Shown: positions 1 through 64,000 of the stretch, one piece after another
Layout: the number at the start of each line of letters is the position of its first letter
How positions within the stretch are numbered: the first letter of the stretch is position 1
Origin: a virus
Length of the DNA: 64,000 nt
Strand: one strand, 5' to 3'
Virus record (IMG/VR): IMGVR_UViG_3300043410_001789
Location: 1 to 64,000 of that record
The notes under the pieces: model-generated
What the model was told of the DNA's origin: nothing
The model's input: only the letters and a program-made list of their open reading frames with translations
Databases searched by the model: none
Program-made: the position numbers and the translations under genes

Positions 1-166
1 CATATGTCTTAGTTATGAATATGTATCTTCCAGGTATACCAACGGTTTCTATAGAATGCTGTAACAGGGTTTTGCCACCAATAGAAATTAATGGCTTCGG
101 CAGAGTGAAACCAGCTTCAGAGAATCTAGAACCCTCTCCAGCCATGGGGATAACTATGTTAATCAA
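1..166 (-). CDS. Sugar-phosphate nucleotidyltransferase, N-terminal part (runs off window)
   Basis: Not in ORF track. Hand translation from TTG at 166 gives MINIVIPMAGEGSRFSEAGFTLPKPLISIGGK..., the AGxGxR...PKPL NTP-transferase motif; start overlaps the upstream stop. Confidence 0.85.
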   Translation of the reverse strand, partial: MINIVIPMAGEGSRFSEAGFTLPKPLISIGGKTLLQHSIETVGIPGRYIFITKTY

Positions 167-1389
167 ATTTGATCTCCGTATTCATCTTTTAGCATTTGCA
201 GCATTTTAAAAACTGGCATGGCATAACTAGGTCCATTATGTATTCTTTTATCTAAAGGAATAACACTATTCTCTGTAATTGACTCTATAATGTCCTCATG
301 ATGGAATGAATATCCTGTATTTGGTGCCAAATAAACCATAGTTCCATCCCCCAAGAATATTGCATTCACAGAGCCAGCACCAGCTAATGTGGCAATATGG
401 GAGCATTGTGCAAAGGTGTTAATCTGATCTTCCATTGACATTGACTCTATACCATTTAATATTTCGTAGCCCTGTGATGAAAAGAATCTTTCAATCAGCA
501 TTTCATCTTCTATATCTAAATATCTAAAATCTATTTCGTGCATTGGGCCAAATATTCCAGCTGGTTTAAATGCGTCTAGGTTTGTCTTTAAAAGAAAATC
601 GTTAGGATCATTGAATGAGCCATCGCCATTCCAAGAAACTCCATTATCCATTACAAGCTTTTTAAACAAGAATATCCTGTCATACATTCTACGAGTTTGT
701 ATTCTAGATATATATACTTTTTTATTTCTTGGCAAATTTTTTGTAATTATATTTTCATTTACAAAATTTTTCAGAAGCTTAGATTTCATATAAAATAGAG
801 CATTGTTTCTATCATTAAGATCTAGGGTAATTTCATCTTGTTGTGGCATCTGGTGGACTACCTCACGAAGTATGTGACTTGTTCCAGAATGTATAAAGGA
901 TACCTTTTTAAATTTTAATGATTTGTATTCAGAGGCCTCATAGTATCCATTTTCTAGAGTTACTCCTGCCCAGTTCATAATTGTTGATTTATAAGATGTT
1001 CCTTCGAAAGTTTTGATGTCTTGAGTATTTACAAAAATTGTCTTTAATTCTGGAATGTATTTTTTTAAAACAAGCCATTGCCCGAAGTTATCATATAGAG
1101 CATGGAAGTATGATTGATTGAGATCTAAAAGAAAAACGTGATCATCTATAACTAATTCTTCATTGGATTCAGATTCAAAGTCAATGTCTAGATCAGTTAG
1201 GGTAATGATGTTGAAGTGGTTCTTTCTGGAATCCATCTCAAGCTTTCCATAAGTTGGACTCATAGCAAGCCTTAAATAATCATTCTCAGTTATGAAATCA
1301 TTAATGTTTTGTTTTTCTAACTTACTATATGTTACTGCGGTTGTTTCAAAAACTATGCCAGATTGATATCTATTTAAACTTTTAACCAT
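163..1389 (-). CDS. Glycosyltransferase family 61 (DUF563)-like protein
   Basis: YFHALYD, KKVYISR and ESMSMEDQINTF...HIATLAGAG resemble GT61 motifs. Confidence 0.7.
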   Translation of the reverse strand: MVKSLNRYQSGIVFETTAVTYSKLEKQNINDFITENDYLRLAMSPTYGKLEMDSRKNHFNIITLTDLDIDFESESNEELVIDDHVFLLDLNQSYFHALYDNFGQWLVLKKYIPELKTIFVNTQDIKTFEGTSYKSTIMNWAGVTLENGYYEASEYKSLKFKKVSFIHSGTSHILREVVHQMPQQDEITLDLNDRNNALFYMKSKLLKNFVNENIITKNLPRNKKVYISRIQTRRMYDRIFLFKKLVMDNGVSWNGDGSFNDPNDFLLKTNLDAFKPAGIFGPMHEIDFRYLDIEDEMLIERFFSSQGYEILNGIESMSMEDQINTFAQCSHIATLAGAGSVNAIFLGDGTMVYLAPNTGYSFHHEDIIESITENSVIPLDKRIHNGPSYAMPVFKMLQMLKDEYGDQI

Positions 1390-1439
1390 GGCTTTCCTTT
1401 CACTGTATAAAATAATTATATCAGAAGATGCTTATTGCC

Positions 1440-2444
1440 CTACAGCCATTCCTGGTTATTTAAATACCACATTACAGTCTTATCAAGTGATTGTCGAAGA
1501 TCATATGGTGCTGTCCAGCCTGTGGCTAGCAATTTTGAATTATCTAATGCGTAGTGTGGATCATATCCAGGTCTAGAAATGCTAGAATCCTTTAGATTAT
1601 ATCGAAGACCAGTTCCCAATATTTCAGATATCATTTCTGCCCATTGTAGATTGGTATATTGTTCGTCCCCTGCAATATTGAATCGCTCTGGCTTATCTGA
1701 GTTATTTGGTAAAAGTGCATCCACATTCTTTAGGATATGAATAATTGCGGATGCTTTATTGCCTACGTATAACCAGTAACGAGACCCAATCTTACCATTG
1801 TCATATGTGTGTATGTCTACAACTTCATTATTAATTAATTTTTTAATTAATAGTGGGGTAAATTTTTCAGTACCCTGAGCTTCTCCAATAATGTTCATAG
1901 TATTAGTTATGATTATTGGGATGTTGTATGTACGCCAGTATGCAAAAGCGATGCTTTCCTGGGCTGCCTTACTAGCACTATATGGATTGCTAGGTAGATG
2001 TGCATCCCACTCAATTGACTTTCTGTTTTGATATGGTCCATATACTTCATCGGTAGATATCTGTATAAATTTTTCAAGATTTGCTGTTCTTGCCCAATCA
2101 AGCAGATTACATACCAAAGATACATTGTTTATGATAAACGGTGCAGGTGAATCAACGCTTCTATCTACGTGACTTTCACTTGCAGCATTAATAACATAAT
2201 CAATCTTACCAATTTTACTTGAGGTAATAGAAGATATGGGAGAAGATAGGTCACAAATCAATACTCTTACCCTGCTCATTGTTGGATCCAAATCCTCAGT
2301 AGCAAAAACAATTCTGTCTTGATTACCCTGGTGAGTAAAAGTAGTTAAACAAACTACTTCCCAATCTGTATTTTCCAAGATATGTTTTAATATGTGCGAT
2401 CCAACAAAACCAGAAGCACCTGTTAGCAATACTCTTTTAGTCAT
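1440..2444 (-). CDS. rfbB: dTDP-glucose 4,6-dehydratase (NAD-dependent epimerase/dehydratase)
   Basis: TGASGFVG Rossmann motif, AASESHVDRS, STDEVYG, PYSASKA (YxxxK). Confidence 0.9.
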   Translation of the reverse strand: MTKRVLLTGASGFVGSHILKHILENTDWEVVCLTTFTHQGNQDRIVFATEDLDPTMSRVRVLICDLSSPISSITSSKIGKIDYVINAASESHVDRSVDSPAPFIINNVSLVCNLLDWARTANLEKFIQISTDEVYGPYQNRKSIEWDAHLPSNPYSASKAAQESIAFAYWRTYNIPIIITNTMNIIGEAQGTEKFTPLLIKKLINNEVVDIHTYDNGKIGSRYWLYVGNKASAIIHILKNVDALLPNNSDKPERFNIAGDEQYTNLQWAEMISEILGTGLRYNLKDSSISRPGYDPHYALDNSKLLATGWTAPYDLRQSLDKTVMWYLNNQEWL

Positions 2445-2667
2445 CTATTTTTAGCCTATTTTCTACGAGTCGCTCTCGTTCATCTGTAATTTGATATGCA
2501 AAATTCATCATCTTTTCATATCCTGTTGGACTATCCATAATCTTGTTATAGTGGTGGCTACAAAACATAAGATCTCCAGTAACTCCTGTTACCTGAACAT
2601 AAGCTTGTGCTCCACAACTATCACAACGATCTAAAGCAGTCAGTACCCACTCAACTGTCTCTACCAC
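2437..2667 (-). CDS. Small Zn-binding protein of actinobacterial type
   Basis: LTALDRCDSCGAQAY...LMFCSHH (CxxC...CxHH). Confidence 0.65.
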   Translation of the reverse strand: MVETVEWVLTALDRCDSCGAQAYVQVTGVTGDLMFCSHHYNKIMDSPTGYEKMMNFAYQITDERERLVENRLKIDD

Positions 2668-2843
2668 TACTTATCCGTTCTATAAAATCCGCTGCCTTTA
2701 AATTGAATGCCCAGACCGCCAATAACCTGGTTCATTCTGTTTCCACATTTCTCACAAAAGTGATCTGGCGATGGATCGTGAATGCTACGTTTTTCAACTA
2801 TTTGAGTTTCACATTCCCTACATACATACTCATATGTTGGCAT
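2667..2843 (-). CDS. FmdB-family zinc-ribbon protein
   Basis: MPTYEYVCREC...CEKCG...FKGSGFYRTD; start moved to ATG at 2843 (TAATG overlap with lysin stop). Confidence 0.85.
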   Translation of the reverse strand: MPTYEYVCRECETQIVEKRSIHDPSPDHFCEKCGNRMNQVIGGLGIQFKGSGFYRTDK

Positions 2844-3565
2844 TAGCCTAGTGCCTTCCAAGTCAGGGGACCGACAATACCATCGGCTTTTAGCTTATTG
2901 CTCTTTTGCAAAGCCACTACTGCCTTGTGGGTGTTACTGCCAAAGAATCCGAGATCGTCACCAGTTACTCCTAGGGTAGTCTGCAAATATTTAACTGCAG
3001 ATCCCTCCGAACCCTTCTTCAATTCTCCAACTAGTTTTGGCTTTGCTGCCTTCTTTGGTGCTGGAGTAGCAGGAACGTCAGCTGCAGGTGCAACTACTGG
3101 AGCAGGTGCAGGTGCTGCAGGAGCACCAGTTGAATTCTTTGTGATGTGCTTAATTGGATCAATTAGCTTGTCGTATGGTGCTAGGTGACCATTCTTTTGC
3201 TTAGACATTCCAAGATGAAGGTGGGCACCTGTACTGGCTGATCCGCTAGGTGTGTTTCTTCCTCCACCAACACGACCAACTGGTTGGCCAAGTGCTACAG
3301 CATCCCCAACCTTAATACTTGTTGGCTTTGCTGCTAGGTGGCAATACTGAGCATAAACCCCATCTTCTCCTAGGATTTCTACAACGTGCCCCAATACATC
3401 TGACCAAAAAATCTGAGTAATCTTTCCTGCTGTGATTGCTGGAATAATGGTCTTTTCGGCTGGGTGCCAGTCTTGTCCACGGTGTGGGTGCTTACGGTAC
3501 GAAGCCATATTTCCGAATTCGTCACCACGAAGCTTTTTATCAAATGGTTCTTTGTAAAGTGCCAT
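2843..3565 (-). CDS. Endolysin: M23 peptidase plus C-terminal peptidoglycan-binding domain
   Basis: HRGQD (HxxxD), YCHL, STGAHLHL; Pro/Ala linker; LKKGSEG...ADGIVGPLTWKAL. Confidence 0.85.
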   Translation of the reverse strand: MALYKEPFDKKLRGDEFGNMASYRKHPHRGQDWHPAEKTIIPAITAGKITQIFWSDVLGHVVEILGEDGVYAQYCHLAAKPTSIKVGDAVALGQPVGRVGGGRNTPSGSASTGAHLHLGMSKQKNGHLAPYDKLIDPIKHITKNSTGAPAAPAPAPVVAPAADVPATPAPKKAAKPKLVGELKKGSEGSAVKYLQTTLGVTGDDLGFFGSNTHKAVVALQKSNKLKADGIVGPLTWKALG

Positions 3566-3574
3566 GTTTTCTCC

Positions 3575-3778
3575 TTATTTTACGTTTTTACCAAATTTTG
3601 CCCAAGCACGTTCGTGCAAATAGTAGGCAACAGTTTCCCAAACTAGTTCTGCAATTGCTGCAATGCTAGCAATCTCCCATTTACCAGTTAGAATTAGAAT
3701 AGTTCCAGCAACTAACACCATGTGTGTTATTTGCCAGGTAATACTTTTAGCTAGGCTTTTCTTTTTTGAATCAGACAT
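3575..3778 (-). CDS. DUF2061-like small membrane protein
   Basis: KSLAKSITW...YYLHERAW pattern with two hydrophobic helices. Confidence 0.7.
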   Translation of the reverse strand: MSDSKKKSLAKSITWQITHMVLVAGTILILTGKWEIASIAAIAELVWETVAYYLHERAWAKFGKNVK

Positions 3779-3799
3779 ACTAATCCTTTCTTCAACACA

Positions 3800-3828
3800 A
3801 TTATACCATTTGGTTTAAAGCTTGTCTA
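3800..3828 (-). promoter_or_regulatory. SigA-type promoter
   Basis: TAGACA-17 bp-TATAAT with extended TG, upstream of the gene starting at 3778. Confidence 0.65.
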
Positions 3829-3843
3829 GATAAGACGCAAAGA

Positions 3844-5259
3844 TTACCTAATAACTTTAGTATTATATTGCTTTTCCCATTGCCAAATATCTTCTTCATC
3901 ATTAAGCAGAGGCTGACCCTTAATATTAAGGCTTGTATTTAGCAATATTGGTACTCCAGTTGCCTCGTAAAACGCCTTCAGAAGCTCGTAGAGGCCACGA
4001 TGTTGGTCCCTGTTAACAGTTTGTACCCTAGAAGTTCCATCTTGATGAACCACTGATGGGATAAGATCTGGCTTAAGGCATCTAGGAGTATATTGCATAT
4101 ATGGTGATGCATATCTCATGTCAAACCATTCGGAAGCATGTTCTTCCATTATGACTGGTGCAAAAGGTCTAAACAATTCTCTTTGTTTAATTCTATTTAC
4201 CTTATTTTTGATATCTGGATCTCTAGGATCTGCCAGGATACTTCTATTTCCTAATGCTCTTGGACCAAACTCTGCTCTTCCAGTGGCTACCGCAGCAATT
4301 TTATTAGTCATTATTTCATCCAAGATTTTTTGGACTGGGTATTCTCCGCCAAGATCATATCCAAGATATGGTCCTTGCCAGTTTAAATGTTTTCCATACA
4401 AGGCTGCAGCTGCACCCAAAGAGCTTCCAGCATCTCCTGGGTTGGGCATAATCCAAATGTCTTCAAAGATATCCCACAAACCTGTGTTTGCCTTACTATT
4501 TAGAGCACAGCCACCCATAAAGACTAACCTTTTCTTACCAGTTTTTTCTAGGGCTAGCCACATAAATTCAGATAGGCGGTGCTCATATACTTTTTGAACA
4601 GCGGCAGCAATATGAAACTTATCGTTATCAGTTATATCCTGATCCCAATCATAAATTCCTTTGTGAAAATTATATTTTTGCTTATAGGTAGAAGGAAAGT
4701 ATGAGGCTACTTTATCATAATACATTTCTGCTTCACCGTAAGCAGCCATGCCCATCATGATGTACTCTTCTTCATTTGGCTTTAATCCAATTAGCTGAGT
4801 AAATGCTGAATAGAACAGTCCATAACTAAAAGGATAGCTCCACTTCTTATATAGGGTCAGGTCATCTCCTTCACCAATCCAGATAGAGCTAGTGGTAAAT
4901 TCTCCAATTGCATCCAACACCACCACAACTGCGTCCTGGAATGGACTTGTGTAGTACCCTGCACAGGCATGAGAATAATGATGCTTGAATGATTTATCGT
5001 AGTGATTTTCTGGCTTCCAATCGCTGGCACCACCCTGAAGTATAAGCCTAGATCTTTTTAATCCTGGTGTTTCATAGTAGGCAAATTTGTCGGGTATGCC
5101 ATAAGAATATGCATCATGCCATAGAGCATCATTTGTATACCAATCATTTTTAATCTTGCTGTATCTTTCAGCATGACCAGCAAATAGAATTTCACCACTA
5201 TCGTTTATTAAAGAGAGGGCAGCATCATGGGAAGTCTCATTGAATCCAAGGATATTCAT
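3844..5259 (-). CDS. Carbamoyltransferase (NodU/CmcH/TobZ family)
   Basis: HDAA, HHYSHA, DAIGE, GGCALN, GDAGSSLGAA, EFGPRALGNRS, RPFAP, DGTSRVQ, NTSLN. Confidence 0.93.
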   Translation of the reverse strand: MNILGFNETSHDAALSLINDSGEILFAGHAERYSKIKNDWYTNDALWHDAYSYGIPDKFAYYETPGLKRSRLILQGGASDWKPENHYDKSFKHHYSHACAGYYTSPFQDAVVVVLDAIGEFTTSSIWIGEGDDLTLYKKWSYPFSYGLFYSAFTQLIGLKPNEEEYIMMGMAAYGEAEMYYDKVASYFPSTYKQKYNFHKGIYDWDQDITDNDKFHIAAAVQKVYEHRLSEFMWLALEKTGKKRLVFMGGCALNSKANTGLWDIFEDIWIMPNPGDAGSSLGAAAALYGKHLNWQGPYLGYDLGGEYPVQKILDEIMTNKIAAVATGRAEFGPRALGNRSILADPRDPDIKNKVNRIKQRELFRPFAPVIMEEHASEWFDMRYASPYMQYTPRCLKPDLIPSVVHQDGTSRVQTVNRDQHRGLYELLKAFYEATGVPILLNTSLNIKGQPLLNDEEDIWQWEKQYNTKVIR

Positions 5260-5337
5260 TTAATATATATACTTTCTGGGCTTTAGCTTCTTGCGATTAC
5301 GAATCTTCCATATCATAAATTTAATTTTAGTAATCAT
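5260..5337 (-). CDS. Small basic peptide (25 aa)
   Basis: MITKIKFMIWKIRNRKKLKPRKYIY*; fills the gap, with its stop abutting the carbamoyltransferase ATG. Confidence 0.5.
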   Translation of the reverse strand: MITKIKFMIWKIRNRKKLKPRKYIY

Positions 5338-6133
5338 TATTTCTCCTAAATATATTATACGCAAAATCTGCATAAAATGTGTGGTATGAAATGCCTGGAT
5401 GGCTACCGTCCATGGCTACCTGAAAGTAATCCTTGAGATAATGTTCCCTGTTTACTAACTCAAACTTAAACATGTACTCAAGCATTTCTTGTTTGGAATA
5501 CCTAAAAAATCTTTTAAAGTTTTTACGCATATCTAGCACTTTTGTTTTGGCATCCAGGTCATCCCATGTAAAGGCAATTAGTTTTATACCTAAACTATTA
5601 CACATGTCTAGTAGTAACATATAATATCCATAAATTTGCATGCCTGTAGCCACAGAAGATGCATATTCGTCATTTTCATTACCCTGCATCAACAGCCTAT
5701 TTTCACGATCAATATCTGGCAGATTTAAAAATATTACATCTGGTTTTGAAAACTCACCAATGTAAGTTATTGTCTGATGTAGAACCCCTATTGGTGTTGC
5801 TCCTGGTTGAGCTATATTGTAATATCCAGACATGTCATATTCTTTACTTAACCTATCGTATAGTATCTTGCTCCAGGTCATGTCTAATGGCAGACCCTCC
5901 CCTGCAGTAACTGAGCAGCCAGCAAATAAAACATGAAGTCCTTCGTGATCCTTAGAAAAATCTTCAGATCTCAGGTGATGACTATTTAGTTTATAAAATA
6001 ATTCTGGTGACATTCCATTCTTTTTTAGCTCTACTAAAGTTTGCTCCAGACTTTTATCTGAAAAGCTTAATGGAGCCAGGTTATTTTTAACATCTGGATA
6101 TTCCATAATATTAAAAGTATTCTTAATAGTCAT
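5327..6133 (-). CDS. SGNH/GDSL-hydrolase-like hypothetical protein
   Basis: FAGCSVTAG block I, NIAQPGA, C-terminal DGSHPG (DxxH). Confidence 0.6.
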   Translation of the reverse strand: MTIKNTFNIMEYPDVKNNLAPLSFSDKSLEQTLVELKKNGMSPELFYKLNSHHLRSEDFSKDHEGLHVLFAGCSVTAGEGLPLDMTWSKILYDRLSKEYDMSGYYNIAQPGATPIGVLHQTITYIGEFSKPDVIFLNLPDIDRENRLLMQGNENDEYASSVATGMQIYGYYMLLLDMCNSLGIKLIAFTWDDLDAKTKVLDMRKNFKRFFRYSKQEMLEYMFKFELVNREHYLKDYFQVAMDGSHPGISYHTFYADFAYNIFRRNNDY

Positions 6134-6966
6134 TAGCCTATCCTATTTACCCTAATGTTATACTTCTTGTTTTCATTTGAAAGTAGATCGATGTTAAACT
6201 TTACACTTGGGTCATATGACACATCGTCTGCGTTGTATGGTAGCCTACTAAGTGTCACTCCTTGGAGTGCATGGTCTCTTATAAATACCTGTGCCATCTC
6301 TGAATTACTATTAAGTTCATCTATCATTTGGTTGTACCCATGCTCCAAAGAATATGTTACATAAAGATTTTCTACATTTCTTTTTCTAGAGTCAGTATAT
6401 ATATTGGTATTAGCAGAATATATGTCTGATCTTTTTCTTACCAGCATTGTCATGTATTCTTCAAAACCATAGTATTTTATGTTGGTTGGCACGATTCCTG
6501 GGTCAATCATATTTTTGTCTATAAAGATAAATGCTCTATCGATCCATTGTGTCTTGGTACTTACTGAGCTTGGCTTATAGTTATGTGCAAAAGAAAATTC
6601 ATCTTTCTTAGAAAGACTTATGGGACCATTTCCAGAAATAACGGCATTATGTAATTTAGAAAGCTCTATTGTCTGAGTATCCCAGGAAGGAGAAAGAGTA
6701 ACATCATCTGAAAGAAATAGCACATATCTTGATTTTGATTCTTTTAAAAACTCACTATAAAATTTACCCACTCCATATTGGATATCCCACATAATATGTG
6801 TATAAAAAATATTGGGATTATCTTTAAACGCTACCGTTCTGTCTACTGGATTTTGATCATATATATAGATCTTAACAGCCAGATTTGCATTGCCAAGAAT
6901 GTTTAAGGCAATTGTTGGCAAAATCTTATTTTTATATGAATATAAAAAGACATCAATGCTTTCCAT
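6133..6966 (-). CDS. Glycosyltransferase (GT-A/GT2-like)
   Basis: IDVFLYSY start, YVLFLSDD (DxD-like), YYGFEE. Confidence 0.55.
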   Translation of the reverse strand: MESIDVFLYSYKNKILPTIALNILGNANLAVKIYIYDQNPVDRTVAFKDNPNIFYTHIMWDIQYGVGKFYSEFLKESKSRYVLFLSDDVTLSPSWDTQTIELSKLHNAVISGNGPISLSKKDEFSFAHNYKPSSVSTKTQWIDRAFIFIDKNMIDPGIVPTNIKYYGFEEYMTMLVRKRSDIYSANTNIYTDSRKRNVENLYVTYSLEHGYNQMIDELNSNSEMAQVFIRDHALQGVTLSRLPYNADDVSYDPSVKFNIDLLSNENKKYNIRVNRIG

Positions 6967-7699
6967 TGGATACTCCTAGAAAAAGTTTCTTAATCCATGT
7001 TGTCTTTTTATAATGACCATACATAGAGGACCTTCTGTTCTCTGCCAATAGTTCATGAAAGTCTAACGTTTCCTCTTTGTCGTCAAGCTCAAGCTCCCAG
7101 TTATCTCTCTTGAAAGGAATAATTTGAAATATTGGTGTGCCTTTTGGGATTATTCCACGAAAATTTCTTTTTAGAAAAAACGTTGTGAATACTGGTAATC
7201 CCCAGATATCGGATTCCACTATGCCAGACATTGTATAGAATGGCAGGTCATGCCTATTCATTGGGTGGGTGATCAGGATAGAGTATCCTGGTGGTGTTTC
7301 GTAATACCAGTTCATTCTCCATCCGTAGTGAATTGGGTGACAATTATCTGGCACTGGAAGATCTATCTTTGGCCTTTTGTCTACTAGCAATTTATCTATT
7401 CCCCAAGTTAGCACTGGCTTACCGTCCTTATCCAAGTCTACATGCAAATCATCTTCCAAGACATACATATATCCTGCTGTGAGGGCATCTAGAAAGGGTG
7501 GGCACATCTTAGTAAATACCGCTGCCGAGTCGCTGCCCACTGCGTTATTTGGATGAAGATGTTTTTCACTATTAGAATTTTCAAACTTAGATAGAGAAAC
7601 ATACCACTCTGGCACGTGCCTCGTAGCTGGTTCTGGTACAAGTAGATCTGAATATTCTGGGGAGGTGGGAACAAATTTTATTTTTAGGTGATCGCTCAC
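6953..7699 (-). CDS. Hypothetical protein, paralog 1 of a possibly dUTPase-fold phage family
   Basis: PEWY, TKMCPPFLDALTAGY, ETPPGYS, IIPKGTPIFQIIPFKR. Confidence 0.6.
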   Translation of the reverse strand: MSDHLKIKFVPTSPEYSDLLVPEPATRHVPEWYVSLSKFENSNSEKHLHPNNAVGSDSAAVFTKMCPPFLDALTAGYMYVLEDDLHVDLDKDGKPVLTWGIDKLLVDKRPKIDLPVPDNCHPIHYGWRMNWYYETPPGYSILITHPMNRHDLPFYTMSGIVESDIWGLPVFTTFFLKRNFRGIIPKGTPIFQIIPFKRDNWELELDDKEETLDFHELLAENRRSSMYGHYKKTTWIKKLFLGVSNGKH

Positions 7700-8415
7700 T
7701 TGTATTCTTTCATTACCCTAAACTTGTTTTTATAGGCATTGCTGAATACGCTTCTAAGCTTAAAACCCTGAGTCTTAACTCTTGGCATTGATATCTCTGC
7801 AGGAATTACTTCAGATTCCCAGGCTTCTCTCTTGAAAGGTATTAGTTGAATTATTGGTGTTCCCTGTTTAATTACTCCCTCAAAATCTTTTTCAACTAGG
7901 AAGGATAGGTGACCCTCAGATACAAAATTGTCAGTATCTATCAATCCAGCAAAAGCAAACAGTGGGCTAGGTCTATGTATTGGATTGATAAATAGTGTGC
8001 TATATCCTTCTGGAGTTTCAATAGACCAGAATGGTTGAATTCTTAACAACTGCTTGTGATATTTATTAAGATCAATAGGATATTCGCTATACTGCTCAAA
8101 GCTGTGTGTAGAGAATAGGTCTCCCTTAAATTCATTTAGTGGTCTAGGAATAGAGTATTCTAGCTTGTTGGGGTCTTTTGCGTTGACGTATATATCGCAC
8201 GGTGCTCCAAAGATATAGCCTGCAGTCATAGCATCAAATATTGGCATGCACTTCTTGATGGTAGTGCCAACGTTTCCCTGCTTATAGTCCGTGTGATCTT
8301 GATTTACTGCTGGTTGCTCACGATACCATTCTGGCATACTTTTGGTGGCTGGCTTGGGTGCATCTACAAAATGCGGTGTCTTATCTGAAAATGGGTGAAA
8401 CGATGCCTTTGGCAT
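7696..8415 (-). CDS. Hypothetical protein, paralog 2 of the same family
   Basis: PEWY, TIKKCMPIFDAMTAGY, ETPEGYS, VIKQGTPIIQLIPFKR. Confidence 0.6.
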   Translation of the reverse strand: MPKASFHPFSDKTPHFVDAPKPATKSMPEWYREQPAVNQDHTDYKQGNVGTTIKKCMPIFDAMTAGYIFGAPCDIYVNAKDPNKLEYSIPRPLNEFKGDLFSTHSFEQYSEYPIDLNKYHKQLLRIQPFWSIETPEGYSTLFINPIHRPSPLFAFAGLIDTDNFVSEGHLSFLVEKDFEGVIKQGTPIIQLIPFKREAWESEVIPAEISMPRVKTQGFKLRSVFSNAYKNKFRVMKEYK

Positions 8416-9049
8416 AAAAGCTCCTAACTCTTTCTTCTATTATAGCATTTGACTCTATGATCATGTCAAACATTGGCTCTCCTCTTTTAATTATACCCTG
8501 CTCTGAGTCCTTCATATGCTTGCCTATCTTTTTAAAATAGCATGCGACCATGGGAGGATGTATGGCATGTATGTCCTTTGGGATATAGTTAAAATTAGAA
8601 TTAAGAGGTATGGGCAATATGGCTGAACCAGGAACTGGAACATATTTAACCTTAGTAGGATAATCTAAAATCCAGGGCACATAGAATTTATAAATTTCCT
8701 CTGAGAAACAATCTGGGTGCTGATCAAACGGCATGGCTGTTCTATAGTACTGTCTGACCCAGGTTCTATCTATATTATAAAACCCTACATCTGCATTGTT
8801 AAGTATGTATATATCTGCCTGAGTTTTTTGTCTAAGCACTATTGAGGATTCTGAAATTGAAATAAGTTCTGGTGGTGGGTATAAATACTCTACATATTTA
8901 TTAATTGGCTTAATTATTGAGTCCCCAAATTTTTCTTTATTAATTTGATCAAATAGTACCCATCTGGCTGGAACCAAAGATTCTTCACATATCTTTATAA
9001 AGTCTGGATCTTTAGTTTTACTCCAGATATCACGATCAACTTCTTGCAT
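8381..9049 (-). CDS. Hypothetical protein, possible distant third paralog
   Basis: KFYVPW and C-terminal IIKRGEPMFDMI echo the two neighbours. Confidence 0.45.
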   Translation of the reverse strand: MQEVDRDIWSKTKDPDFIKICEESLVPARWVLFDQINKEKFGDSIIKPINKYVEYLYPPPELISISESSIVLRQKTQADIYILNNADVGFYNIDRTWVRQYYRTAMPFDQHPDCFSEEIYKFYVPWILDYPTKVKYVPVPGSAILPIPLNSNFNYIPKDIHAIHPPMVACYFKKIGKHMKDSEQGIIKRGEPMFDMIIESNAIIEERVRSFYAKGIVSPIFR

Positions 9050-9062
9050 AAAATTCTTTCCG

Positions 9063-9134
9063 AGCCTTCTGTCAGGATTGAACTGACGACCTACGCATTA
9101 CAAGTGCGTTGCTCTACCACTGAGCTAAGAAGGC
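9063..9134 (-). tRNA. tRNA-Thr(UGU)
   Basis: GCCTTCT/AGAAGGC acceptor, ACGCA-CTTGTAA-TGCGT anticodon arm, TTCAAT T-loop; no encoded CCA. Confidence 0.95.
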
Positions 9135-9300
9135 ATTTGCCAATCGTGCATCGCTGTTTCTACAGAATTCCTGCCATTGGCTGTTATACCTAGTGGGTTA
9201 GCAGAACAATCTCCATCGGGCTGAACCCCTTCGTATGATGCGTCCACATTGTAGATTTCGGTATAACAATCTCCACATAAGTTGTTCAGACTTATGCTTC
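9135..9300 (-). ncRNA. Candidate structured RNA A (inter-tRNA)
   Basis: Stems CATAAGT/ACTTATG, TGTTATACC/GGTATAACA, GCCAAT/ATTGGC; complementary loops CTGAAC/GTTCAG. Confidence 0.55.
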
Positions 9301-9304
9301 TGAG

Positions 9305-9378
9305 CGATCTGTATGGGACTTGAACCCACGACCCCCACCGTGACAGGGTGGTGCTCTAACCAACTGAGCTAACAGACC
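9305..9378 (-). tRNA. tRNA-Asp(GUC)
   Basis: GGTCTGT/ACAGATC acceptor, CCACC-CTGTCAC-GGTGG, TTCAAGT T-loop; no CCA. Confidence 0.95.
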
Positions 9379-9380
9379 AA

Positions 9381-9570
9381 ATGTGAGAAGGTGGATTGTC
9401 TATTACCACCAAGGAGAAGTCTAGATACCATTAGAGTACCGCCTTAGTCCTACCACAGTCTTGCTCCGCTAAGAGCAGGGACGCTAATCCCAACTGTGTG
9501 CCTTTCTCGTTCCATCTAGACAAGGAACTTCGTTCAGCCATTCTCCAGATCCCTCGTCAGGAATCTGTTT
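9381..9570 (-). ncRNA. Candidate structured RNA B (inter-tRNA)
   Basis: CAGATTCCT/AGGGATCTG, GTTCC/GGAAC, CACAGT/ACTGTG enclosing two hairpins with identical TTAGCG loops, GGTGG/CCACC; loop-loop TTGTCTA/TAGACAA. Confidence 0.65.
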
Positions 9571-9571
9571 G

Positions 9572-9642
9572 AGCGAATAGGGAGAATCGAACTCCCACCT
9601 TCTGCTTGGAAGGCAGAGGCACTACCATTATGCAACATTCGC
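9572..9642 (-). tRNA. tRNA-Gly(UCC)
   Basis: GCGAATG/TATTCGC acceptor, TCTGC-CTTCCAA-GCAGA, TTCGATT T-loop; no CCA. Confidence 0.95.
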
Positions 9643-9692
9643 ATTTACCTGCTTTTATCCATACCCAGGAGTGGTGCAGGTGGAACCATTAG

Positions 9693-9764
9693 CTGCCCCT
9701 GCTGGATTCGAACCAACAACCTTAGAGTTAACAGCTCTCTGCTCTGCCGTTGAGCTAAGGGGCA
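9693..9764 (-). tRNA. tRNA-Asn(GUU)
   Basis: TGCCCCT/AGGGGCA acceptor, loop CTGTTAA, TTCGAAT T-loop; no CCA. Confidence 0.93.
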
Positions 9765-9883
9765 AGGTGGTAGGAAACGACAACGCCTACCTCGTCAGAG
9801 TAATTACCTCACTCAGCACCGCACGTTATTATCTAGAATAATCTGCTGCGTACTCAGGTCATGTTCTCTATTTATTTGTAAAT

Positions 9884-10678
9884 CTATTGTAGCACGTTCA
9901 CAAACTTAGCGTCAAGCGTTCCAGAAACAAATTTTGCAGCAACTGCAACGTTTCCTGCTGACGTAGTATTTGGAATTAGTCCAAGAATTGGTGACTTATA
10001 AGAATATACTGATGCTGAGGCAAAGTAGTCCGTACTGGCATCTGCAGCATATGAGCTTACAACCACACCCAGCTTATTGAGAGATCCAACACTAACTGAG
10101 TTTGTCTCCAAAATACATGCTGGATAACTAATCTTTGTTCCTTGTGTGTTGCCAGTAGCGACAAATACTGGGATTCCTAGTGACTTAAGGTTAGCAATTT
10201 GACTACGAATAGTTGCATCTGCTTTAGCAACACCACCATATGGTGCAGTATTTACGCTTGCAGGAGTACATCCAGAAGTTCCATTAAAGTAACGTGAAAT
10301 GGCTACAGCACCAACTGATGAAGAATGAGAGGATACCCAATTCAATGCATCAATAAAGTTTCCTGCGTTTACATCACTTACAGACTTTGCACTTGGAAAT
10401 CCAGCCCTCAATGCAATAATTGATAGTCCAGGATTTTGCTTCTTTGCAACCTCCACCATGGCATCGCCATGATTAATATTGTCGGATAGGCTTGCTGGGA
10501 TAGTCTTAACCACGTCTGTACATGGCTTATCTTCTAGAGTTACACAAGACACATTCCCACTAATCACACGTGAATCAAAATAGGAATCGATGATTACTAG
10601 TGATTTGGTTTCTGCCTGTGCTGGAGTTACTGAAATAGATGCAATCAATGCACCCAAAATAATTGCTGTTTTCTTCAT
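9884..10678 (-). CDS. Secreted subtilisin-like (S8) serine protease
   Basis: Signal peptide (MKK...PAQA); IIDS (Asp), NHG (His), ATGN (oxyanion Asn), NTTSAG (Ser motif variant). Confidence 0.75.
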   Translation of the reverse strand: MKKTAIILGALIASISVTPAQAETKSLVIIDSYFDSRVISGNVSCVTLEDKPCTDVVKTIPASLSDNINHGDAMVEVAKKQNPGLSIIALRAGFPSAKSVSDVNAGNFIDALNWVSSHSSSVGAVAISRYFNGTSGCTPASVNTAPYGGVAKADATIRSQIANLKSLGIPVFVATGNTQGTKISYPACILETNSVSVGSLNKLGVVVSSYAADASTDYFASASVYSYKSPILGLIPNTTSAGNVAVAAKFVSGTLDAKFVNVLQ

Positions 10679-10690
10679 ACCCTTTTTTTC

Positions 10691-10891
10691 TTATTGTAGT
10701 AGTTTTACGACTGGTGAACATGGGTCTCCGCCATCTTCCCACTCTTGTTCTTCTTCTTCGGTCATGTACGGATCTCCGTCATGAGTATAGCAGAATGGCT
10801 CTGAAACCCATCCTTGCTCTATACCAACCTGTAGCCATTGCCACATGTCTTGTTCATCTAAAATAACGATGTCTTTGTCATTGTTTTCCAT
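10691..10891 (-). CDS. Small acidic hypothetical protein
   Basis: WLQVGIEQGWVSEPFCYTHDG...GGDPC; has its own consensus promoter. Confidence 0.7.
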   Translation of the reverse strand: MENNDKDIVILDEQDMWQWLQVGIEQGWVSEPFCYTHDGDPYMTEEEEQEWEDGGDPCSPVVKLLQ

Positions 10892-10897
10892 GTATAT

Positions 10898-10926
10898 ATT
10901 TTACTCCAGTATTGAGGAAATGTCAA
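10898..10926 (-). promoter_or_regulatory. SigA promoter, leaderless arrangement
   Basis: TTGACA-17 bp-TAAAAT, 6 nt before ATG at 10891. Confidence 0.8.
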
Positions 10927-11313
10927 CTATTCTTTACTTAAAAAGTATTCGGTTAGGTCTGGATTTTCACGAAGAACTAACAAGATAGTATCTTCATACA
11001 TTGCAATAAAGTAGTGCTCCCAGGTAGCAATAATTTCATCAGACTGCGTGTTTTCCATATCTGGCTTAATACCACTAGCACCATTAGAATAACGAATGGC
11101 ATGCAATAGTTCGTGAAGCAGCGTTTGACGCTTACGTGATGGTGGACAGTCTTTGTCTAAAACAATAGTATTGCTCTTTTGTAGGGTATAACCATAGCTA
11201 TCATCATTTATATAGCCATCATTGTTGCGTGATCTTTCAACAATTTCCCAATTTTGTGCCCCAATTTTAACTCTTGATGGCAATTTTGGATATTTGATTG
11301 TTTTTGTAGTCAT
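10927..11313 (-). CDS. HEXXH zinc-metallopeptidase-like protein (ImmA/IrrE-like)
   Basis: QTLLHELLHAI plus a downstream Glu. Confidence 0.65.
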   Translation of the reverse strand: MTTKTIKYPKLPSRVKIGAQNWEIVERSRNNDGYINDDSYGYTLQKSNTIVLDKDCPPSRKRQTLLHELLHAIRYSNGASGIKPDMENTQSDEIIATWEHYFIAMYEDTILLVLRENPDLTEYFLSKE

Positions 11314-11342
11314 TGAAAACCTCTCTCGGACGTTATCTTTAT

Positions 11343-11371
11343 AGTATACACTATCCGAAAGAGGTTGTCAA
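11343..11371 (-). promoter_or_regulatory. SigA promoter inside an inverted repeat
   Basis: TTGACA-17 bp-TATACT; inverted repeat arms at 11318-11330 and 11354-11366 (12/13 match). Confidence 0.8.
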
Positions 11372-11377
11372 TAGCGA

Positions 11378-11758
11378 CTAAACTTCAGTATCTTCGTCAA
11401 CTGGTGGGTGCTCAAAGTCTGGGTCTGGTACATAGCCTGACACAGCCTCATATGGGTGATCAATTGGCAAGTCCAGAGGACCTTCTGCTAACTGCTTGAC
11501 AGCCTCTTCTGGCTTATCAAGATGCTTTAGCTTAACAGTCTGCTGGAATGCAGCATTGATTTCATCCTTTGTTAGCTTTCCATCTTCTAGGAATGCTAGA
11601 GACAGCAATTCGATGACCTTAGCTACTGCCAAGATACCACCCATTGTTGCTGCCAGTACTGGAGGAACGCCTCCAATAGCTCCAGCACCGATTACACCAA
11701 GTGCTGAGGCTACAAACGTTGCAATAATTCTCATTATTACGTTACCAAATAGCTTCAT
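11378..11758 (-). CDS. Two-TM membrane protein (holin-like candidate)
   Basis: Two hydrophobic segments, then DGKLTKDEINAAF and an acidic tail. Confidence 0.55.
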   Translation of the reverse strand: MKLFGNVIMRIIATFVASALGVIGAGAIGGVPPVLAATMGGILAVAKVIELLSLAFLEDGKLTKDEINAAFQQTVKLKHLDKPEEAVKQLAEGPLDLPIDHPYEAVSGYVPDPDFEHPPVDEDTEV

Positions 11759-11858
11759 ACTATTTTCCTTTCTGTGGGGTTATTTTTTAGTCTGGTACCT
11801 CGCTGCCGAGATGTCAGGCTTTTCTTTTGTTTCTTGTAGTTCATAATAGTTCATACTA

Positions 11859-12026
11859 TTACTCACCGTCCTTTCTCAATGGGTACGTCACTGTCCATAA
11901 GGCAAGCGTACCCAAGATGCAATAGCCAACTATAGTCTTGGCAGACCCTTCAAGGACTACCCAGGCTACGAACATACCTAATAATGTCCATGCTTGGCCT
12001 AAAATATCGTTTAGGAATTTCTTCAC
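11859..12026 (-). CDS. Small two-TM membrane protein (55 aa)
   Basis: Not in track. MKKFLNDILGQAWTLLGMFVAWVVLEGSAKTIVGYCILGTLALWTVTYPLRKDGE; GTGA overlap with the PA14 gene stop. Confidence 0.75.
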   Translation of the reverse strand: MKKFLNDILGQAWTLLGMFVAWVVLEGSAKTIVGYCILGTLALWTVTYPLRKDGE

Positions 12027-14167
12027 TTTGTTTCCCTCCTTCTTGAAGATGGCTTTGATTCTGATGTTGATGAATCTCCACTACCACCAGAAGATCCACC
12101 AGAAGATCTAGATGACGAATTAGATGAACTAGAACCAGCAGCTGAAGATGTTGTGGCTGCTGCAGCGGTAGTAGCAGTTACGGTTGCATTTACCGCTGCA
12201 CCTGCAGCAATAACAGAAGCAACTACTGTTTTTTCTGCTTCATCACGAACTTGTGGGGACATGTCAGCACCAACGTTTCCCAGGGCATTAAATGTTTCTA
12301 AAACAACAGCTGCACCAGGTATGGATTCAAGTGCTGGTGGAAGAACTGGATCATCTGCTATAGCAGCAATAGCAAGAGCCTCAAGGGCTTTTTCGTATTG
12401 TGGTGAACCTTGTTCTGCTGTTTCAAATACTGCATTAGCTGCCTCTACAAGTTGTTCAATTTGTTTGTCAGACATTTGTTCTGGTGCTATGTCTGTTAAA
12501 ACTGCTATAGCAGCAACGGCTTCTTCTACTCGTAGCTCAGGTTCTGATTGTACTTCTGGGGTTGGTAACGGCTCTGGAGTTGATGACGGTTGTGGCTCAG
12601 GCGTTGCTGGCTCTTGAGAAGTGCTCTGGGACGGCGAAGGCGTAGGTGTTGGCTCTCTGAATGGTGGAATGGCTTCCAATTCCTGTTGAGCGACATTAAG
12701 CTCCTGCTGTTTTGTATTTACATCATTAGATGCTGATTCAATTATACCTGCTTTTTCAGTCTGAGTCGTTATTGCAGAGTCATATGAGGATTGGGCACTT
12801 GATGTATTTTGAGCTGATACCACTAAAGATTGTTGTGCAGATGATACTGCAGCTTCTGCTGCTGCTACAACTGTAGCTAAGGCAGGATCATTAATTAATG
12901 GGGCAGAGGCATTAACATCTGGTATCATCCTAGTTCGCTCTTCTCTGCGATATCTAGTTTCTTCAGTATAGAATGTTACATCAACATATATTGTTTCATC
13001 GTGTGACGTTGTTATGGTTGAATAGGTAGTTACATCTTCATAAGTTGTTACATCTTCATAGGTGGTGACTTCTTCATAGGTGGTTACGTCATTGTAGGTA
13101 GTAACATCTTCATAGGTTGTTGTTGCAGTTACTTGTGTTCCAAGCCAGGCTGCTGGAACTACCTGGAAACTTGAACCATTAACTAATTTAGCGTTTAGTT
13201 GTACCCAAGCACCTCCACCATTTTCATAGTAGTATAATGTGAATGGATAGAGAACTCCACCCATAATATTTACAGGCTGCGAAATAGATCCACCGCCACC
13301 CTTGTCTACCCAGTCACTAATTAGTCTCATACCAGCGACATCAAGAATTACCCCATCGTCTGCTGGTGCATAAAATTGATACTGTCCATCTGCTGGAAAG
13401 ATTAAGTTACCAGTAAATTTAACAATAACGTCTTCTGAATACCAAACATTTCCCTGTTGAAGAATATATCCACTACCCCATTGAAAATCAATATTGGAGA
13501 CTGTTGTTGTAAGTACTGGAGTTTCTCCTTCATATGGCAGTGGTGGTGCTTGATTGTATCCTCTGCGATTGTACATTTGTGCCATAATACCGCCACTTGT
13601 TGTATACGTTGTATGAGCAACCTGTGTAGTTGTAGGAACGCTTGTTGTACGAGCAACAGTTGTTGTTGTTGCTACAGTATTTGTGGTAGCTACCCTAGAG
13701 GTAGAAGATATCGTAGATGTATCGTATACTGTTATTGTTCTAGCTTCTTGCGTTACATTTGGAACCTGTACAGTATATGGAACATCAACATAATATGTTT
13801 CCTGTACCTCTGGCCTTACCCAAGATGGATCCGATATTAATAAGGTATTATAGTTGGTTTGAGCTTGCTGTAATGATGCCTGAGCTGCATCAACAGACTG
13901 TTGTGCACTTTGTTGTATTGCTATTGCAGAATCTAAATTTGTTTTAGCAGATTCAACCACTGCATCCGCATTTGCTTTATCAGCAATTGCATTTTGATAT
14001 GCAGCTTGTGCTTGTGTTAAGGCATCTTGAGCAGCAGAAACTTTAGCCTGAGCTTGTGCCACTTCTGCATCATACTCTGCTCTAGTTTGAGCGATTGCAT
14101 AGTTTACAGAAAAAAGTGGGGCTATGGCTATTAATATTGCTAGGATAAGTCTTTGGGGTTTTTTAAT
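12023..14167 (-). CDS. Secreted, membrane-anchored PA14-domain stalk protein
   Basis: PA14 motifs IDFQWGSG, ADDG, YYENGGGA; Ala/Gln coiled coils; C-terminal hydrophobic segment and basic tail. Frame is open upstream of 14062 through a signal peptide to ATT at 14167. Confidence 0.8.
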   Translation of the reverse strand: MKKPQRLILAILIAIAPLFSVNYAIAQTRAEYDAEVAQAQAKVSAAQDALTQAQAAYQNAIADKANADAVVESAKTNLDSAIAIQQSAQQSVDAAQASLQQAQTNYNTLLISDPSWVRPEVQETYYVDVPYTVQVPNVTQEARTITVYDTSTISSTSRVATTNTVATTTTVARTTSVPTTTQVAHTTYTTSGGIMAQMYNRRGYNQAPPLPYEGETPVLTTTVSNIDFQWGSGYILQQGNVWYSEDVIVKFTGNLIFPADGQYQFYAPADDGVILDVAGMRLISDWVDKGGGGSISQPVNIMGGVLYPFTLYYYENGGGAWVQLNAKLVNGSSFQVVPAAWLGTQVTATTTYEDVTTYNDVTTYEEVTTYEDVTTYEDVTTYSTITTSHDETIYVDVTFYTEETRYRREERTRMIPDVNASAPLINDPALATVVAAAEAAVSSAQQSLVVSAQNTSSAQSSYDSAITTQTEKAGIIESASNDVNTKQQELNVAQQELEAIPPFREPTPTPSPSQSTSQEPATPEPQPSSTPEPLPTPEVQSEPELRVEEAVAAIAVLTDIAPEQMSDKQIEQLVEAANAVFETAEQGSPQYEKALEALAIAAIADDPVLPPALESIPGAAVVLETFNALGNVGADMSPQVRDEAEKTVVASVIAAGAAVNATVTATTAAAATTSSAAGSSSSNSSSRSSGGSSGGSGDSSTSESKPSSRRRETK
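13022..13120 (-). repeat. 18-bp coding tandem repeat (TTYEDV-like x5)
   Basis: TTYEDV TTYNDV TTYEEV TTYEDV TTYEDV TTY. Confidence 0.85.
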
Positions 14168-14224
14168 TTTGGAGTCTCCTTGTCAAACCTGAGTCTAACA
14201 AAATAATTATAGCATTGTTTGGAT

Positions 14225-14253
14225 AAAAGAAAAGGGGGAGCTTTTGCTCCCCC
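14225..14253 (-). terminator. Rho-independent terminator after nrdF
   Basis: GGGGGAGC-AAAA-GCTCCCCC followed by TTTTCTTTT. Confidence 0.85.
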
Positions 14254-14271
14254 ATCTTTTTATATTATCGG

Positions 14272-17322
<3,051 letters not shown>

Positions 17323-17330
<8 letters not shown>

Positions 17331-17733
17331 TTAGTTTTTCCAACCTCTCTTTTACTTTAAGGACATCTTCTGATGTTCCGAATATTTCTACCCTGGCTAT
17401 TATGGGGACACCAGTTTTCCCAGATATTATTTCTGCTGCTTTACAGAAATGAATACCAAAATTAGTATTGCCAAGTCCAACAATCCCAACAAGCAAATTC
17501 CTGTTTTCAGGAATATTTAAAAAGTGTCGAACCTGTCTGGGGATTGCAGATTTTTCACTACCCCCACCATAAGTTGGTACAAAAAGTACATAGCGGTTGC
17601 TGACAGTAATAGGGCTATCAATATCCCAGTCAATAGGAATACGAATAGTGTTGCTGTTGTTGACATCTAATTTCTCCACAAATCTCTTAGTATTCCCAGA
17701 ATAATTTGAGAAGTATACAATATCTAGTGACAT
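17323..17733 (-). CDS. nrdI: NrdI flavodoxin
   Basis: [25 protein letters not shown]; adjacent to nrdE. Confidence 0.95.
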
Positions 17734-17765
17734 CTATTTTAACTCCTTTTTTAATCTGGGGACAG

Positions 17766-17793
17766 AAAAGGGAGAGAGCCGAAACTCTCTCCC
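17766..17793 (-). terminator. Rho-independent terminator
   Basis: GGGAGAGAG-TTTCGG-CTCTCTCCC-TTTT. Confidence 0.8.
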
Positions 17794-17811
17794 CAATCAA
17801 TTTTACCACAA

Positions 17812-18792
17812 TTACTTAAGTAGGGCAACCTTGCTCTTTGGGTGAGCCTTGTTCCACTTAGTAGCAAGTGCGTTGTACTTGTTCTTGTTTCCAAGAGCAG
17901 CTGCATCAGCGAGGGCTAGCTTTGCGGTAAGCTCTGCTACCTGTGCAGTAAGTGCATTCTTATCTGCAGTTAGGGCAGTTACCTTACCGTTTGCAATTGC
18001 CAACTCTGCATCCTTCTCTGCTACAAGAGCAGCAAGGTCTACAACCTTAAGAGTTCCACGAACGAAACCAGTAGGAGTAGCAAGACCAGTAACAGCAGTT
18101 GCTACAGTAGCAGTTGCAATTAGGTCATACGAGCCAACAGCAAGACCAGTTAGTTCCTTGGTAGCCTCACCCTTAGCGTCAGTAGTTACTGAGTAGGTGT
18201 TGGTTGCAGTTGCAGAAACTACCTGTAGTGCTACGGTTGATCCAGCAACAGGGTTACCAAATACGTCAGTACCAGTAACGGTTACCTTAGCAGTTGTTCC
18301 AAGTGCAGCAGTCGGAGCAGCAAGTGCAATAGTGTTTAGTGCACCAGCAGCACCCTTAACATAATATGTTGCCAGGGTGTTTGTTCCATCTGACAAAACA
18401 ACCTTACCAGTCTTAGTGGTAGTTGTAAATACATTAAATGATGCAACAGTACCAGTACCAGTTGCAACAGTTGCAGTTGCGGTACCAGCAGATGGAAGAA
18501 CAGTTGTTCCAACGGTTGCGGTTAGCTTTGCATCAGTTGCAGTAGCAGTTACGGTTACATTGTTTGCGAGACCAGTCAGGTCAATGCGTAGAACGTCGCC
18601 AGAGGTAACGTTATTGTCTGCAGGGACTGGAAGAGTAACTGCAGTTGCTTCAGTAGTACCAGCAACGGTAGCTGAGTCTCCACCCACGAGGGCAAATCCG
18701 ACTGCAGCATTAGCTGGTGCTGCCACGAGGGCAGTTGTAGCAATTGCTACTGCAGTGGCAATAGCAATAAAAGGCTTCTTAAATGAAGTCAT
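17812..18792 (-). CDS. Secreted Ig-like (Big-1) surface / S-layer-like protein
   Basis: Signal peptide ending PANA; Ala/Thr/Val beta-rich; TDVFGNPVAG Big-1 motif; C-terminal coiled coil and basic tail. Confidence 0.7.
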   Translation of the reverse strand: MTSFKKPFIAIATAVAIATTALVAAPANAAVGFALVGGDSATVAGTTEATAVTLPVPADNNVTSGDVLRIDLTGLANNVTVTATATDAKLTATVGTTVLPSAGTATATVATGTGTVASFNVFTTTTKTGKVVLSDGTNTLATYYVKGAAGALNTIALAAPTAALGTTAKVTVTGTDVFGNPVAGSTVALQVVSATATNTYSVTTDAKGEATKELTGLAVGSYDLIATATVATAVTGLATPTGFVRGTLKVVDLAALVAEKDAELAIANGKVTALTADKNALTAQVAELTAKLALADAAALGNKNKYNALATKWNKAHPKSKVALLK

Positions 18793-18816
18793 ATTTTTGT
18801 TTTCCTTTTCTCTTTG

Positions 18817-20592
18817 TTAGATTAGATCAAATCTAGCCAGGTATTCACGAACCTCTTTTGGCATAGGCTTATATTCTATCACATTATCCCTGTCCTTGTC
18901 AACCTGTGATTTTGGCCTGTCCCTAAAAGTATGAACCTCTACCTCAAGGTTTTGATCTTTTGGTGTGTGTGCGATTGCACCGTAGATTGCACCACAGACA
19001 GCGTCTGCAAGGTCCTTAGAGGACTTTCTAGGGTGGTCTACACGGTTTTGTTTAACTATCTTAAGTTCTGTAAGCTCTTCAAACAAAAGGTCAATTGCTG
19101 GCATAACCAAGCGGTCTTCATATACCAGCATAGCCATGTCTTCATAGTGTTTCTTTGCAACAGACACAGTTTCAGTTCTCATTCCGACTTGCTTTAACTC
19201 ATTCTGAATATCGAATGATTGCCAGCGGTCAAATGATACCATGCCAATATTAAATCCTAGTCTACGTAGATTTTGGATCCATTGCTTTACCTCGGAAAGA
19301 TTGACAGGACCCTCTACCTTTGGTTCCCACCAAGCTACTGCATCAACTACAACAATTGGCATGACCTGTTGATAATCTCTACCAATTTGAATATTTACCC
19401 ATTTGTCTACGTGAGCAATTGCAACAGCACATTTGTCATGCTTCTGTGCAAGGTCAGCGTGAACGTAATAAGTTTTTTCTGGGTCTGGTGTAAATGATGT
19501 ATCAAACCTTCTGTGCTGATCCAGTGGATTACGGATGCTCATAGCACTACGAATCTTGTCTTCTTGTCTAAAGAATCTGTCAGAGGAGAATGTAGGAACA
19601 CAGGCAAAGCGTTGCATCGCATCCCCCATATCAGTAAAGAATGCTAATTTAAAATCATCAATTTTTCTTGTAGGATTAACTACCCAGGTAGGACGCTTTA
19701 GTGCAAACATACCTGGATATTTATAAGAAACAATTGTGTCTTCATCCCACTCAATATCTAGATAGTTACCTTCTTGATCTTCTGGAAGTTCTGGATTCAT
19801 TATAAATCTGTGATGCTTTGTAACAACATCTTTCTCTGCAATTACCGTTTCATATCTAGACGAGATAAAGTCTCCTGGGTAACGAGGGAAGGAAAGAAGA
19901 GCAACTTTGCCCAAGTCTGGGAAACGTGAATCCACAGACGCACGGAATGCTTTGTAAATATTATCCGCAGTTTTTCCCTGGTCATTGCCAGTTCCAATCT
20001 CAGTAGCAAATCCTGAGATTTCGTCCAATACAGCGAGTATAAGGTTGAGACCCTCGTGTGATTCACGTTCGGAGTGACCAGAATAAACTGTGATAGAGTG
20101 ATCAAACTCAATGCTTTCTGCTTTAGCGTTAAATTTTCCAGCAAACCATGGAGACTTTTCGATCTTAGTCTTAAAGCCTTTAAAGAAGACGTTCTTAGCC
20201 TGTTGTGCGTTAATCGCAACGTTGATAATATCGATAGCGTCACCTGAAGGTTTACCGAAATAACGAGCAGGGTCCTTAAGACAAAGTAGTTTATATACGA
20301 TATAGGAACAAGCAACAGTAGAAGTAAAGTCTTTACCAGACCCCTTGCCAAGTTGTAGAATGACTTCATTCTTAGTGTATTTCTTGTAATAGCGTCTACC
20401 CTCTTCTTCGCCCATTAGATCGATAAGATCTTCTAGTTTATAAATTTGTGACATTGCTTCTACGATGTCGTATTGAATTTGTGACAGTGGTGGTTGATTT
20501 AGATACGCTTCGCCCTCAACAAATGTCTTAGCATCTACAGGACGCTCTGCAAAATTGTCGGACTTAAGTGCTTCTAAAAAATCATCAAACAT
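18817..20592 (-). CDS. terL: Terminase large subunit
   Basis: LGKGSGKD Walker A, VLDE Walker B, HADLA...DRWQS...SKDLADAV nuclease domain. Confidence 0.9.
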   Translation of the reverse strand: MFDDFLEALKSDNFAERPVDAKTFVEGEAYLNQPPLSQIQYDIVEAMSQIYKLEDLIDLMGEEEGRRYYKKYTKNEVILQLGKGSGKDFTSTVACSYIVYKLLCLKDPARYFGKPSGDAIDIINVAINAQQAKNVFFKGFKTKIEKSPWFAGKFNAKAESIEFDHSITVYSGHSERESHEGLNLILAVLDEISGFATEIGTGNDQGKTADNIYKAFRASVDSRFPDLGKVALLSFPRYPGDFISSRYETVIAEKDVVTKHHRFIMNPELPEDQEGNYLDIEWDEDTIVSYKYPGMFALKRPTWVVNPTRKIDDFKLAFFTDMGDAMQRFACVPTFSSDRFFRQEDKIRSAMSIRNPLDQHRRFDTSFTPDPEKTYYVHADLAQKHDKCAVAIAHVDKWVNIQIGRDYQQVMPIVVVDAVAWWEPKVEGPVNLSEVKQWIQNLRRLGFNIGMVSFDRWQSFDIQNELKQVGMRTETVSVAKKHYEDMAMLVYEDRLVMPAIDLLFEELTELKIVKQNRVDHPRKSSKDLADAVCGAIYGAIAHTPKDQNLEVEVHTFRDRPKSQVDKDRDNVIEYKPMPKEVREYLARFDLI

Positions 20593-21124
20593 CGTTGTTT
20601 ACCACCACGGTAATCACTTCTTTATCCTTAGAGACCTCTGATAACCTACGCATAATCTTATCTCTTACCTCTGGATGTTCTGCAGCGATATCCTTTAAGA
20701 TACCCACCAAAATCTCCTGACGGTTTTCAATAGCAATCATTTCTTCAGCAAGTTCTTTATTCTCAAGAAGTCCTGCTTTCTGAAGCATATCAATACGCTT
20801 AGACTCAAGATCCATAACCAGCTTAATACCAGCAGTCTTTGCACCCAAGTTGGCAGTAGTTGTAGCATCGTCAATCACCTCATATGCTTTGCTAATTAGT
20901 TTTGTGTAGTGTGTATCTGCACCAACCAAGGCTTCTTTGGCACGAGCACGAATAGCAGCATTATCTGCAGCCATGGCTCTCCACTCATTAATATATGCAA
21001 CAACCTTTTGTCGTGGCATGGCAAGCTCTTTAGAAATCTGAGTAGGCTCATTTCCTGCCAGATACTTTTCTACGACCTTGTTTACTTCATCAAGGTGTTC
21101 TACTGTTAATTCTTCAAATGACAC
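20585..21124 (-). CDS. HTH protein, probable terminase small subunit
   Basis: N-terminal HTH (PTQISKELAMPRQKV), helical, overlaps terL start. Confidence 0.55.
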   Translation of the reverse strand: MSFEELTVEHLDEVNKVVEKYLAGNEPTQISKELAMPRQKVVAYINEWRAMAADNAAIRARAKEALVGADTHYTKLISKAYEVIDDATTTANLGAKTAGIKLVMDLESKRIDMLQKAGLLENKELAEEMIAIENRQEILVGILKDIAAEHPEVRDKIMRRLSEVSKDKEVITVVVNNDV

Positions 21125-21404
21125 GTTTGGCCCTCTTTCCTCGTTGTGGAATACGCTTTACATCCTCAACCCGAAACGATCTAAATTGTGATGCTGTTGC
21201 TCTAAAAACTTCAAAGCAGTCTACCCAGGTTGCCCCAGTTTCAGTATTTGTTACAAAACTATCGAACTTAAACTTTAGTCCATATTGTCCACTAATCTTG
21301 ATTAGGTCACCCTTTATGATTTCAAATCCATCGATGATTAGTCTATCTTCTCTTACAAACTTTTTGGCAATCTCTGGGACTGCATACTTCTTGGTTCTAG
21401 CCAT
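21114..21404 (-). CDS. Hypothetical protein (SH3-like beta fold)
   Basis: Coupled ORF; IKGDLIKI...WVDCFE...FRSF. Confidence 0.6.
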   Translation of the reverse strand: MARTKKYAVPEIAKKFVREDRLIIDGFEIIKGDLIKISGQYGLKFKFDSFVTNTETGATWVDCFEVFRATASQFRSFRVEDVKRIPQRGKRAKRVI

Positions 21405-21556
21405 TATCTTTTAGACTTCCTTAATCCAAATTTAGCAAGGTAAACGTATACTGTCTCTACGCTGACACCACACTCTTTGGCAATGTCCTCTGGAGACTTT
21501 TTATCTATGTGGAATCTTTTCTTAAGCCACAATTCATTTGTATATAATTTTGCCAT
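21404..21556 (-). CDS. Small HTH DNA-binding protein (50 aa)
   Basis: Not in track. MAKLYTNELWLKKRFHIDKKSPEDIAKECGVSVETVYVYLAKFGLRKSKR; GGAG SD; TAATG coupling. Confidence 0.8.
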   Translation of the reverse strand: MAKLYTNELWLKKRFHIDKKSPEDIAKECGVSVETVYVYLAKFGLRKSKR

Positions 21557-21564
21557 AATAACTC

Positions 21565-22149
21565 CTATTTGTCAATCTTTTCCCAGTTATTTATAACATA
21601 GTGTCCAATACCAACAGCATCTGCAACATCATCATCTGTTAGATTTTTGCTATAGTTTATGTTAACAAAATTAATAGTTCTTTGTTTGCGTATTTCTCTA
21701 GACTTATTCTGATACCAATTCTTTGTTTTTCCTGGAAACTGATCCATTATTGCAAGCTTTTCTTCATTAGTTAATTTGCCATTGCCAATATAAGTTTGCC
21801 AGGTAATTGGATTGATTGAGCCTGCTGTTCTAATGCCTGCAATTTTTGCAGCTCCTAGCAGTGCCCCCTGGATCAGGGCAAGGTCTGATGCTGTCTTTGG
21901 ACTATTAATAAATATTGTATGTTCGATAACAATTGCATCTACCTCAAGCTGTTTAAAGAACGGTAAACTTTTAATAGCTGCATCGCCAAGTTTTTGATAT
22001 GCATTATTACCAATAAATTTAATTTTTCCACATTTTACTAAATCATTATTTGAAAAAATAGCAAAGGCAAGACTATTTGTACTTGCATCAATCGCCATTA
22101 TGTTTTTGGGTTTGGGGGAACTAATCTTGCCAATCTTTGCCATCTGCAA
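21565..22149 (-). CDS. RuvC-like Holliday junction resolvase
   Basis: IMAIDAST, IVIE, DDVADAVGIG. Confidence 0.8.
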   Translation of the reverse strand: MQMAKIGKISSPKPKNIMAIDASTNSLAFAIFSNNDLVKCGKIKFIGNNAYQKLGDAAIKSLPFFKQLEVDAIVIEHTIFINSPKTASDLALIQGALLGAAKIAGIRTAGSINPITWQTYIGNGKLTNEEKLAIMDQFPGKTKNWYQNKSREIRKQRTINFVNINYSKNLTDDDVADAVGIGHYVINNWEKIDK

Positions 22150-22420
22150 TTCCTTTTATTTGTTTTAAAATTTTAGCAACGTCTTTTGGATTCACATCAC
22201 AATTGTTGCATAATGGAGCATCGTTATAAACAGAAAGGTTAGAGCCACAAGACTTACAGACTCTAACCTTATCTTTTAATTTTTTTCTTCTGTTTATTTG
22301 ATACCTAACAGCAATCTTTTCTCTCGTTGCAGCATCTCTGCATTCGGGAGAGCAGTATATTTGATATGCTATGTTGGTCTTGAAAGTGGCATCACACCAT
22401 TCACATGGTTTTATTTTCAT
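22121..22420 (-). CDS. Cys-rich zinc-finger hypothetical protein
   Basis: CEWC, YCSPEC, CKSC, CNNC. Confidence 0.7.
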   Translation of the reverse strand: MKIKPCEWCDATFKTNIAYQIYCSPECRDAATREKIAVRYQINRRKKLKDKVRVCKSCGSNLSVYNDAPLCNNCDVNPKDVAKILKQIKGIADGKDWQD

Positions 22421-23204
22421 CTAATGGCTCCAGAGATTTGAGTTTGATCTCTCCAGAACCTGCATTGTCACAGACCTGGCGGACTGGACATGTCTTGCAT
22501 ATCTTAGAATTACTACGATAGTTTTTGGTAGGAAGAGTTTTCTTCTCCCATGCCCCACGAACTTGTCGCATCCATTCAAATGTGTTCTCTACCCACTCAT
22601 ACATGTATGAATTCAACTCAACAGGGAATATTAGCAACTCGTGATTATTTTTGTTTTCATAAATAAGCACTGCCTTATTCTTATTGAGAATCTTCATGTA
22701 GATAAGCAACTGGACAAGGTGACCTGTCTTTGGCTTACCTGCTACCTTGCGATACTCAAAAGCATCGTTAGGCATAGTCTTGATTTCACCAAGAAGCTCT
22801 TTGTCTTCCCAGTTAAGCATAACGTCACCAAATCCAAAAATTGGTGGATCGTTATATGTTACCTTAAATTCAGAATCTGCTAGAAGTCCAGGAACATTGC
22901 CCATGGCCTCCTGAATGCGTTCGTGAGACTTTGTTCCAGCTGTCATATTAGCAGCACCATAGGCATCTGCATTGTCTGTAAAGTCTGCACCCTCAAAGGC
23001 TAGGTACCAGTAGCGAGGGCACTCTCCGTGGGAGAATGCAATTGTACTGGGTGCAAATGAGTTTTTCTTGGTAAATTTTGTAACACGATTAATAGTATAA
23101 CCAGAGTTAATCTTATCGATAAGTTCTTGCTTATTGATAAATGATGGTTTTGCCACGGTCTCCTCAACCTTTAGCATAACCTGCTGTAGTAAATTTTTTG
23201 CCAT
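22401..23204 (-). CDS. Cas4-like PD-(D/E)XK exonuclease with Fe-S cysteines
   Basis: CPRYWY, GTKSHERIQ, GD...EIKT, QLLIY, CKTCPVRQVC; probable start ATG 23204. Confidence 0.8.
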   Translation of the reverse strand: MAKNLLQQVMLKVEETVAKPSFINKQELIDKINSGYTINRVTKFTKKNSFAPSTIAFSHGECPRYWYLAFEGADFTDNADAYGAANMTAGTKSHERIQEAMGNVPGLLADSEFKVTYNDPPIFGFGDVMLNWEDKELLGEIKTMPNDAFEYRKVAGKPKTGHLVQLLIYMKILNKNKAVLIYENKNNHELLIFPVELNSYMYEWVENTFEWMRQVRGAWEKKTLPTKNYRSNSKICKTCPVRQVCDNAGSGEIKLKSLEPLDENKTM

Positions 23205-23239
23205 TTTTAAAATCTTTTCTGTCTTTTTTCCATTATACA

Positions 23240-23545
23240 CTATCTCGTAATGTATTTCAAGGCAGATACTAGATTATTAATAGATTCTGCAGCAGTATAA
23301 TAAATATTCTTCTTAGCCCTATCTGACTTATCTACATTGGTTAGCCATGTAGCCTTGAATGCCATCTTAGTTGCAATAGCTTGAAGTCTAACTATTTCAA
23401 TTGTTGCTACCTGAATAGGAATATCTGGTTTAAGAATTAGCTTTGCGACAAAAGTTAGAGCTTCTGTAAGCTCCTTATCATCCATATAATCGGCTATTTC
23501 TGCAAGGCCATTGACCATTTGTAGGGTGGTCTGTGATTGCTCCAT
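23240..23545 (-). CDS. Hypothetical protein
   Basis: Coupled helical ORF. Confidence 0.65.
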   Translation of the reverse strand: MEQSQTTLQMVNGLAEIADYMDDKELTEALTFVAKLILKPDIPIQVATIEIVRLQAIATKMAFKATWLTNVDKSDRAKKNIYYTAAESINNLVSALKYITR

Positions 23546-24486
23546 TAGTTTTTCTTTCTATTCTTTGGATTTTCTTCTGATCTGGCTCTTTCGTATAGGA
23601 AGTCAATTGGTGGAACACCATGCTCTTTTGTATTAGATGGAGCATCTGTCTTATTTCCATCTTCATCTAAAATAAATCCCCATTGACCCAATGGAATACC
23701 ATCCCTGAGTCCATCAAGTTGATATTTTTCAAATGCTATAGCATATTCCATTGTTGACTGAAATTCTGTTCCGTGCTGGCGACGTTCCATTACTCTAGTA
23801 AATGGATCAATTGGGTCTTTCTTTCCAGTAAATACCCAGTCGTCAAGTGGCGAATAGTTTAGTGTAATGATTTCAACATACTCTCCTGGCTTCCAGTTTC
23901 TCTTTGGTCTCCAGTGAACCTGATTAACTGCACTAAAAACAATTGCATCTCCAGGCTTAAGCTTGTAGCAGGTGTCTGTAACACAAACCTCCCAGTCAAT
24001 GTTTCCACCAATCATATAATTAAATGTTATCAGTGCATTACTAGCATCGATGTGTGGCTGTAATGATGGAACATAATTGTCATCTCCATAGACTAGGTTA
24101 TAGTCTAGATAGTTATAGTGAGATAATGCAATCTCACCCTTATACATTGGTTTAACAATATTATCAATGGTCTGCTCTATGTGTTTTGGCATAATAAAGT
24201 CAATTACTTGACGAGACAATTCCGTCATTTTTCTAGGTACTCTTACGTCTGCATCAATTATTTCTTCATGGCCTGGTACCCTGCGAGTATTGGTTGGTCT
24301 TAGGCTTTTGTGCCAACTAAGAATATTTCTTAGTTCAGTAACTTGAGCATCAGATAGTGGTTTTTCTAGATATACTGGTGGAACAGTATTATAGTTATCA
24401 AAGCCTGTGAGCCATTCGTGCATTGGTGCATAGGCTTCTGGTGGAAATGCTGGATCTTGGTCTAAGTATTCTTCGTTATTGTTCAT
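23545..24486 (-). CDS. 2OG-Fe(II) oxygenase-like protein
   Basis: PSLQPHID (HxD), GDAIVF, QVHWR; probable start ATG 24486. Confidence 0.6.
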   Translation of the reverse strand: MNNNEEYLDQDPAFPPEAYAPMHEWLTGFDNYNTVPPVYLEKPLSDAQVTELRNILSWHKSLRPTNTRRVPGHEEIIDADVRVPRKMTELSRQVIDFIMPKHIEQTIDNIVKPMYKGEIALSHYNYLDYNLVYGDDNYVPSLQPHIDASNALITFNYMIGGNIDWEVCVTDTCYKLKPGDAIVFSAVNQVHWRPKRNWKPGEYVEIITLNYSPLDDWVFTGKKDPIDPFTRVMERRQHGTEFQSTMEYAIAFEKYQLDGLRDGIPLGQWGFILDEDGNKTDAPSNTKEHGVPPIDFLYERARSEENPKNRKKN

Positions 24487-24493
24487 AATAATA

Positions 24494-24781
24494 TTATACA
24501 CCTTCCTGCAAAATTTGTTCTAGCAAAGATAACTCAATAACTGCTAACCTTGTTTTGATACCACTATCGCCAATAACCACAACGATAGCAGGATCATTAC
24601 CATTTCTGATAGCATCTGTAGTAGCTTTGGCCCATACATCTTTGTTAAGAGTAAAGCTTTTGCCAACCTCTTTGAAGTCAACGGTAAAGTTTTCCCAAGT
24701 AGCGTCACCTTTATGGGTACCTCTTCCTGAGTTCTTATGTTGCTTTGCTCCAATTCTTTTACTCTCGGTTCTCTCGCTCAT
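24494..24781 (-). CDS. Small PD-(D/E)XK nuclease (Hjc-like resolvase)
   Basis: NSGRG...KGD...VDFKE. Confidence 0.6.
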   Translation of the reverse strand: MSERTESKRIGAKQHKNSGRGTHKGDATWENFTVDFKEVGKSFTLNKDVWAKATTDAIRNGNDPAIVVVIGDSGIKTRLAVIELSLLEQILQEGV

Positions 24782-24950
24782 AATCTTTCTTTGTCTTTTT
24801 AGTATTTAAATTAACAGTACTAAGGTGCTTATCTGGACACATCCAGGTTAACTCTTTTGTCTCTGGATAGCATCTAAGTGTTTTTACAATTACCTTACAT
24901 GTGTGACATGGAAATTCACCTTGATAGAGGTTATATTTGGCCATTACCAT
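24759..24950 (-). CDS. Small Zn-ribbon protein
   Basis: CHTC...WMCPDKH. Confidence 0.6.
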   Translation of the reverse strand: MVMAKYNLYQGEFPCHTCKVIVKTLRCYPETKELTWMCPDKHLSTVNLNTKKTKKDYERENRE

Positions 24951-25950
24951 TTACCTTAGCTTTTATTAAATCTTGAAGATCTAGGTCTTCTCGTACTCTT
25001 GCTATAAACTTATCTCTACCCTGCAACTTATCCTCAGTTCCTGGAATAATATACCAGGCACCTGTTCGCTCCACAATACCCATCATCTCAGCGGTATCTA
25101 CGAGATCACCTACACTATCAATGCCTACGTCACCTCGGAAATAAAAGTCGTATTCTCCAGACTGAAATGCAGGTGAAGTCTTTGAGAATTGAACTTCCCA
25201 TCGAACCTTACGACCAATTTTTTCTTCGATAAGTTTATCTCCAACCGCAATCTTGCCCTTAATAGCTTGATTATCTGATTCGGAGCTAAACAACTTAAGT
25301 ACTGTTGACGAATAGAACTTAATTGACTGTCCACCTGTTGGCTGTTGTGAAGTATACATGGCAGAAATATTATTGCGAGATTGACTAATTAGAACCAATA
25401 ACGTTGGCTTAACTTTGTTATTCGCATAGTTAAGCATCTTGACAGCGTTGCTAAAGTCTCTTGCTTCTGCACCAATCTGCTTAGTGTTTTCTAGCTGCTT
25501 AAGTTCATCAGAATCTTTCTCAAAATAAATAGCAGGCAACAGCGATGTAATTGAGTCAACAACAATCAGATCAACTCCAGCATTCATTAGTGCAACACCT
25601 ACGTCTACCATTTCATTGATTGTTCTTGCCTGTGATACGATTAGCTTACTTGTGTCTACCCCAAGCTTTTCTGCCCACTCTTCAGAATATGACATCTCGG
25701 CATCAATCCATGCACAAAGTTTGCCCTCTTCCTGAGCTAGGGCAATCATCTGCAAGCACATTGAGGACTTTGCTGATGACTTGGAACCCCAGATAAGAAC
25801 CTGGCGACCATATGGCAATCCACCATTTAGTGCACGATTAAGGCCAAAGCTTGGTGTTGGCTGAAATTCAGTTTTAAATCCAACACCAGTAGTTAGTCGC
25901 TTTCTAATTTTTGGATCTAATGCTGCTAAGGCTTCTTCTACAGTTGTCAT
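24931..25950 (-). CDS. recA: RecA-like recombinase
   Basis: GGLPYGR, WIDAE, IVVDS, PTGG...KFYSS, GAWY; Walker A variant GSKSSAKS. Confidence 0.9.
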   Translation of the reverse strand: MTTVEEALAALDPKIRKRLTTGVGFKTEFQPTPSFGLNRALNGGLPYGRQVLIWGSKSSAKSSMCLQMIALAQEEGKLCAWIDAEMSYSEEWAEKLGVDTSKLIVSQARTINEMVDVGVALMNAGVDLIVVDSITSLLPAIYFEKDSDELKQLENTKQIGAEARDFSNAVKMLNYANNKVKPTLLVLISQSRNNISAMYTSQQPTGGQSIKFYSSTVLKLFSSESDNQAIKGKIAVGDKLIEEKIGRKVRWEVQFSKTSPAFQSGEYDFYFRGDVGIDSVGDLVDTAEMMGIVERTGAWYIIPGTEDKLQGRDKFIARVREDLDLQDLIKAKVNGNGQI

Positions 25951-26174
25951 TAAATATCTGCCAATCCATTAATTTTTTCTGGCTGATATCCTGCCCATGA
26001 ACCTGAGTCAGTAATTACTACTGGTGCTGCCTGAAAGCCCATAGCGAGAATCTTGTCTAGAGCATCTTGGTCCTGAGTAATATCAATGGTGTCAAACTCA
26101 AGCCCTAGCTTGGTGAGGTGTCTCTTGGTTGCATCACACTGTACGCAGGATGGCTTTGTATATACTGTAATCAT
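25950..26174 (-). CDS. nrdH: NrdH glutaredoxin-like protein
   Basis: YTKPSCVQC, APVV, WAGYQP. Confidence 0.92.
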   Translation of the reverse strand: MITVYTKPSCVQCDATKRHLTKLGLEFDTIDITQDQDALDKILAMGFQAAPVVITDSGSWAGYQPEKINGLADI

Positions 26175-26518
26175 TAGAATCTTACTCCGTGCTTCTCAGG
26201 ACGTGCCTGGTTAATGTTTGTTTTCTTTTCAAATGCGTAGTCTAGGGATACCTTGGTGTATCCATGTTCCACTAGACCTGCATATAGGTCAAATGTGCGG
26301 ATTAGAATATCTGCCATTTCATCTGCAATCTCTTCTTCGCCCTTATCTTTGCGGATAGCCTCCATTACCTCCACAGCCTCTGATACGATCATCATTAGCT
26401 GCTTGGTTACAAAGATATCGGTCTGTTCCTGTGTAGCGTCTTCTACAACACTCCAGAAACCCTTTTCTACTGCAGTATTATGCAACTGCATTGCAATATC
26501 ATCAAACGAATTAGACAT
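26174..26518 (-). CDS. MazG-like NTP pyrophosphohydrolase
   Basis: SEAVEVMEA...DEMADILIR. Confidence 0.8.
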   Translation of the reverse strand: MSNSFDDIAMQLHNTAVEKGFWSVVEDATQEQTDIFVTKQLMMIVSEAVEVMEAIRKDKGEEEIADEMADILIRTFDLYAGLVEHGYTKVSLDYAFEKKTNINQARPEKHGVRF

Positions 26519-29500
26519 TTTCTACATCCTCCATAATTGTCGTTCCATCTTTTGTTTTTCCAAGAGTAAACTTATATGGCTTACCCTCGTCAATCTTCAT
26601 ATATGCCTTAGAGAAGTTGGTTGGAAATACGGTAACGCTGTGCAAGTCACGACTTGTGTCTGCCAAAACCAGCGAAGCCATTTTCTTTCCTGCCTTAGTA
26701 ACTCTAGGCTTAAATGATACCACAAACATTTCTTCATCCTTGTATGGCAATTGTTTGTAGCTAAGCATCTTGATTAGTCCACTGTCATTATTCTTTATGT
26801 CTTCTACTGGAATAGCACTGACAATTCTATTATCACTAGCAAGAATAATATAAGTCTTGCCAGACTCAATAGTAGTCTGTTCTTCATCAAAGATACCGAC
26901 ACTTCCAGTCTTATCAAGGATTTCTACACGTGACCATCCTGATCCACGCTTGATACCCTTGACCATTCCCATCAGTACGAATGCACCCTTTTCCTCAAAT
27001 TCATCAATCTCATTAATAAAGGCGTGATAGTGTTGTGGAATAGATACATTGAATTCTGGTAAGTTTAGATATTCATAAAGATTCTCACGTACCTCTTCAT
27101 CATTGCGTGGATTATCTTCAAAAGTTGCAGCACCTACAAGACGTAAAGCTTGCAAAGCACGGCTATTAACACCATTACCTTTACCAAAGGTGAACTCCTC
27201 AAGCTCCTTATAACTGCTAAAAGGACGAGCAGCCATATACTTGCTTGCAATATTATCGGATATGAATTTAATTGCTGATAGTCCAAAACGAATACCCTTG
27301 CCCTCAATCTTAAAATCAATGTCTGAATCATTAATGTGTGGCAAACGAATAGGAATTCCCATACGCTTTGCCTCAATTAGATATTCTGTACGTGCATCCT
27401 TATCGCCCTCATTCTTGAGTAGCGAATACATAAATTCAATTGGATAGTAATACTTCAACCAGGCTGTCCAGTATGAAAGCGTTGAGTAAGCCACAGCGTG
27501 TGACTTGTTAAACGAATATCCTGCGTGAGCCTCAAAGTCGTGCCACAGCTCTTCTGCGACCTCTGGGCGTAGGAATTGAGATGCTCCCTTAACGAACTGG
27601 TCCTTAAACTGATCAAATTCCTTAGCATCTTTCTTCTTACCAATAATCTTACGAACCTTATCAGCCTCAGCCATTGTCATACCGCCAAGTTCTGTACAGG
27701 CAAGCATAACCTGTTCCTGATACAGAATGCAGCCATAGGTCTCAGAGGTAAATGACTTCATTACTTGGTGGTGATAAGAGATGTTCTGCTTACCATGCTT
27801 ACGAGCAATATAGTCTTTACCAATGGTGTTCATGGCACCTGGTCGCACTAGAGCATTAGATGCTGCAAGTTCTGCAAAGTTCTTGACACCCATCTTAACC
27901 AATAGGTTTGTATAAGGCGTAGCTTCACACTGGAAAACACCCTTAGTGTACCCATCAGAAAGCATCTGGTAAATATTTTTATCTTCCATATTAATCTTAT
28001 GTAGATTGATACTTTCGGCAGTACGTTCCTTAATAATCTTTAGAGTATCCTGAATAACGGATAGAGTCTTTAGACCAAGTGCGTCAATCTTAATAAGACC
28101 GATACGCTCTGCCTCTTCCATGTCTACTGCTACAACAGGAATACGTTCCTTGTTACCTGGAGATGTGCGTGTCTCTAGTGGTGCATACTTAAATATGGGT
28201 TGCTTAGAAGTAACAACACCTGCAGCGTGAATACCAGTGCCACGGATACGACCACGCAGTAGCTCTCCATATTGCTCAATCTCAGGATACTTCTCACGGA
28301 ACCATGCAGCCTGCTTTGAGGTGCAGTAGTCATCCCAGTCATCAATAGTCTTTAGAACCTTGTTAACATCTGTTAGTGGAATCATCAAGGTACGAGCAAT
28401 GTCACGAACAATGCCCTTGCCCTTAAACTCAAGGAATGTGGCAATAGATGCAACGTGCTTGTACTGGCGGACTAGATAGTCCTTAACCTCTTCACGGCGT
28501 GAGTCTTGGATATCGGTATCAATATCTGGAAAGTCATTACGCTCTGGATTAATGAAACGGAAGAATAGAAGTCCATGCTCAATTGGATCAATATCTGTAA
28601 TACCTAGGGCATAGCAGAGTAGTGAACCAGCAGCGGAACCACGGCCTGGACCTACCATGATATCTTCTTTCTTAGCCCAGGCAATCATGGAGCGTACAAC
28701 TAGGAAGTATGGACCAAAGTTCTTGTCCTTAATTACTTCCATTTCTTCATCAAGACGCTTTAGGTATTCCTCGTTTGTGTCAAGTCCCTTTTCCTTGAGT
28801 CCATCAAGTGCTAGGGCCATTAGCTCTTCATTTGGATTCTGATACTGTACTGGAAGAAGATCTAGGTGGTCTTTAATCTTGTAATCTTCAATCTTATCTA
28901 CAATTTCAATAGTATTGTCGTACATATCCTGACGATCAATACCCTGGGCTTCCATAGCCTTGTGCATTTCTTCATCGGAAAGTAGGTGAATCTCAAAGTC
29001 ACGGAAAGTCATTTGACGGTCTGCACCATAAAGGTAGTCTAGACGGTCCATGAGATTCTCCATCTTGGCTGACTTCTCGTATGACACATCCTTAACAGTT
29101 TTATTAGAATAAGAGTTAAGGATAAGCTTTAGTTCTTGGATTTCACGCTGTGAGGTATCTGCATGGTGGCAGTCTGGAGTAACAATAGGCTTTAGTCCAA
29201 ACTCGTCTGCAAGGGCCAGAATAGTCTTATTAACTTCTGGTGGGTTATGTGGCATCACCTCAATGTAATAATCGTCTCCAAACGTCTCCTGTGCCCATTT
29301 AAGGTGCATTTTAGCAGCAGCCAGGTTGTCTGCCTCAATAGCCTTGGCAAGATATCCAGATAGACATCCAGAGGTAATAATTAGGCCTTCTTTATATTTG
29401 GCAAGAATCTCCCAGTCCATGCGTGGCTTCTTAAAGAATCCCTCAGTCCAGGCAAGTTCATTAAGTTTATTAAGGTTCTGAAGACCCTTGGCATTCTTAG

Positions 29501-29789
29501 CAAGAATAATAAGGTGGTTATAGTTTAGATCAAGTGGGTCGTTCTTGTCTTTCTTGTCTTCATGGTCGAAGCGATCCTTAGTAATGTACCCCTCAATGCC
29601 TAGGATTGGCTTAATGCCCTTTTCCTTAGCTACACGATACATTTCACGGTGTCCAGATAGTGAACCGTGGTCAGTAATGGCGATGGCTGGCATACCGATT
29701 TCTACAGCTCTATCCACATATTCCTGTGGGGTTGCAATGCCATCGAAGAGGCTGTAGTGAGTGTGAACATGAAGTCCAGCGTAACTCAT
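26511..29789 (-). CDS. dnaE: DNA polymerase III alpha subunit
   Basis: PHP motifs HVHTHYS and TDHG; GRGSAAGS; PDIDTD; YSFNKSHA. Confidence 0.95.
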   Translation of the reverse strand: MSYAGLHVHTHYSLFDGIATPQEYVDRAVEIGMPAIAITDHGSLSGHREMYRVAKEKGIKPILGIEGYITKDRFDHEDKKDKNDPLDLNYNHLIILAKNAKGLQNLNKLNELAWTEGFFKKPRMDWEILAKYKEGLIITSGCLSGYLAKAIEADNLAAAKMHLKWAQETFGDDYYIEVMPHNPPEVNKTILALADEFGLKPIVTPDCHHADTSQREIQELKLILNSYSNKTVKDVSYEKSAKMENLMDRLDYLYGADRQMTFRDFEIHLLSDEEMHKAMEAQGIDRQDMYDNTIEIVDKIEDYKIKDHLDLLPVQYQNPNEELMALALDGLKEKGLDTNEEYLKRLDEEMEVIKDKNFGPYFLVVRSMIAWAKKEDIMVGPGRGSAAGSLLCYALGITDIDPIEHGLLFFRFINPERNDFPDIDTDIQDSRREEVKDYLVRQYKHVASIATFLEFKGKGIVRDIARTLMIPLTDVNKVLKTIDDWDDYCTSKQAAWFREKYPEIEQYGELLRGRIRGTGIHAAGVVTSKQPIFKYAPLETRTSPGNKERIPVVAVDMEEAERIGLIKIDALGLKTLSVIQDTLKIIKERTAESINLHKINMEDKNIYQMLSDGYTKGVFQCEATPYTNLLVKMGVKNFAELAASNALVRPGAMNTIGKDYIARKHGKQNISYHHQVMKSFTSETYGCILYQEQVMLACTELGGMTMAEADKVRKIIGKKKDAKEFDQFKDQFVKGASQFLRPEVAEELWHDFEAHAGYSFNKSHAVAYSTLSYWTAWLKYYYPIEFMYSLLKNEGDKDARTEYLIEAKRMGIPIRLPHINDSDIDFKIEGKGIRFGLSAIKFISDNIASKYMAARPFSSYKELEEFTFGKGNGVNSRALQALRLVGAATFEDNPRNDEEVRENLYEYLNLPEFNVSIPQHYHAFINEIDEFEEKGAFVLMGMVKGIKRGSGWSRVEILDKTGSVGIFDEEQTTIESGKTYIILASDNRIVSAIPVEDIKNNDSGLIKMLSYKQLPYKDEEMFVVSFKPRVTKAGKKMASLVLADTSRDLHSVTVFPTNFSKAYMKIDEGKPYKFTLGKTKDGTTIMEDVENV

Positions 29790-29818
29790 ATATTTTCCTT
29801 TACGTTTGTTGTTATAAA

Positions 29819-29847
29819 ATTATGACAGAATATTTTTGAAAAGTCAA
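29819..29847 (-). promoter_or_regulatory. Promoter for the dnaE operon
   Basis: TTGACT-17 bp-CATAAT. Confidence 0.6.
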
Positions 29848-29851
29848 TAGC

Positions 29852-29879
29852 AAAAGAGGGCAGATTTGCTCTGCCCCCT
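29852..29879 (-). terminator. Rho-independent terminator after SSB
   Basis: AGGGGGCAGA-GCAAA-TCTGCCCTCT-TTT. Confidence 0.75.
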
Positions 29880-29893
29880 TAGCTATTTGATTA

Positions 29894-30550
29894 TTACCAA
29901 TCGGCGTTAGACGATGTAATTGACGAACCAGTGTCAAAGCCGAAGTAGAATGCTTCCTGCTCTGCATAAGGAACCTCACGAACAACCTTTTCAAGGTTGA
30001 AGAACTCGTGGCTTCCCCAGTTGAATGGTTCTGTATCTGGCTTTGTAGGCAATAGGGTATAGTTAGTCTCAGTTCCCTGTCCGTTACGCTTTAGCTTCCA
30101 GGTTAGGTTTGAGATAGAGCCAGTCTCAAGTGCATACTCACGAATAGTGTTGAATGCAGACTGCTTTGAAATACCCTGCGACCATACAGCAACATATGGA
30201 TCCTCTAGACCATCCTTAACAAGGACGTTGCAGTAGAAACGAAGACGTGAACGCCATCCTGCCTTTGGCTCCTTACGAGCCATCTCACAACCATAGCAAC
30301 GACCCTCAGTCTCCATGGTACATGCAGCCTTACGCTTATAATCCTTTGGATTCTGGTGTTCTGCAATTACCACAGATAGGCCACGCTCTGCTGAGTAGCT
30401 GGCTGAATCTTCATCTAGTTCTTCTACGAAACGGATCTCTGCTGCCTGGCCATCTGCCAACTTTACCCAGCGAACCTTCTGCCCAGTAGCCTCAAACTTT
30501 GGCTTATCAAGCAGGGCACTGATATCCTTTAGTCCCTTAATAACGCTCAT
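29894..30550 (-). CDS. Single-stranded DNA-binding protein (gp32-like)
   Basis: H...C...CYGC zinc site, KRNGQGTETNY, C-terminal DW; lies between primase and dnaE. Confidence 0.7.
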   Translation of the reverse strand: MSVIKGLKDISALLDKPKFEATGQKVRWVKLADGQAAEIRFVEELDEDSASYSAERGLSVVIAEHQNPKDYKRKAACTMETEGRCYGCEMARKEPKAGWRSRLRFYCNVLVKDGLEDPYVAVWSQGISKQSAFNTIREYALETGSISNLTWKLKRNGQGTETNYTLLPTKPDTEPFNWGSHEFFNLEKVVREVPYAEQEAFYFGFDTGSSITSSNADW

Positions 30551-30577
30551 TTTTTCTCCTATATTTGTTTTGGTTTT

Positions 30578-31522
30578 TTATTTTAGCATACCTGAGATAA
30601 CTTTGTCAAATGATTCGTCAATATTTTTTATTGCTTCATCTGACATATCTCCAATATCTTTATATTGTTTATCTAATTTAATAACGCTAACACGAGAGCC
30701 AAGACGTTCTACGATCTTTTCTTTCATGTTACCGCCTGCTTCATCATTATCAGCAATAACGATTATGTTATTGAAGTATTTTTGTAGTAGGTCTGTTTGG
30801 AAATTGGATACATTGGCACCCAATGTCGCTACCGCTGGAAAACCGCATTGGTCTAGGCGAATAGCATCGAATGATGATTCTACCACATAGACCTTTCCTG
30901 CAGTCTTTACACGGTGAAGATTAAATAGGACCTTGCTTTTTGGCAATCCTGGAGTATTCTTAAAATCTTTGCCCTCAACAGAACGACCAACAAATCCAAC
31001 CTCAGTTCCATCTGGTGAATGAACTGGAATCGTAACCATATCTTGCTTGTCGGAGTATCCGAGGCTAAACTTTTTAACAGAGTCTTCTGTAATTGATCTA
31101 CCAGAATAGTAACGCATAGCACGTGGGGACTCAAGTGCTTGCTGGTTTAGTCTTTTAATTAAAACCTGATCATACTGAACATAGTCTGGCTTTTCAATAA
31201 GCTTGACATTAATTTCATCTTCAAGATTTGATTCTGTTTCTTTTGACTTAATAAAGCGTACCGCTTCAAAGTAACTTCTGCCAGAAACATGCATTACTAG
31301 TTCTACCATATCGCAAACGTGCTGGCAAGAAAAACAAAAGAAGAATCCAGTATTTTTGTCAACTTCTCCTGCTGGAGAACGGTGATTATTGTGGAATGGA
31401 CAAAAGATAATATAGTCTGAATCTACTTCTGATTCGATTGTGATACCTGAGCCTGCGACAACTCGCTTGATTTGCTCTTTTGTATAGGAACTACCCTTGT
31501 TCCATCTATTCCTTGTATCCAC
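30578..31522 (-). CDS. DNA primase (CHC2 zinc finger plus TOPRIM)
   Basis: CPFH...CFSC, VVESSFD, ADNDEAG, KDIGD. Confidence 0.9.
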   Translation of the reverse strand: MDTRNRWNKGSSYTKEQIKRVVAGSGITIESEVDSDYIIFCPFHNNHRSPAGEVDKNTGFFFCFSCQHVCDMVELVMHVSGRSYFEAVRFIKSKETESNLEDEINVKLIEKPDYVQYDQVLIKRLNQQALESPRAMRYYSGRSITEDSVKKFSLGYSDKQDMVTIPVHSPDGTEVGFVGRSVEGKDFKNTPGLPKSKVLFNLHRVKTAGKVYVVESSFDAIRLDQCGFPAVATLGANVSNFQTDLLQKYFNNIIVIADNDEAGGNMKEKIVERLGSRVSVIKLDKQYKDIGDMSDEAIKNIDESFDKVISGMLK

Positions 31523-31767
31523 TCTGCCTGCTTTTTTCCTAAATATATTCCGTATACTGATAATGTAAATTCAAATATGTCTTTGATATCATTATACCGT
31601 ATTGTGAAGTCTGGGTCAAGCTCAAATTTTTGAACATATCCAGCCAGTCTCATTTCAGTCTCAATCAGTTTTATATATTCTGACCTTAATCTAGGGATGG
31701 CGGAGTCATCATGTATTACACCAGATAACGAAAACCTTTTTATGGGTTTATGATGCATATTGATCAT
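31423..31767 (-). CDS. Hypothetical protein overlapping the primase start
   Basis: Protein-like ORF with TATAAT 7 nt upstream of ATG 31767. Confidence 0.65.
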   Translation of the reverse strand: MINMHHKPIKRFSLSGVIHDDSAIPRLRSEYIKLIETEMRLAGYVQKFELDPDFTIRYNDIKDIFEFTLSVYGIYLGKKQAEWIQGIDGTRVVPIQKSKSSELSQAQVSQSNQK

Positions 31768-31781
31768 ACACATAATTATAA

Positions 31782-33002
31782 CTAGTTATCTTCGTAATCC
31801 TTGTACTTGTACCAGCCTTTATCAAAGTCTACCTGAACCAAGAACTCACCCATAAATCCATTTCGGTTTTTACGGAAAACACACTCAATAATATCTGAAT
31901 TGGTGCCACGACCCAAAGCCATTACCCAGTCAGCATCGTATGCAATCTGGCGTGACCAAGCAGTTTGTCCAAGTGTAGGAACTGTGTCCAGTTTAGTCAC
32001 ATCGTCTGGTGTAGCTGACGAGATAGCAATAATGGGAACCTCTTCTGCAATAGCCAAAAGTTTTAGCTCACGAGACAGGTTCTTCATGCGAACCGTTTCG
32101 TTATCTGACTTTTGGTTTGGACTCATAAGCTGTAGGTAGTCAACAATAATGAAGTCTGGTTTATACTGGTCAATCTTTCCTCTAATAACGCTTGGCGTTA
32201 CTTCTCCACCCTGGTCATTTGATATAATGTGAAATTCTGGTTTTCCAGCAAGTTCTTTTGAATGCCAACGCTTAAGATCGTCAATCTCTACCTGGCCATT
32301 TGATAGCTTGCGATGTGAGAATAGTCCCTCACCCATAATAGTAAATACACGGTTACGAACTTCTGTCTCACTCATTTCAAGCGAGATTACTAGTGGTGAC
32401 TTGCCCTGCTTCCATGCCTGGACTGCAAAGTATAGTGATAGCCAAGACTTACCAATACCTGGGTAGGCTAGGAAGACACCAAGCTGTCCTGGCATAATAC
32501 CAGCAGGTAGATAGTTATCAAATCCTGGAAGACCAGTCTTGATACCAATTGCACCAAGTTCTTGCTGTGCCTTTAGGTTTTGATAATAAGCAATAGCATC
32601 ATCAATATCTGTTACGTCAATATCACGAATTACGGCTGTATTCTTCTTAAGCTCTGATGTCTTTTGGATTAGTTCTTCTAGTGCTTTTGGACCTTCTCCA
32701 GCCTGCACCTCTGATGCAGCTGTTCTAATAATGTCCTTAATACTGTCGTTTAGGTATTCAGCCTGAAGTTCTTCTAGGTGATATTTTGTAGCACCAATAC
32801 CATCTACTGGGGCAAAGTCTCTAAATTTCTCTACTACTAAAGATACTGGTGGAACAGACGCATTCATTTCAGAGTAGTTGCGAATAAACTTCCAGATATC
32901 ATTATGTGTTCTCATAATGTTCTCAACGTTTGCTTGTAGCAAAACGTGCACCTGCTTATCCTGCAGTACTGCCGAAATTAGCTTAGCTTCTGTATTACTC
33001 AT
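31782..33002 (-). CDS. DnaB-like replicative helicase
   Basis: AYPGIGKS, SLEM, IVDYLQLM, IAYDAD, KNRNG. Confidence 0.92.
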   Translation of the reverse strand: MSNTEAKLISAVLQDKQVHVLLQANVENIMRTHNDIWKFIRNYSEMNASVPPVSLVVEKFRDFAPVDGIGATKYHLEELQAEYLNDSIKDIIRTAASEVQAGEGPKALEELIQKTSELKKNTAVIRDIDVTDIDDAIAYYQNLKAQQELGAIGIKTGLPGFDNYLPAGIMPGQLGVFLAYPGIGKSWLSLYFAVQAWKQGKSPLVISLEMSETEVRNRVFTIMGEGLFSHRKLSNGQVEIDDLKRWHSKELAGKPEFHIISNDQGGEVTPSVIRGKIDQYKPDFIIVDYLQLMSPNQKSDNETVRMKNLSRELKLLAIAEEVPIIAISSATPDDVTKLDTVPTLGQTAWSRQIAYDADWVMALGRGTNSDIIECVFRKNRNGFMGEFLVQVDFDKGWYKYKDYEDN

Positions 33003-33303
33003 TTAACCACTGCTGTGCCATCTTCCTACGCACAGCCCTCTCATTAATGTCGTTTTGGATTTGCTCACGTTTTTCAATTATGTCGTGAGCATAGTTTGCA
33101 AAATATTTCCATGCTGGATTTTGTGCTACCTGAAAATAATATTCTAGCAGATCATAGCAAAATGGTAAACCATAGGATTCAATTAGGGCATCTGCTGCCC
33201 ATTGTTCTACATTCAGATTTAGCAATGGCTTTGATTCATAGTGCTGTGAGTGCAGCTTAGAATATCTTGAAAGCAAAGCCATGCGGTCTTTGCGTTCTGC
33301 CAT
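32995..33303 (-). CDS. Hypothetical protein
   Basis: Coupled ORF upstream of the helicase. Confidence 0.65.
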   Translation of the reverse strand: MAERKDRMALLSRYSKLHSQHYESKPLLNLNVEQWAADALIESYGLPFCYDLLEYYFQVAQNPAWKYFANYAHDIIEKREQIQNDINERAVRRKMAQQWLNE

Positions 33304-33512
33304 TACTTACTCTCTATCTCCGAAGCAGCCTCTTGAACCTTTTCTGATAGCTTGGCCTCTACAAAGTTATAGACACGCTCAAAAGCATCATTAATATTTT
33401 CTCCCTCACGGCGATTATCTGTTACAGATAGATCAATGCGTAGTGATTGAAAGTTGCCCAAATTGAGCGTATACCCAAGGCCTACAGATACCTTAGTTTC
33501 TTCGTTATTCAT
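33303..33512 (-). CDS. Hypothetical protein
   Basis: GYTLNLGNFQSLRID motif; coupled. Confidence 0.65.
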   Translation of the reverse strand: MNNEETKVSVGLGYTLNLGNFQSLRIDLSVTDNRREGENINDAFERVYNFVEAKLSEKVQEAASEIESK

Positions 33513-33534
33513 ACCCTGTTCCTTTCAAGAACAA

Positions 33535-34074
33535 TTAAATTGATTCTGACCAAATCGGGATATAGCGTCCGTCTTCAGTTCTTGTATAAGTCAGTATACC
33601 ATCTCCCATACGCCTTGTCAACTCTTGTCTTGTGGGAGTTATGTCATTAGTAATTAACTTATCATTACGTGGCCTACCAATATGATAGGTAGCAAGTATA
33701 TCACGAATTTCTCTAACTTGCGACTCTGAATAATAAGATCTTACTTGCCATCCAGTTGCCCCACCTTTTTGAGATCCTGTGGGAAATGGGATCACGCCAC
33801 GATTCATTAAATTTGGCATATATTTTTTGTGTCTATTGACTAACTGTGCTGTTTCTCCAACAGTGTAGGCTCTTTCACGATTTTTCTTAAAATCATTAAT
33901 TAAACAACTTTCAATCTGATCTTTTGTAATATTATAGACAGACATTATGCCATTTGATTTATTTAAATGGTGTACCCTGACAAGATCTCCATTCAGAAAC
34001 CAGACTTTTTTACTGCCAGGGATGACTGGGGCATCATTATAACCATCATCACCTATGGAACCTCTTTTGGTCAT
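33535..34074 (-). CDS. MerR-like HTH DNA-binding protein
   Basis: YTVGETAQLVNRH...RSYYSESQV. Confidence 0.55.
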   Translation of the reverse strand: MTKRGSIGDDGYNDAPVIPGSKKVWFLNGDLVRVHHLNKSNGIMSVYNITKDQIESCLINDFKKNRERAYTVGETAQLVNRHKKYMPNLMNRGVIPFPTGSQKGGATGWQVRSYYSESQVREIRDILATYHIGRPRNDKLITNDITPTRQELTRRMGDGILTYTRTEDGRYIPIWSESI

Positions 34075-34079
34075 GGTAA

Positions 34080-34532
34080 TTAGTTTCCAGGTATACCTAC
34101 AACAATTAGGTTAACTCCAACTGATACGTCACCAGCTGAGTTAAATCTTACAACACCGAATACTTTAGAGGTGCTAACCTCTTTAATAACTACTGATAGG
34201 TTTTGTCCTGCAGTTGTCTTTTTAATATTAACTGGTGTAGCAGTAACAATTGGAGCATAGGCAAATTCTCCAACCTGAAAATCGTATGAGAATTCTTTTT
34301 CAAATCCAGCAGTCACAGTTGTGTTTGAAACAACATCAACATAGCCACCAATTATTCTAGCATCTGAGGTTCTAACGCTTTGTCTACCAGAAGCTGGTGT
34401 ATCTACTGTTACATATTTGTATGATGATGTTGGCATGACCGAAGCAGCAATATTGTTTACAGCTGTAACAATGTCTGAAATATAGGTTAGGTCAATTGGT
34501 TGACCTCGTTGTGGTAGTGGTAGTTTAGCCAT
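34080..34532 (-). CDS. Tail-associated protein (H-type lectin-like)
   Basis: PQRGQP N-terminus, F.YAPIVTAT...VNLIVVG; end of tail module. Confidence 0.55.
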   Translation of the reverse strand: MAKLPLPQRGQPIDLTYISDIVTAVNNIAASVMPTSSYKYVTVDTPASGRQSVRTSDARIIGGYVDVVSNTTVTAGFEKEFSYDFQVGEFAYAPIVTATPVNIKKTTAGQNLSVVIKEVSTSKVFGVVRFNSAGDVSVGVNLIVVGIPGN

Positions 34533-34565
34533 AGTATAAGTATATCATTAAACTCTATAGAATAC

Positions 34566-34724
34566 CTAGTTTTTAGGTAATATGTATATTGGAGACCAGT
34601 GTGATGCCCTGTTTTTATCTTCAGAGATTATTCTAAATCTAAGTACAACACTGTTTGGCACTGTAGTAGATGCTGGAATATTGGCACTAGGGATAACGAC
34701 TTTCTTTATATTTTCAGTTGCCAT
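34566..34724 (-). CDS. Small hypothetical tail-module protein (52 aa)
   Basis: Not in track. MATENIKKVVIP...LRFRIISEDKNRASHWSPIYILPKN; TAATG coupling. Confidence 0.65.
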   Translation of the reverse strand: MATENIKKVVIPSANIPASTTVPNSVVLRFRIISEDKNRASHWSPIYILPKN

Positions 34725-35875
34725 TACTGTACCGCCATTGCAAATCTAAATTCTATGAAATTTGAAGTATTGGCTAGCTTAACAACTGTTTGACCATCTG
34801 AGGTTCTTATAGCTGAGTAACCAACTAATCCATAGAGTGGGTTGGTAGATGAAACATTTTCTAGCCTAATGGCATCTAGAGCTACATAGAAATCCTGAGT
34901 TGGCTCTCCATTGTTAATTACAGAAGCATAAATTCTTACAACATCTACAGAATTCCAAGTAAAGTCGGAGCTAGTAACTAGATTTTTGAGTTGGGTAGTT
35001 GCCAAGAAATATCTATTTGATGAAAAATCTACATCATCTACTCCATCCTCCAACATAAACTCAAAATTACAATATGCTGCATTCTCTGACTCAGATGATG
35101 CGAACTGTACCAAAATCTTTACAGCATCTGGATTTCCAAAATCAAGTTCTTTATTAACAATAGAAAAGGCTAATCTCAATTCATCTTCTGGTGAATTTTT
35201 GCTTAGATCTATATTTTGACCAGTAACATGTATATGATCTGATGCTGTTGTTGGTTGCCAAGGTGAGGATGTAGAATTTATTTCTGAAGTGTCTCCAGAT
35301 ATCATAATAATATTATTTAAAAATCTAGATCTTTCATATCTAGCAATTCTGTCAGTATCTCCAAAAACTCTATTATCTGCATTGGTATAGAAAACCTTTG
35401 GGAGCAATCCCTTGCTTATGTCAGCATCATCATAAATATTGTTATCATTGTTATCTCCATCTAGTGGACCATACCTTTGCTGAATGGTGTTTGGGGATAC
35501 TCCATGCTGGTGATATAACCATCCATCTTCTATAGAGAATGAATATAGTGTTTTGCTATCATATAGTCCTAGGGCTGGATCAGATGCTGCTGAGTATATT
35601 CCAACTTCGGTAATTTCATATCTTTCTTCTGATGGAAGTTCAGCAGTTAGAACTACTTTTGATATACCGTTTTCAGTTACATAACCTCTGGAAACGATTG
35701 GAACTCTAAACATTTCCATGTCCAGATTTGTTTTATTTGAAAAATCTACTGCTCCTGGAGTAAGTGAATTATTAATTGGATTTGAACCACAACCAACAGC
35801 AACATATGACGCATAGGCTGGAGTCTGACCAATAAGATATTTGGCCATAATTGACTTTCCTGTGTTAGTTATCAT
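34724..35875 (-). CDS. Minor tail / baseplate protein
   Basis: MITNTGK...YVAVG...ITEVGIY tail-collar-like motif. Confidence 0.65.
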   Translation of the reverse strand: MITNTGKSIMAKYLIGQTPAYASYVAVGCGSNPINNSLTPGAVDFSNKTNLDMEMFRVPIVSRGYVTENGISKVVLTAELPSEERYEITEVGIYSAASDPALGLYDSKTLYSFSIEDGWLYHQHGVSPNTIQQRYGPLDGDNNDNNIYDDADISKGLLPKVFYTNADNRVFGDTDRIARYERSRFLNNIIMISGDTSEINSTSSPWQPTTASDHIHVTGQNIDLSKNSPEDELRLAFSIVNKELDFGNPDAVKILVQFASSESENAAYCNFEFMLEDGVDDVDFSSNRYFLATTQLKNLVTSSDFTWNSVDVVRIYASVINNGEPTQDFYVALDAIRLENVSSTNPLYGLVGYSAIRTSDGQTVVKLANTSNFIEFRFAMAVQ

Positions 35876-35884
35876 AATGTTCTC

Positions 35885-36343
35885 CTAATATATTGTATCA
35901 TCTAGAATGCTTCCAGAGGTAATAAACTCAATCTCTACCTGTTCATCTTTTGCTATATTTGCCAAAGATATTATCAGGTTGTTGTTTGCATCCAACTGAA
36001 CTGGCTTTACGCTGTTTGGCATTTTGTTTTGTAAGTCTATGCTAAAGTTTAAAAAATGTGAGTCTGAAGTGGCACCCAAAGCAAGTAGATTCTTTGCATT
36101 ATATTGATATGAAATATAAGACAAATTTTTAATTGGCTGATATACAACATTTTGACCATTTATTAGATCATTTCTAGATATATTAATAATCTCTTGCCCA
36201 CCGATATCTTCAAAGATTAAATCGGTCATCATTTCAATAGGCATTTCAGAATCATTTTGAAGGATAATGTCTGGCCTAGCTATTTTGATTGCTGGCATTG
36301 ATGGTGACACACCTGTTGGCAAATTAGGTACTGCATCTACCAT
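35885..36343 (-). CDS. Minor tail protein
   Basis: Position in tail operon. Confidence 0.55.
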   Translation of the reverse strand: MVDAVPNLPTGVSPSMPAIKIARPDIILQNDSEMPIEMMTDLIFEDIGGQEIINISRNDLINGQNVVYQPIKNLSYISYQYNAKNLLALGATSDSHFLNFSIDLQNKMPNSVKPVQLDANNNLIISLANIAKDEQVEIEFITSGSILDDTIY

Positions 36344-39300
36344 TATGCTACCTCACTTAAGAATATTGTCATTTTGGGTCCACTAGAATCTTTAGAATAC
36401 TCAATATTATACACTATAAACCTTGTATCCTTTGAAGCGATTTCACGGTTGTCTTTTGGCGTAGTATAGTCTATCTTGACTATATCCCCAAGTTGAATAG
36501 TTGGCATAGCAAAAACAGACAATCCTACAGACTTTCTTGGTTTCATTACCCTATCAACTATCCATCCCATTAGTTGTTTTGCATCATCTTGGCTTTGGAT
36601 ATATGGTGCTTCAAGGGAGAATTCTTTATTCCCATATGTGAATCTACTTGAACGAATATCGTTAAATCTTTCTTTTAACTTAAGTGGTGAATAGGCATTT
36701 TCTATTTTACCTAGTCCAGTTTGTGATAGATCAGATACGCTATTAAAGTAGTTATCTACTGTTAACTCATTAGTTGTTTGTTGTGTAAAGGTTACTCCCT
36801 GGATTCTTAGGTAGTTACCGCTAGCTGAGTCAAGGCTTAATGCAAAATCAGTACAGTTAAATACTAGGAACTCTGCACCATATGGGGATGGCTTAAAGCC
36901 AGATACAGCATACCCCTTTAGTCTATTGAATGTTGGAGAAATCTGTGCACTCAATGCAGGAAAAGCTTTGTCATATTTAATATTAAAATAAGATGCTTCT
37001 CTTAGAATTGTTCCAAATTCTTCGAAATAAATATCATGTGTTGGCGGTTCTGATGCACTAATACCTGATAAGTATGTTGATTGAAGAACTCCACTAAGAG
37101 CATATTTTCTGAATGACTCACTTGCAAGAATTTCATTCATATCAAATACGTTACTTGCAGGAAGATCACTAGCAAAGTTAGTTGTCTTTGAATAGTTATT
37201 TGCTAGAGCATATATGTTTTCAAAGTAGCATCTTGCCGAGCCACGAATAAATAGGGCTGCATTATTGTATACAGGCAATGGATCTGTATCTTCTACAACT
37301 GCTACCATTGTATTATTTATATATAGATAAAATTTACGAATAGCTCCAACGTCTTCATATTCCACAGATAGGTCATATACTGATGTCTTATCTTCTCCAA
37401 CAATTCTTGACTGCCCTGTAAATCTTCCATCATCAACGTTGATTCCTGTAAGTCCTGCCCAAAGCCTAATTGGTACAGCAATGTCCTTGTCTGAGGTTGC
37501 AGAGTTATTTCTTTTTACTTTATAAAAAAGAACGTTATAGATATTGTTAGCCGTTGAGCTAGAACTAAATGAGTTTTGTGTAAGTGCAGCTATTTCAAAA
37601 TAGTATCCGTTGTTGGTTTTTGGATTTATTAATACCGCCAAACCTCCAGAAGATCCACCAACCTTTACTGACTCATTAGCTGTTGCACCATTAATGCTGA
37701 AGTAAGATGATCCACCAAATGGAGATTGATCCTGGGTTTCATTATTTTCAACTCTACCAATAATTCTCATTCTTGTTCCAAAGTGCTTAAACTTAGAATT
37801 CATTGGCTTGTATACATAAGATACATAGTCTACTGGGTTTTCAGTAGTTGTAAAGGCTGGTCCAGTCATTACAAGTGCAGACGATTGTACTGTGGCAGAT
37901 TGAGTTGCTGTTAATTCGTTAACATTTGATTCACTCAGGTTAGAGGAACTCATGAAGTTCCTTATGATTCCATTTCGGGTTGTCTTATTTGCTATATCAG
38001 TTATTCCTGCTGCACCTAGCTTAGTTGCAGGAACGTCTGTATCTGAGAATAAAGCTGAGAAGTTCATCTGACAACCCTTAATGTTGTCATTATTTCTCCA
38101 GTATTCTGATAGTCCTGCTTGGTGTGTTGTAATAGTAGTCCCAAACTGTCCACGACCATGCTTAGCTACTGGACCATTAAGATATTGTGTTTTTCCATCT
38201 ACAGTTTCATAGTTTGGTTCTGCATAGATTCGTATTAGTCCTGTTGGAAATATCTTTGCATTAAATGGTAATTTAGAAAAATAGTTTGCGTATTCCTGTT
38301 CATCCCTGATCCAAACATTTGACTGTCCAGAAACTCCAGGCACACTATACTGTACTGCATCGTACTTAATGACTTCACCGTTAGCATAAAAATATCCATT
38401 GTTTCTGGTGATCCAATAAATACCTTCGCCAAGATCAATGGTATTATTTACAATTGTATTGTTTTTAACCTGTGGCACATCCGCCGTGAGTGTGGTATTG
38501 AGTGGGATAGCAGAAAGAGTATATGCAGATTGCTGTGACACGACACCATTCATAGACTTGGTATTGTTTGTTCCAGTAACTTCCCAAAGTAATGCTGGCT
38601 TGTATATCCAAGTTTTTTCTTTATCTAACAAACTTGATTGTCTGAGAGACCCATAAGACTTCTGAATAGATCTTTCAGCATAGTTTATCTTTCCATTATT
38701 AAACACCTTAGTATCCTGTGATGATATTTCAAGGATAGACTGTGGCGATAGGGTTGCAACCGATGGCCTATTTGCTTCTGATGCCAACATATAGTCTTTG
38801 GTCATTACTACCAAATTATTATATTCATCAAAGAACATTGCACTTTGTGTTGAGACTGCCAAGTCGTTTAGAATTTTAGCAATAGTTTGATTTGGTCCAA
38901 CAATAAAATTGGCTATAACTGGATCTTTTTCTGTAGCTAATCTCTTAAATACATAATTAGAAAATCCAACACCATCTAGTAGTGTTGATACTGCATAACT
39001 AAGCGATACATTTTGCAAGAAAAATTCTGGTGAAATTGTTGACTCAAAATAAAAGAATGCATCTCTTAGATTAATAGATACTTCTCGTTTAGAAGAATTG
39101 ATGCTTGGAAGGTTTTCTGAATATAGTGTTTTTATTGGTATGGTATAGTCATAGTCTCCTACCGCTAATACCGTTTCAAAAAATTTTATCTGAATATTAT
39201 TATTTACATCAAATCCAGACACAAGGCTATCTTTATTAGATGGATTAAATGCTTCATCAACATCAAATAGGCTGAGTGATCCCACTGAAGCTAAAAGCTG

Positions 39301-40584
39301 ACCAACAGGCATTCCACTAATTCCCAAATCTGATGCTGACTTTGTTACAGAATAGTTTAAGGTGATGTCTGAAATATCAGCTACTAGTCTTGGTGATATT
39401 TCAATTAAGTCAAAAGTAGAGTCTATCTTGTTCATAGTTTTAACAACTAACCTTACTCCAGATAGAGTATCTACTTCTCTACTGATTGGCACCGAAGCTC
39501 CAGAAGGAATAAAGGTTTGATTGTTAATTAGGCTAGATGCACAGTTGTGTGTTTTTGGGGTTTCGTCATATACTGACCATCCATATTCTGGAACAAAAGA
39601 CTCATACTGCGTACCAGTCCAAAAATAAATTTTACCAATATCTGTTGATGATTTTTTAATTAGATATGATGCACCAGCTATATTAGATCCTGGAAGTAAT
39701 GATTCGTGAGCTATTTCTCCAAGATAATTAAAACTATTGTAGTATGGCTGTGGAATAATTATTCCATATGATAGCTCAAGGTATCCATCGCTATTTATAA
39801 TTGGGGTTCCATCCCATCGTAATGAATTGGCATCGAATGATGCTATGTCTACCCATGAATTATTTTTAAGTATTTGCACTTTCCATTCACTGGGCACAGT
39901 CATATTACCAGAACCAAAGAATGGGTCTGCAAAGTTACCAGAATTATCAACAAATGGACCTAGATCGATATCTCCAACATTTGTCTGCATCTTTATGACA
40001 ATCCTATTTACAAAAACCTCATTATCATAAACTACAAATGGAGCTGTATCGTCAATATAGTATTTGCCACGAACTACGTTTTTGGAAATTCCTCGCTCAA
40101 CATTGCCATCTGTTCTATATGATGTCCAATACTTAAAGGCATCATTTTTATTTGCCATATAGTATCGTGGTCTTCTTGACATATCTTGGTTTGAATAACC
40201 TAGATGCTTACCGTCAAAATATCTTACCTTATTAATTCCAGACCTTGGTCTAAACTTTCCAAAACAACTTTCTAGAGAAAATAAGAGTCCTTCTTTTTTA
40301 TTTGGCAATGTAAAAAATGCTGGAGTGTCATCATTATTTAATCCACCATCTATAATAATGTCTGCATCTGTAGCACCAGTATAGAACTGACCGCTATCAT
40401 CAATATCAAAAGTATTGGTGATTGTGTAGTATTTACTTTCAGTTGCCAGGGGGCGATATCTGTAGTTACCAATCTTTCGTATATTATTGGCACCATTTAA
40501 ATTCCATTCTGCAGTAATAAAAGATTGTGTTCTAACAACAGACGATGTTTCTAGATGGCTTTGTAAATCTTTATCAACAAACAT
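36343..40584 (-). CDS. Large minor tail / hub protein
   Basis: 1413 aa, second gene after tape measure; FFDEYNNL; PTIQLGDIV. Confidence 0.7.
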   Translation of the reverse strand: MFVDKDLQSHLETSSVVRTQSFITAEWNLNGANNIRKIGNYRYRPLATESKYYTITNTFDIDDSGQFYTGATDADIIIDGGLNNDDTPAFFTLPNKKEGLLFSLESCFGKFRPRSGINKVRYFDGKHLGYSNQDMSRRPRYYMANKNDAFKYWTSYRTDGNVERGISKNVVRGKYYIDDTAPFVVYDNEVFVNRIVIKMQTNVGDIDLGPFVDNSGNFADPFFGSGNMTVPSEWKVQILKNNSWVDIASFDANSLRWDGTPIINSDGYLELSYGIIIPQPYYNSFNYLGEIAHESLLPGSNIAGASYLIKKSSTDIGKIYFWTGTQYESFVPEYGWSVYDETPKTHNCASSLINNQTFIPSGASVPISREVDTLSGVRLVVKTMNKIDSTFDLIEISPRLVADISDITLNYSVTKSASDLGISGMPVGQLLASVGSLSLFDVDEAFNPSNKDSLVSGFDVNNNIQIKFFETVLAVGDYDYTIPIKTLYSENLPSINSSKREVSINLRDAFFYFESTISPEFFLQNVSLSYAVSTLLDGVGFSNYVFKRLATEKDPVIANFIVGPNQTIAKILNDLAVSTQSAMFFDEYNNLVVMTKDYMLASEANRPSVATLSPQSILEISSQDTKVFNNGKINYAERSIQKSYGSLRQSSLLDKEKTWIYKPALLWEVTGTNNTKSMNGVVSQQSAYTLSAIPLNTTLTADVPQVKNNTIVNNTIDLGEGIYWITRNNGYFYANGEVIKYDAVQYSVPGVSGQSNVWIRDEQEYANYFSKLPFNAKIFPTGLIRIYAEPNYETVDGKTQYLNGPVAKHGRGQFGTTITTHQAGLSEYWRNNDNIKGCQMNFSALFSDTDVPATKLGAAGITDIANKTTRNGIIRNFMSSSNLSESNVNELTATQSATVQSSALVMTGPAFTTTENPVDYVSYVYKPMNSKFKHFGTRMRIIGRVENNETQDQSPFGGSSYFSINGATANESVKVGGSSGGLAVLINPKTNNGYYFEIAALTQNSFSSSSTANNIYNVLFYKVKRNNSATSDKDIAVPIRLWAGLTGINVDDGRFTGQSRIVGEDKTSVYDLSVEYEDVGAIRKFYLYINNTMVAVVEDTDPLPVYNNAALFIRGSARCYFENIYALANNYSKTTNFASDLPASNVFDMNEILASESFRKYALSGVLQSTYLSGISASEPPTHDIYFEEFGTILREASYFNIKYDKAFPALSAQISPTFNRLKGYAVSGFKPSPYGAEFLVFNCTDFALSLDSASGNYLRIQGVTFTQQTTNELTVDNYFNSVSDLSQTGLGKIENAYSPLKLKERFNDIRSSRFTYGNKEFSLEAPYIQSQDDAKQLMGWIVDRVMKPRKSVGLSVFAMPTIQLGDIVKIDYTTPKDNREIASKDTRFIVYNIEYSKDSSGPKMTIFLSEVA

Positions 40585-40585
40585 T

Positions 40586-41251
40586 TTAAGCCTCTTCTAG
40601 TGTAATAGAGACATTCCACATGTCGTGGTTACTTCCTCCACGACTAACAACTGAATATGAGAAGTCTGAAATGAACATTTCAATTACTTCATTATATTGG
40701 GATAGATTATTTGTTGCTGAAGATGGCCAGGGCAAGCCAAGTTCTTTATAGTTATCATATGCAAGAAATACCCAGAAAGATCCTTGGTGGTTGTTATACC
40801 AATCCAGTAGTTCTACTCCACCAGCACCACCATCAGTAGTGTATCTTGAATCTGGTTGAGCTGGATTGCCAGAAGAATATCCAGTAGTTGGAGCACCTGA
40901 TGTAGTATTAAATCCAGCATTATCAGAAAATGCTCTAGATGGAAGCATGTCCCAAGATATAGAAAGTTCCATTTTATCTGCAATGTGGTACGAACGCATG
41001 CGACCATTGATAGTTCTTTGTCTGCTTTCGATCCTAGTTGGCTTAAAATCTAAGATTTTTCTATTGTCATCTGATAGGATCAAAAAGTTATTGACTAGTG
41101 ATATATCATCAATCATGGTGGGTTCGGTGCCAACCTCATATCCATCTGGTATCCAGAAATAACCATCCTTAGTTCCCTGGGTTTCAGAGAATAGGATTGC
41201 CTGTGGTCTAGAATACTTTCTTCTTCCAGCCAAGTATTGACTAGTTGCCAT
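40586..41251 (-). CDS. Distal-tail-like protein
   Basis: Directly follows tape measure; RTINGRMR, WNVSITLEE. Confidence 0.65.
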   Translation of the reverse strand: MATSQYLAGRRKYSRPQAILFSETQGTKDGYFWIPDGYEVGTEPTMIDDISLVNNFLILSDDNRKILDFKPTRIESRQRTINGRMRSYHIADKMELSISWDMLPSRAFSDNAGFNTTSGAPTTGYSSGNPAQPDSRYTTDGGAGGVELLDWYNNHQGSFWVFLAYDNYKELGLPWPSSATNNLSQYNEVIEMFISDFSYSVVSRGGSNHDMWNVSITLEEA

Positions 41252-44200
41252 AAATAGAACTTCTCCTAATACTTTGTGAATCTATTTGCTTAATCTGTCC
41301 AATTACAACTCTTGCAATTTGGTCTGGGTTAGCATCTGACTTAACATTTACGTTCACTTCATAATTATACATTGAATTGCCAGCGTATGTTCCGTTATTG
41401 ATAGACTTTAGATTATTTACTCCAAATTTATCTACCGCTGATTTAGTAACAATAAACTCTCCTGGGGTAAGCATTGCTGGAATAGTATCAGTTCCTATGG
41501 CCTGACCACCATCGGCAAGGTATTTAGGAATTATTCCACCAGCTGCTTTGGCTAAGCTAGCCTTTGCTCGTGCGTCAACCGCTAGGTTGTTGAGTCCGTA
41601 TGAGGCTGCAATATTAGCAAATTTTAGCAATTCATTAGCATCATCTTTAGATACTGGTGGTGGTACAACTTCTTCCTTTTTAGGAACAGTATAGTCTGTA
41701 ACTGCTTGTGCAGCGAGAGCGTTAGCTTTTGCCAATTCCGCAGCATAGTCAGTAGCTGATGTTTTAGCAAGGTCAATCTTGTTCTGTAGTTCATCCCACT
41801 TTAGTTTTTCAGCATCTAGGGCTGCAAGCTTAAGATCTTTTTCTACTGTTACAAGACGAATTCGTTCTTGTGCTGGCTCTAGCCTCTTTTCTTCAATATC
41901 AAATATTTCTTTTTCAAGACTCTTTACCTTGTCTTCAATTTCAAGACGAGTCATTTCCTTATCTCCAACCTTTACCTTTAGGTTGGCAAGCTCTGTCTTT
42001 CTGGCTTCATCAAGTTGCTTTTGCTGCATATCCATAGCATCTTGTGTGCTCTGGGCTCTCATTTCTTGTGCTGCTCGTGCAGCTGCTGCTATGTCACCCT
42101 GAGATAGTGCATCAGCTAGGGTTAGCTGTTGCTTTTGTTGTGCAGAAATCTTTTGATTAATGTCCCTAATTTTATCCAGGGCATCTTTACGTTCATCATA
42201 CTTTTTGTTAACAGCATCTTCTTGTGTCTGAAGCTCAGTAAGTCCAGCCTGATAATCATCTATTTGATATTTAATCTTGTCAATATCATTCTGTGCAGCT
42301 GAAACTATGGCATTGTCTGCTTGTGTAGCCTTCTTAAAGTCTATATCAATCTTATTTCTATCTGCATCAAACTTGGCGTTTATCTTTGACATAGAGTCAT
42401 TAAACTTTTCTTCTGCTGTCTTTGCATCTTCAACTGCCTGCTTTTGCTGCTTGTAAAGTTCAATGGTCTGCTTAATTGCTGCATTCTTATCTTTAATGTC
42501 TGTAGATGCTTTAATTGCAGCAATTGCTTCGGCAAGACCACTATCTTTTCCAGCTTCTACCGCATCCTTGTATGACATACCAGTTGCAAGAAGTTCTTTT
42601 CTAGCACCGAGTTCATCTTTAGTAGACTTTACAGCTGCTTGTACTGACAGTTGGTAATTTCCAAGAGTAATTGCATTAAATGCATTTTGCAGATCTGCAG
42701 CGTCTTTCTTCATAGTAATAAGACCAGTCTTCTTGTTTATTGTCATAAACTTATCTTGAACTGATTTATCTGCATTGGATATAAAGTCAATAAAGTCTTT
42801 ATTATATCCCTTGTTACCAAGCTGTTGTTCAATACCGTTGTAGAGTAGACCGCCACCCTTCTTTTCAAGAGCACCCATTTTCATCCACTTGTGTAACTCT
42901 TTAAAGCCACCTGCTGCATCTACTGCTGCTTGACGTACCTGCTTAAGCTTTTTCATTATGTCTGCATATGGGTCAGCTTTGGCACCACCGCCAACATCAC
43001 CGCCAGCACCTGGAAGTTTTGCATCTCCAGGTGTAAGTGCTTCAGTTCTTTGCTGAGCCATTTCTGATGCGTATAGATCTCTCTTCTTACCAGAATCCAT
43101 GTTAGACCAATACTCTCTAACTGATGCACCGCCACCTGCATCTGCAATCTTTCTTGCAGTCCAGGCACTTAGTTGGTCTGCAGTTACTGTTTCTTGAATA
43201 GTCAGGAATGTAGTGGTATATACCTTTTGTTGGTCTGGTGGCAAACTATTAAAATAATCTATTTGATCCTGTGCTAGATTCATTCCAGAAGTTTGTGCAA
43301 TTACCTCATACTTTATCTTTTTACCTTTATTTTTAGTAATAGCATCACCAACTGCTTTAATTCCATTTTTAATCTTATTAAGTTTTTCTGATGGCGTTCC
43401 ATCATCCTTAATTAACTGATTCATATCTATAGATTGACCATTACCAAGACCATCGCTCACTCTCTTAATTTCAGATAGTGTGTCCATGGTCTCTTGTGAT
43501 TTGCCATCTGTATTGGCCTCTATTTTTGCAGTAAAGTTTGTAAACTTATTTTTAGCAGCGTCATCGGAGCCGAATAGTGATCCTAATTCGACCATTTGTT
43601 GTTGAGCACCTGGTCCATACTTAATTCCAATAGATGCAATTTTTTCATATACCTCAGAGTGGTGCTGAGGATCAAAAATCCCTTCAAGTCTTTGCAGTTG
43701 GTCTATATTTTCTACAGAAACATTTGCTAGCAAGGTTGCTTTAGTTTGGTTAGTTAGAAAGTTACTGTCTGCAACTCCCTCAAGTGTAGTTTTTGCAACA
43801 TTCTTGATAGGATCCGACATTCCTTCAAACATCAATCTCTTTGATTCTTGAATGTTATCTACAATCTGATTGGCAGATGCATTCTGGGCAGCACCTGCCC
43901 TATAGCTTGACAATCCCTTGATATAGTCATATTCTGTCTTCATTGCTGTTGCAGTTTGATTTTGAAGAGCGAGTCTATCAGTATTATATTTGTCATTTTC
44001 TTTGTTTACGCCTTCTAGATCACCTGCAGCTTGAAGAATCTCCAGTCTTTTTCTGTGCTCAAGTTCTAGGTTGTCTAGGTTTTGCTGTCCCATGCTTAGA
44101 ATATCTTGGAATCCCTGTGCATACTTTGCTTCAGCTGCAGCTACCTGGGTATAGTTAGCTCTACCAAATAGAGTTAGATTATCACTGCTGCTTATTAAAC

Positions 44201-47200
44201 CTTTTGTACTTTGAGTATCTGTTGTAGTTCCTAAAGCTGTTTGCTTTGTAGTTATTATCTCTCCCATAATCTTTATTGGGTCTTTAGATAAATCTTCTCC
44301 ATTAGGACCAAGAATTTTTGTCATTGTTGTTAAAACGCTTATACCAAAATCATAGTCCTTGAGTGTTTCTCCAAGGTTATATGCAATACTAGCAGCCTGT
44401 TCTTTTGTAAGAACATTTGTTGCAACGGCTTGCGATAACTGTGCAGCAACATCAGAGACTGATGTCTGCTTTCCAAACATGATATTGCTTTGCTGAACCG
44501 AAGATACTAACGCTTTTCCAGCTTCAGATTCTACATATGATCCACCAAATGTATTCTTACCTGTCTTAATGTTATACGGAGAACGTTCATCAGCACGGAT
44601 TTTATCCATTACCTCTGTAGGGGTGACCTTACCAGATGCCATGCCAAGATTTTTCATTGCTTCGGCACCAGAAGATAGATCCTTAGCAGTTTTCATTGCT
44701 CCAGCTCTAAAGTTATCTAGATCTTGTTTCATTTGGAATAGTACCATTCCAACAGCACCAATGGCACCAACTGCTAGACCTGCTGGACCAGGTATCATAG
44801 ATGTTGCTGCTGTAAATGCAGCGATAGGACCAATAGCAGATCTAGCAGCATCTCCAACTGCTCCTGGCATTGCAGAAGCCATACCAACTGCCATTGTTAG
44901 ACCCATACCTGCCTGTGCCATTCTTCCAGAAGCCTGAGCAGACATCTGTTTTCCAGTTTGTCTTGTTGCTGCTCCTGCTGCTGCCTGATCCTTAGCTATA
45001 ATAGGCTTGCCAGTCTTTTCGCTGATTGTGGTAAATCTTCCCTTTGAGTCTATACCGTATCCAGCAGCTGCTGCTGCTTTTTCTGTACGTCTGTTACTCA
45101 TACCGCCTAAATAAATCTTACCAGTTCTTGGGTTAGTAACTATCTGAGAATTATTTCCTGGCAATCTAGATGAAAATCTTGTTAATGCGTTTGTTGCATA
45201 GTCTCCACCAACACGTTTTAGGTTAGCACGAATTGCTTGACCGTTTTGACTATTCCATGCTCTTACTGCACTATCTCCAGCCTTGAGGATTCCTGTACCT
45301 GCTGCAGAGGCTGCAGATTTAAGTTTAGGGGTTACTACACCCTGGAATTTATTTCCAAGATCTTGACCCATACCCTTAATTTTTGAGCCAAAGCCTGCAG
45401 CCATTTTTGTACCCTGCTGTTCTGGACGATAGGCTGGTGGTGGAGTAACACCAGGAATAGTTGTTGGCGAACTAAATACATCGTTTGGTGAAGAGAAGTT
45501 AAAGCCCTTCTTTCCTCTGGCATATCCAGGAAGAGTTCCATCAACCATGCCCGAAATGAGTGGAGCATATTTCTTTGACATTCCTGCAGGAATTACGGAT
45601 TCTCCTGGAGAAAGCATTGCTGGGACAACGTCTCCTGCACCCTTTGGACCAGGAACTGAAACAACACCATCCTTAAATCCAAGAACTCGTACAATTCTGC
45701 TAATTCCTGCTCTTCTCATTGCTAGCATCATTGCTGACTTATTTGCAAGAGCATCTCTTTCAATAGCAGCATTTGTGACCTTCATGTCATTGGCTCTATA
45801 TTGTGCATTTTTAGGGCTAGTAAGCTCTGCCTTTGAATACCCTGCATGTAATAATTTAGAATAAGACAAGAATTTTTGAAGCTTTGACACTTCTTGCACC
45901 GACAATCCTGCGGTGTAGTGTGGAGTATTATTTGATATCTCTTCAATTACTTTAGAGAATGCGATTCTTTCTTTTTCATTAAATGATGCATTATCTGCTA
46001 TCTGTGCTTGCAAAGCCTGAATATCTGCCTTAAGGGCTGGATTTTTAGCCATGACATTTGCTGCTGCATCTTTAAATATTTTTGCTCTTGGTCCGCCAGC
46101 TTCTGACTCAAATTCGCTGCTTAGGGTGCTTAGAACATTGTTTTCAATTCTTGGATCTATTCCAAAATAATCTTTTCCCCAAAATTCTGGCTGGAGTTTC
46201 CATGCACCGACAGAAGCCATGTGGCCTCTTTCTGTACCATGATAAGTTTTAGTATTTTTTGGATCATAGCCTGAGTGGTTTCTAGCAATATCTTCTATTG
46301 TAATTTTTCTAGCTACTGGCTTTGGTCCTCTTTGACCAGACTGTTCCCATTCTGTTAATTGTTGTTTATATTTGTTGTCTTTTTCTTTTTGTTTGTCTAC
46401 AACTTCTTGTTGCCAGTACGCACGGTCTTCCCCTGTAGAATTGACAATAGCCTCAAAGTGTGCTTTTGCCATACCTTTTGCCATATCAAATTCTTTTTGA
46501 AACTGTGGATTTTTCAATACAGTATCTGGAATTGTTAAGCCCTTTGTTGGGTTTCCTCTCATGTCAGATCTAAATTTTTCTTTAAACTTTCCATATTCTT
46601 TATTTCTGACACCAGATTCATCAACTGATGGGAACATCTTATTTAAAGTTTCTGCTGCAGAATTTTGATTCAAGGCATTATTCCAAAGAACTGCTCTTTT
46701 GGTAAATTCTGTTACTGGAGCTTGAGTAGATTTTGCAGATACAAAATCAAGCATTGCTAGTTTTGCAGCATGTGGATCTGATGCATGTAGTCTATTAACA
46801 GATCTTTCAATTTCAGCCTTTTGTGCTTCTGTGAGACCATAATTTAATGTGAATATTCCAGCTTTGGTATTGATGGTTGATCCTGCTGGTCTATTGCTAC
46901 CTGTATTTCCAACATCTGCTGTACCCTTGTTAAATCCAGGAAGTTTTCCAGAAACCATTCGTGATATAAAGCCACGGTTCTTAGATGCAATATCTGCTGG
47001 AATAACTGCTTCTCCAGGAGATAGCATAGCTGGAACAACATCACCAGCTCCCTTCGGTCCTGGCACAGATATAATTCCATCTGCCAGCTTCATTCCTCTT
47101 GGCATCTTTCCGCCAGGGCCAGGTACTGTTGCTAGACTTCTACCAGCTACTGCTGCTGCTTCGTATGCTGCTGCAAGTTTTCTAACTGCAGATTCTTCAA

Positions 47201-49082
47201 CTGTAAACTGTTGAGTAAGACTCATGTGTGCTTGGTCTAGTGAAGCTGCTGCAGCTGCAGCGTCAATTTGTTCCGCTGACATATACTGTGTTTGTTGACC
47301 AAGAATACCTGTTCCTTGACCTGCACGGATAAATACATTTCTTAGGAAGTTTCCAGCTTTAATAAGGTTTGCGATACCGTTAGCGATAAGACCAAATGCC
47401 ATAATTGCCATTGGAGCAAGACCACCGAGAACACCGATAATGCCCATAATGAATCCCTTGGTATTGTCACCTAGAGAATTAAACTTGTCAAGGATGTTTG
47501 TAACAAATCCAATAATTGGGGTTAGTAGTTTTAAGAATTGCTCTCCTAGTGGAACAAGCTTGGCCTTCATATCTTCTACTGCTTTTTGGAATTTGTACAT
47601 TGGCGAGTCTTCAACCTTTTTCATTTCTCGCTCAGATAGTACTGAAAGTTCTGCTGCAGTAGCCTTTGTTAACCCAAGAACCCTAGATGCCTGAGATCCT
47701 TCCGCTACAACATTTTGGAATAGGGTTGAGATACGAGCAAACTGGAACTTACCAAACATCATTTCAATTGCTTTTGCACGGTTAAGTGGGTCAAGGGTAT
47801 CAAATGCTTTTGCCATGTCAATAACCATGTTCTTGACATTACCCTTATCTGATTCAACGATTCCCTTTACGTTAATACCAAAACCAGCAAGAAATTCAGA
47901 TGCCTTTTTAGTTGGGTTAATCATAGATGCAATACCAGATTTAATTGCGTTAGCACCTTCAGAGGCATTGATTCCACCTTCACGCATAGCAGTTAGGAAG
48001 AAGGCTAGATCTTTTACGTTACCGCCAAGTTGTTTAATAACAGGTGCAGCTTTTGGAATAGCGGTAGTAAGGTCATCAATTGATGTGATAGTTTGGTTTT
48101 CAACAGCATTTAGGAAGTCAATGTTTCCTGCTAGGTCTTTAGCTGCAATACCAAAAGTGTTTGTTAGAGATGTCGTGGTCTCTAGAGCCTTTTGCTGGTC
48201 AACTCCACCCAATACCGCAAGCTTTGTAGCATTTGCTACTTGGGCAATTAAATCTGCACCAGTCTTACCCATGGCTGCAGCGTCAGCAGCAAGTCCCATG
48301 GTCTTTGAAACGGCTACGCCATATTTAGTATACTCTAGACCAAGCTGCTTGATTTGGTTAACCATCTTGTCAGTATCACCAACAGTAGTGTTAAAGTCTC
48401 CATAAACACGGCGGAGTCTAACAATTTCCTTTTCCATGTTCATGAAGACTCTGGATGCTGCAACTCCAAGCATTGTTAATGGAACTGTAAAACCAACGGT
48501 AAGCTGACGACCTGCCCACTGTGTGTTCTTACCAAAGTTTAGCAAGCTTGTAGAACCCTGCTGAACCAACTTATTCATGAGCTGTTGCTTCTGTGCAACT
48601 ATAGCTTGCTGGGTTGCAAGATTCTGCATATCAAGTGCAAGTGGTCTAACCTTGATGGCTTGCATTGCACCATTGGCATCTCTACCGAGCTTTATGTATT
48701 GTGTCTGTAGACTTTTTACTCGTGACTCTGCTACTCTACCAATTGTGTCAAATTCCGTCTTGAAGAGTCTTCCGAAAGTTTGGGTTGATCCAGCTGCATA
48801 TCTAAAGTACTGGCCCATAGACATCTTATTGCGTTCTAGGGCATGGGTGAAAGATTCTGTTGTACTTTGGACTCTTGTAAGTCCTGCTGAGAATTGTTTT
48901 GTAGCATTAACGGAATTTATTAAATTCCTAGTTAGGTTATTAGAAATGGCAGCATTAGCTGCAGAACCTGATGATCTTAGGGTTTGGTGGAAAGCTGAAA
49001 TCTCTGCTTGTAATGTTTTAAGATTGGCAATTGCACTGGCAGTATCAATACCAATATGTATATTTGACTGAACTTCAGCCAT
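41241..49082 (-). CDS. Tape measure protein with internal repeats and an inserted domain
   Basis: 2613 aa; TP901-type TMP core; TM stretches; three copies of the GD.VPAML.PGE-type motif. Confidence 0.92.
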   Translation of the reverse strand: MAEVQSNIHIGIDTASAIANLKTLQAEISAFHQTLRSSGSAANAAISNNLTRNLINSVNATKQFSAGLTRVQSTTESFTHALERNKMSMGQYFRYAAGSTQTFGRLFKTEFDTIGRVAESRVKSLQTQYIKLGRDANGAMQAIKVRPLALDMQNLATQQAIVAQKQQLMNKLVQQGSTSLLNFGKNTQWAGRQLTVGFTVPLTMLGVAASRVFMNMEKEIVRLRRVYGDFNTTVGDTDKMVNQIKQLGLEYTKYGVAVSKTMGLAADAAAMGKTGADLIAQVANATKLAVLGGVDQQKALETTTSLTNTFGIAAKDLAGNIDFLNAVENQTITSIDDLTTAIPKAAPVIKQLGGNVKDLAFFLTAMREGGINASEGANAIKSGIASMINPTKKASEFLAGFGINVKGIVESDKGNVKNMVIDMAKAFDTLDPLNRAKAIEMMFGKFQFARISTLFQNVVAEGSQASRVLGLTKATAAELSVLSEREMKKVEDSPMYKFQKAVEDMKAKLVPLGEQFLKLLTPIIGFVTNILDKFNSLGDNTKGFIMGIIGVLGGLAPMAIMAFGLIANGIANLIKAGNFLRNVFIRAGQGTGILGQQTQYMSAEQIDAAAAAASLDQAHMSLTQQFTVEESAVRKLAAAYEAAAVAGRSLATVPGPGGKMPRGMKLADGIISVPGPKGAGDVVPAMLSPGEAVIPADIASKNRGFISRMVSGKLPGFNKGTADVGNTGSNRPAGSTINTKAGIFTLNYGLTEAQKAEIERSVNRLHASDPHAAKLAMLDFVSAKSTQAPVTEFTKRAVLWNNALNQNSAAETLNKMFPSVDESGVRNKEYGKFKEKFRSDMRGNPTKGLTIPDTVLKNPQFQKEFDMAKGMAKAHFEAIVNSTGEDRAYWQQEVVDKQKEKDNKYKQQLTEWEQSGQRGPKPVARKITIEDIARNHSGYDPKNTKTYHGTERGHMASVGAWKLQPEFWGKDYFGIDPRIENNVLSTLSSEFESEAGGPRAKIFKDAAANVMAKNPALKADIQALQAQIADNASFNEKERIAFSKVIEEISNNTPHYTAGLSVQEVSKLQKFLSYSKLLHAGYSKAELTSPKNAQYRANDMKVTNAAIERDALANKSAMMLAMRRAGISRIVRVLGFKDGVVSVPGPKGAGDVVPAMLSPGESVIPAGMSKKYAPLISGMVDGTLPGYARGKKGFNFSSPNDVFSSPTTIPGVTPPPAYRPEQQGTKMAAGFGSKIKGMGQDLGNKFQGVVTPKLKSAASAAGTGILKAGDSAVRAWNSQNGQAIRANLKRVGGDYATNALTRFSSRLPGNNSQIVTNPRTGKIYLGGMSNRRTEKAAAAAGYGIDSKGRFTTISEKTGKPIIAKDQAAAGAATRQTGKQMSAQASGRMAQAGMGLTMAVGMASAMPGAVGDAARSAIGPIAAFTAATSMIPGPAGLAVGAIGAVGMVLFQMKQDLDNFRAGAMKTAKDLSSGAEAMKNLGMASGKVTPTEVMDKIRADERSPYNIKTGKNTFGGSYVESEAGKALVSSVQQSNIMFGKQTSVSDVAAQLSQAVATNVLTKEQAASIAYNLGETLKDYDFGISVLTTMTKILGPNGEDLSKDPIKIMGEIITTKQTALGTTTDTQSTKGLISSSDNLTLFGRANYTQVAAAEAKYAQGFQDILSMGQQNLDNLELEHRKRLEILQAAGDLEGVNKENDKYNTDRLALQNQTATAMKTEYDYIKGLSSYRAGAAQNASANQIVDNIQESKRLMFEGMSDPIKNVAKTTLEGVADSNFLTNQTKATLLANVSVENIDQLQRLEGIFDPQHHSEVYEKIASIGIKYGPGAQQQMVELGSLFGSDDAAKNKFTNFTAKIEANTDGKSQETMDTLSEIKRVSDGLGNGQSIDMNQLIKDDGTPSEKLNKIKNGIKAVGDAITKNKGKKIKYEVIAQTSGMNLAQDQIDYFNSLPPDQQKVYTTTFLTIQETVTADQLSAWTARKIADAGGGASVREYWSNMDSGKKRDLYASEMAQQRTEALTPGDAKLPGAGGDVGGGAKADPYADIMKKLKQVRQAAVDAAGGFKELHKWMKMGALEKKGGGLLYNGIEQQLGNKGYNKDFIDFISNADKSVQDKFMTINKKTGLITMKKDAADLQNAFNAITLGNYQLSVQAAVKSTKDELGARKELLATGMSYKDAVEAGKDSGLAEAIAAIKASTDIKDKNAAIKQTIELYKQQKQAVEDAKTAEEKFNDSMSKINAKFDADRNKIDIDFKKATQADNAIVSAAQNDIDKIKYQIDDYQAGLTELQTQEDAVNKKYDERKDALDKIRDINQKISAQQKQQLTLADALSQGDIAAAARAAQEMRAQSTQDAMDMQQKQLDEARKTELANLKVKVGDKEMTRLEIEDKVKSLEKEIFDIEEKRLEPAQERIRLVTVEKDLKLAALDAEKLKWDELQNKIDLAKTSATDYAAELAKANALAAQAVTDYTVPKKEEVVPPPVSKDDANELLKFANIAASYGLNNLAVDARAKASLAKAAGGIIPKYLADGGQAIGTDTIPAMLTPGEFIVTKSAVDKFGVNNLKSINNGTYAGNSMYNYEVNVNVKSDANPDQIARVVIGQIKQIDSQSIRRSSIYGN

Positions 49083-49103
49083 CCACTAAACACCTCTTTT
49101 TAT

Positions 49104-49421
49104 TTATTGTCTATTTCCAAGGACCTGGCCACCAAGGGTGTATCCAGAAGCCTCTTCAATAATTTCATAGACTGTTGGTAGATCAATATTGTCTTCCAAG
49201 GCCTTTAGATCTTCAGCAATTTCAGGTTTGAACTGCTTCAGAGCAATACCAACACATTCCAAAAGTGCAGAGATTGACTTATCGTTATCTTCTGCAACAT
49301 TCTGAATTGCTTCAAACTTCTTCATGAAGTCTCTTAGTAGAGAAATCTTTAGTGGACGCAGAGAGATCTCTGTTCCGTCTAGAAGCTTAACGGTCTTTGA
49401 CTCATTAATTGTGGTTGCCAT
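49104..49421 (-). CDS. Tail assembly chaperone (short, G-like)
   Basis: Between major tail and TMP; SD before ATG 49421; paralog of the next gene's N-terminus. Confidence 0.7.
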   Translation of the reverse strand: MATTINESKTVKLLDGTEISLRPLKISLLRDFMKKFEAIQNVAEDNDKSISALLECVGIALKQFKPEIAEDLKALEDNIDLPTVYEIIEEASGYTLGGQVLGNRQ

Positions 49422-49464
49422 TTTATTCCTTCCAAAATTGGTATACAAAAATTATAGCACAATG

Positions 49465-50136
49465 CTAGTCAATTTTTTCGTAACTTAGTCCCATGCCAAT
49501 TCCAAATCCAGCCTTATCAGCATTAACTCCTTGATATGCTAATATGTCATTTGGATTGTTTGTATTACCAAATACTCTGGCTTTCATCTTTTCCCAGGCA
49601 TTATCGTCAGAGTTCTTTTCTAGGTCTACCCCCTGTATTGCAGCATGAAACTTCTTGTCTTGATAATCAATTTCTCTTTTTGCATTAAGTGTTGCTGTTA
49701 ATTCTGGCATTGATAGGGATGATTCAAGTTCTTCATAGTCTTTCCAAATACCCAGTAAAAATGCTTCTGATTCAAGTTTAGCTAGATCTAAATCTTCCCA
49801 AGCAGACCCACTCTCTACTGCTTGTTCCTTTACAGGTTCTTCTTTTTTAGAATTTATCTTAATACCTGCAGCAACATCTAGGACTTCGTAGACTGTTGGC
49901 ATATCCATAAGGTCTTCTACCTGCCCCACAGTTGTTATTTCTGGTCTATATTGTTGCATTGCAATGAGTGTGCAATAAACTAAATTAGTCATGGCCTCTT
50001 CATCGTTTTTAGATGCCTTAACTAGTTCAAATACATTTAAAAATTCTCTTAGGTATTTAAGTTTAAGTGGAGATATTGTAATACTGGTTCCATCTACAAA
50101 CCGTACCCTTTTAGTATCATATATTTTAGTTGCCAT
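49465..50136 (-). CDS. Tail assembly chaperone (long, GT-like)
   Basis: N-half homologous to the 49104 gene; C-half W...ELE...L...EL resembles gpT. Confidence 0.7.
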   Translation of the reverse strand: MATKIYDTKRVRFVDGTSITISPLKLKYLREFLNVFELVKASKNDEEAMTNLVYCTLIAMQQYRPEITTVGQVEDLMDMPTVYEVLDVAAGIKINSKKEEPVKEQAVESGSAWEDLDLAKLESEAFLLGIWKDYEELESSLSMPELTATLNAKREIDYQDKKFHAAIQGVDLEKNSDDNAWEKMKARVFGNTNNPNDILAYQGVNADKAGFGIGMGLSYEKID

Positions 50137-50156
50137 CTAATAAGTATACCAAATGC

Positions 50157-50185
50157 AAAACCCCCCAGCGATTAAACTGGAGGGC
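50157..50185 (-). terminator. Terminator after major tail gene
   Basis: GCCCTCCAG-loop-CTGGGGGG-TTTT. Confidence 0.7.
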
Positions 50186-50207
50186 TTGCTATTAAGTTAT
50201 TATTAAA

Positions 50208-50870
50208 TTATGCTGCTGGAATTGTACGGTCAACAATCTTACCGTATGACGCTGAGTCATTTGGTAGTAGACGGAAGTTAACCTCAAATTCGGTTGCTGC
50301 GTCACGCTTAGCTGCTACTGTAACGCTTTCAATTGAAAGTGCACGGTAAGCAACGTAGATACGCTCTAGCTCTGAGCCTGCTGCACAGTCACCTGTACCT
50401 GGACCAACTGCAACTAGACCACGCTCAACTGGACATTCTCCAATGTCACCAGCTGAGAGTCTCATGGTTGGGTTGCCTGATACAGTAGAAAGGTTTGAGT
50501 CCTTTCCAGCAACTGCAAACAATAGGTTTTCTAGAGTTGCCTCTGCGAAAGTAGTCTTTAGATCAACCTTCATACCCTGCTTGTAGAGCTTAGCAACGTC
50601 AAGAACCTGGTCAACCTTAACTTCACCGAAGTCAGGCTGGAACTGTAGCTCAAGACCGTTAGTTGTGTAACCAACGTTACGGAATGTTCCAGTCTGTGCC
50701 TCAAGTGTGTCCTTGTAAGACTCACCATCAACGTAGGTTGGAAGATCCAGAGCTGCCTGAGTGTCAGTAATGGTTCCTGATGAAGTTAGTCCAATTGGAC
50801 CTTCTTCGTAAGTAAAAAGTGCTGCTGCACCAACAATGATGTTAGCACTTGAACCTCTGTTATATGCCAT
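50208..50870 (-). CDS. Major tail tube protein
   Basis: NIIVGAA, VGYTTNG, EATLENL; followed by a terminator and chaperones. Confidence 0.85.
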   Translation of the reverse strand: MAYNRGSSANIIVGAAALFTYEEGPIGLTSSGTITDTQAALDLPTYVDGESYKDTLEAQTGTFRNVGYTTNGLELQFQPDFGEVKVDQVLDVAKLYKQGMKVDLKTTFAEATLENLLFAVAGKDSNLSTVSGNPTMRLSAGDIGECPVERGLVAVGPGTGDCAAGSELERIYVAYRALSIESVTVAAKRDAATEFEVNFRLLPNDSASYGKIVDRTIPAA

Positions 50871-50935
50871 AATATTTCACCTCTTTTTCGTTAGAATATT
50901 TGGGCGTGTTTCCTCAACATAAGTATACCATGCTT

Positions 50936-51514
50936 TTAAGCATTGGTTAATTGTGGCATCTGGTGATACTCATATTCGATGATTATCTTGTTACCACCAT
51001 AGGTTCTAGCAGTACCGAAATCAATGATGTCTGCGGTCTCTTCCAGCTGGTATACCCTGAATTTATGGAAATAGAACTGATTAGAAAACCCACCAAAGGT
51101 CTTACCCTTAGCCCAGGCATTGAGCTCTTCTGCAGTTTCGTCTTCTCTATCCATTAAGCGTAATACAGTTTCTGTTGTGGCAATCATCTTGTCTGTAACA
51201 CCATCAGCTGTGGCAAAGAAATAGTATAGAAGTTGCTCACCCTTTATGTGTGGAAATGGTGATCTACGCAATCTGGTAAGTCTATCATATGTGCATCTTA
51301 TTCCAGCGTATCCATAATTATTATTGTTTATTGTTATCCAACTTCCTGTTAGATCATCAATAGTGTTTGGTGATGGTGGGAAAAAGGGTACGCCAATATT
51401 TAATAATCCTGCTAGCTTTTCTTTTATGTATTCATTTACCCAAAGCATTGGAGTATTTATCATGTAGTTTCCATTAGAAACTGACAACTGTTCTTCTGAC
51501 GAATATATAGTCAT
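50936..51514 (-). CDS. Tail terminator-like protein
   Basis: Position directly upstream of the major tail gene. Confidence 0.55.
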   Translation of the reverse strand: MTIYSSEEQLSVSNGNYMINTPMLWVNEYIKEKLAGLLNIGVPFFPPSPNTIDDLTGSWITINNNNYGYAGIRCTYDRLTRLRRSPFPHIKGEQLLYYFFATADGVTDKMIATTETVLRLMDREDETAEELNAWAKGKTFGGFSNQFYFHKFRVYQLEETADIIDFGTARTYGGNKIIIEYEYHQMPQLTNA

Positions 51515-52188
51515 TATGCTACTGTACCTGCCTTAACAATCCATTGGTATCCTGTAGATAGTCCAGTTGATCTTCCGCCACGTTTACCTGCTGGCATATT
51601 TGTTTTAAATACAACTGGATTTTGTAGATATGCTGAAATTCCACTAGCATATAGAAATGCTTGTGTAAAGTATACTTGGAAAAATTTATCGAATGTCTTT
51701 TCAAATCCACCTGCTGCATTAGAGCCACCAGGATTTTCCACAGTTACTGGATTAGTAGTAAAAATATCCTGACCATCTTTATTAAAAGCAAGCACTTTAG
51801 AGTTCTTTGGTGCTATGGTAACTGGAATTCCATCTTCCATAATTTTAGCCTTATTATAAAATGGAACCTTAGATCCATTTTTAATTGATGATGATTGTCT
51901 AAATGTAGAGTTTACCGATAGACCGTATCCTTGTACAATGTAATCAATATCAAATAATCTTGCTTGTGGACTTCCAGACAAATTCCATTCGTAAACGTGA
52001 CTTAGTAAACTTTCATCTACCCTTGCCATTGTATCTATGTATTCTTTTAATGCCTCTATGGTAGTTTTTCCAAGACCCTGTAAAAATTGAGGCTTTCCCT
52101 TTTCTACACCATCAAGGAATCCTAGGGAATATTGAATAATATTGTTCATATCTTTCATAAACATCTTGTCATCTGTAATTACTTTCAT
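51514..52188 (-). CDS. Neck / tail completion protein
   Basis: Position; KAKIMEDG...IAPKNSKVLAF. Confidence 0.55.
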   Translation of the reverse strand: MKVITDDKMFMKDMNNIIQYSLGFLDGVEKGKPQFLQGLGKTTIEALKEYIDTMARVDESLLSHVYEWNLSGSPQARLFDIDYIVQGYGLSVNSTFRQSSSIKNGSKVPFYNKAKIMEDGIPVTIAPKNSKVLAFNKDGQDIFTTNPVTVENPGGSNAAGGFEKTFDKFFQVYFTQAFLYASGISAYLQNPVVFKTNMPAGKRGGRSTGLSTGYQWIVKAGTVA

Positions 52189-52634
52189 AAGTCTACCGCC
52201 TGGTTCTCAGATCTTTTCAAGACAATCTTATAGAATTCAACATTTCCAAATGGTCCAACGGTTGGTTCATTTGATACAATTTCAAATATTGTTGGTTTTC
52301 CAACTCTTGGGCCAGATGTTTCAACGTATACGCTATGTCCAGTTCTATCGCAGATATTTGAGACAATGATATTTGTCATACCATTTGGGGCTTCTCTGTT
52401 GGAGATACGAATATCGCTCTTTACCCTGCCAAATAGTACAACTTCTTGTTTAATATTTATATTTGGCTTTATTTCTTCTGTGGCAGCACCGCCTGCAGAA
52501 GATAGGTTGCAGACTACCGTTCTATCATGAAGCCATTGTTTCTTTACGTTTCCGTAAACACCCTGATCAACAATTGGATAGTAAATCCCCATTGTCATTG
52601 GATATATAAAATCTGGAACTTCCTGGTTTGCCAT
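52185..52634 (-). CDS. Head closure (stopper) protein
   Basis: Position and size after the adaptor. Confidence 0.55.
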   Translation of the reverse strand: MANQEVPDFIYPMTMGIYYPIVDQGVYGNVKKQWLHDRTVVCNLSSAGGAATEEIKPNINIKQEVVLFGRVKSDIRISNREAPNGMTNIIVSNICDRTGHSVYVETSGPRVGKPTIFEIVSNEPTVGPFGNVEFYKIVLKRSENQAVDL

Positions 52635-53542
52635 TATAGCACTCCGACTTTAGTAATAGACTTTATATACTTTTCAAGCATTTTGTCTACTAAAAGATTA
52701 CCTGTTCCCTCTAACATTTTTGCAGCGAACTGAATTCTAAACTGATCTGTGATATATCCCTTGACATATTTTTGGTAATAGTCAAGTCTTCCGCATTTAA
52801 GATCATCAATTAAAATGATTGTTGCTTTTTCAACATCTGGTGGAATAGCTCGGAATCCTTCGTCAAGCACAAATAGGTAGTCGTCGCCCTTTGTAAAGGT
52901 TCCATAATTTCTATTATCATATATATAGTCTCCACGAGATATTGGAAGCTGTGGAGAGTTAGTACTGATTAAGCTTGTTTGTCCAGTAAATTCTTTAATA
53001 ATTGCAGAGTTATCTAATGTTACTCTATAATTAAATGCATTTGTTTCTGGGGTATCTATATCAAATACTAAAACATTATTGTGATATACCTTAAGTACAC
53101 GGTTTGCATCTCTCCATACTGGCATGTAGTCTAGTCCATTACCCTGGATTTGAAGAATTGATTTGTGGTTATAAAAACCATTATTAGTATAAGTATCGAT
53201 AATTGATCTTGCAATTAGTTCCCATCTTTTATAATCTGCAATCTCAGATGCTGTTGTACCAAGATCTGCTGGATTAGTATATGGTCTAATGATATCTAAG
53301 TTTGATTCATAGATAATATGTTCATGCTCTGCGTCATAAAAACGAATAAGAAATTGACGATCGAACTGTACTTTGACAACTGGAAGGGTGTAGATTACTT
53401 TTCCATTTGCATCTGATGTAATTGTTGTTTCTTCGATTGAGTGGTCCACCAAATCCTCAACATAGACTATGTAAGGATAGTTTGGATCTGGTAGATCCCA
53501 TGTTGTTGTTAGTGGATATGGTGGAACCCTCAATACTTCCAT
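52634..53542 (-). CDS. Head-tail adaptor protein
   Basis: ARSIIDTYT...IPPDVEKAT...VDKMLEKY adaptor-like pattern. Confidence 0.65.
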   Translation of the reverse strand: MEVLRVPPYPLTTTWDLPDPNYPYIVYVEDLVDHSIEETTITSDANGKVIYTLPVVKVQFDRQFLIRFYDAEHEHIIYESNLDIIRPYTNPADLGTTASEIADYKRWELIARSIIDTYTNNGFYNHKSILQIQGNGLDYMPVWRDANRVLKVYHNNVLVFDIDTPETNAFNYRVTLDNSAIIKEFTGQTSLISTNSPQLPISRGDYIYDNRNYGTFTKGDDYLFVLDEGFRAIPPDVEKATIILIDDLKCGRLDYYQKYVKGYITDQFRIQFAAKMLEGTGNLLVDKMLEKYIKSITKVGVL

Positions 53543-53986
53543 TTAGAGACCGAACTCCTTGGCAACTTCTTCTGGGGTAGCAATTCTAATATAAGAACGC
53601 TCTGACCACTTTAGAGAAGCTTCCTTTGAAACGATGTTTACTCCACGATATACCTTGCCAACTCCTGGCCACGAAACGTTCTTTTCTGAGAAAAGAGCTA
53701 CTGTCTCTTTTGACTTTTGGTTAGCTGCTGGTTTTACAACAGGCTTTGGGGTCTTTACGACTCTAGCCGATCCGATAGCCCCATTTTCAACTGGTGCTAG
53801 GCCAGCAACTGTTGTTGGTTTTGCAGCTTCTGCTGCAGGAGAATCTACGACATTTTCTGTCTTTGGCTCTTCAACTACAGGTACCTCGTTTACTGGTTCC
53901 TCAGTTGCTTCAGGAGCTGCAGCCTCTTCTGGCTTGACTTCTTCAGTGAGTGTAGTCTCAATGTTATCTAATGTTTCTTCTGACAT
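53543..53986 (-). CDS. Hypothetical protein with an acidic low-complexity N-terminus
   Basis: GGAGG SD; C-terminal RIATPEEVAKEFG. Confidence 0.65.
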   Translation of the reverse strand: MSEETLDNIETTLTEEVKPEEAAAPEATEEPVNEVPVVEEPKTENVVDSPAAEAAKPTTVAGLAPVENGAIGSARVVKTPKPVVKPAANQKSKETVALFSEKNVSWPGVGKVYRGVNIVSKEASLKWSERSYIRIATPEEVAKEFGL

Positions 53987-54025
53987 AATAACCTCCTAAC
54001 TATTAATTATAACAGAATAAAATCA

Positions 54026-54056
54026 AAAAGGAGGCAGGGCCGAAACCCTGCCCCCC
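54026..54056 (-). terminator. Terminator after major capsid gene
   Basis: GGGGGCAGGG-TTTCGG-CCCTGCCTCC-TTTT. Confidence 0.85.
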
Positions 54057-54076
54057 TTTAAAGGATTAGTTACAGA

Positions 54077-55210
54077 CTAGTCGTCTGCACCTGCGTCAGC
54101 GAATGCAATTGCATCCTCTTCTTCCCACTGAATACCGAAACGTACGAATACGGTGTACTCAATGGTGTCCTTCTTTGGCTTGTATTCACGGTTGACAGTG
54201 ATGTCACGCTGGAATCCCCAAACACGGTTCTGAGGGAATGTAAGGTCTACATATCCTTCAGGGTAGTAAGGAACTTCCTGAACATCGATACCGAGAACAC
54301 GAGTGGTACGAGCTCCACCGAAGGTCTGACCCTGACCGTCTAGGTAAGCCTGACGGTTAGCAGGGGTACCTGCTGGTGTACCAGCGAATGCTTCAGCAAT
54401 TGCGTCAGCAAGTGTACCGTTGTGCTTGATGATACCCTGGAATGCGTCAGTACCTGCGTAGAACTTAAGGTTGTTCTTAAGTGCACGGTACTTACGTGGC
54501 ATAGCCAAGATAATGTTCTGCATAACTTCTGGAGTCCATGCGTTATCAGTTACTGTAACGATTGACTCGTGAGCGTCTCCGCCCTTAGCCTTGTTAACAA
54601 AACCGTTCATGATTCCGAGGAATGCACCATCGCCACTGTCTCCAGTACCGTTGATTGCTAGATCCTCAATGTCATTTGCGAACGCATTTGTCATAAGACG
54701 TACTAGGTGATCTTCAAGAGCACCACCCTCAATACCATCTTCAAGAGCTTCAGCTGAAACTTCCCAGTCAAGACGAATCTTCTTGGTAGTAAGTTCAACC
54801 TTTGTGAAGCTTGCACCTGCGTTGGTGTAATCACCATTAGCCTGTGTAGCAGCACGGATAACACGCTCACCTACGTTAACCTTTTCAAGTTCCATAGTGT
54901 TAGCTCTCATGGTCACACGGCGACCATCCTTGGCGAGAACTGTGGCATCCCACACGTAGTCAATAAAACGACGTGCTTGCTCTGGGCGAAGGATACCGCT
55001 ACCTGCCTCACCAGAAGGATTTACTGCGTTTGGACCAGTTGTTAGTCCAGTCAAAGCTGTTGGGATGTTTCCAACGGCACCACCTGTACGGTAGTTACCT
55101 GGAACATCTGCACCAGCGTTAGAACCAGAAGCGAAAGCACCTTCACCGTTGTAAAGACCGCTGTCAGCACCATCTGAATCTGGATTGTTTTTTCTAATTT
55201 CTTCCGACAT
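54077..55210 (-). CDS. Major capsid protein (HK97 fold)
   Basis: GILRPEQARRFIDY, EDLAINGT; SD AGGAGGTGA; follows protease/scaffold. Confidence 0.9.
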   Translation of the reverse strand: MSEEIRKNNPDSDGADSGLYNGEGAFASGSNAGADVPGNYRTGGAVGNIPTALTGLTTGPNAVNPSGEAGSGILRPEQARRFIDYVWDATVLAKDGRRVTMRANTMELEKVNVGERVIRAATQANGDYTNAGASFTKVELTTKKIRLDWEVSAEALEDGIEGGALEDHLVRLMTNAFANDIEDLAINGTGDSGDGAFLGIMNGFVNKAKGGDAHESIVTVTDNAWTPEVMQNIILAMPRKYRALKNNLKFYAGTDAFQGIIKHNGTLADAIAEAFAGTPAGTPANRQAYLDGQGQTFGGARTTRVLGIDVQEVPYYPEGYVDLTFPQNRVWGFQRDITVNREYKPKKDTIEYTVFVRFGIQWEEEDAIAFADAGADD

Positions 55211-55233
55211 ATTGTTCACCTCCTAAGTGATTT

Positions 55234-56550
55234 TTATCTAAATAGATCGGCAGTTTTGAGGAAACGACCGCCCCATAGGGATTTCTCAACCAATTCTGGC
55301 TGAGTTTCCTGTACGATCTCGCCTAGATCGCCAGACTTACGGAAAGCAGTGTCAGCCTCAACAGCATCTACTCTCTTTCCAAACTCATTAAACACTTCAT
55401 TGCTTGCAGCTACCTCATTTTTTACTGCAGCAAGTGACTTGCTTAGTTCTGCAATTTGTTCAGCCTGAGCTTGAACAACAGCAGTTAGATCGCTAAAGGC
55501 TTTTGTAACAACCTGCTTGACATCTTCAATAGATGCCTCTAGGTTATCTGACTTAGCGACAGGTGCAATAATTTCTTCATCTGCTTCTCTTGTTTCATCG
55601 TCTGGAGTAGACTCTGCAGCCTCTTCATTTGAAACAACTGTAGTGGTGACTTCACCCTTTTCTACATCAGCATCTGCAACTTCTGCAACTGTTTCTGCCT
55701 CTGGAGCGACCTCTGTTTCTTCAACTGTAGTTTCTTCAACAGCTGCTTCATCAGCAACAGTCTCAACTACTTCATTTGTTGTTTCTGTCATAGGACTTGC
55801 CTCCTTGTTAATCTCAGTATTATTAATGCCTTTAGCACTATCTACTAAGAACTTTATCATGTCTATCTTATCTGCATCGGATTTTTCCACAAAACCAATG
55901 TTCTGCATCTGGTTTCCGTTTGTTGGGTTTAGCTCTGATTCATTTTCTGAAATAATAACAATTCCAGACTCTGAATCCCAAAAAACATTTTCCAATGTAG
56001 CATCGATACCCTCACCTTTAATAACGTCAACACCGTCTACCTTTTCAACAGAAAGAATATTTGCAAACTGGTTTGCAGGTGTATCAACTAGTGATAGTTC
56101 AAACAAATCGTAATCTTTAATAATGCGAATAGAAGAGTCCATCTTCTCGTCGTAAGCGTCGTCCCACTTATTCATTTTACCGCCAATAGAAAAGCCAGAA
56201 AGGGTGCCATCTAAGACCTTTTCCCAAGTGTCTTGAGCACCCTTTGAAACATATGCTGATACATAAACGCCAGAGTAAAACTTCTTTGTCTCTGGGTCAA
56301 AATACTTATCTTCTTTGAACGATACCATTTTACCAACTGCTACTGGCTGGTGCATTTCACGGATATTTCCACGGAATTTTGAGAATGCTTTAACCGAAGC
56401 CTCGGACGTAACGATGTCCTTTTGGCGATCAACATTGTCAAGAGTGGCAAAGCCAGAAACGATGCGACGTTCTTTGTCTACCTTGCTAAAAGGCATAGAC
56501 ATTCTAACGTTCTCACCGTCTGTATCCCAGTGAACCTTTGATATAGTCAT
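55234..56550 (-). CDS. Prohead protease fused to scaffold
   Basis: REMH, GFSIGG, ELSLVDTPAN; acidic coiled-coil C-half. Confidence 0.88.
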   Translation of the reverse strand: MTISKVHWDTDGENVRMSMPFSKVDKERRIVSGFATLDNVDRQKDIVTSEASVKAFSKFRGNIREMHQPVAVGKMVSFKEDKYFDPETKKFYSGVYVSAYVSKGAQDTWEKVLDGTLSGFSIGGKMNKWDDAYDEKMDSSIRIIKDYDLFELSLVDTPANQFANILSVEKVDGVDVIKGEGIDATLENVFWDSESGIVIISENESELNPTNGNQMQNIGFVEKSDADKIDMIKFLVDSAKGINNTEINKEASPMTETTNEVVETVADEAAVEETTVEETEVAPEAETVAEVADADVEKGEVTTTVVSNEEAAESTPDDETREADEEIIAPVAKSDNLEASIEDVKQVVTKAFSDLTAVVQAQAEQIAELSKSLAAVKNEVAASNEVFNEFGKRVDAVEADTAFRKSGDLGEIVQETQPELVEKSLWGGRFLKTADLFR

Positions 56551-56608
56551 ATTAATTATTATAGTCCCTTTTTATAAAACTTTACTATATATTATAACAC
56601 CTTTTGAA

Positions 56609-58258
56609 CTAGTTTGTTGAACGGCCTTCGCCCTTTGGATTTCTTCCAGAAACTGTTGCAGTATTGTCTGAAGAATTCGCAGTGCGTTCAGCATCCCTAG
56701 TTCTATTTTGTGTAGTGTTAGCAGTAGCGTCAGCAGCTGCTCTAGCATTGAGTTCTAATGGTTTGTCACCATCTGGACGTTGTGGAAGTCCTAGAACTTC
56801 ACGAGCCTCATTAGGAACCATAATCTGGTTTCGAACGTATCGTTCAAGAATTTGAGATTGTGCAATTTCATCAGTTAGTGTTAGCTCATTAAACTTTAGT
56901 TCAAGGATGTCTGTCTTTTCTGAAACAATCTTGTTAATTACCTTCTCAAGGTTACGCTGTGCTGGTCTAGCTACCTGCTCCTTGAATGTACGATCTTGAG
57001 CCAAAGCAGCAGCAATAGCAGCAGAGTCTCCTCCACCAATTTTTGATAGTGGAACCTGGTGTGCTACAAGAACGTCATCACGGTTGCGGATGCGATACTC
57101 ATTGAACGATGCTTCCTGTGTACCGCTTTCAACTGCTTCCATCTTGAACTCAACCTTATTGGTATCTGAGTCTCCTGGAAGTGGAATATAGAGAGTTCTG
57201 TGGTTTTGTCCCTTGAGACTTGTCTGCAGGAAGCGGAACATCTTATCCTCTGCTTCTTCAGAAAGTTTTGCACCCTTAAGAGTAACGATGTAACGAGGAA
57301 CACCCTTATTAGTAAAGTAGTCAATGTTGTACTGTGAAGCTAGGGCATCGCCCTGTAGGGCAGCAATTGCAGATAAGATATCTGGAACACCATAGAATGA
57401 ATTTAGTGGTGAATACTGCTTAATATGAATAATTTCATTTGGACGAGGATCGTTGGTAATTGGATTAGTATTTTTTGCACCAAAGTTACGGAAGTAAACA
57501 ACCTTGTTTCCAATGATTTGAATATATCCATCACGAAGACGACGAACTCTCATAGTGGTTGCAGGTATGTGTCCAACATATCCGATATCTCCCTTAACTG
57601 TTCTACCAATTTCAAGATAGCCGTTTCCAGTTGATTCATAGTCAGTCCAAACTTTCATAAAGACTGCTGTCATTGATTCATCCAGATTTAATGACTCAAG
57701 CCAGTCAGCAACTTCTACTTTAGCTCGTTCAATTCTTTTACGTGCTTTTTCAATAGCACTATCGTTGTCAGAGTTTTCTAGTGCCATTAGCGTCTTTGCG
57801 GTAGCCTGTAGCTGATAGCCCAATCCAACAATGTTTTCTACTTTTGCATCAATTGCTGCGTGATTAGCAAAAGACATATCATAATAATTAGCAAGTTCGT
57901 ACAAGTTCCATGGTGGGGTAATAACGTCAAATAGACCATAGCCGTTTCGGTATACTCTACCAGGATTAATTTCTTTAGATTGTGCTCCATCAATACCTTG
58001 GCGAACTGCAAGTGCAGAATCTTGGTATGCCAAGGAGTTAATATCTACGTTCTGATATCCAACTGAATAGTTAATTGCTGGATCAACTGGGGCAGCCTTT
58101 TCAATTCTATCAGTGCGACGTTTAAAATTCTTTTCAATACCTGTTAGGTTTTTTAATTCGTCCCATGGTTTATTAAATGGATCTTGGGCCTTGAACAGAT
58201 CTTGGACCTGTTCTGTTTGATCTATACCAATATCTCTGATGTAATGTTCTTCTGACAT
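56609..58258 (-). CDS. Portal protein
   Basis: HAAIDAK, TGNGYLE, EIIH...FYGVP, NEAREVLG; probable start ATG 58258. Confidence 0.9.
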   Translation of the reverse strand: MSEEHYIRDIGIDQTEQVQDLFKAQDPFNKPWDELKNLTGIEKNFKRRTDRIEKAAPVDPAINYSVGYQNVDINSLAYQDSALAVRQGIDGAQSKEINPGRVYRNGYGLFDVITPPWNLYELANYYDMSFANHAAIDAKVENIVGLGYQLQATAKTLMALENSDNDSAIEKARKRIERAKVEVADWLESLNLDESMTAVFMKVWTDYESTGNGYLEIGRTVKGDIGYVGHIPATTMRVRRLRDGYIQIIGNKVVYFRNFGAKNTNPITNDPRPNEIIHIKQYSPLNSFYGVPDILSAIAALQGDALASQYNIDYFTNKGVPRYIVTLKGAKLSEEAEDKMFRFLQTSLKGQNHRTLYIPLPGDSDTNKVEFKMEAVESGTQEASFNEYRIRNRDDVLVAHQVPLSKIGGGDSAAIAAALAQDRTFKEQVARPAQRNLEKVINKIVSEKTDILELKFNELTLTDEIAQSQILERYVRNQIMVPNEAREVLGLPQRPDGDKPLELNARAAADATANTTQNRTRDAERTANSSDNTATVSGRNPKGEGRSTN

Positions 58259-58259
58259 A

Positions 58260-58640
58260 CTACTCACCATCTCCATAAAGTTCTAAAGTTTTCTTGGCTG
58301 CAATTAGTGCACCAAGGTCATTCATGCTAGGGATTAATCCCTGGTTCATTCTATCTACTTGCTCAGAATGCTCTTCGTCTGAGATCTTACGCATATTTGG
58401 GTAAAATACCGCACGTCCCTCTGGCTGCCCCCAATACTTAGCAGCATCTGCAAGTTCCTTGATCTTTGACTTATCATCTTTCATGCCCTCAATAGATAGG
58501 GCGTTCCCCTGTCCGTCAGTAAAAGGCTTTCCGTTTGGTTTCATCCATACATAGGTTCCAAATAGAGAAAACTCTTCTTGGATAACTTGTAGTCTGGGTT
58601 TTTGAACTTTGCTCAAAAGCTGTTCGTCAAATGAATTCAT
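58260..58640 (-). CDS. Hypothetical protein upstream of portal
   Basis: TGGTATACT 7 nt before ATG 58640. Confidence 0.65.
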   Translation of the reverse strand: MNSFDEQLLSKVQKPRLQVIQEEFSLFGTYVWMKPNGKPFTDGQGNALSIEGMKDDKSKIKELADAAKYWGQPEGRAVFYPNMRKISDEEHSEQVDRMNQGLIPSMNDLGALIAAKKTLELYGDGE

Positions 58641-58658
58641 AACCACTAGTATACCATA

Positions 58659-61600
58659 TTATAGAGGTGACATTGTATAGCTAGACGTTGAACCAACCAA
58701 AATAACGCTATATTCATAATCATTAAACCTAAAAGTGTTTGGATCATCTACAATTATCTTGTTTGTTCCTGTGTATGCCTTATAAATATTTGAAGGATCT
58801 ACTCCATAGAAGCTTGTTTCAGATATCACCAAAACTCCATTCCAAATAAATGAATTTTCCCAAAAGCTCCATGGAATTTCATTAATATTTGATAGCTTAA
58901 CCTTAAGCCATGGCCTCTTCGTGATTTCCTGTACTTCTTGTAAGTTTGTAGATTGATACTGGGATATATTATTAAATAAGAATGGACCAGTTAGTCTTAT
59001 AGCACCCTTAAAGTTTGTGTAGTCTATGCTATTTGAGAATCTAATTCCTAGCATTCCCCATTCTTTAATGGTGATGTTTGGCTCTTTTGTAAGCTTGCCA
59101 TTCCAGTAAAAAGCTATTCCATTCTCTCTTCTACCTGTTTTTGCATTAATTGCATATATCTTTGCTCTCTTGCCATTTGGATGATTGGCAACAGCGTAAA
59201 ATTTTATGTAAGAGTTTTTACCTTCAATCTCAAAGATCTTCGTGGCACCAAATGGGAAGAAGTCCTTATTGTATTGTAATGACATTTGCATAGCAATAAC
59301 CTTGTAGTCAGTTGCTAAACCAGAATTTACTGGGATACTTATTCCACGGTTTACAGCAGGATCATAATCTCCCTTTATTTCTATTCCAGAATTTTTCGTA
59401 AGGTATAGGTGAGGGCTACTTCCCTTATATATTGAAAATGGATTAAATCCCTTATAGTTGAAATATAGTCCAGTTTTTCTATATGGAAAAACGTCTTGTC
59501 CCAATCTAGTTCCAATTGGGGTAGGAGAGGTGTGGTCAAGTGCTTGAGAGGCTAGTTGGAGTTTACGTATCTTTAGTGGCTTTGAGGCAATTCCATCTAC
59601 TGATATTTCTAGGTGCATCACAATTGCTAGCTCTGACAGACTTATTCCTTTTGGCGGATAGATGATCATTCCATCTACTACTTCATATTTAGTTGTCCAC
59701 CAGTCTTCTCCATTTTCTCCAGGAATAATAAGACCGCCTCTGCTTGCAGGGATGCTGTCAGAGAAGTACGAATATGCATTTTTGAAGCCAGACCTAATTA
59801 ATTGGAATGTTACATAGCTCTTTAGTATTTGATCATTAGTATTGTATACATAATTCTTTGTAGTTTTTTCAGCTAAATCTTGGTAATCGTTATATCCAGT
59901 AAATAGGTGGTTATCAAGTTGATCGTAGGTTCTCTGAATTGGTTGAGAATATTGCTCTAGCAATTCTGCATAATTCCAGGTTGATGGTGTGCTAGATACT
60001 TCTACGTACTTACCAGGTGCTGGATAATTAATGTTAAACTGAATAAAATCAATGTCATAGACCTTGTTTCCATTTGCATCTATCGTATATTTAGATAAGT
60101 ATGTGAGTGGAACGTAGTCTTCCCAATAAGCATTTGAGAATATATCCAAGAAATAGATTCCTGCCTTCTCATTAAGTTTAGCTGTGTAGCTTGCTATGTG
60201 GTCTATGATGTTTACCGTTGGCATGACTGCAGGAGTTGTATATTGCGAATCTGGGTTTATGGAAGAAGACCAGGTATCTGTAGATGGTGAACCACCGTCA
60301 TAATCTCCTTCCGTAAGCAATATAAATTCGTCACCATTGTCTTTAATAATTCCATTTTCATCGAAGTTGCTTATTATAGCTGATAGATTTCTAGCTGAAC
60401 AAAATGAAACATTGTATATGCTACCAGTAAAGGTTCTTGTGAAGTCCTTATTTCCACCTACATAAACTGAAAGACCAGATTTTCTTCCAAAGAAAGATAT
60501 TAGATTTCCACCAAATGATTTTACAAAATTATCAATATCTAGGCCAACAGTAAATGTCTGTTCTGGATAATACTTTTGTGTTGCATAAACAACCTCTTCT
60601 TGATCTTCGTATTTTAGGATATACTCTATTGAGTCTTCTAGCATTCTTATTTCAAAGTAGCTTGATGTTGCTTCGTCAAGTATCTTTATTAATGTCTGTT
60701 GGGTATTTGCTGTGGTTCGTTGTTTAAAAATACCATAAATACCCTTGGTATCTGAAGACAGCAAGTCTAATGAGCTAAACAATAAATAGCCATCTGTATT
60801 ACTCCATGCAGAGTTTGGTCTTAAAGATATAAAGTTGTGATCTTCTGTCTGAAGATCTTCTGAAGAGATAGCGATACTCCATTCGGCCTTAGTTTTGTTG
60901 TTGAATACAATATCTGGAACTTTATAGTTTGGGATAGATAGCTGACCATTTGTAGATATCAGATTATCCATAATTGCATTTTCCCATTTACCAAAATCTG
61001 GATACAAATAATTATTGGCATATTTGGAGAATTGGTAGTCAAAGATGGTTGACGTACCACTATATGCTCTGTTTAGATTTTCTGGTATTTCTACTGCTTG
61101 TCCATAAACAAGCCTTCTTTTAGCAACAATTTGAGAAACTAGATATGGGTATATAGCTACACAGTCTATTTCCATCGGTGATGCATCTTCATATGCATAA
61201 AAACCGATCCAGTCATTATCTATTGATCCGTCATATCTATTTGCATACTGGTGTGATTCATCTATCGATATTGTGATTACTGACTCTCCATTGATCAGTA
61301 CTTCTGCAACCAATTGCGATAATTTAATGTGGACAAGCATTGGCCTTCCCCATTCACTAACGTGATAAGAGCCATAAGAGTTTCCAATTTTTAAACCTAA
61401 GAATGAACCATCTACATATAATCCATCCTGAGTTTCTGATGCAATAGGTCCAATAATACGTTTTGGAGTTGTAGTATCTGAAGATATCTTTAGCCATGCC
61501 TCAAGAGTGAGGTCATTATATCTTCCGTATTCTCCCATAAATCCATATCCAGGAACAATCAATGATGGTCCGTCTGGATTAGGAAATATAATTGTTACAT

Positions 61601-62396
61601 TTGATGTTCCATATACCATCGGCAAGCTAGCATTTTTTGCAAAAACATAATTATCTGATGCAAGATAATATCCAGGTGAATTTTGTAATCCATATGCATT
61701 GGCCTGAACACATTTTGTATTGGTAAGCGGTATATTATTTGGTAAATTAATTAAATCTATTCCAAGAGATTCTGACAAGAAGTTTTCTGACCATTGCCCC
61801 ATAGATAACCCATTAATCATAAACTTGTTGTCTTGTATGGTTGCTCCTCCACCAGAATATCTTATTTTAATTATTAATTCTATATTTCCAGTTATTGCTG
61901 ATGCATCAAATGTGTTAGAGACTAGTAACCATCTATTTTCAATATTCAAAGAATTGAACCACTTTGTTTCTGGCTCTACATAGTCGTGTATTGCATTATC
62001 CAGATATCTATAGCCAATAGCAACCGAGGAAAGATATGGATTTTCGGCATATAGGTAAAATCCCAATGCAAATGTTTTTAGAACTGAATTAAAAGTTTCT
62101 GCAGTTATATGATCACCATTTATGGTCTGATCAGTAATTAAGACTATTTCTCCAAGTTCACCCTCTGGAATTACATCGCCGTATAGCACATTAACAGCAC
62201 TGTCGATAAATGGCTGTGTGTTTTGCAATATGTTGTAGTTGGACTCTACGGTACCGCCAGAAATATTCCAATTCTCAAGGTTTCTATCATTTTCGCTTAT
62301 AAGCGATAGATAATCTACTTTGTCATCTAATGCCCATAATGACATTGGATGTTCTGAAAATGCTTTTTCTGCATAAAGGTTTGATGGACTTGACAT
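58659..62396 (-). CDS. Large virion-associated protein with LamG/ConA-like segments
   Basis: EHPMSLWALDD, TLEAWLKI; beta-rich 1245 aa. Confidence 0.6.
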   Translation of the reverse strand: MSSPSNLYAEKAFSEHPMSLWALDDKVDYLSLISENDRNLENWNISGGTVESNYNILQNTQPFIDSAVNVLYGDVIPEGELGEIVLITDQTINGDHITAETFNSVLKTFALGFYLYAENPYLSSVAIGYRYLDNAIHDYVEPETKWFNSLNIENRWLLVSNTFDASAITGNIELIIKIRYSGGGATIQDNKFMINGLSMGQWSENFLSESLGIDLINLPNNIPLTNTKCVQANAYGLQNSPGYYLASDNYVFAKNASLPMVYGTSNVTIIFPNPDGPSLIVPGYGFMGEYGRYNDLTLEAWLKISSDTTTPKRIIGPIASETQDGLYVDGSFLGLKIGNSYGSYHVSEWGRPMLVHIKLSQLVAEVLINGESVITISIDESHQYANRYDGSIDNDWIGFYAYEDASPMEIDCVAIYPYLVSQIVAKRRLVYGQAVEIPENLNRAYSGTSTIFDYQFSKYANNYLYPDFGKWENAIMDNLISTNGQLSIPNYKVPDIVFNNKTKAEWSIAISSEDLQTEDHNFISLRPNSAWSNTDGYLLFSSLDLLSSDTKGIYGIFKQRTTANTQQTLIKILDEATSSYFEIRMLEDSIEYILKYEDQEEVVYATQKYYPEQTFTVGLDIDNFVKSFGGNLISFFGRKSGLSVYVGGNKDFTRTFTGSIYNVSFCSARNLSAIISNFDENGIIKDNGDEFILLTEGDYDGGSPSTDTWSSSINPDSQYTTPAVMPTVNIIDHIASYTAKLNEKAGIYFLDIFSNAYWEDYVPLTYLSKYTIDANGNKVYDIDFIQFNINYPAPGKYVEVSSTPSTWNYAELLEQYSQPIQRTYDQLDNHLFTGYNDYQDLAEKTTKNYVYNTNDQILKSYVTFQLIRSGFKNAYSYFSDSIPASRGGLIIPGENGEDWWTTKYEVVDGMIIYPPKGISLSELAIVMHLEISVDGIASKPLKIRKLQLASQALDHTSPTPIGTRLGQDVFPYRKTGLYFNYKGFNPFSIYKGSSPHLYLTKNSGIEIKGDYDPAVNRGISIPVNSGLATDYKVIAMQMSLQYNKDFFPFGATKIFEIEGKNSYIKFYAVANHPNGKRAKIYAINAKTGRRENGIAFYWNGKLTKEPNITIKEWGMLGIRFSNSIDYTNFKGAIRLTGPFLFNNISQYQSTNLQEVQEITKRPWLKVKLSNINEIPWSFWENSFIWNGVLVISETSFYGVDPSNIYKAYTGTNKIIVDDPNTFRFNDYEYSVILVGSTSSYTMSPL

Positions 62397-62428
62397 ATAA
62401 TCTCCTAGTCCATTTTACCATAATAAGA

Positions 62429-62563
62429 TTAATTAAATGACATAGTTGAATGATGCATGCCATGTCCACACCTAGAGCAATAACTTAGAGTTGCTTTTGT
62501 TACTGGGCATGACTGAGACATCATTTTATGTCCCAATATTCTACAAATTATTTTTTTAGACAA
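62429..62563 (-). CDS. Small Cys/His peptide (44 aa, zinc-finger-like)
   Basis: Not in track. TTG start: MSKKIICRILGHKMMSQSCPVTKATLSYCSRCGHGMHHSTMSFN. Confidence 0.55.
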   Translation of the reverse strand: MSKKIICRILGHKMMSQSCPVTKATLSYCSRCGHGMHHSTMSFN

Positions 62564-63209
62564 GTGGAATCCAGTGTTGTTCTGCATTCATATCCCCAAC
62601 TAGTCCTCTTAGTGGAATGATATCATAGGCTATTGTGATTCTAGGACCTTCCCATTTCCAGTCGCCCATTGCATGTGGGTGTCCCATTTCAGAAAGAATT
62701 GCACGGTTATTTGTATTTATGTTAATCTTATATTGATCCCAGACTACATAGTGAGTTTCTGATGGCTCTGCCTTTACTGCATAATACCCATGAAAGTTTG
62801 GTGCACCATCTGGACCATGCTCGTGCCAGTCAAGCTTGCCAACGTTAGAGTGATTTATATTAAACCACCCCTGAACCATGAACTGCTCTTTCTTAAAATC
62901 TAGCTCATAGTACTCACAGGCTTCCTTTACCATTTCAGAGACTGCTGAGTATAGATTATGAATCTCTGGTAAATTAAACTGAAAAACGTTGTATTGTCTC
63001 CACTTCATTGTAGAAATACTTCCAGATGATTTCCAGGCACCATCTTCTTCAGATACTGGGGTTACCCCTAAAATTTTAGCCTGTTCAATTAGCTCATAAC
63101 GCTTCTCTAGTTCTGAGGCCAACTTTTCTAAATCATTATCTAGAAATCTCTCAAAGAACTTTTGTGGCTTTGTTGATCTACTAATACTTCTTGGCATATT
63201 CGGTTGCAT
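62556..63209 (-). CDS. 2OG-Fe(II) oxygenase-like protein (TIGR02466-like)
   Basis: GWFNIN...WHEH...GYY...PHAM...RITIAYD double-stranded beta-helix pattern. Confidence 0.65.
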   Translation of the reverse strand: MQPNMPRSISRSTKPQKFFERFLDNDLEKLASELEKRYELIEQAKILGVTPVSEEDGAWKSSGSISTMKWRQYNVFQFNLPEIHNLYSAVSEMVKEACEYYELDFKKEQFMVQGWFNINHSNVGKLDWHEHGPDGAPNFHGYYAVKAEPSETHYVVWDQYKININTNNRAILSEMGHPHAMGDWKWEGPRITIAYDIIPLRGLVGDMNAEQHWIPLV

Positions 63210-63253
63210 TTATATGTCTCTCTTTCTCTATATAGATATTATAGCATATGGAA

Positions 63254-64000: not shown

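Follow-up and report, generated by a model that had tools for sequence, protein, structure and literature searches.

Which product, if any, is encoded in the roughly 168 nt that separate tRNA-Asp from tRNA-Thr on the minus strand of an uncultured phage genome? The window that we analyzed, 64,000 nt in length (positions 1 to 64,000 of IMG/VR record IMGVR_UViG_3300043410_001789), belongs to a siphovirus-like phage from a lake, whose kin are distantly related to Streptomyces phages. A preliminary description, based on the letters of this DNA, had placed a separate, structured and pseudoknotted noncoding RNA (ncRNA) in the gap. ARAGORN returned the two flanking tRNAs as given there (Table 1), and a covariance model, R1, matched positions 9135-9302 at 154.4 bits (E 1.5e-38), the match being single both in the window and in the 72.9-kb record. 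We consider that 9302-9135 is probably an undescribed, stand-alone structured ncRNA gene, whose product would be cut from the tRNA precursor by tRNA-processing enzymes.

Fold and covariation

The RNA folds into a P1 hairpin, a long arm (P2, P3, P3b and P4) tipped by GUUCAG, and a basal P5 domain; the elements are located in Table 1.

Table 1. Positions in the window of the RNA, of its structural elements and of its neighbors
Feature	Position	Strand	Remarks
Candidate RNA gene, ~168 nt	9135..9303	minus	Spans the whole tRNA-Asp/tRNA-Thr gap
tRNA-Asp (GUC), upstream	9304..9378	minus	ARAGORN; Rfam tRNA 67 bits
tRNA-Thr (UGU), downstream	9062..9134	minus	ARAGORN; Rfam tRNA 72.1 bits
manA RNA (Rfam RF01745)	9380..9564	minus	69.4 bits vs gathering score 55.2; "RNA B" of the preliminary description
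P1 hairpin, 8 bp (9297-9290 with 9282-9275)	9275..9297	minus	L1 = CUGAACA (9289-9283)
J1/2 linker GGAGAUU	9268..9274	minus	Conserved purines: A9272 92%, A9270 90% (alignment A3)
P2 5' strand	9260..9267	minus	Partner 9190-9183
J2/3 internal loop, 12 nt, asymmetric	9248..9259	minus	GAA at start near-invariant; includes UCUACA
P3 5' strand GUGG	9244..9247	minus	Partner CCAC 9196-9193
P3b 5' strand GCAUC	9237..9241	minus	Partner GA(U)UGU 9211-9206, one U bulged
P4 hairpin GGG/CCC, 6-nt loop L4 GUUCAG (9226-9221)	9218..9229	minus	GGG 9229-9227, CCC 9220-9218
UA bulge between 3' strands of P3 and P2	9191..9192	minus	100% conserved in A3, partly forced because two scan patterns demanded CTAG
P2 3' strand	9183..9190	minus	Partner 9267-9260
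P5 domain	9139..9181	minus	Basal helix 9181-9173 with 9149-9139, 9 bp, two 1-nt bulges
3' tail AAAU	9135..9138	minus	Abuts tRNA-Thr; predicted RNase P cleavage site 9135/9134

The comparative sequence evidence for this fold is decisive. RNAalifold, applied to 65 distinct homologues, found 33 pairs; compensatory changes occurred in 26 of these. When the 38 proposed pairs were examined in a model-based alignment of 73 distinct rows, 98.6% of the cells were paired, as against 79.0% upon shuffling (0 of 500 shuffles scored as high) and 25-39% when the partners were slid; double changes occurred in 26 of the 38 pairs. The pairings are conserved in homologues, as would be expected of the RNA that had been proposed, and every helix drawn covaries. 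The homologues all came from pattern scans in which some conserved motifs were fixed, so that distant members with other loops or junctions could be missed.

The type of wobble identified the strand. Among the alignment cells, G-U or U-G appeared in 164 and A-C or C-A in 8, an excess implying RNA pairing on the tRNA strand only. Folding energies alone said little: the minimum free energy was -43 kcal/mol, with z-scores similar and modest on either strand (z = -1.52 on the RNA strand, z = -1.60 on the opposite one), which makes the thermodynamics uninformative.

Helix by helix, the elements sketched in the preliminary description stood up well. Its first hairpin, CATAAGT-CTGAACA-ACTTATG at 9296-9276, corresponds to P1, with arms CAUAAGU (9296-9290) and ACUUAUG (9282-9276) and a further G-U pair, 9297/9275, bringing the helix to 8 bp; both sides changed in 6 of 8 pairs, and 98.6% of the cells were paired in the 73-row alignment. 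The stem reported as 9 bp, UGUUAUACC (9268-9260) with GGUAUAACA (9190-9182), is present in the window, and eight of its pairs, our P2, are conserved (both sides changed in 6 of 8 pairs, 98.1% of cells paired), but the ninth, U9268-A9182, is an extra of the window. The nested GUGG/CCAC pairing (9247-9244 with 9196-9193) was likewise found and covaries, with both sides changed in 3 of 4 pairs of P3 and one pair alternating between GC (26), AU (20) and CG (19). So does the GGG-GTTCAG-CCC hairpin at 9229-9218, in which both sides changed in all three P4 pairs.

The third domain, adjoining tRNA-Thr as had been noted, starts one A after P2 and ends 4 nt before 9134. It contains GCCAAU (9181-9176) with AUUGGC (9144-9139), an inner GCA/UGC and CUGU-AGAA-ACAG. 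Its basal helix covaries (both sides changed in 7 of 9 pairs, 100% of cells paired). The apical part is variable, the window's version being the CUGU-AGAA-ACAG at 9165-9154, and is dispensable, since some members have no more than a 3-5-nt loop in its place.

One helix, P3b, does not figure in the preliminary description. In the window's subtype (33 members), 5 of 5 pairs were kept, with 3 wobble-compatible changes; an equivalent in a second subtype (20 members) has different sequences, with 3-5 pair types at the five positions, and further subtypes were judged by eye only. Since the duplex energy was not discriminating (-6.5 observed vs -5.9 kcal/mol shuffled), the subtype column counts were used in its place.

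Conservation also extends to unpaired nucleotides, among them the GAA that opens J2/3 (G in 97%, A in 100% and A in 100% of the members).

The loop–loop contact was conserved as well. L1 CUGAAC and L4 GUUCAG are exact 6-nt complements, as the complementarity noted earlier between the two hairpin loops implied, and their pairing was kept in 73 of 73 distinct rows (100% of cells). Five of the pairs are invariant; the sixth was C-G in 64 rows, U-A in 6, U-G in 3 and C-A in 0, under scan patterns that permitted all four combinations at this pair. The U-A variant arose in 3 independent lineages, the tree showing 6 changes of state. Scans permitting any transition in both loops yielded 72 true stretches, with the canonical loops in 72 of 72, while a scan with the loops fully free recovered 40 members already known, plus 28 new loci, and 0 of these 28 passed the model. 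The alignments thus indicate that L1 and L4 form a loop–loop pseudoknot (a kissing contact), covariation being blind to whether the contact is made within or between molecules.

A second pseudoknot had been suggested between UCUACA (9255-9250) and UGUAGA (9163-9158). Both sequences are there, but their pairing is not conserved: a complement of at least 6 nt occurred in only 2 of 73 members, and the mean longest complement was 3.48 nt, vs 3.35 nt in shuffled sequences. The repeat TGGAGATTGTT does occur twice in the window RNA, as reported; this 11-nt repeat was found twice in 1 of 73 members only and is a peculiarity of the window. The shorter GGAGAU appears twice in 24 of 73 members and is a subtype feature.

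Family and placement in tRNA arrays

Among the viral contigs of IMG/VR, pattern scans recovered 73 distinct members, to which metagenomes added 28 further loci; the RNA measures about 150-183 nt. The carriers are a group of uncultured phages, mostly from freshwater samples and distant kin of Streptomyces phages. At one locus, L223, there was a second match, of 22 bits.

As judged from these searches, the family is a previously undescribed class of structured ncRNA. None of the 4227 models of Rfam 15 matched 9135-9303; the best overlap, snoR160 (18.6 bits, E 9.4), was at chance level. ARAGORN detected only the four flanking tRNAs and no cloverleaf in the RNA, and the Rfam tRNA model was blank on 9135-9303. 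Blastn in distant mode found no match among 50,697 GenBank phages, whether the query was the window RNA or one of three divergent members. R1 did not match at E ≤1 in Streptomyces phage BillNye, the one relative checked, a blank result that carries little weight. A pattern scan of 185,579 prokaryote genomes gave 65 stretches, none of them member-like; 0 of 65 passed R1 (E ≤1), so they were taken as chance matches. The literature searched, including passages of PMC2864571, PMC5737381, PMC12286853 and PMC9697503, contained no description of the RNA.

The placement of the family is tight. In 65 of 73 members, the match is preceded, at a distance of 0-1 nt, by the end of a same-strand tRNA, and in 67 of 73 such a tRNA begins -1 to +2 nt after it; in 2 further members, a tmRNA follows after 12 nt. 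About 90% of members leave no more than 0-2 nt of the inter-tRNA gap unfilled, a figure partly built in because the model boundaries were derived from inter-tRNA gaps; the near-constant gap length across varied tRNA pairs is not built in. Counting tRNA pairs, tmRNA and cases with one side missing, 33 different flank combinations were observed.

The RNA behaves as an optional cassette, because in close relatives these two tRNAs directly adjoin each other. At locus L013 the Asp and Thr tRNAs lie 1 nt apart and the cassette is missing, and in a relative's contig 9134 is joined to 9303 with 2 nt between. Phage tRNA arrays, usually read as lists of tRNAs, would thereby gain a second tenant, a compact covarying RNA whose ends are apparently set by the sites of tRNA processing and which travels from array to array as a cassette. 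This orphan class is well supported, by 26 covarying pairs and a conserved 6-bp loop–loop contact, comes from lake phages that form an abundant but uncultured group akin to actinophages, and has a size (~170 nt) that suits probing, crystallography and cryo-EM.

Surroundings of the locus were less telling. No informative family was found for the neighboring ORFs of 222 aa, 239 aa and 248 aa (DUF6065-like) or for that of 264 aa. WhiB and tmRNA, looked for in the 66%-complete record, were not found, and hence gave no clue to the host.

Contigs from a metatranscriptome run provided a weak hint of expression: a 195-nt contig lay on 9181-9267, with 11 differences, and one of 464 nt covered tRNA-Thr, tRNA-Asp and manA of a relative. 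Such RNA-library contigs may reflect DNA carry-over, possibly from relatives, and give neither ends nor abundance. The RNA run left the coding flanks uncovered, and the shares were small for most runs; neither was counted as evidence.

Comparison with known RNAs

The manA RNA of the window occupies another gap of the same array, from tRNA-Gly to tRNA-Asp. Like the new RNA, it is pseudoknotted, about 185 nt long and lodged in an inter-tRNA slot; in both, an initial hairpin is followed by a GGAGA-like run, and each has a YGAAY segment. The window's manA RNA does carry the UGGAGAAUG and CUGAAC that had been pointed out in it, and manA co-occurs with the new RNA in 8 of 23 member sources examined. 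The two are nevertheless non-homologous by either covariance model. The manA model gave no match on 9135-9303 (cmscan, E ≤10, region 8900-10000), nor, at gathering threshold, where the new RNA lies in 20 member loci, nor in L007 (E ≤1), and R1 does not match the manA RNA in the window. Their pseudoknots also differ: in manA, the run after the first hairpin (GGGAG) pairs with the 3' end (CUCCC), whereas in the new RNA hairpin loops kiss. Sequence inspection of the window RNA found no run near the 3' end complementary to the GGAGAU that follows P1. The YGAAY segment of manA varies (CUGAAC, CCGAAU, CAGAAC) independently of the new RNA's L4, and no covariation was seen between the CYGAAY segment and L4 in the 8 sources carrying both RNAs. 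The kinship with RNA B, or the common binding partner, raised in the preliminary description is therefore speculative. Passages in PMC2864571 describe manA, mostly located in 5' UTRs, from marine samples as well as from cyanophages and gamma-proteobacteria, and list it as a riboswitch candidate.

The small stable RNAs rnaC (species 1) and rnaD (species 2) of phage T4 offer a parallel in location. Like the new RNA, they directly adjoin a phage tRNA gene and share its strand; they are matured together with the tRNAs. By annotation they are structured RNAs of 119-139 nt, rnaD beginning 1 nt after tRNA-Arg and rnaC coming next. They show no similarity to the new RNA in sequence or structure; when R1 was run on the T4 locus with filters off, its best score was 6.5 bits, and not over rnaC or rnaD. 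They stand at the end of a cluster, whereas the new RNA stands between two tRNAs, and T4 belongs to the Straboviridae of Escherichia, whereas our source is an uncultured siphovirus-like lake phage. Passages in PMC9697503 give rnaC and rnaD as of unknown function.

Much larger are GOLLD and ROOL, structured RNAs of phages and prophages, of unknown function, often located by tRNA islands and probably co-transcribed with them, according to parts of PMC5737381 and PMC12286853; in the latter, they form homo-oligomeric cages. Their architecture is built on loop-mediated RNA–RNA contacts, and the new RNA, too, has a loop contact; however, at ~580 to >800 nt they are 3-5 times larger, and an Rfam match between them and the new RNA is missing. 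Together with manA, tmRNA, GOLLD, ROOL and T4 rnaC/rnaD, the new RNA strengthens the case that phage non-tRNA RNAs are tied to tRNAs or translation, and it is a simpler model for asking why phages carry them.

Kissing contacts in which two loops lock a global fold are familiar from the D-loop/T-loop elbow of tRNA and from L2-L3 of the purine riboswitch. L4 GUUCAG also resembles GUUCA, the T-loop sequence of tRNAs. The new RNA differs in having six Watson-Crick loop–loop pairs, as compared with two or three tertiary pairs in tRNA, and L4 is a 6-nt loop without the A58 of the T-loop, in an RNA without a detected cloverleaf.

Processing and possible roles

A stand-alone RNA released from the array could mature as follows. 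It would be co-transcribed with the tRNA array; its 3' end would be freed by RNase P, predicted to cut where the downstream tRNA begins, and its 5' end by RNase Z, or an equivalent, behind the upstream tRNA-Asp, which does not encode CCA as read from the sequence. This maturation context would be akin to that of T4 rnaC/rnaD beside tRNA-Arg. A scan for promoters and terminators found 2 promoter-like sites (1.7 expected) and 1 terminator-like site (0.8 expected), counts near expectation and hence at chance level. The best promoter-like site (TTGACG-18-TACAAT), which precedes tRNA-Asn at 9915-9886, was not counted as evidence.

What such an RNA might do is a more tentative matter. We think it possible, with considerable reserve, that during infection the RNA has a trans-acting role, in which it binds some component, protein or RNA, of the host tRNA or translation machinery. 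The stems covary but the loops and the junction purines (GAA, GAA, GGA) are near-invariant, which points to a sequence-specific surface rather than a scaffold. Our preferred guess would be a decoy or sponge toward a tRNA-handling factor, because L4 is T-loop-like (GUUCA) and L1 is its complement.

The embedding between tRNAs at 0-2 nt, and the fact that relatives dispense with the cassette between the same tRNA pair, would also suit a cis-acting precursor spacer, which would organize the maturation of the flanking tRNAs (for example, by preventing misfolding of neighboring tRNAs or by setting the order of RNase P and RNase Z cuts) and later be degraded, with no function of its own. We regard this as unlikely: most tRNA junctions in the same arrays measure 0-5 nt and need no spacer, and five covarying helices, a 6-bp loop–loop contact and invariant purines across 73 variants exceed what a spacer needs. 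The diversity of flank combinations, moreover, implies that the RNA is not adapted to a particular tRNA.

Returning to a released RNA acting in trans, a bolder reading, which we deem unlikely, is that of a new RNA class whose loops pair between molecules to give head-to-tail dimers or rings and/or serve as a T-loop-like decoy for a host tRNA factor. If so, the ring assembly would be a minimal relative, in principle and not by descent, of the ROOL/GOLLD cages, and the GUUCAG/CUGAAC decoy would capture a factor such as a defense nuclease or modification enzyme, shielding the phage tRNA supply.

Taken by itself, intermolecular L1-L4 pairing, by which the RNA would self-assemble into dimers or closed rings in the ROOL/GOLLD manner, seems distinctly unlikely. 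L1 and L4, complementary and nearly invariant, would permit multimers, and the L4 arm (P2, P3, P3b and P4, at least 20 bp) is far longer than P1 (8 bp), so that an intramolecular contact would presumably need a sharp bend. However, the asymmetry of J2/3 (12 nt vs 2 nt) can fold the arm back, making an intramolecular contact equally feasible. The precedent of ROOL and GOLLD, often near tRNA islands and forming homo-oligomeric cages in parts of PMC12286853, is weakened by the new RNA's being 3-5 times smaller and having no Rfam similarity to them.

A metabolite-sensing, riboswitch-like aptamer governing downstream read-through or processing, as proposed for manA RNAs, would account for the complex pseudoknotted fold and the conserved unpaired purines, and the neighboring manA is itself a riboswitch candidate in passages of PMC2864571. 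We find this very improbable, since the downstream feature is a tRNA, not an ORF, in 67 of 73 members, and its identity changes between members. An element that is terminator-like or could sequester a ribosome-binding site is missing as well: no more than a 3-5-nt tail separates P5 from the tRNA.

tRNA genes are frequent targets of phage integration, and this, together with the presence or absence of the cassette between the same tRNAs, could evoke a DNA-level element (an attachment site, an origin or a recombination hotspot with a cruciform) or a degenerate remnant of tRNA or manA; such readings are scarcely tenable, the first being disfavored by the strand asymmetry (G-U over A-C, 164 vs 8, a mark of RNA pairing on one strand only) and the second by pairing at 98.6%, which remnants do not keep, and by ARAGORN and the Rfam tRNA and manA models, all blank at E ≤10.

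Equally hard to credit is the reading, disfavored by the comparisons, that a short leader gene of the mini-ORF or attenuator kind is translated within the tRNA array. In the window, a GUG at 9276 begins a 28-codon frame whose stop is the conserved UAG of CUAG, and start, frame and stop are all kept in 8 of 73 members. Yet the start codon is missing at that column in 29 of 73, the length from that start varies from 1 to 49 codons, and the start-to-UAG distance is even over mod 3 (27, 24 and 22 members). More generally, any one frame is open in at most 9 of 73 members, lengths are even across mod 3, and no start codon or frame is conserved across the 73. The codon-level conservation that would betray a coding remnant, a possibility raised in the preliminary description, was not found in these members, in which variation is dominated by compensatory stem changes. 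Finally, the 29 members with at least 20 codons read the invariant L4 segment in frames 14/14/1; as this segment is read in two different frames, it is the nucleotides that are conserved, and not a peptide.

A family of RNAs in phage tRNA arrays

Each of the sequence elements that a preliminary description had listed between tRNA-Asp and tRNA-Thr was found at its position in the window, within a gap of the tRNA array. No Rfam 15 family was found in this gap even at E values up to 10, the best overlapping match being to a plant snoRNA model (18.6 bits, E 9.4), and its folding energy was unremarkable (−43 kcal/mol, z −1.52; opposite strand, z −1.60).

Features of the tRNA array, of related loci and of the phage
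Feature	Sequence	Position	Strand	Remark
tRNA-Asn	window	9764-9692	minus	
tRNA-Gly	window	9642-9571	minus	
manA RNA (Rfam RF01745)	window	9564-9380	minus	69.4 bits; gathering score 55.2
tRNA-Asp	window	9378-9304	minus	
Gap holding the new RNA	window	9303-9135	minus	169 nt
tRNA-Thr	window	9134-9062	minus	
Three consecutive ORFs	window	6953-9049	minus	222-248 aa; weak DUF6065-like signals
Tape-measure protein	window	41241-49082	minus	2613 aa
Weak second R1 match	L223, metagenome contig	4686-4790	plus	22.3 bits, E 0.0018
Gly-Asp gap	L007	3471-3638		~170 nt
Gly-Asp gap	L022	343-516		~170 nt
Array tRNA	L022	1998-2083		47.8 bits; tRNA-Sec gathering threshold 47
tmRNA	L056	5101-5439		
tmRNA	L061	992-1331		
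tmRNA	L068	2273-2604		

Through the gene downstream of the array we reached 15 related viral loci, three of which had a 167-170-nt gap after tRNA-Asp alignable with that of the window. Scanning IMG/VR for hairpin 1 gave 25 stretches (14 true), and a wider pattern built around both loops and CTAG-N7-AGC gave 81, of which inspection left 76 members and 5 non-members. From a MAFFT alignment of 65 distinct sequences (A2) we built a covariance model, R1 (172 positions, 33 pairs), that scored 154.4 bits on the window (E 1.5e-38) and found no second copy there (next score, 6.3 bits).

R1 was then given 92 sources, namely 80 bearing the motif and 12 neighbour-gene loci without it; loci repeating an RNA sequence (e.g., L023, L025, L034, L072, L077, L095, L101, as well as L103, L115-L117 and L120) and 5 spurious loci had been omitted. 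All 80 were matched, at 91-168 bits, and none of the 12; the aligned matches (A3) comprise 73 distinct rows. The weak second match in L223 is some 2.2 kb away from the main copy, on the other strand, and could be a chance match or a degenerate copy.

Among 185,579 prokaryote genomes, the wider pattern gave 65 stretches, about the chance expectation, and none passed R1; blastn with four family members gave no match in 50,697 GenBank phages. The pattern scan of metagenome contigs returned at least 119 stretches, and 28 of the 80 loci listed hold full-length members. Within the reach of these searches, only uncultured phages carry the family. Sequencing runs sharing at least a twentieth of sampled words with the window region were mostly labelled as freshwater metagenomes, with shares that were small except in three runs (X1-X3), hence we name no habitat. 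The literature searched, outside of which stood the supplementary motif catalogues of two Weinberg papers, gave no description of this RNA. The motifs of those papers are reportedly in Rfam, where the RNA found no match.

Secondary structure and the loop-loop pseudoknot

RNAalifold on A2 recovered the helices of the preliminary description, and the pairings are kept in the homologues, with compensatory changes at 26 of 33 pairs. We then counted on A3 a 38-pair structure composed of hairpin P1, the arm P2-P3-P4, the basal domain P5 and the pseudoknot between loops L1 and L4. Here 98.6% of cells were paired (79.0% in shuffled alignments, 25-39% with partners slid by 1-3 columns) and 26 pairs had changed on both sides (17.5 and 7-11, respectively), figures that carry some bias toward structure because A3 was fitted to R1; A2 gave the same picture. 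On each of five measures, none of 500 shuffles reached the value observed on A3. G-U and U-G cells numbered 164 versus 8 for A-C and C-A, meaning that the pairing exists as RNA, on the tRNA strand.

The internal loop below P4 is closed by one more helix, P3b. Among the 33 members of the window's subtype it pairs GCAUC with GA(U)UGC and shows three wobble-compatible changes, one being the window's own G-U. The equivalent in a second subtype (20 members) is made of unrelated sequences (e.g., UAGAGU/ACUCUA, UUUGAU/AUCAGA, CGGAGU/ACUUUG), and five of its positions each show 3-5 pair types. Judged by eye, the remaining 20 members have versions of their own. The apical part of P5 ranges from about 28 nt down to a 3-5-nt loop. 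The conserved unpaired nucleotides, some of which the scan patterns had fixed, comprise the seventh base of L1, two A's in junction J1/2, the GAA starting junction J2/3, the GAA before P4, the GGA after P4, a UA bulge, the A that separates P2 from P5, and a G bulged out of P5.

The complementarity noticed between L1 (CUGAAC) and L4 (GUUCAG) holds in 73 of 73 rows. Five pairs are invariant; the sixth, at which the scan pattern permitted all four combinations, is C-G in 64 rows, U-A in 6, U-G in 3 and C-A in none. On a tree built without its two columns, this pair changed state 6 times; three lineages gained U-A, and three different ones U-G.

Since the first pattern had fixed both loops, we checked for ascertainment bias. 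Two scans in which any of the twelve loop positions could carry a transition found 12 and 61 stretches, respectively; apart from 1 spurious stretch these were true (72), and each of the 72 had the canonical loops. A scan that disregarded both loops recovered 40 known members; it also hit 28 new loci, not one of which is a member. The loop sequences are thus conserved well beyond pairing needs, whereas the stems vary freely. The predicted L1-L4 contact is supported by covariation, which is equally compatible with an intra- or an intermolecular one.

A coding reading was rejected. At most 9 of 73 members have a given frame open through the element, and their lengths are spread over all residues modulo 3. 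The most ORF-like reading, starting at the column of the window's GUG at 9276 and ending at the conserved UAG, is intact in 8 members only; at that column 29 lack a start codon, and ORF lengths from it range from 1 to 49 codons. Longer ORFs (29) read the invariant L4 block in two frames (14 + 14), plus 1 in the third. No frame is conserved across the family; what is conserved is nucleotides and pairs, not a peptide.

The main inference of the preliminary description, a separate structured ncRNA, is confirmed. The RNA represents a genuine structured family that had not been catalogued before and whose loop-loop pseudoknot is conserved, and we regard its being a real structured RNA family as very nearly certain. 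The second pseudoknot proposed in the preliminary description is not conserved: a complement of at least 6 nt occurs in 2 of 73 members, and the mean is 3.48 nt versus 3.35 nt in shuffled sequences. Likewise, two copies of the 11-nt repeat occur only in the window among the 73 members.

Placement, predicted processing and array neighbours

A same-strand tRNA ends 0-1 nt before the R1 match in 65 of 73 distinct members, and a tRNA begins −1 to +2 nt after it in 67; in 2 more a tmRNA follows after 12 nt, the spacing seen in L056 and L068. Loci that depart from this are either truncated by a contig end (two or three) or, in a handful of cases, have larger flank distances (L044, L099, L111, L113, L119, L074, L080, L068). 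The flanks vary widely, in 33 combinations of which some are tRNA pairs, some involve a tmRNA and some lack one side; the most frequent, with 15 members, is Asp-Thr. In relatives the element can be cleanly absent: in L013, Asp and Thr lie 1 nt apart, and a 464-nt metatranscriptome contig joins 9134 to 9303 with 2 nt between, continuing through tRNA-Asp into manA.

Neither tRNA-Asp nor tRNA-Thr of the window is followed by an encoded CCA. When tRNAs mature, RNase P makes the cut at the 5' end, and precursors that lack CCA are processed at the 3' end by RNase Z or exonucleases. On an array transcript these enzymes would free the new RNA as a fragment of about 168 nt, and we infer, as somewhat probable, that it is released as a discrete RNA. 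Expression has weak direct evidence: the single RNA run, available as contigs, yielded a 195-nt contig on 9181-9267 with 11 differences, possibly DNA carry-over.

The neighbouring RNA B of the preliminary description proved by its Rfam match to be manA RNA, which exactly fills the Gly-Asp gap. It occurs in 8 of 23 member sources examined, many loci being fragments (window, L014, L015, L020, L022, L024, L031, L061). Its CYGAAY segment varies independently of L4, the manA model does not match the new RNA, and R1 does not match manA. PMC2864571 describes manA as a riboswitch candidate that was seen in marine samples, cyanophages and gamma-proteobacteria and lay mostly in 5' UTRs. In the window and seven related loci it behaves like a tRNA-array cassette, and its presence among the tRNA genes of an actinophage-related lake phage is notable in itself.

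The Gly-Asp gaps of L007 and L022 matched neither R1 nor, at E up to 1, any Rfam family; the 3' 45-50 nt of such gaps are common to L007, L022, L062, L106 and L027, and the element may represent a third RNA embedded in the arrays. Phage tmRNA genes are present in some member arrays as well. The L022 tRNA at the tRNA-Sec threshold is probably one with a long variable arm and not one for selenocysteine.

Known phage RNAs and the phage itself

In context, the closest analogues are T4 rnaC and rnaD, beside a phage tRNA gene (in the T4 annotation rnaD begins 1 nt after tRNA-Arg, and rnaC adjoins rnaD); we found no homology to them. Their function is still unknown, according to PMC9697503. GOLLD and ROOL are likewise phage RNAs near tRNA islands, but much larger, and form RNA-only cages, as stated in PMC12286853 and PMC5737381. 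Judging from the conservation pattern, the invariant surface of the new RNA might bind a partner from the tRNA or translation machinery, a tentative reading of fairly low confidence. The boldest reading, and an unlikely one, would be self-assembly via kissing in trans or a T-loop-mimic decoy.

The window encodes portal, protease and major capsid proteins, a DnaE-type polymerase, primase and DnaB helicase, a UvsX-like recombinase, a Cas4-like nuclease, ribonucleotide reductase and sugar-modifying enzymes; the size of its tape-measure protein would imply an unusually long tail. Among cultured phages its closest kin are Streptomyces phages with genomes of about 127 kb (Stanwilliamsviridae, e.g., BillNye and Wakanda; capsid protein 44% and DnaE 56% identical), from which the window is far in G+C (34-45%). 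An actinobacterial host is a reasonable guess. Directly downstream of the array lie the three weakly DUF6065-like ORFs, the first of which is preceded by a tRNA gene in 15 of the 15 related loci found with it.

Follow-up and report, generated by a model that had tools for sequence, protein, structure and literature searches.

We found that the structured RNA lying between the tRNA-Gly and tRNA-Asp genes of an uncultured phage is a manA RNA, real and conserved, and not a new kind of RNA. The window analysed here is the whole 64,000-nt stretch of an IMG/VR record, and we refer to the element between the two tRNA genes as the window RNA; helices P1 to P9 carry our own numbers, given in the 5′-to-3′ order of the Rfam structure. 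The Rfam family RF01745 (manA) matches positions 9380-9564 of the minus strand and scores 69.4 bits, where the gathering score is 55.2 (E 1.3e-15; cmscan, with repeat scans in agreement), and the match spans model positions 1-192 of 192. An Rfam 15 scan of the whole window gave five matches at gathering level, four tRNAs and manA, while BLASTN of the window RNA against 50,697 phage records returned no match at E 1e-5. A preliminary description of this DNA had left the RNA unrecognized and had made its novelty depend on a cmscan search against Rfam; since that search gave a full-length match to a characterized family above the curated threshold, the novelty is gone on the description's own terms. 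Its broader claim, a conserved, structured, multi-domain and discrete RNA framed by tRNAs, is borne out by the Rfam match, by covariation and by the recurrence of the tRNA frame. The reading that we favour, with moderate confidence, is that of a trimmed manA form which belongs to the tRNA array of an uncultured tailed phage from freshwater, is released from that array and makes a contact between loop L3 and the P8 domain.

All of the sequence features listed in the preliminary description are present on the minus strand (Table 1). The cmscan alignment places several diagnostic parts of manA in the window RNA, namely P1 with its GACG loop, the closing stem P2 and the CUGAA junction, and the terminal hairpin P9 with a GGUA...AAUCC loop is present as well; P1, P2, the junction and P9 are all conserved in relatives. 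Indeed, the GACG hairpin noted earlier is P1 itself, carrying the conserved loop of the family. P3, the P4 junction with P5 and P6, and P8 are likewise common to the window RNA and Rfam manA. Within the conserved junction, GCU pairs with GGC at 9502-9500 (P3a), a helix for which GGCAGAA/UUGCA and GACUGAA/GGUA are natural variants. The window RNA differs from Rfam manA, however, in that P4 encloses only P5 and P6 instead of the three hairpins P5, P6 and P7: model positions ~100-115 (P7) are deleted, and the score stays above threshold despite this loss. P7 is absent likewise from all 37 aligned relatives of the twin-loop form (carrying UUAGCG twice). Further differences are that loop L6 repeats the loop L5, which reads UUAGCG instead of the GUGGUG of marine-type manA, that the score is 69 bits compared with 165-185 for manA of the marine cyanophage type, and that the RNA is bordered directly by tRNA genes on either side and does not lie in a 5′ UTR.

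Table 1. Features of the window RNA and of the surrounding tRNA array, with positions in the window
Feature	Position	Strand	Basis
P1 hairpin, 9 bp (one G-U), CAGAUUCCU-GACG-AGGGAUCUG	9567-9546	-	cmscan; compensatory changes in 9/9 pairs
P2 5′ strand GAGAA, closing stem of the whole RNA	9541-9545	-	99.7% paired; 5/5 pairs compensatory
P2 3′ strand UUCUC	9385-9389	-	cmscan, covariation
Conserved junction UGGCUGAA	9533-9540	-	invariant in alignment A2
P3 hairpin GUUCC-UUGUCUAGAU-GGAAC	9528-9509	-	helix 95.7% paired
Loop L3 UUGUCUAGAU	9523-9514	-	loop of P3
P4 stem CACAGU/ACUGUG enclosing P5 and P6	9498-9493 with 9459-9454	-	cmscan, covariation
P5 hairpin GGGA-UUAGCG-UCCC	9491-9478 (loop 9487-9482)	-	cmscan, covariation
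P6 hairpin UGCUC-UUAGCG-GAGCA	9477-9462 (loop 9472-9467)	-	cmscan, covariation
P8 domain: outer stem AGGA/UCCU, inner hairpin GGUAC-UCUAAUG-GUAUC, 3′ internal loop	9412-9451	-	cmscan, MFE
P8 segment UAUCUAGAC, 9 bp with L3 including one G-U	9419-9427	-	covariation
AUCUAGAC within the P8 segment, 8 bp with GUCUAGAU	9426-9419	-	sequence
P9 hairpin GGUGG-UAAUAGACAAU-CCACC	9410-9390	-	helix 100% paired
Loop L9 UAAUAGACAAU, 7 nt complementary to L3	9405-9395	-	sequence
Two CUAA elements	9447-9444 and 9434-9431	-	sequence
tRNA-Asn	9692-9764	-	tRNA scan
tRNA-Gly(tcc), immediately upstream, with AAA between its 3′ end and P1	9571-9642	-	ARAGORN; Rfam tRNA, 64.9 bits
tRNA-Asp(gtc), starting 1 nt past the end of the Rfam match	9304-9378	-	ARAGORN; Rfam
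tRNA-Thr	9062-9134	-	tRNA scan
Promoter-like site TTGACG-18-TACAAT with upstream TG, ahead of the four-tRNA array	9886-9915	-	hint only

The fold itself was assessed with a covariance model (R1) built from ten close relatives and the structure of the window RNA, which gave 62 matches in the 66 sources searched and none in L161, L165, L489 (E 0.001) or L493. When the 62 matches were aligned to R1, 92.9% of cells formed a standard pair, as opposed to 61.3% in a shuffle control (none of 500 shuffles reached the observed value) and at most 48.2% when partners were slid by 1-3 columns; an alignment fitted to the tested structure favours that structure, and the margin is large. Compensatory changes were seen in 47 of the 51 pairs. 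The outer helix of P8 was 97.2% paired and the inner one, the weakest helix of all, 73.4%. Thus, helices P1-P6, P8 and P9 are conserved and rich in compensatory changes, and the comparison of homologues proposed in the preliminary description strongly supports the fold. A MAFFT alignment (A2) misplaced the register of P3, P4, P6 and P8, and its column counts were not used. Two smaller pairings suggested earlier fared less well. The CUAA elements exist, as do the two different P4-enclosed hairpins with the same UUAGCG loop that they were supposed to contact; the latter arrangement stands, but the CUAA elements are not kept in relatives (for example L285 and other sub-groups of A2) and were rejected as partners of the UUAG loops. 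Similarly, GGAGAA (9546-9541) and UUCUCC (9418-9413) are both present, but their long-range pairing does not hold up as a functional one: UUCUCC belongs to the outer stem of P8, and GAGAA covaries instead with UUCUC at 9389-9385.

A loose manA pattern found at least 118 viral stretches; RF01745 matches 52 of those 118 records at E ≤ 0.001 and 31 of them above the gathering score. Among the matches listed, these comprise the marine type (165-185 bits) and several divergent groups (22-78 bits). A pattern with two UUAGCG loops also found at least 118 stretches, 74 with the manA 3′ hairpin and 44 without it, and the 74 reduce to at least 37 distinct relatives, all on contigs of uncultured phages. 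The twin-loop form straddles the Rfam threshold: 47 of 48 records match RF01745 at E ≤ 0.001 (46-82 bits), 23 of the 48 lying above the gathering score. Because about half of it falls just below that threshold, the form goes unlabelled in phage genomes. Each of the seven records that are at least 90% complete holds exactly one match. Since a search of 185,579 prokaryote species genomes (one per species) with the twin-loop pattern returned a single stretch, in a Dysgonomonas metagenome-assembled genome, the form looks nearly confined to phage contigs; the stretch in question (L489 2264-2362, minus strand) may be fortuitous or represent a degenerate copy in a prophage. Two other patterns were set aside: an initial twin-loop pattern, which gave mostly chance matches among the matches listed, and GGCTGAA...AAGGCACACAG, which gave mostly unrelated coding matches, with L213 and L247 alone being useful.

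One large manA-like group (L130-L136, L158, L160, L162-L164, L168-L171) stays below the Rfam threshold at 34-48 bits; its last hairpin, GGGGG-UAGUCAAAGAAU-CCCCC, is invariant. As judged by eye, the loop of the second hairpin covaries with half of the P8 segment (CCAG/CUGG versus CAAG/CUUG), the remaining half being matched by the last loop (AGUCAA/UUGACU). Of the 20 members, none abuts a tRNA.

The preliminary description had proposed that L3 has two mutually exclusive partners, a 7-bp kissing loop (UUGUCUA/UAGACAA, with L9) and the 8-bp complement AUCUAGAC. Both complementarities are present; the latter is kept across lineages, the former in some only. This was established by an alignment-free test, in which the best duplex between the parts of one lineage was compared with duplexes made with the parts of foreign lineages. 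For L3 and P8 in 14 lineages, the median was -11.3 kcal/mol with the own partner and -5.8 kcal/mol with foreign ones (p 8.5e-5), and in nine of the 14 no foreign partner equalled the own one. For L3 and L9 the corresponding medians were -3.4 and -2.4 kcal/mol (p 0.03, although p 0.15 by helix length), and in five of 14 lineages, those of the window, L213, L457, L404 and L383, the own partner was the best or among the best. A general pairing of L9 with P8 was unsupported in the 14 twin-loop lineages (-3.7 versus -3.4 kcal/mol, p 0.24). A wider set for L3-P8 (82 sequences less 20 chance or coding matches, leaving 62 parsed, in which the sequence windows clipped the window RNA's own group) held 31 different versions of the helix, with medians of -11.2 and -5.7 kcal/mol (p 1.1e-10). 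Modelled as a helix, with crossing stems dropped, L3-P8 showed compensatory changes in 5/5 pairs and 92.8% pairing in 32 of 32 sources, in an alignment that was fitted to the tested pairing and so favours it. The helix is GUCUAGAUG/UAUCUAGAC in the window RNA, and natural variants include GUUUAGGUG/UACCUAAAC, GCCAGCAA/UUGCUGGC, AGUCAA/UUGACU, GCAUGU/ACAUGC and AGCUAC/GUAGUU.

Kissing between L3 and L9 is a more local affair. At one of its positions A-U is replaced by G-C in L213 and L507. L3, the P8 segment and L9 vary in concert in this lineage: in L507, L3 reads UCUG, the P8 segment CAGAC and L9 CAGGC, where the window RNA has UCUA, UAGAC and UAGAC. The GGCAA/UUGCC group shows a further compensatory difference, but L549 breaks the pairing and several groups lack it entirely. 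The conclusion that the P8 segment is the conserved partner of L3, with L3-L9 kept only in part of the family, is therefore strongly supported.

The twin UUAGCG loops called for a separate collection, as the first one had required UUAGCG twice and has no bearing on loop conservation. A pattern that left both loops free found 72 distinct stretches at 120 places (about 20 of the 72 being chance matches in coding DNA), of which 34 carry two UUAGCG loops, 11 one and 27 none. Real elements lacking two UUAGCG loops have CUAGCG, UUAGCA, GUAGCC, UUAGCU or GUAACG, and in some of them L6 is a GNRA tetraloop (GUAA, GCAA). As judged from these loop sequences, the twin loops are a shared motif near YUAGCR and no accident of the window copy, with L6 interchangeable with GNRA. 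Since one pentamer of manA RNA described in a preprint uses a GNRA loop-receptor contact of L6 (10.64898/2026.07.01.735769), it is a reasonable guess that L6 may serve in docking. In one relative (L300, on the minus strand of the locus and ending near 349) the loop equivalent to L3 contains UUAGCG as well (GUUAGCGA), with a complementary P8 segment (UCGCUAAC), so that this RNA has three UUAGCG loops and one matching receptor strand.

The same preprint reports cryo-EM structures of manA RNAs as RNA-only assemblies, namely pentamer-based decamers, an octamer and a 60-subunit cage (bioRxiv 10.64898/2026.07.01.735769, 1 July 2026), which other manA variants formed in vitro, at ~3 mg/mL RNA and 10 mM MgCl2 in the assembly step. 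In its available part, one pentamer is held by the intermolecular kissing loops L5-L7′ and L8-L9′, and the other by L5-L7′ and L3-L8′ together with the L6 contact mentioned above. We mapped these loop numbers onto the Rfam helices by loop complementarity: in the marine-type alignment L5 (GGUGGUG) is complementary to L7 (ACCA) and L8 (CUGUA) to L9 (UACAG), which fits the mapping without proving it. On this mapping, the complementarities among L3, the P8 region and L9 of the window RNA resemble the contacts L3-L8′ and L8-L9′ of the preprint. In contrast, L5-L7′, common to both pentamers described, cannot form in an RNA without P7, and the L3 of the window RNA, as far as its sequence tells, pairs with an internal-loop segment of P8 and matches L9 as well.

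The L3-P8 pairing may form within one molecule or between copies, as the sequence fits both. By analogy with the solved structures of the family, which are oligomers, the contact may serve to join copies in closed oligomers and not to fold a single copy; yet the loss of P7 removes the interface common to both pentamers, and we hold the chances of such linking to be about evenly balanced. The alternative that survives best is a free, monomeric, trans-acting RNA in which L3-P8 would be a pseudoknot within the molecule, giving shape to a surface that binds a protein or a small molecule, and in which the two YUAGCR loops would be a duplicated contact site, as in the decoy idea of the preliminary description. 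The covariation of L3 with P8 suits this arrangement as well as the intermolecular one, and L5 and L6 share a consensus (UUAGCG, CUAGCG, UUAGCA, GUAACG; L6 sometimes GNRA) even when the collection does not select for it. However, the RNA is not known to have a partner, an unsystematic look at the neighbourhood found no conserved protein gene, and the sole experimental structures of manA are, in the available part of the preprint, RNA-only oligomers; we regard the monomer as possible but rather unlikely. Since L3 cannot pair with both of its partners at once, one RNA could also toggle between a closed monomer, with L3 on its own L9, and an assembling form, with L3 on the P8 of a neighbour, an idea suggested by the overlapping complementarities that we consider distinctly doubtful.

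The favoured reading, a free RNA released from the array, draws on the genomic setting. The gap between tRNA-Gly and tRNA-Asp is 192 nt and that between tRNA-Asp and tRNA-Thr 169 nt. Among the 37 distinct twin-loop relatives (those among the matches listed; eight are near-identical copies of one lineage, so that the counts are not independent), a same-strand tRNA ends just before P1 in 17, typically followed by AAA and then P1, a tRNA starts within a few nt of the 3′ end in 12, a tRNA abuts either side in 21 and a same-strand tRNA lies within 1.5 kb in 30. The order Gly-manA-Asp is common to the window and its close relatives L292, L404 and L473. In the loose-pattern collection, 4 of 52 matches abut a tRNA, all of them among 25 copies of the marine type (among the matches listed). 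Two twin-loop relatives lie outside tRNA arrays: L327, with a terminator-like hairpin and a run of U downstream, and L354, with AAGGAG downstream and ATG 8 nt later.

Because the tRNA frame recurs in relatives, we infer, reasonably in our opinion, that tRNA processing would release the window RNA. The RNA would be co-transcribed with tRNA-Asn, -Gly, -Asp and -Thr; the promoter-like site ahead of the array belongs to a class that is not significant by count (six found, 6.7 expected in shuffles). An RNase P cut at the 5′ end of tRNA-Asp would generate the 3′ end of the window RNA and 3′ maturation of tRNA-Gly its 5′ end, the two cuts leaving a free RNA of about 190 nt. This RNA would then fold into the manA core, with L3-P8 as a loop-loop contact to which L3-L9 may contribute in the lineage of the window. 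The species 1 and 2 RNAs of T4, GOLLD and ROOL are further structured RNAs, other than tRNAs, that lie in phage tRNA regions and probably owe their release to such processing. The window RNA bears no known relation to them in sequence or structure, and no such Rfam match was found in 8800-10200 at E up to 1. Freshwater metatranscriptome contigs of relatives (88-99% likeness) cover the element in three of four RNA runs (X19, X20 and X24, from different studies), although such contigs cannot show ends, strand or level and may reflect DNA carry-over; one of them is 215 nt long, with a depth of 170 and adapter-like letters at its end.

The spacer between tRNA-Asp and tRNA-Thr (9135-9303, minus strand, 169 nt) contains GGAGAUUGUU twice, matches no Rfam family at E up to 1 and folds with z -1.52. 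In one relative, a metatranscriptome contig runs from one tRNA straight into the other, leaving out 168 nt, and the spacer is thus an insertion relative to that phage.

The setting also bears on the view that the RNA is a cis-acting riboswitch or leader, which would sense a metabolite and control the genes downstream of the tRNAs. These encode a 222-aa ORF without known family, two phrog_7084 proteins, a weak match to family-2 glycosyltransferases and a carbamoyltransferase, and sugar-modifying enzymes among them would suit such a role. Moreover, manA was originally rated a riboswitch candidate in the 5′ UTRs of genes for sugar, nucleotide and photosynthesis functions, in marine metagenomes, T4-like cyanophages and two gamma-proteobacteria (Weinberg et al. 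2010, PMC2864571; its figure includes a doubtful pseudoknot, and the seed structure was corrected in Rfam 14.3, PMC7779021), and the paper on S-CREM1 lists a manA copy in a cyanophage (PMC9964418). Among the twin-loop relatives, L354 directly precedes its Shine-Dalgarno-like site and ATG. The window RNA, however, is separated from the next ORF by two tRNAs and the 169-nt spacer, and at its 3′ end, where a tRNA follows after 1 nt, there is no overlapping terminator or ribosome-binding site. The conserved 3′ end is overlapped by no expression platform, the 21 tRNA-abutting relatives adjoin tRNAs and not ORFs, and L327 ends with its terminator-like hairpin. In the literature that we found there was no report of a manA ligand, of processing in vivo or of a P7-less form in tRNA arrays, though tRNA adjacency and variants lacking P7 may be treated in the supplements of the preprint and of Weinberg et al. 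Since the next genes are tRNAs and no ORF, the riboswitch reading is weak at the window, and we think it improbable here.

A self-cleaving or other ribozyme, for which structural complexity and a place among processed RNAs are the only arguments, is very improbable: no Rfam ribozyme matched 8800-10200 at E up to 1, and the literature found gives no hint of catalysis. As to a chance fold or a decayed tRNA spacer without function, the single-sequence energy is better than that of shuffled controls but modestly so (MFE -62.3 kcal/mol versus -53.2 ± 4.7, z -1.96, 9 of 200 shuffles as good), the MFE fold reproduces the Rfam manA architecture, and a full-length Rfam match and dozens of relatives with compensatory changes in every helix refute this idea, leaving it with virtually no probability.

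The source record has 72,863 bases, is estimated to be 66% complete and holds one manA copy. All of its large ORFs lie on the minus strand, and its genes are those of a tailed phage, with a portal, a head protease, a major head protein, a large DNA polymerase, a ribonucleotide reductase and a DnaB-like helicase. The capsid protein is nearest to those of Streptomyces phages such as BillNye and TunaTartare (~44% identity over 78% of its length), none of the 224 records matched covering 80% of the protein, and the phage is probably not a cyanophage. Most of the stretch is contained in DNA runs that carry a freshwater metagenome label, and two runs of one sample hold ~0.9 of its words. The phrog_7084 proteins are encoded by two adjacent paralogous ORFs (window 6953-8415, minus strand) of unknown function, with a weak DUF6065 match; together with the adjoining glycosyltransferase and carbamoyltransferase genes they look like a small sugar-modification cassette.

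A cultured counterpart was found in Streptomyces phage TunaTartare, whose host is a soil Streptomyces; here NC_070784.1 67816-67973 (L493 1501-1658) matches the full manA model at 45.6 bits (E 7.9e-12), below the gathering score. The match fills an unannotated 161-nt gap from tRNA-Gln (ending at 67811) to tRNA-Trp (starting at 67973), and the element starts with AAA, followed by P1 with a GACG loop. By eye, the loop of its second hairpin, CUAUG, has its complement, CAUAG, in a later loop. No manA match turned up in BillNye or Enygma, the remaining two of the three records of Streptomyces phages that were searched.

The RNA family to which the window RNA belongs has been an orphan since 2010, and the preprint now adds RNA-only cages. 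TunaTartare, as a cultured phage with a manA-like RNA in its tRNA array, provides a laboratory system, and the many natural compensatory variants of L3-P8 are ready-made mutants for assembly tests. The existence of a large P7-less form within phage tRNA arrays argues for a free, processed RNA over a leader. If the toggle proposed above were true, an RNA cage or scaffold that can be switched would reach the infected cell by way of phage tRNA arrays.
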